Virus record (IMG/VR): IMGVR_UViG_2657244986_000002
Source of the DNA: a virus
Lineage: Duplodnaviria > Heunggongvirae > Uroviricota > Caudoviricetes
Length of the DNA: 18,337 nt
Reading direction: 5' to 3' (one strand)
Part shown: in pieces, positions 1 to 18,337 of the stretch
Position numbering within the stretch: position 1 is the stretch's first letter
How the letters are laid out: each line of letters starts with the position of its first letter
The notes under the pieces: generated by a model
Told to the model about the DNA's origin: nothing
Databases searched by the model: none
The model's input: the letters and a program-made list of their open reading frames with translations, nothing else
Translations under genes and position numbers: made by a program

Positions 1-16
1 ATATCAGGTGGATAAT

Positions 17-730
17 ATGCCATACATATGTTCTATCATTTTGGTGTTGAACTCGTTTGGTGTCCGAATTGGTAAAGAAGATATTTTGTTTAAAAAAGGA
101 AATGCTGTCCTCATTGAATACAATTTAAAAGATCTTTTTTCGTCAAATACAGATCATCTAATGATCGTAGATGTTGAGGAGAAAACAGTTAATGATTTCT
201 TTAAAAACTACACACTCTCACCTTTTTCTGTAAGAAGGTTTTATCCGTCATACTTGATAGTAGAATGTGAAGATTTTTCATTGTTAAAGAACTTGGTTGC
301 ATGCTTGAATTGTGATAGCAAAACCGTGGATGTAGTTAGAAATCAAATATCACTTGCATGTCTTGCTGTCTTATCTTCAGAGAAAATAGTGCAAAGTTTT
401 TTGTTCGGAAGTCTTAATAGCTTAGGTTGTAAAGTTAAGGCTATTATTCACTCGGATATCTCAGCGTCATGGAGACTTTGTGATATATCTTCAAGATTAT
501 ATATGAGCGAGAGTTTGTTAAAAAGAAAATTAAAAGACGAAGGATTATCGTTTAGTAAATTAATTCTTGAAGAACGAATGATGATGGCGCAAAGATTATT
601 GATCTACAGTAACCATACTGTCGGCAAGGTGGCGGGAATATGCGGGTATGACAATGCATCATATTTTGTAAGTGTTTTTAGAAGATATTTTGGTGTGCCT
701 CCGCACCAATATTTATCAAGATTTTCTTAG
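17..730 (+). CDS. AraC/XylS-family transcriptional regulator (AppY/YdeO/GadX-like), phage cargo gene
   Basis: C-terminal AraC-type HTH signature in the translation (...GICGYDNASYFVSVFRRYFGVPPHQYLSRFS); N-terminus and C-terminal half resemble my recollection of AppY-type regulators. Gene is visibly AT-rich compared with the structural genes. ATG at 17 is preceded by GGTGGA; an in-frame GTG at 8 is an alternative start. Terminator-like hairpin follows. Confidence 0.8.
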   Translation: MPYICSIILVLNSFGVRIGKEDILFKKGNAVLIEYNLKDLFSSNTDHLMIVDVEEKTVNDFFKNYTLSPFSVRRFYPSYLIVECEDFSLLKNLVACLNCDSKTVDVVRNQISLACLAVLSSEKIVQSFLFGSLNSLGCKVKAIIHSDISASWRLCDISSRLYMSESLLKRKLKDEGLSFSKLILEERMMMAQRLLIYSNHTVGKVAGICGYDNASYFVSVFRRYFGVPPHQYLSRFS

Positions 731-798
731 AAGATATGATGTGATGGCATTTTATAAAGTTATTTTTTGAAGTGTAAGATTATACGATATTTTTAGCT

Positions 799-830
799 AC
801 GCCAGAATAATTGCTGGCGTTTTTCTTTTT
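799..830 (+). terminator. Rho-independent terminator candidate after the AraC-family gene
   Basis: Inverted repeat ACGCCAG ... CTGGCGT (7-bp stem, about 8-nt loop) followed by TTTTTCTTTTT. Confidence 0.6.
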
Positions 831-920
831 GAATAGATGTTCGGGCCTTACGCTAATGTAACTTCTTTCCTTCTTCGAACCAAACCGTGTACACCATCCG
901 TTATCTGCGGAGGTGAGGCT

Positions 921-1136
921 ATGAAATCCATGGATAAGTTAACAACGGGCATCGCCTACAGCACCTCTGCAGGCAGTGCTGGCTACTGGTTTTTACAGTT
1001 GCTCGATAAAGTCACACCCTCACAGTGGGCGGCAATAGGTGTATTGGGTAGTCTGGTATTTGGCATGCTGACGTATCTGACAAACCTTTATTTCAAGATT
1101 AAAGAAGACAGGCGTAAGGCTGCGCGGGGAGAGTAA
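921..1136 (+). CDS. Class II holin, phage 21 S-type pinholin with dual start (Met1-Lys-Ser-Met4)
   Basis: Translation [71 protein letters not shown] closely matches the phage 21 pinholin as I remember it: 71 aa, two TM segments, charged C-terminus. GAGGTGAGG lies just upstream of the ATG. The ORF-track 837 start is an unsupported N-terminal extension. Confidence 0.9.
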
Positions 1137-1140
1137 TTCA

Positions 1141-1761
1141 ATGACTCAAAACTATGAACTGGTTGTGAAAGGAGCCCGCAATTACGAGGATAAAGTTGCG
1201 GTAACTGTAGCATTACAGGACAAAGAACGCTTTGACGGTGAAATTTTTGACATGGTCATCACCATGGACTGTGTTGAAGGTGCCGCGCTGGAGTTTTATG
1301 AGGCAGCAGCCAGAATGAGCGCCAGGCAGGTCTTCCTGGGAGTGTCAGAAAAATTGTCAGAAAAAGTTGAGTCTTATCTGCAGCATCAGTACTCCATTAA
1401 GATTGAAAATCCTGCCAATAAACACGATCGTCCTCATCTTGCGGGTTATGGTAGTGCAGTTAAAACCAGCACCGGGCGCGCAGAGCAGGAAAAAAACGCC
1501 GTGGATGACATAAGTCGTGCGGTGGTTACTGTGGAGTTTCCGGGGCACGTGGCGTCAAGAGTGAAAGTTGGGAATGGTGGTGCTCCTGTGCTGACGAAAA
1601 TAATCGGCAGCAAGGTCAGTGTCTGGCTTGATGATGAAGAAGTGTTGTCGCTTATGTACAAAGAAGATTACGACCCGGTAATAACAACTTTCAGTGATCA
1701 CGAAGCAAGGGCAAGAGAGTACGCTTTATCGGTATTTGCAGCGATGCGAGCCGGGAATTAG
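1141..1761 (+). CDS. Hypothetical phage protein between holin and endolysin (possibly YdfR/DUF1327-related)
   Basis: 206-aa ORF starting 4 nt after the holin stop, same strand, no TM segment evident. The N-terminal ~100 aa resembles what I recall of small proteins found between holin and lysozyme genes in cryptic E. coli prophages; the family assignment is tentative. Confidence 0.6.
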   Translation: MTQNYELVVKGARNYEDKVAVTVALQDKERFDGEIFDMVITMDCVEGAALEFYEAAARMSARQVFLGVSEKLSEKVESYLQHQYSIKIENPANKHDRPHLAGYGSAVKTSTGRAEQEKNAVDDISRAVVTVEFPGHVASRVKVGNGGAPVLTKIIGSKVSVWLDDEEVLSLMYKEDYDPVITTFSDHEARAREYALSVFAAMRAGN

Positions 1762-1814
1762 CGACAACACCGTCACGAAAATGAGAAAGTACCTGCCACT
1801 CCTTATAAATATCT

Positions 1815-2348
1815 ATGAGCGCAAAAATCAAATACGGTCTGTCAGCTGCCGTTCTGGCGCTGATTGCTGCAGGCGCATCTGCTCCTCAGATACTTGACCA
1901 GTTTCTGGATGAAAAAGAAGGTAATCACACAACGGCATACCGTGATGGTTCTGGCATATGGACCATCTGTCGTGGTGCCACAATGGTGGATGGTAAGCCC
2001 GTCATACCGAGAATGAAGCTGTCGAAGGAAAAATGCGACCAGGTTAACGCTATTGAACGTGATAAGGCGCTGACATGGGTGGAGCGCAATATTAAAGTAC
2101 CACTGACTGAACCACAGAAAGCGGGTATCGCCTCATTTTGTCCCTATAACATTGGCCCAGGTAAGTGTTTTCCGTCGACATTTTATAAGCGGCTGAATGC
2201 TGGTGATCGAAAAGGCGCCTGCGAGGCGATTCGCTGGTGGATTAAGGATGGTGGCAGAGACTGCCGTATTCGTTCCAATAGCTGCTTCGGGCAAGTTTCG
2301 CGTCGGGACCAAGAAAGTGTGCTGGCGTGCTGGGGGATAGACCAGTGA
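1815..2348 (+). CDS. SAR endolysin (phage lysozyme, T4-lysozyme/R21-like)
   Basis: N-terminal Gly/Ala-rich weakly hydrophobic segment ([18 protein letters not shown]) typical of a signal-arrest-release domain, followed by a lysozyme core with a catalytic E...D...T arrangement ([16 protein letters not shown]); overall resemblance to phage 21 R. An in-frame TAA just upstream fixes the start. Confidence 0.9.
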
Positions 2349-2353
2349 ATAAC

Positions 2354-2866
2354 ATGTTTGCTAATGCTTGGTTGAAAGTTGCCACGGTTTCGGCTCTCCT
2401 CATTGCCTCATTTGTTGCAGGGAGTGTGTGGACGGAACGAGCATGGGAAAAGAAATGGGCGGATCGTAATAGTGAAGAATCCTCTCAGGCTGTGAACGCT
2501 CAGATAGCTGCTCGTATGATTGAACAAGGGCGAGTGATCGCTCGTGATGAGGCTGTTAAAAATGCACAAGAACAGGCTGCAAAAGCGGCTGCGAATGTTG
2601 CTGGCCTGTCTGCCACTGTTAACCAGCTGCGCACCGAAGCAACAAAACTTACCGTCCGCTTGGACGCTGCAAAGCACACCTCAGGTCTTGCCGTTGCCGT
2701 CGGAAGCAAAACAACCGCCACCAACGCCGCGATGCTTGCCGACATGCTCGGAAGTATTGCAGAAGAAGCTAGATACTATGCTGGGCGAGCTGATGAAAGT
2801 TACTTGGCTGGAATGACATGTGAACACATTTACGGCTCAGTGAGGGACTCAAGTAGTGTTAAATAG
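2354..2866 (+). CDS. Rz-like i-spanin (inner-membrane spanin subunit)
   Basis: N-terminal TM segment ([20 protein letters not shown]) followed by a long Ala/Gln/Glu-rich helical region; sits immediately after the endolysin; contains an embedded +1-frame lipoprotein ORF. Start uncertain: GTG 2327, GTG 2345 or ATG 2354. Confidence 0.8.
2595..2816 (+). CDS. Rz1-like o-spanin (outer-membrane lipoprotein) embedded in Rz in the +1 frame
   Basis: Internal ATG of the 2544..2816 ORF gives [12 protein letters not shown] with lipobox L-T-S-C, then a proline-rich mature region ([17 protein letters not shown]); wholly nested inside Rz as in lambda Rz/Rz1. Confidence 0.75.
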
Positions 2867-2916
2867 CTGGTATGATGATGTTGAGAAGGCGGCACAGCAG
2901 GAGCTGTAATCGACGA

Positions 2917-2931
2917 GTGCTAATCTAGCAC
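2917..2931. promoter_or_regulatory. Perfect palindrome GTGCTA-atc-TAGCAC just upstream of the predicted cargo promoter (possible operator)
   Basis: 6-bp perfect inverted repeat with 3-nt spacer, 8 bp upstream of the predicted -35; no following T-run, so not terminator-like. Confidence 0.3.
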
Positions 2932-2938
2932 AATTGAG

Positions 2939-2966
2939 TTCACAAATTGTCTACTTTTGCTATATT
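2939..2966 (+). promoter_or_regulatory. Sigma70-type promoter candidate for the two-gene cargo operon
   Basis: -35 TTCACA (2939-2944), 16-nt spacer, extended -10 TGcTATATT (TG at 2958-2959, hexamer 2961-2966); AT-rich context after the Rz stop. Confidence 0.45.
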
Positions 2967-2974
2967 GCAACCGA

Positions 2975-3034
2975 TGCCAACAGCCTTTTTTGAGCAAAAA
3001 TCATAAATGTTATCGTGTTGGCAGTTTTTTTCTT
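2975..3034 (+). promoter_or_regulatory. Structured leader: 8-bp inverted repeat TGCCAACA/TGTTGGCA enclosing an inner T5-GAGC-A5 hairpin, followed by a T-run (attenuator or upstream terminator)
   Basis: Arms at 2975-2982 and 3016-3023 are exact reverse complements; 33-nt loop contains TTTTTGAGCAAAAA; followed by GTTTTTTTCTTT ending about 20 nt before the gene A start. Confidence 0.35.
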
Positions 3035-3054
3035 TGACGACACGGAATGATTTT

Positions 3055-3477
3055 ATGTCAGAAGTAGCTGTTGAACTTGAAGAGGATTCTTGGCCTGATT
3101 TTTTCCCGGTTGGAGTACCGCCGAAATCAGCCGTCCCTGCTGAGGGCGAGTTTTTCCGTTTGGTAAGGTCTAATCCACCAACCCCTGCATGTTTCCTCTC
3201 TACACATGAAGAGTATCCGCAGCGGCACAAAAAGTATCGTGGGGAAGCACTTCAGTGTGTCTATGGAACATCATTCTTTTCAGAATCGCGCGGGGCTACG
3301 GATGCAAAAGCTAAATTTCCTGCAGCTCTTGGTCATCGACTCGTTGCTAGTGGTCAGATCACCCCCGTTTTCGGAGTAATGAAAAAAACATTTGCCGATC
3401 CAGCGCACTACACAATTTGGCTTAAGCGTAATTGTGCTATTCATGAACATTTTCACTGTATAGGAGAAGGCGTATGA
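3055..3477 (+). CDS. Hypothetical protein, gene A of two-gene cargo operon (unknown function)
   Basis: 140-aa ORF from the internal ATG of the 3007..3477 ORF (MSEVAVELEEDSW...); stop overlaps the start of the next gene (ATGA), implying translational coupling. No recognisable domain. C-terminus has C-x7-C with HEHFH between. Confidence 0.6.
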   Translation: MSEVAVELEEDSWPDFFPVGVPPKSAVPAEGEFFRLVRSNPPTPACFLSTHEEYPQRHKKYRGEALQCVYGTSFFSESRGATDAKAKFPAALGHRLVASGQITPVFGVMKKTFADPAHYTIWLKRNCAIHEHFHCIGEGV

Positions 3478-4766
3478 GTAACGTTTTTCTACCTAATACA
3501 ATGATGGGCACTCTATGTTACAAAAGAGTTTATGAGTTCTTCGAAGAGCCTCGCTTCTTTTCAGTTGAAAATGAAGTTAGTACACTTTTTATCGTTTACT
3601 GGATTGGTGAGGATGATGAATGTGATAGTTGGTTTATCATACCAATTTCTCCAGGGCGATTAGAGTTGATTGAAAGAAAAAGAATATGTATCCGTGATGC
3701 TTTGATTAATCAGGAGCAAAACTTTTTCTATGAAGCCCATATACCATACGATCGTACAGGCAAAGTGACTTGGCTGAGTAAAAACTTGGTTGATATATTT
3801 GAAATACCTTTGCCTGTTTCTGAACTATATATAAGTTCGGTAGTTCCAGTAATGCCAAATGGTAAACTGGGCGAGGCTATTACTTACTCAACTCATGAGA
3901 TCCATTTAGAAAAAAGCTCAAAGAAAAGTGCAAAAAATTTGGTTTTAAGTCATGTGTCAAACGTATGCGACAGATTCAGCGATCTTTATGACAGAATGCT
4001 GGAGATGGCAAAGTGCAAAGATAAATTACGTCCTGTCGATGCGCGGCCTGGTTCCTTTATCATTTCTTTTAAAGCTGAGAAATTACATTCCTTTGAAGAC
4101 ACTTTTAAAGAATTAAGCAGGCTGATAGAACTTAGAGCTGATATTATTCCTTTTGTTTTCGAAAAGGGTATTGATGTTCCAGCTTTGACAGATCTCTTAC
4201 AATCCATAGTTGAAACCGGAACGAATATGGAACTCAAAAGCAACCAGACAGGTGAATTAGCTTTTGTTATTACAAAAGCTGGTGCTGAGTTCTATTTAAA
4301 AAAATTATCACGTCTTTCTACCTCATTGGTTGGAGGGCATCAAATACCTCAAGCAGATGTCCTCGAGACAGTTTATAAATTAGTGGAAATTGTTTGGAGT
4401 GGCGAACCACTTACTCCTATTAATACTGGTTTGCAAGATAGACATATCTACTATTATAAGCATGCAGCTAAAGTTTTGGGATTACTTGATAGCTTTGGTA
4501 ATGTCACAACGTCTGGTCAACAACTCGTACAAAGTGATGAGATGACTAGACATAAAATTGCAGCGAGAAAATTTGAAGTGAGTCATGTGGGATGGGCTTG
4601 GATAAATTGGGCCAGTGTTGAACATTTATCCCAAATTGATCCTGACAGCGCTTTAGACTTTCTATTGGAGCAATGCCACTCTTTAAGTCGTGATACTATT
4701 GAACGACGTGCTACAACTATTAAACACTGGTGCCGTGAATTGAAAAATTATTATACACCTCTGTAA
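3474..4766 (+). CDS. Hypothetical protein, gene B of two-gene cargo operon (unknown function; candidate defense or accessory protein)
   Basis: 430-aa ORF with strong RBS AGGAGAAGG about 5 nt upstream; markedly AT-rich; no Walker A, TM segment or known catalytic motif visible by eye; followed by a clean terminator. Confidence 0.75.
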   Translation: MSNVFLPNTMMGTLCYKRVYEFFEEPRFFSVENEVSTLFIVYWIGEDDECDSWFIIPISPGRLELIERKRICIRDALINQEQNFFYEAHIPYDRTGKVTWLSKNLVDIFEIPLPVSELYISSVVPVMPNGKLGEAITYSTHEIHLEKSSKKSAKNLVLSHVSNVCDRFSDLYDRMLEMAKCKDKLRPVDARPGSFIISFKAEKLHSFEDTFKELSRLIELRADIIPFVFEKGIDVPALTDLLQSIVETGTNMELKSNQTGELAFVITKAGAEFYLKKLSRLSTSLVGGHQIPQADVLETVYKLVEIVWSGEPLTPINTGLQDRHIYYYKHAAKVLGLLDSFGNVTTSGQQLVQSDEMTRHKIAARKFEVSHVGWAWINWASVEHLSQIDPDSALDFLLEQCHSLSRDTIERRATTIKHWCRELKNYYTPL

Positions 4767-4793
4767 AGGATAATTTTCGTAGTTAACAATGAA

Positions 4794-4819
4794 CCACTGA
4801 CGTCTGTCGGTGGTTTTTT
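4794..4819 (+). terminator. Rho-independent terminator ending the cargo operon
   Basis: CCACTGAC-gtct-GTCGGTGG: 8-bp stem with one G-U pair and 4-nt loop, followed by TTTTTT; 27 nt after the gene B stop. Confidence 0.7.
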
Positions 4820-4884
4820 AATAGATAATTTCCCACTTATCCACTTGATTTTTGATGGGTCCTCCAAGTGGGGGGCCTGCCACG

Positions 4885-4901
4885 GGGCGGGAGCGTCGCG
4901 G
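4885..4901. other. Candidate cos site (cosN-like nicking region)
   Basis: GGGCGGGAGCGTCGCGG resembles the lambda cosN region GGGCGGCGACCTCGCGG as I recall it (identical flanks GGGCGG and TCGCGG), about 180 bp upstream of the Nu1-like gene. Not verified. Confidence 0.4.
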
Positions 4902-4947
4902 AAAAAGGCTAGTTTTTGCATTTCCATGGTGGCGGCAGCATGTTTGG

Positions 4948-4960
4948 TAATTTATTGATA
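4948..4960. promoter_or_regulatory. IHF-binding-site-like motif in putative cosB
   Basis: TAATTTATTGATA fits the complement of the IHF consensus WATCAANNNNTTR (YAANNNNTTGATW); lies about 50 bp downstream of the cosN-like sequence, as the I1 site does in lambda cosB. Confidence 0.35.
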
Positions 4961-5080
4961 ATTAAAAGTTATTTCTCTTTTCAGCTGTACAATATTTTTT
5001 TCTCCCTGTCATTAGACTAGTTTGCAATTAATTGAAATATATAAATAAACCTGATTTTCACCTGCCAGATGGAGTTGCTT

Positions 5081-5608
5081 ATGTCAAATGTGAGCGGGAT
5101 CGGTGATGCTTATTACTGGAGTGTTTTTAAAATCGCCGAGGCCTTTGGGCTTCACCGGGACACAGTAAAAAAACGGCTCCTCGCGGCCAACACTCCTGTG
5201 GCTGCGACTGTCAGGGGGAACCCCGTTTACGCCCTGCAGCATGTCGGGCCTGCCCTGTTTAGTGTGAAGCATGAGGCAGCAGACTCTGTTCATGATCCAT
5301 CCCGTATGGAGCCGAAAGAGAGAAAGGACTGGTACCAGTCGGAAAATGAAAGGATCAAGTTGGAAAAGGAGCAGCGAAAACTCATCCCCGTTGATGAAGT
5401 AGTCATCGTCTATTCGTCCATGAGAAAGGCTGTCGTCCAGGTTCTGGAGACAATTCCGGATGTTCTTGAACGCGATTGCGCCCTGACTCCTCAGGCCGTT
5501 GGCGTTGTACAGCAGGCCATTGATGACCTGCGATACACTCTTCAGGAAAAATCCTACGAGGCTTGTGCTGCTGAATTAATTCCTGATGAGGAAGGAGAGA
5601 GTCTCTAG
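5081..5608 (+). CDS. Terminase small subunit (lambda Nu1-like)
   Basis: Position directly upstream of the gpA-like large terminase and downstream of the cos-like sequence; N-terminal HTH-like region (YYWSVFKIAEAFGLHRDTVKKRL) and acidic C-terminus, as in Nu1. GGAG precedes the ATG at 5081; the ORF-track start 5069 is an alternative. Confidence 0.75.
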   Translation: MSNVSGIGDAYYWSVFKIAEAFGLHRDTVKKRLLAANTPVAATVRGNPVYALQHVGPALFSVKHEAADSVHDPSRMEPKERKDWYQSENERIKLEKEQRKLIPVDEVVIVYSSMRKAVVQVLETIPDVLERDCALTPQAVGVVQQAIDDLRYTLQEKSYEACAAELIPDEEGESL

Positions 5609-5616
5609 GAGGAATA

Positions 5617-7716
5617 ATGGGTTTTTCATCAGCCCGAAATTTGGGAAGGGACATATCGGCAGGATTTTCCCCACCACGTCGCATGCCGATTTCGGAGGCT
5701 GTTAAAAAATTCATGCGTGTTCCCAAGGGGGCTGGTAACTCGGTGCCATGGGATCCTGAACTGACACCCTACATCATTGAGCCCATGAACTGCCTGGCAT
5801 CGCGTGAATACGATGCGGTGATTTTTGTTGGTCCTGCGCGAACAGGGAAGACCATTGGTCTGATCGATGGATGGATTGTCTATACCATCGTTTGCGATCC
5901 TTCGGACATGCTCGTTGTGCAGATGACCGAAGATAAGGCCCGCGAGCATTCAAAAAAGCGCCTCGACAGAACGTTCAGAAGCAGTGCGGCGGTAAAGAAA
6001 AGAATGAGTCCACGTCGTAATGACAATAATGTCCATGATAAGACGTTCAGGGATGGCTCGTTCCTTAAAATTGGTTGGCCCTCGGTCAACATTATGTCGT
6101 CGTCGGATTACCGGTTTGTCGCCTTAACCGATTACGACCGTTTTCCGGAGAATATCGACAGCGAGGGTGATGGTTTCTCCCTGGCCTCAAAACGTACCAC
6201 CACATTTATGTCCGCCGGGATGACTCTGGTGGAGAGCTCGCCGGGACGTGACATCTGCGACAGCAAATGGCGACGTAAGTCGCCTCATGAAGCGCCACCG
6301 ACGACTGGTATTCTTTCCCTTTACAATCGTGGTGACCGCCGCCGCTGGTACTGGCCATGTCCGCACTGCGGTGAATATTTTCAGCCAGCCATGGATGCCA
6401 TGACCGGCTACCGTAATGAACCGGATCCCTTTAAAGCCAGTGAGGCGGCGTATCTACTTTGCCCGCACTGCAGCGGCATTATCACTGCGGAGAAAAAGCG
6501 TGAGCTCAATAGTGCAGGAGTCTGGTTGCGTGAAGGTCAGGTCATTGATTGTAACGGCAACGTTTCCGGTGAACCGCGCCGCTCCCGTATCGCCAGTTTC
6601 TGGATGGAAGGGCCAGCTGCTGCGTATCAGACCTGGGCGCAACTGGTTTACAAATTACTGACTGCAGAACAGGAGTATGAAGCGACAGGAAGTGAAGAAA
6701 CACTCAGGGCGGTTATCAACACCGACTGGGGATTACCTTATCTTCCCCGCGCCAGCATGGAGCAACGAAAAAGTGAACTGCTTGAGCAGCGGGCAGAGCC
6801 AGTTCCTTCCCGCAGTGTGCCAGATGGCGTTAATTTTCTTGTGGCGACAGTGGATGTGCAGGCGGGACGTCATCGCCGTTTTGTGGTTCAGGTAACGGGC
6901 TATGGCAGCCGTGGCGAACGCTGGATTATTGATCGTTACAACATCACGCAGTCATTGCGCGGTGACAGCGACGGGGAGAGCCAGCGAATTGATCCGGCCA
7001 GCTATCCGGAAGACTGGGATGTCCTGCTGACGGATGTTTTTCATAAAAGCTGGCCGCTGGCCTCCGATCCTTCTCAACAAATGCGACTGATGGCAATGGC
7101 GGTGGACTCCGGCGGTGAAGACGGGGTCACTGATAATGCCTATAAATTCTGGCGTCGTTGCCGTCGTGATGGCCTTGGTAAACGTATTTACCTGTTTAAG
7201 GGCGACAGCATCCGGCGCGCAAAACTGATCACCCGTACATTCCCTGATAACACCGGACGAACGGGCCGACGGGCGCAGGCCGCAGGTGATGTGCCGCTCT
7301 GGCTTCTTCAGACGGATGCACTGAAAGACCGGGTGAATAACGCGTTATGGCGTGACTCGCCAGGTCCCGGCTATGTGCATTTCCCTGACTGGCTGGGGAG
7401 CTGGTTTTACGACGAACTGACGTATGAAGAGCGGAGCAGTGACGGGAAATGGAGTAAGCCGGGTCGCGGTGCCAACGAAGCTTTTGACCTGATGGTGTAT
7501 GCCGAGGCTCTGGTCATTCTGCATGGATACGAAAAGATCCGCTGGCCGGATGCACCGGAGTGGGCGAGCCGGGAAACCTGGCTGGAGTGTGTCCCGGACA
7601 GTACCGAACCGTCATCCTCACCGGAACCGGTATCCACGCCTGTTAAAAAACAAAAACGGAAGAAAACAGTAACTGACGATGTTAACCCCTGGCTGACTTC
7701 CGGAGGATGGTTATGA
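5617..7716 (+). CDS. Terminase large subunit (lambda gpA family)
   Basis: 699 aa; contains a WPCPHCGEYFQ motif matching lambda gpA (ACPHCGEE) and a Walker-A-like GPARTGKT; strong RBS AGGAGG; stop overlaps the next gene. Confidence 0.9.
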   Translation: MGFSSARNLGRDISAGFSPPRRMPISEAVKKFMRVPKGAGNSVPWDPELTPYIIEPMNCLASREYDAVIFVGPARTGKTIGLIDGWIVYTIVCDPSDMLVVQMTEDKAREHSKKRLDRTFRSSAAVKKRMSPRRNDNNVHDKTFRDGSFLKIGWPSVNIMSSSDYRFVALTDYDRFPENIDSEGDGFSLASKRTTTFMSAGMTLVESSPGRDICDSKWRRKSPHEAPPTTGILSLYNRGDRRRWYWPCPHCGEYFQPAMDAMTGYRNEPDPFKASEAAYLLCPHCSGIITAEKKRELNSAGVWLREGQVIDCNGNVSGEPRRSRIASFWMEGPAAAYQTWAQLVYKLLTAEQEYEATGSEETLRAVINTDWGLPYLPRASMEQRKSELLEQRAEPVPSRSVPDGVNFLVATVDVQAGRHRRFVVQVTGYGSRGERWIIDRYNITQSLRGDSDGESQRIDPASYPEDWDVLLTDVFHKSWPLASDPSQQMRLMAMAVDSGGEDGVTDNAYKFWRRCRRDGLGKRIYLFKGDSIRRAKLITRTFPDNTGRTGRRAQAAGDVPLWLLQTDALKDRVNNALWRDSPGPGYVHFPDWLGSWFYDELTYEERSSDGKWSKPGRGANEAFDLMVYAEALVILHGYEKIRWPDAPEWASRETWLECVPDSTEPSSSPEPVSTPVKKQKRKKTVTDDVNPWLTSGGWL

Positions 7717-7925
7717 ACCAGAATGATATCGAAGCCATGATTCAGCGTTATACGGAAGCTGAAATGGCGGTGCTGGACGGAAAATCCGTCACCTTTAATG
7801 GTCAGCAGATGACCATGGAAAACTTATCTGAGATCAGGCAGGGACGGCAGGAGTGGGAGCGCCGCCTTGCGGCTCTGATTACACGACGACGGGGGCATCC
7901 CGGGTATCGGCTGGCGAGGTTCTGA
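7707..7925 (+). CDS. Head-tail joining protein (lambda gpW-like)
   Basis: About 70 aa with C-terminus ...RRRGHPGYRLARF resembling lambda W (...QRRRGPAGFYV); start at ATG 7707 or 7713, overlapping the TerL stop; stop overlaps the portal start (TGATG). Confidence 0.8.
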   Translation: MVMNQNDIEAMIQRYTEAEMAVLDGKSVTFNGQQMTMENLSEIRQGRQEWERRLAALITRRRGHPGYRLARF

Positions 7926-9400
7926 TGGCAATTCTTGATGATGTGATTGGCGTTTTTTCACCAGGATGGAAAGCGGCAAGGCTGCGTTCCCGTGCGGTGA
8001 TCCAGGCTTATGAGGCCGTAAAAACGACGCGGACACACAAAGCCCGACGGGAGAACCGAACTGCCGACCAGTTAAGCCAGTACGGGGCCGTGTCGTTACG
8101 TGAGCAGGCCCGTTACCTTGATAACAACCACGATCTGGTTATTGGTGTATTTGACAAGCTGGAAGAACGGGTGGTGGGGAAAAACGGGATTATTGTCGAG
8201 CCACATCCGGTATTACGCAATGGGGCCATTGCCCGTGACCTGGCTGCGGAGATTCGCACCCGATGGAGTGAATGGTCTGTCAGCCCGGAAGTCACCGGGC
8301 AGTTTACCCGTCCGATGCTGGAACGTCTGATGCTTCGTACCTGGCTGCGCGATGGTGAGGTGTTTGCCCAGATGGTTTCCGGGCGCATAAACAGCCTGAC
8401 GCCTTCTGCCGGTGTTCATTTCTGGCTGGAGGCGCTCGAGCCGGACTTTATTCCCATGACCAGTGATGAGAGCAACAGGCTGAATCAGGGCGTGTTTGTT
8501 GATGACTGGGGGCGTCCCGAAAAATATCTGGTGTATAAAAGTCGTCCTGTATCCGGACGGCAGATGGAAACCAAAGAAGTGGATGCAGAGCGAATGCTGC
8601 ATCTTAAATTTGTTCGCCGTCTGCACCAGATGCGCGGGACGTCTTTATTGTCCGGTGTGCTGATCCGCCTCAGCGCCCTGAAAGAGTATGAAGATTCTGA
8701 GCTGACTGCAGCAAGGGTCGCCGCTGCTCTGGGGATGTACATCCGCAAAGGCGACGGACAGAGCTATGAAACGGATGGTAATGACAGCAAGGAGAATGAA
8801 CGCGAGCTTACCATTCAGCCAGGCATTATTTACGACGATCTGAAACCCGGCGAAGAAATCGGAATGGTGAAGTCGGATCGCCCAAATCCTAACCTTGAAA
8901 CTTTTCGTAATGCTCAGTTGCGTGCCGTGGCGGCGGGCAGTCGTCTGAGTTTTTCCAGTACAGCGCGCAACTATAACGGCACTTACAGCGCCCAGCGTCA
9001 GGAGCTGGTTGAATCCACTGATGGCTACCTGATCCTGCAGGACTGGTTTATTGGTGCCGTCACCCGCCCGATGTATCGTGCCTGGCTGAAACAGGCTGTG
9101 GCATCCGGTGTTATCAGGCTACCCCGCGATCTTGACCGTTCTTCACTGTATACCGCGGTGTATTCCGGACCGGTGATGCCGTGGATTGACCCTGTTAAGG
9201 AGGCTGAGGCCTGGAAAATCCAGATTCGTGGTGGAGCGGCGACAGAATCAGACTGGGTACGTGCAGGTGGTCGTAATCCGGATGATGTCAAACGTCGGCG
9301 CAAGGCCGAAATTGATGAAAACCGCAAGCTGGACCTGGTATTTGATACCGATCCGGCCAGTGATAAAGGAGGCAGCAGTGCCGCAACGAAACGACAGTAG
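7925..9400 (+). CDS. Portal protein (lambda gpB family)
   Basis: 491 aa from the ATG at 7925 (MAILDDVIGVFSPGW...); gene order and size fit a lambda-type portal; the ORF-track 7853 start is an N-terminal extension overlapping gpW. Confidence 0.85.
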   Translation: MAILDDVIGVFSPGWKAARLRSRAVIQAYEAVKTTRTHKARRENRTADQLSQYGAVSLREQARYLDNNHDLVIGVFDKLEERVVGKNGIIVEPHPVLRNGAIARDLAAEIRTRWSEWSVSPEVTGQFTRPMLERLMLRTWLRDGEVFAQMVSGRINSLTPSAGVHFWLEALEPDFIPMTSDESNRLNQGVFVDDWGRPEKYLVYKSRPVSGRQMETKEVDAERMLHLKFVRRLHQMRGTSLLSGVLIRLSALKEYEDSELTAARVAAALGMYIRKGDGQSYETDGNDSKENERELTIQPGIIYDDLKPGEEIGMVKSDRPNPNLETFRNAQLRAVAAGSRLSFSSTARNYNGTYSAQRQELVESTDGYLILQDWFIGAVTRPMYRAWLKQAVASGVIRLPRDLDRSSLYTAVYSGPVMPWIDPVKEAEAWKIQIRGGAATESDWVRAGGRNPDDVKRRRKAEIDENRKLDLVFDTDPASDKGGSSAATKRQ

Positions 9401-11405
9401 CCGCAGTACACCGACGACCAGTCCGAAGAATAATTCCTGGTTCAGGATGCAGGCTGGTCACCAGAGTGACGCGGATATTTATATTTATGACGAGATTGGT
9501 TTCTGGGGTGTTACAGCGAAGCAGTTTATCAGTGATCTGAATGCACTGGGCGATATCACCCACATTAATCTCCATATCAATTCACCGGGTGGCGATGTCT
9601 TTGAAGGCATCGCCATTTTTAATGCGCTGAAAACACATGGTGCGTCCATTACCGTTTATGTCGACGGTGTGGCGGCATCAATGGCGTCGGTCATTGCGAT
9701 GGTGGGAAACCCGGTCATTATGCCGGAAAACACCTTCATGATGATTCATAAACCATTTGGCTTTACGGGCGGTGATGCGGAGGACATGCGCACCTATGCC
9801 GACCTGCTCGATAAAGTTGAGGCGGTTCTGTTACCCGCTTATGCACAGAAAACCGGGAAAACCACCGATGAAATTGCTGCCATGCTGGCGGATGAGACCT
9901 GGATGTCCGGTGCCGAATGTCTGGCACATGGATTTGCTGATCAGGTAACGCCAGCCGTTAAGGCAATGGCATGTATTCAGTCAAAACGTACAGAGGAATT
10001 TAAAAAGATGCCGGAATCCATTCGAAACATGATTACTCCGCCACGCAACAGTGCTCCACGCGTACAGGATAATGAACCTGAAGCCTCCCGGACGCCAGTG
10101 CAGGCAGCAGCACCCGTGGTGGATGAAAACAGCATCCGTGCGCAGGTACTGGCAGAGCAAAAAGCGCGTGTAAACGGTATTAATGATCTGTTTGCCATGT
10201 TTGGCGGGCGTTATCAGACGCTGCAGGCTCAGTGTCTTGCCGATCCTGAATGTTCGCTGGAGCAGGCCCGCGAAAAGCTGTTGAACGAGATGGGGCGCGA
10301 GTCCACGCCATCCAATAAAAATACCCCGGCTCATATTTATGCCGGTAACGGTAATTTTGTGGGGGACGGGATCCGCCAGGCGCTGATGGCGCGTGCCGGA
10401 TTTGAAAAAACCGAACGTGATAATGTCTACAACGGGATGACCCTGCGTGAATATGCCCGTATGTCACTGACTGAACGGGGTATTGGGGTTTCCAGTTATA
10501 ACCCGATGCAGATGGTCGGTGCGGCGTTCACACACAGTACGTCTGACTTCGGTAATATTCTGCTGGATGTTGCGAACAAAGCCATTCTGCAGGGCTGGGA
10601 AGATGCCCCTGAAACCTATGAACAGTGGACGCGGACAGGTCAGTTGTCTGATTTTAAAATTGCCCATCGTGTGGGTATGGGGGGCTTCAGTGCTCTGCGT
10701 CAGGTGCGTGAAGGGGCGGAATATAAATACGTCACCACCGGAGATAAACAGGCCACTATTGCACTGGCGACCTATGGCGAGCTGTTCAGTATCACCCGTC
10801 AGGCCATTATCAATGATGATCTGAATATGCTGACCGATGTCCCGATGAAGTTGGGCCGTGCGGCGAAATCCACTATTGCCGATCTGGTTTATGCCATTCT
10901 GACGTCTAACCCGAAAATCTCCACAGATAATGTAAGTCTGTTCGATAAAGCGAAACATGCAAACGTACTGGAGAGCGCTGCAATGGACGTGGCATCGCTG
11001 GATAAAGCCCGCCAGTTGATGCGCGTTCAGAAAGAGGGGGAGCGTCATCTGAATATTCGTCCTGCGTTCGTACTGGTACCGACGGCGATGGAGTCTGTTG
11101 CTAACCAGGTCATTCGCTCCTCAAGTGTCAAGGGGGCTGACATTAACGCCGGTATTATTAACCCGGTGAAAGATTTTGCGACCGTTATTGCAGAGCCTCG
11201 TCTTGATGATAACAGCCAGACCACCTTCTACCTGGCTGCGTCAAAAGGCTCCGATACGATTGAAGTGGCTTATCTCAACGGTGTGGATACGCCATATATT
11301 GATCAGATGGAGGGCTTCAGTGTGGATGGCGTGACAACGAAAGTGCGTATTGACGCCGGTGTCGCGCCAGTTGATCACCGCGGTCTGGTGAAATGTACGG
11401 CGTAA
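9378..11405 (+). CDS. Prohead protease (ClpP/S14-like) fused to major capsid protein
   Basis: N-terminal region has ClpP-type protease signatures (DIYIYDEIGFWG, HINSPGGDVFEGIAIFNALK, ASMASVIAMVG, MIHKP); a long helical linker and a C-terminal capsid-like domain follow. GTG start at 9378 has RBS AAGGAGG; ATG 9447 is an alternative. The ORF-track start 9186 lies inside the portal gene. Confidence 0.85.
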   Translation: MPQRNDSSRSTPTTSPKNNSWFRMQAGHQSDADIYIYDEIGFWGVTAKQFISDLNALGDITHINLHINSPGGDVFEGIAIFNALKTHGASITVYVDGVAASMASVIAMVGNPVIMPENTFMMIHKPFGFTGGDAEDMRTYADLLDKVEAVLLPAYAQKTGKTTDEIAAMLADETWMSGAECLAHGFADQVTPAVKAMACIQSKRTEEFKKMPESIRNMITPPRNSAPRVQDNEPEASRTPVQAAAPVVDENSIRAQVLAEQKARVNGINDLFAMFGGRYQTLQAQCLADPECSLEQAREKLLNEMGRESTPSNKNTPAHIYAGNGNFVGDGIRQALMARAGFEKTERDNVYNGMTLREYARMSLTERGIGVSSYNPMQMVGAAFTHSTSDFGNILLDVANKAILQGWEDAPETYEQWTRTGQLSDFKIAHRVGMGGFSALRQVREGAEYKYVTTGDKQATIALATYGELFSITRQAIINDDLNMLTDVPMKLGRAAKSTIADLVYAILTSNPKISTDNVSLFDKAKHANVLESAAMDVASLDKARQLMRVQKEGERHLNIRPAFVLVPTAMESVANQVIRSSSVKGADINAGIINPVKDFATVIAEPRLDDNSQTTFYLAASKGSDTIEVAYLNGVDTPYIDQMEGFSVDGVTTKVRIDAGVAPVDHRGLVKCTA

Positions 11406-11429
11406 ACGTCGCAGACAACAACTCTGATG

Positions 11430-11448
11430 GCCCGTAAGGGCTTTTTTT
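11430..11448 (+). terminator. Terminator-like hairpin after the capsid gene
   Basis: GCCC-gtaa-GGGC (4-bp GC stem, GNRA-like loop) followed by TTTTTTT; a second 7-bp hairpin CAGCCCC/GGGGCTG sits at 11460-11478 without a T-run. Confidence 0.45.
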
Positions 11449-11491
11449 GTACCTGAAATCAGCCCCTGAACGGGGCTGTGCGGAGACAGTT

Positions 11492-11815
11492 ATGGCAAAG
11501 AATTTTGTAGAAGAAGGAAAAACGGTGGCGATTGTTGCCAGTGCAGCCATCAGCAGCGGAGATCTGGTGCAGGTGGGTGATGTTTTTGCGGTAGCGCTGA
11601 CCGATATTCCACAGGGTGAAACAGGCGACGGCCTGACCGAAGGTGTGTTTATGCTGCCTAAGCTGAAAACGGATGACATGAAAACGGGTAAGAAGGTTTA
11701 TCTGAAGTCCGGAAAAGTTCAGTTGACTAACAGCGGCTCTGATCCGCTGGTCGGGGTTGTCTGGGCAGATGCCGGAACCAGTGCAGAAGAAGTGCCGGTA
11801 AAACTCAATGTCTGA
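11492..11815 (+). CDS. Small phage head protein (DUF2190-like; putative head decoration or stabilisation protein)
   Basis: 107 aa from ATG 11492 (MAKNFVEEGKTVAIVASAAISSGDLVQVGD...), GGAG upstream; sits immediately after the capsid gene. Family assignment is from memory. Confidence 0.7.
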   Translation: MAKNFVEEGKTVAIVASAAISSGDLVQVGDVFAVALTDIPQGETGDGLTEGVFMLPKLKTDDMKTGKKVYLKSGKVQLTNSGSDPLVGVVWADAGTSAEEVPVKLNV

Positions 11816-12083
11816 TCCCTTTTCCCGGCTGGCAGCGCGTATGGATGCGATCACGGTCAGAAAGATGGGAAAGACAGCCTCGATTAATGATGTCGATATG
11901 ACTGTGATCCCGGGAGAAACACTGGCAGAGCTGAATGCTCTGTCCGGACCTGCGGTCTCTCTGGTGGTGTTTTCTTCGGGATACCGCCCACGGCGCGGGG
12001 ATCGCGTTGTTTATGACGGACAACAATGGACGGTCACACGGCATGAACGTTTTAACGGTAAGCCAATGATCTTTATTGAGTAA
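11808..12083 (+). CDS. Head-tail attachment protein (lambda gpFII-like)
   Basis: 91 aa; region RPRRGDRVVYDGQQWTVTRHE resembles lambda FII (RQLRRGDTLTIGEENFWVDRV); start overlaps the previous stop (ATGTCTGA); lies directly upstream of the Z homolog. Confidence 0.7.
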   Translation: MSDPFSRLAARMDAITVRKMGKTASINDVDMTVIPGETLAELNALSGPAVSLVVFSSGYRPRRGDRVVYDGQQWTVTRHERFNGKPMIFIE

Positions 12084-12094
12084 AGAGGTGTGGG

Positions 12095-12673
12095 ATGAAG
12101 GGGCTTGAGAATGCCATCCGTAATCTGAACAGCCTTGATACCCGTATGGTGCCACAGGCCAGCGCATGGGCGATAAACCGTGTGGCACAGAAAGCGGTCT
12201 CGGTCGCCACCCGGCAGGTTGCCGGGAATACCGTTGCGGGAGATAACCAGGTGAAAGGGATCCCCCTGAAACTGGTACGTCAGCGTGTCCGGGTGTTTAA
12301 AGCCAGTCCGTCAGGAAAAATGACGGCCAGGATCCGCGTTAACCGGGGCAATCTGCCCGCTATTAAGCTGGGGACAGCCCGGGTCAGACTGGCCCGGCGT
12401 GGTGGAAAACTGCAGTACCGTGGCAGTGTGCTGAAGGTGGGTAAATATCTTTTCCGGGATGCGTTTATTCAGCAACTGGCGAATGGTCGCTGGCATGTGA
12501 TGCGGCGTATTGATGGCAAAAATCGTTACCCCATTGATGTGGTGAAAGTCCCGCTGTCCGGACCGCTGACACAGGCATTTGAAGATGCCCGCGACCGCAT
12601 TATTGCTGCGGAAATGCCGAAACAGCTGGGGTATGCACTGAAACAACAACTGAGGTTATGGCTGACCCGATGA
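12095..12673 (+). CDS. Minor tail protein Z (lambda gpZ-like)
   Basis: 192 aa with extensive similarity to lambda Z (KGLE...AINRVA..., IKLG.ARV, FIQQL.NGRWHVM.R..GKNRYPIDVVK, ELGYAL..QLR). Confidence 0.9.
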   Translation: MKGLENAIRNLNSLDTRMVPQASAWAINRVAQKAVSVATRQVAGNTVAGDNQVKGIPLKLVRQRVRVFKASPSGKMTARIRVNRGNLPAIKLGTARVRLARRGGKLQYRGSVLKVGKYLFRDAFIQQLANGRWHVMRRIDGKNRYPIDVVKVPLSGPLTQAFEDARDRIIAAEMPKQLGYALKQQLRLWLTR

Positions 12674-13071
12674 ACCGACATACACAAATCCGCCAGGCCG
12701 TACTGGCACGCCTTCGGGAACAGTGTGGAGACAGCGCCACGTTTTTTGACGGGCTTCCGGCATTTATTGATGCGCAGGAACTGCCTGCCGTGGCGGTGTG
12801 GCTGAGTGATGCTCAGTACACCGGAAAAATGACGGATGAAGATGACTGGCAGGCTGTTCTGCATATTGCTGTCTTCATCCGGGCACAGGCACCGGATTCA
12901 GAGCTGGATATGTGGATGGAGAGCACCATTTTCCCGGCTCTGAATGATATACCGGCACTTTCCGGACTCATCGACACCCTGATCCCTCTCGGTTTTAACT
13001 ATCAACGTGATAATGAGATGGCCACCTGGGCGATGGCGGAAATCACGTACCAGATCACGTACACGAATTAA
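12670..13071 (+). CDS. Tail terminator protein U (lambda gpU-like)
   Basis: Strong similarity to lambda U (ATFFDG.PA..D....PAVAV.L..A.YTG, WQA.LHI.VF..AQ.PDSELD.WMES.I.P...DIPALS.LI, TY.ITY); start ATG 12670 overlaps the Z stop (ATGA); ATG 12658 is an alternative. Confidence 0.9.
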   Translation: MNRHTQIRQAVLARLREQCGDSATFFDGLPAFIDAQELPAVAVWLSDAQYTGKMTDEDDWQAVLHIAVFIRAQAPDSELDMWMESTIFPALNDIPALSGLIDTLIPLGFNYQRDNEMATWAMAEITYQITYTN

Positions 13072-13076
13072 AGGAG

Positions 13077-13826
13077 GTGGCAATGACCACACCAAATCCA
13101 CTGGCAAAAACGAAAGGTGCGGGAACGACGTTCTGGATGTACACCGGCAAGGGCGATGCGTTTGCGAACCCTTTATCGGACACTGACTGGCTGCGTCTTG
13201 CGATGGTGAAGGATCTGCAACCTGGCGAAATGACCGCTGATGCAGAAGATGACACTTATCTCGATGATGAAGATGCAGACTGGAAAACGACAACCCAGGG
13301 GCAGAAATCCGTCGGTGATACTTCGGCGACGCTGGCCTGGCGTCCGGGTGACAGCGGGCAGAAAAAACTGGTTCAGTTGTTCGACTCCGGTGAAGTCTGC
13401 GCGTTTCGTATCAAATATCCCAACGGCACTGTTGATGTTTTCCGTGGCTGGCTGAGCTCACTGGGTAAAACCATTGCCTCAAAAGACGTGATGACCCGCA
13501 CAGTGAAAATCAGCGGTGTGGGGCGTCCGCATCTGGCAGAGGAAGGCACTGAAACAGTGAGCGTTACCGGGCTGACGGTGGCACCAGCATCTGCCAGTGT
13601 AAAAGTGGGAGCAACCACCACGCTGACCTTTACAGTAAAACCTGACGGAGCCAGTGACAAAGCGATCAGTGTACATTCGACAGATCCACAGACTGCCACG
13701 GTGACCCTGAACGGGCTTGTGGCCACGGTGAAAGGCGTGAAGCAGGGCAGTGTCAGCATTGTGGGCATGACTTCTGACGGCGATTTTGTGGCCGTGGCTG
13801 CGGTGGCTGTCAGCGCCGCAGGTTAA
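13077..13826 (+). CDS. Major tail protein V (lambda gpV-like) with C-terminal Ig-like domain
   Basis: 249 aa closely matching lambda V (KGAGTT.W.Y.G.GD..ANPLSD.DW.RLA.VKDL.PGE.TA...DD.YLDDEDADW, NGTVDVFRGW.SS.GK, RTVK...VGRP); Thr/Val-rich C-terminal region; RBS AAGGAGG. Confidence 0.9.
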   Translation: MAMTTPNPLAKTKGAGTTFWMYTGKGDAFANPLSDTDWLRLAMVKDLQPGEMTADAEDDTYLDDEDADWKTTTQGQKSVGDTSATLAWRPGDSGQKKLVQLFDSGEVCAFRIKYPNGTVDVFRGWLSSLGKTIASKDVMTRTVKISGVGRPHLAEEGTETVSVTGLTVAPASASVKVGATTTLTFTVKPDGASDKAISVHSTDPQTATVTLNGLVATVKGVKQGSVSIVGMTSDGDFVAVAAVAVSAAG

Positions 13827-13846
13827 CAGGACGATACTCATCATTT

Positions 13847-13870
13847 GCCCCGGTTATCCGGGGCTTTTTT
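13847..13870 (+). terminator. Terminator-like hairpin after the major tail gene
   Basis: GCCCCGG-ttat-CCGGGGC (7-bp stem, 4-nt loop) followed by TTTTTT, about 20 nt after the V stop and before the G start. Confidence 0.55.
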
Positions 13871-13883
13871 GCAGGTGGAGAAC

Positions 13884-14273
13884 ATGATGTTTCTGAAACA
13901 GGGCACGTTTAATTATGAAAAACAGTCCGTGGTGCTCAGTGAGCTGTCCGGGCTGCAGAGAATTGAATATCTGGCGTTTGTTCAGCAGCGAACGGCAAAG
14001 TTTGATGCCGGGGAGGGAGAACTGCCGGAGGCTGAACGACAGATTGCTTTTCTGCGGATGGGGATGGATATCAATGCCTGGCTGGTTTCCCGCTCACTGT
14101 GGAATGCGGATCAGTCTAAGGATGTAGAGACGCTTTGCGCATCCGTTATTACAACATGGTCGTATGATGCCCTGGGTGCGGGGGCGGAGATGGTTCTGTC
14201 GCTGAGCGGTATGGGGGCCATTGATAATGCCGGGGATGATGAGCATGAGGCGCTGACGCCGGAAAAGTCCTGA
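13884..14273 (+). CDS. Tail assembly chaperone G (lambda gpG-like)
   Basis: Translation from ATG 13884 (MMFLKQGTFNYEKQSVVLSELSGLQRIEYLAFVQQ) resembles lambda G (MFLKTESFEHNGVTVTLSELSALQRIEHLALMKR); RBS GGTGGAG; the ORF-track start 13845 overlaps the terminator and is rejected. Confidence 0.85.
   Translation: MMFLKQGTFNYEKQSVVLSELSGLQRIEYLAFVQQRTAKFDAGEGELPEAERQIAFLRMGMDINAWLVSRSLWNADQSKDVETLCASVITTWSYDALGAGAEMVLSLSGMGAIDNAGDDEHEALTPEKS
14261..14267 (+). other. Candidate -1 programmed ribosomal frameshift site (G to G-T)
   Basis: Heptamer G-GAA-AAG three codons before the G stop, inside the only 25-nt stretch where both frames are open; the A-site AAG to AAA slip is the classical bacterial Lys slip, but the P-site GAA to GGA re-pairing is non-canonical (lambda uses G-GGA-AAG). 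Confidence 0.4.
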
Positions 14274-14281
14274 CGCGGGAA

Positions 14282-14611
14282 ATGCAGTTTGTCATGCGGC
14301 TTGCCCGGGAGTTCCGGCGGGCAGACTGGCGGCGGATGCTGTCGGAAATGTCGGCCACTGAGCTTGGTGAGTGGGGCGATTATTTCCGGATGCAGAGCTT
14401 CAGTGATGTGTGGATGGATGCGCAGTTTGCCTCGCTGAAGGCATTGATCGTGAGAATGGTGTCCGGCAGCAGTGATGCTGCGGTGGCTGATTTCAGCCTT
14501 TTACCGGAAGAGAACGGGATACCGGAGCGAACGGACGAAGAACTGATGCATCTTGGAGAAGGTATTTCCGGAGGTGTGCGTTATGGACCAGATAGCCAAC
14601 CTGGTCATTGA
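14282..14611 (+). CDS. Tail assembly chaperone T-frame segment (lambda gpT-like), probably expressed only as a G-T fusion by -1 frameshift
   Basis: ORF in the -1 frame relative to G, open from 14249 and so overlapping the last 8 codons of G; sits between G and the tape measure gene exactly as T does in lambda; candidate slip site GGAAAAG at 14261-14267. Confidence 0.7.
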   Translation: MQFVMRLAREFRRADWRRMLSEMSATELGEWGDYFRMQSFSDVWMDAQFASLKALIVRMVSGSSDAAVADFSLLPEENGIPERTDEELMHLGEGISGGVRYGPDSQPGH

Positions 14612-17600
14612 TTTGGGGATTGATGCGGCAGAGTTTAAAAATGAAATTCCCCGTATCAAAAACCTTCTGAATGGTGCCGCCAGCGATGCAGAACGGTCTT
14701 CTGCCCGTATGCAGCGTTTTATGGAGCGTCAGACTCAGGCCGCCCGGCAGACAACGCAGGCGGCTTCTTCGGCTGCAACAGCCGCCTCCGTCCATGCGCA
14801 GACGGTGGAGAAGAACGCACAGGCTCATGAACGCATGGCCCGCGAGGTGGAGAAAACCCGCCAGCGCATGGAGGCGCTGAGCCAGAAAATGCGCGATGAA
14901 CAGGCGCAGGCCATGGCTCTGGCGGAGGCTCAGGATAAAGCGGCTGCTGCGTTTTATCGTCAGATTGACAGTGTGAAACAGGCCAGTGCGGGGCTGCAGG
15001 AATTACAGCGTATTCAGCAGCAGATCCGACAGGCCAGAAACAGTGGCGGGATTGGTCAGCAGGATTATCTGGCGCTGATTTCTGAGGTTACGGCGAAAAC
15101 CCGTGTTCTTACACAGGCTGAGGAAGAGGCTACCCGACAGAAAGTGGCGTTTATCCGTCAGCTTAAAGAGCAGGCAACCCGCCAGAATCTTTCATCTTCT
15201 GAGTTGCTTCGTGCTAAGGCAGCCCAGCTGGGGGTAAGCAGTGCTGCAGAAGTGTATATCCGCAAAATGGAGCAGGCAGGAAAAGCCACGCATTCGCTGG
15301 GTCTGAAAAGTGCAGCAGCCCGCCAGGAGATAGGCGTTCTGATAGGTGAACTGGCCCGCGGCAATTTAGGGGCGCTGAGGGGATCCGGGATAACGCTGGC
15401 TAACCGTGCCGGATGGATAGACACACTGATGTCACCGAAAGGCATGATGCTTGGCGGGGTTATTGGCGGTATTGCCGCGGCCGTCTATGGTCTGGGTAAA
15501 GCCTGGTATGACGGTCAGAAGGAGGGGGAAGAATTTAACCGCCAGTTGTCGCTGACGGGGCATTATGCCGGAGTTACTGCCGGGCAGCTGTGGACGCTCA
15601 GTCGTGCTATTTCCGGGAATGGTATCACGCAACATGCTGCAGCCGGTGCGCTGGCTCAGGTGGTGGGGAGTGGTGCATTTCGTGGAAACGATATCGGTAT
15701 GGTGGCGAGAGCTGCCGCACAGATGGAGCGATCGGTTGGCCAGTCGGTCAGCGATACCATAAATCAGTTTAAGCGGCTGAAGGATGATCCTGTAAATGCC
15801 GCGAAGGCTCTGGACAATGAGCTGCATTTTCTTACTGCCACTCAGCTTGAGCAGATACGCGTCCTTGGGGAGCAGGGGCGGTCCAGTGATGCTGCACGGA
15901 TAGCCATGTCTGCACTGGCAGAGGAAACCGGTCGGCGTACTGCGGATATTGATAATAACCTCAATGCGCTTGGCAGTACGCTGAAGTATCTGTCTGATTT
16001 GTGGAGTCGTTTCTGGGATGCGGCCATGAATATTGGTCGTGAAGACTCGCTGGATGAACAGATTGCCGCTTTACAGGAGAAAGTGTCGCGGGCGAAAAGA
16101 CTCCCCTGGACGGCATCATCTTCTCAGGTTGAATACGATCAGCAGCGTCTTAACGATCTTCAGGAGAAAAAACGCCAGAAGGATTTGCAGGATGCAAAAG
16201 AGCAGGCAGAGCGGAATTATCAGGAGCAACAGAAACGCCGTAATGCTGAAAATGCTGCACTGAACCGGATGAATGAAACGGAAGCAGCACGACATCAGCG
16301 TGAAATTGCGCGTATTAATGCCATGCAGTACGCCGATCAGGCTGTCAGGGATGCGGCGATACAACGTGAAAATGAACGTTACGAGAAAGCCCTGGCATCC
16401 GGTAAGAAAAAAACACGCGAAACCCGTAATGATGAGGCCACCCGGTTATTGCTGCAGTACAGCCAGCAACAGGCACAGGTGGAAGGACAGATTGCTGCTG
16501 CAAGACAGTCAGCAGGCATTGCCACTGAAAAGATGACAGAAGCGCATAAACAGCTTCTGGCTCTGCAGCAGCGCATCAGCGATCTGGACGGGAAAAAACT
16601 GACGGCAGATGAAAAGAGTGTGCTGGCCCGTAAAGATGAACTGATTCAGGCACTGACGCTGCTGGATGTAAAACAGCAGGAGCTTCAGAAACAGACGGCA
16701 CTCAACGATCTGAAGAAAAAAACAATTCAGCTGACCAGTCAACTGGCTGAAGAAGAGCGCGCTCAGCGTCAGCAACATGACCTGGATATCGCCACGGTGG
16801 GTATGGGTGATCAGCAGCGGCAGCGATATCAGGTACAACTGAGCCTTCGCCAGAAATACCAGCAACAGCTGGAGCAGTTGAGGCGGGATAGTGAGCAGAA
16901 AGGGACATATAACACGGATGACTACAGAAAGGCCGAGCAGGCGCTGACGGAGAGCCTGAACAGGCAACTGAATGAGAATCGCCGTTACTGGCAACAGCTT
17001 GAAATTGCTCAGGGTAACTGGAAAAACGGTGCCATGCGGGCGTTTCAGAATTTCACGGCAGATGCGGATAATGCGGCAGGCACTGCGGAGCAGATGCTTA
17101 CAGCGGCATTTAATAGTGCAGGTAATGCACTGGCTACATTCTGTACCACCGGAAAACTGAACTTCAAATCTTTTACCGCCTCGCTCCTTTCTGATCTGGC
17201 AAAAATCATGGCTCAGATGTCCATGATGCAGGCAGTTAAGGGGATTGGTTCGGCGTTTGGCTGGGGGAGTGCAGCAACTGCCAGTGTGACGCCCAATGCT
17301 GATGGTGGTGTTTATCAGTCTGCTGATTTGAGTCGCTACAGTGGCACGGTGGTTAACCGTCCGACGTTTTTTGCTTTTGCAAAAGGTGCAGGTGTGATGG
17401 GGGAAGCTGGGCCTGAAGCCATTCTGCCTCTGCGTCGTGGTGCTGACGGTAAGCTGGGGGTTGTGGCGGATATTGGTGGTTCAGGTATGGCGATGTTTGC
17501 CCCGCAGTACAACATCGAGATCAATAACGATGGCACGAACGGGCAGATAGGTCCGGCTGCCCTGAAGGTGGTTTATGACCTCGGGAAAAAAGCAGCAGCG

Positions 17601-17657
17601 GACTTTATGCAACAGCAGGCCCGTGATGGTGGTCGGTTAAGTGGAGCATATCGGTAA
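14583..17657 (+). CDS. Tail tape measure protein (lambda gpH-like)
   Basis: About 1024 aa; N-terminus MDQIANLVIDLGIDAAEF resembles lambda H (MAEPVGDLVVDLSLDAARF) and the C-terminus (...INNDGTNGQIGPAALKVVYDL...DGGRLSG) is nearly identical to the lambda H C-terminus; Gln/Ala/Glu-rich coiled-coil middle; RBS GGAGG before ATG 14583. Confidence 0.9.
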   Translation: MDQIANLVIDLGIDAAEFKNEIPRIKNLLNGAASDAERSSARMQRFMERQTQAARQTTQAASSAATAASVHAQTVEKNAQAHERMAREVEKTRQRMEALSQKMRDEQAQAMALAEAQDKAAAAFYRQIDSVKQASAGLQELQRIQQQIRQARNSGGIGQQDYLALISEVTAKTRVLTQAEEEATRQKVAFIRQLKEQATRQNLSSSELLRAKAAQLGVSSAAEVYIRKMEQAGKATHSLGLKSAAARQEIGVLIGELARGNLGALRGSGITLANRAGWIDTLMSPKGMMLGGVIGGIAAAVYGLGKAWYDGQKEGEEFNRQLSLTGHYAGVTAGQLWTLSRAISGNGITQHAAAGALAQVVGSGAFRGNDIGMVARAAAQMERSVGQSVSDTINQFKRLKDDPVNAAKALDNELHFLTATQLEQIRVLGEQGRSSDAARIAMSALAEETGRRTADIDNNLNALGSTLKYLSDLWSRFWDAAMNIGREDSLDEQIAALQEKVSRAKRLPWTASSSQVEYDQQRLNDLQEKKRQKDLQDAKEQAERNYQEQQKRRNAENAALNRMNETEAARHQREIARINAMQYADQAVRDAAIQRENERYEKALASGKKKTRETRNDEATRLLLQYSQQQAQVEGQIAAARQSAGIATEKMTEAHKQLLALQQRISDLDGKKLTADEKSVLARKDELIQALTLLDVKQQELQKQTALNDLKKKTIQLTSQLAEEERAQRQQHDLDIATVGMGDQQRQRYQVQLSLRQKYQQQLEQLRRDSEQKGTYNTDDYRKAEQALTESLNRQLNENRRYWQQLEIAQGNWKNGAMRAFQNFTADADNAAGTAEQMLTAAFNSAGNALATFCTTGKLNFKSFTASLLSDLAKIMAQMSMMQAVKGIGSAFGWGSAATASVTPNADGGVYQSADLSRYSGTVVNRPTFFAFAKGAGVMGEAGPEAILPLRRGADGKLGVVADIGGSGMAMFAPQYNIEINNDGTNGQIGPAALKVVYDLGKKAAADFMQQQARDGGRLSGAYR

Positions 17658-17986
17658 TGGAGACGTTTCACTGGAAAGTGCGCCCGGATATGAATGTGGT
17701 ATCAGAGCCGAAAGTGGTGACAGTGAAGCTGGGCGATGGTTATGAACAGCGTCGTGCGGCGGGACTGAATAACCAGTTGTCGACTTACAGCGTGACGATA
17801 CGTGTTCGTAAATGTGAACACCCATCTTTAAAAGCCTTTCTGGAACGGCACGGTGGCGTCCGCGCATTTCAGTGGACGCCACCTTATGACTGGAAACCGA
17901 TTAGGGTGGTTTGTCGTAAATGGTCGGCAAGCGTGGGGGCGCTGTGGGTAACCATAACGGCAGATTTTGAACAGGTCGTGGCATAG
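17657..17986 (+). CDS. Minor tail protein M (lambda gpM-like)
   Basis: 109 aa, METFHWKVRPDMNVVSEPKVVTVKLGDGYEQRRAAGLN...FEQVV closely resembles lambda M (MKTFRWKVKPGMDVASVPSVRKVRFGDGYSQRAPAGLN...FEQVVN); start overlaps the H stop (TAATG). Confidence 0.9.
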   Translation: METFHWKVRPDMNVVSEPKVVTVKLGDGYEQRRAAGLNNQLSTYSVTIRVRKCEHPSLKAFLERHGGVRAFQWTPPYDWKPIRVVCRKWSASVGALWVTITADFEQVVA

Positions 17987-17995
17987 GAGGCTCTG

Positions 17996-18337
17996 ATGCA
18001 GGATATTCCACAGGAAACACATCATGAGACGACACGCCTCACTCAGTCAGCCCAGGTGGTGCTCTGGGAAATCGATCTGACAGAGGTCGGTGGTGAACGT
18101 TATTTTTTCTGTAATGAGCAGAACGAAAAAGGTGAGCCGGTCACCTGGCAGAGACGACAGTATCAGCCGTATCCCATTCAGGGGACGGGATTTGAACTGA
18201 ACGGCAAGGGCAGTGCTGCCCGTCCGACACTGACGGTTTCTAACCTGCACGGTATGGTCACCGGGATGGCGGAAGAGCTGCAGAGTCTGGTCGGCGGAAC
18301 GGTGGTCCGGCGTAAGGTTTACGCCCGTTTTCTGGAT
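17996..18337 (+). CDS. Minor tail protein L (lambda gpL-like), 3' end truncated by the window
   Basis: Translation from ATG 17996 (MQDIPQETHHETTRLTQSAQVVLWEIDLTEVGGERYFFCNEQNEKGEPVTWQRRQYQPYPIQGTGFELNGKG...VVRRKVYARFLD) is almost identical in pattern to lambda L; open to the window end; RBS GGAGG. Confidence 0.85.
   Translation, partial: MQDIPQETHHETTRLTQSAQVVLWEIDLTEVGGERYFFCNEQNEKGEPVTWQRRQYQPYPIQGTGFELNGKGSAARPTLTVSNLHGMVTGMAEELQSLVGGTVVRRKVYARFLD

Follow-up and report, generated by a model that had tools for sequence, protein, structure and literature searches.

The stretch of phage DNA analyzed here (18,337 nt, hereafter the window) carries a small AT-rich unit of two genes between its lysis and terminase genes. 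A previous sequence-only reading had taken this unit for prophage cargo and guessed at an uncharacterized accessory or anti-phage system, with no recognizable motif in either product. This raises the question of what the two proteins are and whether they might protect a lysogen from other phages.

Organization of the cassette

The unit comprises gene A (3055-3477; 140 aa) and gene B (3474-4766; 430 aa, DUF6575), which, like the promoter-like site, leader motif, and terminator described below, are on the plus strand. The two genes overlap as originally described, with B starting inside the stop codon of A (ATGA at 3474-3477), and the A protein begins with MSE..., a start that is conserved among homologues, whereas an in-frame upstream ATG at 3007 is not. 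Genes encoding a P21-type holin, DUF1327, a lysozyme, and DUF2514 (Rz-like) are located upstream, while DUF1441 (small-terminase-like), a gpA-type terminase, and a lambda-type portal follow downstream, which agrees with the placement after Rz and before the terminase. The reported AT-richness of the unit, and of B especially, is also evident, as A has a GC content of 46.8% and B one of 37.0%, below the 49% seen in the lysis genes and the 54% in those for the terminase and portal.

A candidate sigma-70-like promoter is present at 2939-2966, just as the sequence-only reading had proposed, and consists of a -35 element TTCACA (2939-2944), a 16-nt spacer, and an extended -10 element TGcTATATT (2958-2966), with 10 of 12 matches and the TG of an extended -10. 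There are three sigma-70-like sites in the region vs. 5.9 expected from shuffles, and because this count shows no excess, the case for a promoter-like site is made by the conservation of the leader. The extended -10 TG(C/T)TATATT is kept in 25 distinct leaders, including those of homologues with just 42-47% identity, at a fixed spacing from a leader motif that begins 7-8 nt further downstream (2974-3031). The motif is composed of ATGCCAAC (2974-2981), a variable spacer, GTTGGCAG (3017-3024), and a run of seven T residues (3025-3031). Its arms could pair over 7-8 bp, and a hairpin that might serve as an attenuator was considered. The arm sequences do not vary in 17 aligned leaders, there is next to no covariation, and shuffled sequences fold equally well (z -0.4 to -1.0). 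A search of positions 2850-5100 against Rfam returned zero families. At its other end, the unit closes with the clean intrinsic terminator claimed earlier (4791-4819), which has an 11-bp stem (4791-4801 with 4806-4816), a GUCU loop, and a T-run to 4819, and folds at -16 kcal/mol (RNAfold; z = -3.3, 1 of 200 shuffles equally good). A simple scanner had overlooked this terminator.

The cassette is exchangeable prophage cargo

When the window is compared with the sister prophage L077 by blastn, similarity stops at 2832 and restarts at 4857 with 99.9% identity, which delimits a swapped cassette of 2833-4856. The same junction in the sister prophage is filled by cspI-ymcF-ynfN-gnsB, and the unit is an exact replacement of this other cargo. 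Of the 5426 complete E. coli genomes, 210 contain at least 80% of the window, but only 8 contain the unit itself. Strain LR-45 retains the pair in a defective Qin-like prophage remnant. The comparison thus records an exchange of cargo at a single hot spot in a prophage that is common in E. coli. A candidate promoter, a terminator, deviant composition, and presence or absence among near-identical prophages are the hallmarks of a prophage moron, and together with the exact cargo replacement and the occurrence of pairs at other cargo sites they uphold the earlier moron interpretation.

The sequence-only reading had suggested a survey of whether the pair moves between unrelated prophages, and homologous pairs indeed occupy at least three different cargo sites. 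Some are located after lysis genes (in the present window and others) or in the interval from antiterminator Q to the holin (L002 and some 20 loci), while a V. cholerae pair adjoins an integrase and the PD-T4-10 pair described below resides in a P2-type hot spot. Such a spread over the cargo sites of unrelated prophages is typical of defense cargo. Among 57 homologous loci, a homologue of A accompanies B in 56, both genes are intact in 56, and the ATGA overlap is found in 51. At locus L017, A is frameshifted beside an intact B, possibly due to a sequencing error. The dN/dS ratios are 0.04-0.10 for B and within 0.04-0.11 for both genes, which indicates strong purifying selection upon A and B and argues that both are functional. 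No match for A or B (tblastn) or for the unit (megablast) was obtained among 50,697 deposited phage genomes, a scan of a genome collection with the B alignment recovered 9 species representatives only, and in the literature the RefSeq accessions of A and B are mentioned in no paper.

Protein B joins a DUF6575 domain to a predicted winged-helix module

Neither A nor B matched PHROGs or NCBIfam. The claim that the products show no recognizable motif does not hold for B, however, which is a solid member of Pfam DUF6575 (PF20215; residues 3-221 against model positions 2-214 of 218) with 129.3 bits (E = 1.8e-37) vs. a gathering cut-off of 26.6 bits. B has 47 full-length homologues of 40-95% identity, and its AlphaFold2 model has a pLDDT of 89.7. 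DUF6575 is also found in the RefSeq annotation of PD-T4-10B, where its score against the Pfam model is marginal (22.9 bits). PD-T4-10 is a validated anti-phage system that protects against T-even phages by abortive infection (Vassallo et al. 2022, Nat Microbiol; PMC9519451). Its B protein is toxic alone and its A protein is not, A neutralizes B and cannot be deleted, and T4 resistance is lost upon deletion of B (PMC9519451). Published remote-homology searches had come up empty for both PD-T4-10 proteins, apart from weak HHpred matches of PD-T4-10B. A membrane helix in PD-T4-10B, an idea arising from these weak matches, was discarded because its 19-residue hydropathy maximum is 1.2 (1.3 in the present B). 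As references, we used the PADLOC models PDLC04023 and PDLC04024, and the real locus (E. coli ECOR65) was compared directly.

The N-terminal beta-rich domain of B (3474-3890; about aa 1-139) contains the segment common to PD-T4-10B. B matches the PADLOC model PD-T4-10_B at positions 35-92 of 353, while 8 of 8 relatives having the N-terminal domain match the model there only (up to positions 19-146; best E = 1e-11) and two relatives lacking this domain yield no match. Against the real PD-T4-10B, hhalign and BLASTP both align residues 41-84 only, and the hhalign match is weak (42 columns, 41% probability). Full-length homology between the two B proteins is absent, and the remaining 290 residues of B are without a counterpart. 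Because the match covers just 16% of the PD-T4-10_B model, a defense classifier is probably blind to the pair, and our results suggest that most of the family is missed by current classifiers of this type.

In the middle domain (3891-4325; about aa 140-284), the family alignment reveals an invariant T-H-E (140-142) and RPGSF (191-195), and the domain also occurs in 500-560 aa proteins having different N-termini. The conserved residues were inspected for PD-(D/E)xK and HExxH motifs and fit neither. A B-family profile retrieved no PDB sequence even at a threshold of E = 10, and Foldseek found no PDB match to the B model under E = 0.29. The C-terminal helical domain (4326-4763; about aa 285-430) is a predicted tandem winged-helix module that probably belongs to DUF7226 (PF23871), for which B itself scores 22.8 bits (E = 9.4e-5), below the gathering cut-off of 27 bits; the domain is annotated (precomputed) on several close homologues of B, and proteins of other architectures score 30-35 bits. 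The model of this domain resembles BrxA, the FokI recognition domain, SspB, and MarR-type and other winged-helix DNA binders, and it could bind nucleic acid.

Residues of about 140-430 of B reappear in proteins of about 550 aa (hhalign 99.8%), which are encoded with an unrelated, overlapping 113-aa partner and adjoin an MmeI-type restriction-modification gene, an MT-A70 methylase, and an SNF2 helicase. Of the parts of B, the DUF6575 N-terminal domain alone accompanies A in every branch of the family, and A plus this domain are paired with at least three C-terminal regions, namely those of the present family, PD-T4-10B, and Oscillatoria. From these comparisons, the C-terminal region of B appears to be exchangeable.

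Protein A is related to the neutralizing protein of PD-T4-10

Profile comparisons identify A as a homologue of PD-T4-10A. It matches the PADLOC model PD-T4-10_A with E = 8e-6 (positions 25-144 of 148), relatives of A do so down to E = 2e-10, and hhalign aligns the A-family profile with the real PD-T4-10A over 118 columns (95% probability, E = 3.8e-8). Combined with the homology between the N-terminal domains of the B proteins, this relationship lends weight to the anti-phage guess, and the label of an uncharacterized system was not wholly apt, as a divergent member of the family has already been subjected to experiment.

The structure model of A is confident and predicts an ADP-ribosyltransferase-like fold with a split beta-sheet, resembling ADP-ribosyltransferase and RES-type toxins. 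From E. coli to Oscillatoria, R35, S73, and H118 do not vary; they are also found in PD-T4-10A and are located in strand 1, strand 2, and at the start of strand 5, respectively. The R-S-E residues of ADP-ribosyltransferases are borne on comparable strands. Relative to the catalytic triad (R-S-E or H-Y-E), the R and S of A are invariant, whereas position 118 is His, not Glu, these equivalences being read from secondary-structure positions rather than superposition. No Pfam family matched A, Pfam scans of about 40 relatives with a threshold of E = 10 gave no recurrent ADP-ribosyltransferase or RES match, and the A-family profile retrieved no PDB sequence at this threshold. A contains neither a helix-turn-helix nor a ribbon-helix-helix domain, and the small DNA-binding antitoxin that autoregulates the operon in classical type II toxin-antitoxin systems is missing from the pair, in which a DNA-binding-like domain is confined to B.

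The pair is probably a toxin-antitoxin-like defense system

We favor, with some reservation, the explanation that this DUF6575-family cassette and its promoter-like site constitute a toxin-antitoxin-like abortive-infection defense system similar to PD-T4-10. Translational coupling would ensure that A and B are produced together, and A, with its ADP-ribosyltransferase-like fold, would hold B harmless via the DUF6575 N-terminal domain, given that no other part of B co-occurs with A in all branches. Phage infection might upset the balance of A and B and free B, whose middle domain and BrxA/FokI-like winged-helix module may then act upon DNA in an effector or targeting role. Cell and phage would both be halted before progeny are made, and the population of lysogens would be protected. 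The toxicity of B, its neutralization by A, and abortive infection of T-even phages are presumed for the present pair by analogy and are carried over only from the PD-T4-10 literature. Several points weigh against this explanation. First, homology to PD-T4-10 takes in A but at most about a third of B, and the direct alignment of the two B proteins is weak. Should the toxic part of PD-T4-10B be located in its unrelated C-terminal region, toxicity would not be transferable to B. The frameshifted A beside an intact B at locus L017 would also be unexpected if B were lethal without A. Second, the predicted fold of A is normally that of a toxin, not of an antitoxin. Third, neither protein is found among the deposited phage genomes, both lack a PHROGs or NCBIfam match, and a defense classifier would probably pass over the pair.

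The best surviving alternative, although an unlikely one, is that A has NAD+-dependent enzymatic activity of the ADP-ribosyltransferase/RES type and either neutralizes B by covalent modification or is itself the true effector. In the latter case, B with its winged-helix domain would be a sensor or regulator that recognizes phage DNA and controls A. The invariant R35, S73, and H118 in strands matching those of the R-S-E residues are consistent with an enzyme, as is a winged-helix domain in B that could bind nucleic acid, whereas the His in place of the catalytic glutamate, the lack of a matching family profile for A or its relatives, and the reading of equivalences from secondary structure all detract from it. 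In PD-T4-10, moreover, it is B and not A that is toxic alone (PMC9519451). One version of this idea, to which we attach the same low probability, has A as an unrecognized R-S-H branch of active ADP-ribosyltransferases that serves as an enzymatic antitoxin, silencing the DUF6575 toxin B by NAD+-dependent modification until phage infection breaks this control. Changes in NAD+ or phage ADP-ribosylation enzymes are examples of how control might be broken. Enzymatic antitoxins that modify their toxins are a feature of type VII toxin-antitoxin systems. If this version were true, A and the DUF6575 N-terminal domain would amount to a portable switch, coupled in the course of evolution to three or more different effector modules.

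Scarcely more doubtful is an addiction module that stabilizes the prophage or cassette without conferring protection against other phages. The toxin-antitoxin-like anatomy and PD-T4-10 homology also fit an addiction module, and both the persistence of the pair in the defective LR-45 remnant and its rarity (8 of 5426 genomes) would be in keeping with one, but the one relative examined by experiment confers B-dependent protection from T-even phages (PMC9519451), and the prophage cargo sites, as well as the restriction-modification neighbors of related architectures, fit defense. We regard as improbable that the cassette is non-defense cargo in which B regulates host or prophage genes through DNA binding, with A as a cofactor, and which benefits the lysogen in another manner. 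The likeness of its C-terminal domain to MarR-type and other winged-helix DNA binders, the stress genes cspI and gnsB at the same junction in sister prophages, and a conserved leader motif that could serve as an operator would all suit a regulator; yet B, which has 430 aa and carries two more conserved domains, is far bigger than a simple regulator, its middle and C-terminal module also occurs beside restriction-modification genes, and the homology to PD-T4-10 argues otherwise. Finally, that both reading frames are decaying, unexpressed remnants or pseudogene fragments, as the defective prophage and the frameshifted A might hint, has almost no likelihood and is effectively refuted by the selection analysis, with the intact genes, conserved overlap, promoter-like site, and terminator, and confident models of both proteins all pointing the same way.

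The preferred explanation, a PD-T4-10-like defense, is of interest because PD-T4-10 is validated yet mechanistically unexplained. The present pair is a core member of this family, of which PD-T4-10B is a marginal outlier, and the comparison of the two supplies the first hypotheses on the structures and the modular build of its proteins: a neutralizing small protein with a predicted ADP-ribosyltransferase-like fold and an R-S-H set invariant from E. coli to cyanobacteria, constantly accompanied by a DUF6575 N-terminal domain, and a C-terminal region that is interchangeable. It also offers targets for mutagenesis in A (R35, S73, and H118) and B (T140-H141-E142 and R191-F195).

Comparison with known systems

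Among lambdoid morons (lambda bor/lom and Qin-type cspI-gnsB), the unit is typical in being a promoter-gene-terminator unit of deviant GC between late-gene modules, and the Qin-type cargo even occupies exactly its site in the sister prophage; unlike these lipoprotein or cold-shock genes, the present unit encodes a toxin-antitoxin-like pair. The likeness of B to BrxA of BREX, to the FokI and N.BspD6I recognition domains, and to SspB is at the level of fold (7-13% identity, no profile match), with the B module instead fused to DUF6575 and the middle domain, and no methylase, nuclease, or other BREX/Ssp gene is located near the present locus.

Within toxin-antitoxin pairs, the ADP-ribosyltransferase fold normally belongs to the toxin. 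This is the case for RES-Xre, ParT-ParS, MbcT-MbcA, DarT-DarG, and CmdT, whereas the A homologue PD-T4-10A acts as the antitoxin. A is without a catalytic Glu and has a His at the start of strand 5, it lacks a sequence-profile match to any such family or to RES, and its partner B is not an Xre, macrodomain, or ParS-type antitoxin.

The closest known system is PD-T4-10. Both pairs are located at prophage cargo hot spots and place a small gene first with an ATGA overlap to a larger second gene, their A proteins share homology across about 118 residues, including the conserved R, S, and H, the N-terminal DUF6575 segments of their B proteins are homologous, and a similar GC asymmetry is seen in PD-T4-10 (about 46% for A, about 38% for B, and 51-56% for the flanks). 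The proteins differ in size, with 171 aa for PD-T4-10A vs. 140 aa for A and 363 aa for PD-T4-10B vs. 430 aa for B. The B proteins share a stretch of about 40-120 N-terminal residues and are unrelated past about residue 120, as PD-T4-10B has neither the middle domain nor the DUF7226-like winged-helix domain, and its DUF6575 score contrasts with the 129 bits of B. PD-T4-10 is found in a P2-like prophage beside an AIPR gene rather than after the lysis genes of a lambdoid prophage, and visual inspection of the 220 nt that precede PD-T4-10A did not reveal the leader motif. PD-T4-10 has been validated experimentally, whereas the present pair is known from sequence and models, which identify the cassette as a distant, differently built relative of PD-T4-10.

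An AT-rich gene pair between the lysis and packaging genes

The window corresponds to the late region of an E. coli prophage of the lambdoid (Qin-like) type. The cargo unit is preceded by an AraC-type HTH gene (8-730, 240 aa), a P21-type holin gene (837-1136), a DUF1327 gene (1141-1761, a 206-aa frame), a lysozyme gene (1815-2348), and an Rz-like DUF2514 gene that stops at 2866, and it is followed by a small-terminase-like DUF1441 gene (5069-5608), a gpA-type large terminase gene (5617-7716), and a lambda-type portal gene. The promoter-like site (2939-2966; TTCACA, 16 nt, TGcTATATT; 10/12 matches), gene A (3055-3477, 140 aa), gene B (3474-4766, 430 aa), which starts within the stop codon of A (ATGA), and a hairpin followed by a T-run (4791-4819; -16 kcal/mol, z = -3.3) were all present as the sequence-only reading had described them. 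The GC content of A and B is 46.8% and 37.0%, respectively, whereas the lysis genes are at 49% and those for terminase and portal at 54%. The AraC-family gene, directly upstream of the holin, has a very low GC content (31-35%), suggesting that this prophage has a second AT-rich cargo gene. At DUF1327, L077, a sister prophage with the same backbone, lacks ~360 bp (window 1439-1798) and carries the 103-aa ydfR, and in strain LR-45, with DNA here 99.9% identical to that of the window, the gene bears a truncated-pseudogene annotation.

Promoter-like sites around the unit were no more frequent than in shuffled sequence, and thus the promoter is backed by conservation rather than by the match itself. 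A conserved 5' leader travels with the A-B pair (window 2958-3031), consisting of an extended -10 element, TG(C/T)TATATT, an invariant ATGCCA(A) located 7-8 nt past it, a variable spacer of 28-53 nt, and an invariant (T)TGGCAG that leads into a T-rich run. This arrangement was found in 25 distinct leader sequences, including a subfamily residing between Q and holin, and persists at another prophage site in homologues that share just 42-47% identity. The two arms, ATGCCA(A) and (T)TGGCAG, are able to pair and hardly vary; their covariation was negligible, their folds were no better than shuffles and gave no thermodynamic signal, and Rfam had no match to the leader. Candidate roles for the motif are an attenuator, a stabilizing hairpin at the 5' end, or two sites for protein binding.

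Distribution and mobility of the pair

At least 80% of the window is present in 210 of 5426 complete E. coli genomes, whereas only 8 carry the A-B unit. In the sister prophage L077, homology is lost past window position 2832 and returns at 4857 with 99.9% identity, and the intervening segment (L077 2443-4740, the counterpart of window 2833-4856) encodes cspI, ymcF, ynfN, gnsB, and a hypothetical gene. Thus, this junction is a sharply bordered hot spot of cargo exchange, and the earlier proposal that the unit is cargo is borne out by both observations. A GC-rich stretch (GGGGGGCCTGCCACGGGGCGGGAGCGTCGCGG) at 4857-4900 starts exactly where L077 homology resumes, ~170 bp before the small-terminase-like gene, and may be the cos region that had been assumed there.

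A scan of IMG/VR identified 58 prophage loci encoding B homologues, and gene order was examined in 57 loci (55 of these 58 plus L002 and L006, both fetched earlier). An A homologue lies immediately upstream of B in 56 of the 57, with an ATGA overlap in 51 and a gap of 8-10 nt in 5. Locations of the pair fall into at least three classes: between the lysis genes and terminase, between antiterminator Q and holin, and, in Vibrio cholerae, adjoining the integrase. This survey of co-occurrence and movement, which the sequence-only reading had suggested, found the two genes joined and mobile. In strain LR-45, the unit resides inside a defective Qin-like prophage. The two proteins also diverge together, with identities of 46-47% in A accompanying identities of 43-48% in B. 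Neither is encoded among 50,697 deposited phage genomes. On one 6-kb IMG/VR contig (L017 1427-1926), the A homologue is split across three frames and the downstream B is an intact ORF, reflecting either a mistake in sequencing or a naturally occurring A-minus, B-plus state; the latter would be surprising if B kills whenever A is absent.

Homology to the PD-T4-10 defense pair

In Pfam, B belongs to DUF6575 (129 bits, residues 3-221) and its residues 319-420 match DUF7226 below threshold, while A has no Pfam family. With PADLOC, A matched PD-T4-10_A over nearly its full length (E = 8e-6), and B matched PD-T4-10_B at model positions 35-92 of 353 only. Relatives of A reached E values down to 2e-10 against the same model. 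Among B relatives, all 8 with the N-terminal domain matched PD-T4-10_B at positions ~19-146 (best E = 1e-11), compared to neither of the 2 lacking it. PD-T4-10 consists of two overlapping genes from ECOR65, and HHpred searches by its discoverers were empty for both proteins (Vassallo et al. 2022, PMC9519451). We rebuilt 48 nt of its A/B junction from the cloning primers in Table S8 of that study and located this junction in 13 of 5426 E. coli genomes. In one of these (L076 8506-12026), the pair occupies a cargo site of a P2-like prophage, following a replication endonuclease gene and directly preceding an AIPR-family gene, with a truncated portal gene downstream. The proteins are 171 and 363 aa with an ATGA overlap, and RefSeq annotates PD-T4-10B as DUF6575. 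The GC asymmetry resembles that of the window pair (PD-T4-10A 45%, PD-T4-10B 39%, flanks 51-56%). The A-family profile aligned with PD-T4-10A over 118 columns (95% probability, E = 3.8e-8). PD-T4-10B, also compared by BLASTP, aligned with the B-family profile over 42 columns only (residues 41-82, 41% probability) and scored 22.9 bits against DUF6575, under the 26.6-bit cut-off.

Two proposed modules and their predicted folds

Searching 1.84 billion representative proteins with a profile yielded 1842 matches at E up to 1e-3, comprising many full-length B relatives (~430 aa), proteins of 500-560 aa sharing only B residues ~140-430, and free-standing copies of residues ~285-430. One 554-aa protein aligns with B ~140-430 at 99.8% probability and adjoins an MmeI-type restriction-modification gene, an MT-A70 methylase, and an SNF2 helicase (L079/L080). 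This protein and a second example (L079 4663-7243; L078 847-2876) each have an overlapping upstream 113-aa gene, which is 43% identical between the two and unrelated to A, and the arrangement looks like a further uncharacterized two-gene system that shares the C-terminal module of B. Conversely, on Oscillatoria nigro-viridis plasmid pOSC7112.01 (L066 3560-5197), an A homologue (hhalign 97.7%, E = 2e-12) immediately precedes a DUF6575 protein of 404 aa, which aligns with B solely over residues 7-199 and has a third, unrelated C-terminal region. This cyanobacterial plasmid is conjugative, with a large DEAD/DEAH helicase gene shortly before the pair. From the Oscillatoria pair and the ~550-aa proteins, the family appears to comprise two separate modules: A plus the DUF6575 N-terminal part, attached to at least three different C-terminal regions, and the middle domain plus DUF7226, found with at least two different combinations of N-terminal domain and small partner.

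The B model (pLDDT 89.7) predicts a beta-rich domain (~1-139), an alpha/beta middle domain (~140-284) with invariant T140-H141-E142 and R191-P-G-S-F195, and a helical domain (~285-430). Neither Foldseek against PDB nor sequence profiles against PDB sequences gave any match for B, and neither window B nor PD-T4-10B has a membrane-helix-like segment. For A (pLDDT 88.3, pTM 0.82), an alignment of 16 proteins, including those of V. cholerae and Oscillatoria as well as PD-T4-10A, revealed invariant P22, P23, R35, F47, S73, G100, G107, H118, and F133. The model places R35 and S73 in strands 1 and 2, respectively, and H118 where strand 5 begins. In ADP-ribosyltransferases of the cholera-toxin type, strands 1, 2, and 5 hold the R-S-E residues, and judging by strand position, rather than superposition, R35-S73-H118 may correspond to them. 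Neither A nor its relatives had an ADP-ribosyltransferase or RES sequence-profile match.

A proposed mode of action

By analogy, the prophage cargo A-B is probably an abortive-infection module of toxin-antitoxin-like design. The two proteins would be co-translated, and A would keep B inactive, presumably by contacting its DUF6575 N-terminal domain. Infection, as the putative trigger, would set B free, and the middle domain together with the DNA-binding-like C-terminal domain, a candidate effector, would arrest the cell. The present analysis contributes anatomy, homology, modularity, predicted folds, mobility, and selection to this mechanism, while toxicity, neutralization, and defense are carried over solely from the PD-T4-10 experiments, in which PD-T4-10B was toxic, PD-T4-10A neutralized it and could not be deleted, and deletion of PD-T4-10B abolished T4 resistance (PMC9519451). 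Given the putative ADP-ribosyltransferase-like positions in A, it might itself be an active enzyme, or the roles of A and B might be reversed, but this is unlikely with the roles reported for PD-T4-10. The same toxic and neutralizing activities would suit an addiction module, though one devoid of a defense role is quite unlikely beside the T4 phenotype. That the pair is regulatory, non-defense cargo is improbable. Non-functional remnants are scarcely credible and contradicted by dN/dS values of 0.04-0.11 for both genes in unsaturated comparisons; A and B are under strong purifying selection and are not pseudogenes.

Comparison with known systems

Apart from the Vassallo study, no mention of the DUF6575 term or the protein accessions was found in the set of papers searched. 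New here are the predicted ADP-ribosyltransferase-like fold and R-S-H residues in the neutralizing protein A, the predicted BrxA/FokI-like domain in B, and the predicted two-module picture of the family. The pair offers a concrete, testable lead into an unexplained defense system rather than a categorically new kind of element. PD-T4-10 and the window pair have A and the N-terminal domain of B in common and nothing else. From this homology and the DUF6575 scores, the window pair is a core member of the DUF6575 two-gene family, of which PD-T4-10, the sole tested system, is a divergent outlier. The window pair lacks one of the features that define PD-T4-10, homology along the whole of B, and should therefore be kept apart from PD-T4-10 proper; both are part of one wider DUF6575 two-gene family, and the window pair probably has a similar mode of action.

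What the first reader, a model, noticed from the sequence alone, without database searches (positions are those of the whole stretch)
2975..3054. Structured leader with terminator-like hairpin between the cargo promoter and gene A
The predicted transcription start (about 2973) is followed immediately by an 8-bp perfect inverted repeat enclosing a second small hairpin and then a run of T residues that ends about 20 nt before the gene A start codon. If transcribed from the cargo promoter this would behave as an attenuator, keeping the operon mostly off unless termination is bypassed (possibly by phage Q-type antitermination during lytic growth, or by a trans-acting factor). Alternatively it is simply the terminator of transcripts arriving from the lysis genes.
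Basis: seen in the sequence. Interest (0 to 1): 0.5.

Follow-up and report, generated by a model that had tools for sequence, protein, structure and literature searches.

The report
Conserved 5' leader hairpin of prophage defence operon
The hairpin-plus-T-run is real and belongs to the start of the messenger RNA of a two-gene toxin-antitoxin-like anti-phage cargo carried by lambda-like prophages, but what is conserved across relatives is the hairpin, not the T-run, so the idea that it stops most transcripts early is plausible here and unproven.

Summary
An 8-bp perfect inverted repeat (2975-2982 / 3016-3023, 33-nt loop) is followed by G+T7 (3025-3031), 23 nt before the gene A ATG (3055). It starts 2 nt after the start site predicted from a near-consensus extended -10 promoter (2939-2966).

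The promoter, leader, genes A and B (PD-T4-10-like, B = DUF6575) and a canonical terminator (4794-4819) move together as one moron between unrelated lysis and terminase modules in Escherichia, Salmonella, Klebsiella, Kluyvera, Raoultella and Cronobacter prophages.

The helix (H1) is kept in all 15 leader lineages although the loop sequence diverges. It shows two compensatory pairs and many A-U to G-U changes, but the covariation statistics are modest.

The U-tract follows H1 in only 10 of the 15 lineages. No antiterminator fold can compete before the U-tract is made.

In this window the full leader refolds into a -30 kcal/mol structure (2978-3073) that buries the ribosome-binding site and the AUG.

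Best reading (about 0.4): a leaky, unregulated leader terminator plus occlusion of the ribosome-binding site, keeping a toxic operon low. Main rival: a 5'-terminal hairpin that stabilises the mRNA or tunes translation. "Terminator for lysis transcripts" is rejected.

This is a modestly interesting new leader motif of a known kind.

The parts
2939..2944 (+). -35 hexamer TTCACA of the cargo promoter; left edge of the mobile unit
   Evidence: Unchanged in all 13 lineages of the close clade, while the sequence upstream of it is unrelated between lineages.
2958..2966 (+). Extended -10 element TGCTATATT
   Evidence: TG before the second hexamer, 10 of 12 matches. TGCTATATT (TGTTATATT in L017 and L165) is conserved in every leader lineage.
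2973..2974 (+). Predicted transcription start (G/A, 7-8 nt after the -10); not mapped
   Evidence: Inference from the promoter geometry. GA(U)GCC is conserved at this position in all lineages.
2975..2982 (+). H1 5' arm UGCCAACA
   Evidence: I2; pair counts.
2983..3015 (+). H1 loop, 33 nt, A/U-rich. The sequence is largely unconserved (lengths 27-36 nt in relatives); the inner TTTTT/AAAAA mini-hairpin is not meaningful.
3016..3023 (+). H1 3' arm UGUUGGCA
   Evidence: I2.
3025..3031 (+). U7 tract 1 nt after H1 (terminator-like). Present in 10 of 15 leader lineages.
3014..3020 (+). 5' strand of the alternative helix H2 (CGUGUUG). It overlaps the H1 3' arm.
3038..3044 (+). 3' strand of H2 (CGACACG), abutting the Shine-Dalgarno
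   Evidence: core 5 bp nearly invariant, 1 compensatory pair, 1 G-U.
3035..3051 (+). Conserved box TGACKACACGGAATGAT, including the Shine-Dalgarno GGAA (3044-3047). Near-invariant in the close clade and absent from the distant lineages L163 and L165.
2978..3073 (+). Extended hairpin of the full-length leader, which pairs leader 2978-3004 with 3047-3073 and buries the Shine-Dalgarno and AUG. It is mutually exclusive with H1.
   Evidence: I1; -30.1 kcal/mol, z -3.07, 0 of 200 shuffles.
3055..3477 (+). Gene A, 140 aa, weak match to PD-T4-10_A (putative antitoxin)
3474..4766 (+). Gene B, 430 aa, DUF6575 (+DUF7226), weak match to PD-T4-10_B (putative toxin/effector). It overlaps gene A by ATGA.
4794..4819 (+). 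Canonical intrinsic terminator of the cargo operon (8-11 bp stem, 4-nt loop, U6); right edge of the mobile unit
   Evidence: -16 kcal/mol, z -5.5. Equivalent short-loop terminators follow gene B in the other lineages.

Best explanation
The repeat forms an RNA helix (H1) at the extreme 5' end of the mRNA of a self-contained prophage moron. The moron consists of a strong constitutive promoter, the leader, antitoxin-like gene A, toxin-like gene B and a terminator.

In this phage H1 is followed after 1 nt by U7. While RNA polymerase crosses the U-tract, H1 is the only stable fold of the nascent RNA. Most likely a fraction of transcripts therefore ends near 3029-3032: a leaky, constitutive leader terminator that lowers output from a near-consensus promoter.

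Transcripts that read through then refold. The H1 3' arm switches to H2 (3014-3020 with 3038-3044) and the leader pairs with the start of gene A (2978-3073). This occludes the Shine-Dalgarno and AUG, a second brake at the level of translation.

During the prophage's own lytic growth, Q-modified polymerase coming from the late promoter would ignore the site.

Shown: the sequence features, conservation of H1 with the cargo, and the predicted order of folding. Inferred: the transcription start, actual termination, the refolding in vivo, and the Q override.
For: - Anatomy.
- Motif rarer than chance in the window: P = 0.02.
- H1 is kept in all 15 leader lineages, with 91-95% of cells paired versus 12-55% in slid controls, 2 pairs with compensatory changes and 10 cells changed from A-U to G-U. 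RNAalifold selects it as the only consensus helix.
- H1 closes the MFE of the nascent RNA in 13 of 13 close and 2 of 2 distant lineages.
- A U-rich tract sits 1-2 nt after the stem in 10 of 15 lineages, including ones whose loops are no longer alignable.
- The three G-C pairs at the U-tract-proximal base of the stem are invariant or compensated.
- Sequential folding: P(H1) = 1.0 for transcript ends 3021-3041, then replaced by H2 and the extended fold by 3073. The extended fold is -30.1 kcal/mol, z -3.07.
- The cargo resembles PD-T4-10, whose B component is toxic and A neutralises it. This gives a reason for low basal expression.
- A Q antiterminator gene lies upstream of the same late region in a genome carrying the identical cargo.
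Against: - The 33-nt loop is far outside typical terminator loops. The hairpin is only -11.2 kcal/mol with z -1.5, compared with -16 kcal/mol and z -5.5 for the operon's own terminator, and the consensus terminator scan does not call it.
- The U-tract is absent in 5 lineages that keep H1: L016, L018, L024, L163/164 and L165.
- Covariation statistics are modest: covariation score reached by 17 of 500 shuffles in A2 and 69 of 500 in A4.
- The occluding fold over the ribosome-binding site is significantly stable only in the window lineage, L018 and L029.
- There are no transcript data of any kind.
Confidence: 0.4

Rival explanations
1. H1 is a 5'-terminal stem-loop whose selected role is post-transcriptional. 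It would protect the cargo mRNA from 5'-end-dependent decay (RppH/RNase E, as with the ompA 5' hairpin). It might also hold the H1 3' arm away from H2 so that the ribosome-binding site stays open. The U-tract would be just a single-stranded U-rich spacer (an S1, Hfq or standby site), and little termination would occur.
For: - H1 is conserved in all 15 lineages, while the U-tract is missing in 5 of them.
- The helix starts a constant 8-9 nt after the -10, which leaves about 2 unpaired nt at the predicted 5' end.
- H1 and the fold that occludes the ribosome-binding site are mutually exclusive.
- The loop size is atypical for a terminator.
- Own knowledge: 5'-terminal hairpins with no more than 2-4 unpaired 5' nt stabilise E. 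coli mRNAs.
Against: - In the 10 lineages with a U-tract, it stays U-rich and sits directly against the stem even though neighbouring loop sequence has diverged. The protection model does not require this.
- The start site is only predicted.
- There are no half-life data.
Confidence: 0.28
2. The unit promoter-H1-U7 is a gene in its own right. It would produce a 57-59-nt Hfq-type small RNA, comparable in size to the 51-60-nt prophage anti-sRNAs, and read-through into gene A would be secondary.
For: - A hairpin followed by poly(U) at the 3' end, with a predicted length of about 57-59 nt.
- Lambdoid prophages are known to encode unusually short Hfq-bound sRNAs at moron sites (PMC4104026).
Against: - The single-stranded loop, which would carry a seed, is the least conserved part.
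- The motif is never found without genes A and B downstream.
- The U-tract is absent in 5 lineages.
- No Rfam family matches.
- The position (Rz-cos) differs from that of the PR'-proximal anti-sRNAs.
Confidence: 0.07
3. The two arms are DNA half-sites, or one protein-binding RNA or DNA site, through which the A or A-B proteins autoregulate the operon as in type II toxin-antitoxin systems.
For: - The arms and the box 3035-3051 are conserved while the intervening sequence is not.
- The cargo is TA-like.
Against: - The arms lie downstream of the promoter and 33 bp apart.
- The one-sided changes are all A to G in the 5' arm. These keep G-U pairing in + strand RNA but would break DNA symmetry.
- Two paired positions changed on both sides in a complementary way.
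- Gene A has no recognisable DNA-binding domain.
Confidence: 0.06
4. It is the terminator of transcripts arriving from the lysis genes.
For: It lies about 110-165 nt downstream of the Rz-like gene (DUF2514, ends 2866) and has a T-run.
Against: - It lies downstream of the cargo promoter, inside the block that moves with genes A and B.
- The same leader follows four unrelated lysis cassettes (holin_2_1/lysozyme, holin_2_3/lysozyme, holin_3_3/GH108, holin_8/GH19) and one non-lysis context.
- From lambda biology, late transcripts must continue across cos into the head genes and are made by terminator-resistant Q-modified polymerase.
Confidence: 0.03
5. It is a chance inverted repeat in an AT-rich intergenic region with no function.
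For: Single-sequence folding is unremarkable (z -0.23 to -1.5).
Against: - P = 0.02 for the motif in shuffled windows.
- The helix is retained across lineages in which the adjacent gene B is down to about 50% identical, while the loop diverges.
- Compensatory changes are present.
Confidence: 0.05

Closest known systems
Intrinsic (Rho-independent) terminators used as constitutive leaky leader terminators
   Same: A stem with a G-C-rich base, a 1-nt spacer and a U7 tract. The hairpin is the only nascent fold when the U-tract is made.
   Different: The loop is 33 nt rather than 3-8 nt and the stability is modest. The U-tract is not conserved in a third of the family, and termination has not been demonstrated.
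Classical regulated attenuators (trp/his/pyrBI leaders, T-box, riboswitch expression platforms)
   Same: A terminator-like hairpin lies between the promoter and the first gene. There are mutually exclusive helices sharing one strand (H1 versus H2).
   Different: The competing helix H2 is transcribed after the U-tract, so it cannot act as an antiterminator. The 5' arm starts at about +3, so nothing lies upstream of it. There is no conserved leader peptide, aptamer or Rfam match.
5'-terminal stabilising stem-loops of E. coli mRNAs (ompA 5' UTR type; own knowledge)
   Same: The helix begins about 2 nt from the predicted 5' end, and this spacing is fixed in all lineages. A U-rich single strand and the ribosome-binding site follow.
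   Different: The 5' end is not mapped and no decay data exist. The very large loop and the adjoining U7 tract are not features of that class.
Phage morons (promoter-gene-terminator units; Juhala et al. 2000; PMC3594210)
   Same: The unit has its own promoter and terminator and sits between the lysis cassette and cos/terminase. It is shuffled among lambdoid prophages of several genera.
   Different: The textbook moron has no structured leader. Here a conserved leader is part of the unit.
PD-T4-10 toxin-antitoxin-like abortive-infection system (Vassallo et al. 2022, PMC9519451)
   Same: A two-gene overlapping operon. A and B match the PD-T4-10_A and PD-T4-10_B models, and B carries DUF6575.
   Different: The HMM matches are weak (E = 8e-6 and 3e-4), so this is a distant relative. 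Defence and toxicity were not tested here, and nothing is published about a leader.
Short prophage anti-sRNAs AgvB/AsxR (Tree et al. 2014, PMC4104026)
   Same: A lambdoid prophage moron region, a predicted product of about 57-59 nt, and a terminal hairpin with poly(U).
   Different: The position differs (Rz-cos rather than PR'-proximal) and the orientation is not convergent. Here the arms are conserved and the single-stranded loop varies. No sequence or Rfam similarity was found.

Membership tests
Intrinsic terminator | G-C-rich stem ending 0-2 nt before a U-tract of at least 5-6 U | tested here: met
   An 8-bp perfect stem with 4 G-C pairs (three consecutive at the base), then G, then U7.
Intrinsic terminator | Short hairpin loop (about 3-8 nt) and strongly stable hairpin | tested here: not met
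   The loop is 33 nt and the site is not called by the consensus scan. It folds to -11.2 kcal/mol with z -1.5, against -16 kcal/mol and z -5.5 for the gene B terminator.
Intrinsic terminator | Hairpin plus U-tract conserved together in homologous loci | tested here: inconclusive
   The helix is present in 15 of 15 lineages and the U-tract in 10 of 15.
Intrinsic terminator | RNA 3' ends at the U-tract | not testable with these tools
   Needs Term-seq, northern blots or in vitro transcription.
Regulated transcription attenuator | Alternative antiterminator fold able to form before the U-tract is transcribed | tested here: not met
   The 5' arm begins at about +3. P(H1) = 1.0 for transcript ends 3021-3041. 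The only conserved competitor (H2 3' strand, 3038-3044) lies downstream of the U-tract.
Regulated transcription attenuator | Sensor: leader peptide, ligand aptamer or repeated protein-binding motif | tested here: not met
   The in-frame ATG at 3007 is not conserved or in frame in relatives. There is no Rfam match at E up to 10 over the leader. The loop sequence is not conserved.
5'-terminal stabilising stem-loop | Helix within about 2-4 nt of the mRNA 5' end | tested here: inconclusive
   The feature is met if the start is at 2973/2974 as predicted from the promoter, and the spacing from the -10 to the arm is constant in all lineages. The start site is not mapped.
5'-terminal stabilising stem-loop | Helix lengthens mRNA half-life | not testable with these tools
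   Needs a rifampicin chase with H1 mutants and rppH/rne backgrounds.
Conserved cis-regulatory RNA structure (general) | Base pairs maintained by covariation above controls | tested here: inconclusive
   91-95% of cells are paired versus 12-55% in slid controls, with 2 compensatory pairs. The shuffle controls are only modestly exceeded (covariation score reached by 17 of 500 and 69 of 500 shuffles), because most columns are invariant.
Any Rfam family | Covariance-model match | tested here: not met
   No match in 2967-3057 even at E up to 10.
Phage moron | Own promoter and terminator; inserted between conserved phage modules; found in different backbones | tested here: met
   (similarity starts at the -35 hexamer and ends after the terminator).
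PD-T4-10 defence system | Two overlapping genes matching components A and B; B with DUF6575 | tested here: met
   PADLOC A E = 8.1e-6, B E = 2.8e-4; Pfam DUF6575 E = 1.8e-37; ATGA overlap at 3474-3477. The PADLOC matches are weak, so this is a distant member.
PD-T4-10 defence system | B toxic, A neutralising, protection against T-even phages | not testable with these tools
   Known only for the published system (PMC9519451).

The most novel reading that the evidence does not exclude
The leader is a two-state kinetic riboregulator specific to this defence operon. H1 forms first. It either ends the transcript, releasing a 57-59-nt hairpin RNA, or temporarily keeps the ribosome-binding site open. 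The mRNA then relaxes into the -30 kcal/mol closed fold. A change in transcription or translation kinetics or in RNA decay during phage infection, or a trans factor binding the conserved box 3035-3051, would shift the balance. This would alter the antitoxin-to-toxin supply and so link infection sensing to activation of the abortive-infection system. Alternatively the released leader RNA itself acts in trans.
Probability: 0.1. Interest if true: 0.7.

Novelty: new member of a known kind. Interest (0 to 1): 0.4.

Why it matters
How prophage-borne toxin-antitoxin-like defence systems are kept at a harmless basal level is mostly unknown. Here a specific, conserved leader travels with one such system (PD-T4-10-like) through several enterobacterial genera.

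If the leader terminates or occludes most transcripts, it is the dosage control of a toxic abortive-infection module. That would matter in three ways:
- It explains why the module can carry a near-consensus promoter.
- Constructs cloned 'with native promoter' include a regulatory RNA.
- It offers a small, mutable element (8 bp plus U7) for testing how expression level sets the defence and toxicity thresholds.

It is also a candidate new RNA motif absent from Rfam. The scope is narrow (one gene family, Enterobacteriaceae prophages) and the mechanism class is familiar.

Tried and rejected
- Single-sequence folding of 2970-3060 gave z -0.23, and the MFE ignored the repeat. It was uninformative because the 3' partner region up to 3073 was cut off (resolved).
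- The consensus terminator scan does not report the site because of its loop limit. It also missed the genuine gene B terminator.
- Rfam at E up to 10: nothing in the leader.
- blastn and tblastn of the leader, gene A and gene B against 50,697 phage records: no match. Only 8 of 5,426 complete E. coli genomes carry the cargo, all at least 99% identical, so they are useless for covariation.
- The first promoter pattern had the wrong spacer and gave 3 chance hits. The corrected pattern and the arm-plus-box pattern added no new lineage and no case of the leader in front of another gene. The extra hits were chance matches inside unrelated contigs.
- A covariance model of the leader found exactly one copy per locus and none in the distant homologues L006, L046 and L054-L056, whose leaders are unrelated and show no analogous hairpin plus U-run.
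- H2 as a covarying helix: mostly invariant columns, one compensatory pair and one G-U, so not decisive. H2 and its box are absent in L163 and L165.
- General selection for pairing between the H1 loop and the ribosome-binding site: significant in the window, L018 and L029 only, and the opposite sign in four lineages.
- Leader peptide from the ATG at 3007: not conserved.
- Inverted repeats around the -35 (I5, I6) as operators: not conserved outside the closest relative.

Full report
**Context**

The window is the late region of an E. coli lambdoid prophage, cdtI/Tritos-like from cos rightwards. Its layout (except where noted):

| Coordinates | Feature |
|---|---|
| 8-730 | AraC-type HTH gene |
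| 837-1136 | holin |
| 1141-1761 | DUF1327 ORF |
| 1815-2348 | lysozyme |
| 2327-2866 | DUF2514 (Rz-like) gene |
| 2867-4884 | insert of about 2 kb |
| about 4885 | cos, which is position 1 of phage cdtI |
| 5069-7716 | terminase |

The insert holds two overlapping genes. Gene A (3055-3477, 140 aa) has no Pfam hit. Gene B (3474-4766, 430 aa) has DUF6575, E = 1.8e-37. They weakly match the two components of the PD-T4-10 defence system (PADLOC E = 8e-6 and 3e-4). In the published system the second gene is toxic, the first neutralises it, and the pair gives abortive-infection protection against T-even phages (PMC9519451). The cargo is therefore a distant PD-T4-10-like toxin-antitoxin-type defence module.

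**The observation**

- The arms are TGCCAACA 2975-2982 and TGTTGGCA 3016-3023: 8 nt, perfectly complementary, 33 nt apart. G3024 and T7 (3025-3031) follow, and the gene A ATG is at 3055.
- A sigma-70 promoter with an extended -10 (TTCACA-16-TGcTATATT, 10 of 12 matches) ends at 2966. This predicts a start at about 2973, 2 nt before the stem.
- An 8-bp perfect stem with a loop of up to 40 nt and at least 6 T within 2 nt is expected 0.025 times per shuffled window, P = 0.02.
- The 'second small hairpin' in the loop is about 5 A-U pairs. It is not used in MFE folds and not conserved.
- As a single sequence the hairpin is unremarkable: -11.2 kcal/mol, z = -1.5. The operon's real terminator after gene B (4794-4819) is a textbook one: -16 kcal/mol, 4-nt loop, U6, z = -5.5.

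**Comparative evidence**

Gene A homologues (63-99% identity) and their loci were collected from genomes, IMG/VR and metagenomes. A gene-B-based scan added three more distant loci: L163 and L164 share one leader, L165 has another, and their gene B is about 50% identical to the window's.

The A-B pair nearly always sits between a lysis cassette and a terminase. Those flanking modules are unrelated between hosts (Escherichia, Salmonella, Klebsiella, Raoultella, Kluyvera, Cronobacter). They include four different holin/endolysin sets and three terminase types, and one locus has a non-lysis context.

Similarity between lineages begins at the -35 hexamer. It ends after a canonical short-loop terminator downstream of gene B. 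The promoter, leader, A, B and terminator are thus one mobile moron, and the leader is part of it. This rules out the reading that the hairpin is the terminator of the lysis transcripts.

**The helix H1**

- I count 15 distinct leader lineages. In all of them the two arms are retained while the loop (27-36 nt) is largely unalignable.
- On 16 distinct sequences, 95.3% of cells pair, against 14-55% when the partner is slid. Two pairs carry compensatory double changes: C-G to U-A in the Cronobacter locus L016, and A-U to G-C in L023. Ten cells changed A-U to G-U. The three G-C pairs next to the U-tract are invariant or compensated.
- RNAalifold picks H1 as the only consensus helix.
- H1 closes the MFE of the nascent RNA (predicted start to 3' arm) in all 13 close lineages (-8.6 to -15.1 kcal/mol) and in both distant ones.
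- The shuffle statistics are only moderate, because most columns never vary. The covariation score is reached by 17 of 500 shuffles, and by 69 of 500 with the distant lineages added.
- I therefore regard H1 as a real RNA helix with roughly 0.8 confidence, not as proven.
- The motif is exclusive to this operon. Pattern scans of IMG/VR and a covariance model found it only in front of gene A homologues, once per locus. More distant A homologues (44-52% identity) have unrelated leaders. Rfam has nothing.

**The U-tract**

- A U-rich run directly after the stem is present in 10 of 15 lineages, including lineages whose loops have diverged beyond alignment. This argues for selection on it within that clade.
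- It is replaced by mixed sequence in L016, L018 and L024. It is reduced to GUUU plus purines in L163/164 and L165.
- The family-wide conserved feature is therefore the 5'-terminal helix, not the terminator-like combination.

**Folding order in this window**

- For transcript ends 3021-3041, which is when polymerase is on and just past the U-tract, H1 has probability 1.0 and no competitor.
- From 3045 an alternative helix H2 (3014-3020 with 3038-3044) competes. H2 shares UGU with the H1 3' arm.
- By 3073 the whole leader zips into an extended hairpin (2978-3073, -30.1 kcal/mol, z = -3.07, 0 of 200 shuffles). It contains H2 and buries the Shine-Dalgarno (3044-3047) and the AUG.
- H2's core is nearly invariant, with one compensatory pair and one G-U. 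Together with the conserved box 3035-3051 it exists only in the close clade.
- Unusually strong occlusion of the ribosome-binding site by the loop is seen in the window lineage, L018 and L029, but not generally.

**Mechanism**

A classical regulated attenuator is not supported, for three reasons. The 5' arm starts at about +3, so no antiterminator can lie upstream. The only conserved competitor is transcribed after the U-tract. There is no conserved leader peptide or aptamer.

What the sequence supports is a constitutive, probably leaky terminator, followed in read-through transcripts by a closed ribosome-binding site. These would be two passive brakes on a toxic operon driven by a strong promoter. 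Q-modified late transcription (a Q gene lies upstream in a genome with the identical cargo) would pass through. That last point is an inference from lambda biology. I give this reading about 0.4.

The main rival (about 0.28) is that H1 acts post-transcriptionally, as a 5'-terminal protective or ribosome-binding-site-opening hairpin, and that the U-tract is incidental to termination. This fits the lineages without a U-tract and the atypical loop.

Minor rivals:
- a stand-alone sRNA of about 58 nt, compare the prophage anti-sRNAs (PMC4104026);
- a protein operator;
- a lysis-operon terminator;
- chance.

Only transcript mapping and mutational tests can decide between the first two.

**Verdict**

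This is a previously undescribed but mechanistically familiar leader motif tied to one prophage defence module, of moderate interest.

Noticed in passing
window 3007-3054: An in-frame ATG at 3007 extends gene A by 16 codons through the hairpin loop and the U-tract. One database protein (P0001, 156 aa) uses this start. It is out of frame or absent in relatives, so the 156-aa call is probably a mis-annotated start.
   Followed up: partly
window 8-730; L145 1542-4871: An AraC-type HTH gene sits immediately upstream of the holin. In E. coli LR-45 the same late region also carries blc-like and DUF523/DUF1722 genes between the Q antiterminator gene and the holin. Several other morons therefore share this late operon.
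   Followed up: no
L145 7196-10070 (E. coli LR-45, NZ_AP027532.1): An identical cargo with the same leader lies in a Qin-like cryptic prophage (essD, rrrQ, tfaQ, pinQ, ydfK). There the terminator region is followed directly by a truncated tail-fibre gene, so the whole head-tail module is deleted while the defence moron is kept.
   Followed up: partly
window 9590-9620 and 13847-13870 (+): The same stem-plus-T-run scan finds two more perfect-stem hairpins followed by T5/T6 inside the morphogenesis region. One lies just after the ORF ending at 13826. They are possible internal late-operon terminators or processing sites.
   Followed up: no
H1 loop, alignment A2 columns about 28-40 (window 2990-3003): Although the loop is otherwise unalignable, many lineages share an A-rich centre (CUAAC/CUAAAA/CAAAAAU). 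In the U-tract lineages it could in principle pair with the downstream U-run, a pseudoknot-like contact between the loop and the 3' tail.
   Followed up: no
L002 and L004 (genome contigs): Contigs labelled 'MAG: Bacillota bacterium' carry this enterobacterial prophage segment at 99% and 76% gene A identity. They are most likely mis-binned contigs.
   Followed up: no
L045 about 1427-1514: In one Salmonella-type viral contig the H1 3' arm is disrupted (GTTGGCTCAG instead of GTTGGCAG), and the gene A match is weaker than in its neighbours. This may be a decaying copy.
   Followed up: no
window 4802-4874 (-): A sub-threshold Rfam hit to Proteo-phage-1 RNA (18 bits against a gathering score of 42) lies between the cargo terminator and cos. 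It is probably noise.
   Followed up: no
window 1141-1761: The 206-aa ORF between holin and lysozyme matches DUF1327 only over its first 93 residues. The corresponding gene is annotated as a truncated pseudogene in LR-45.
   Followed up: no
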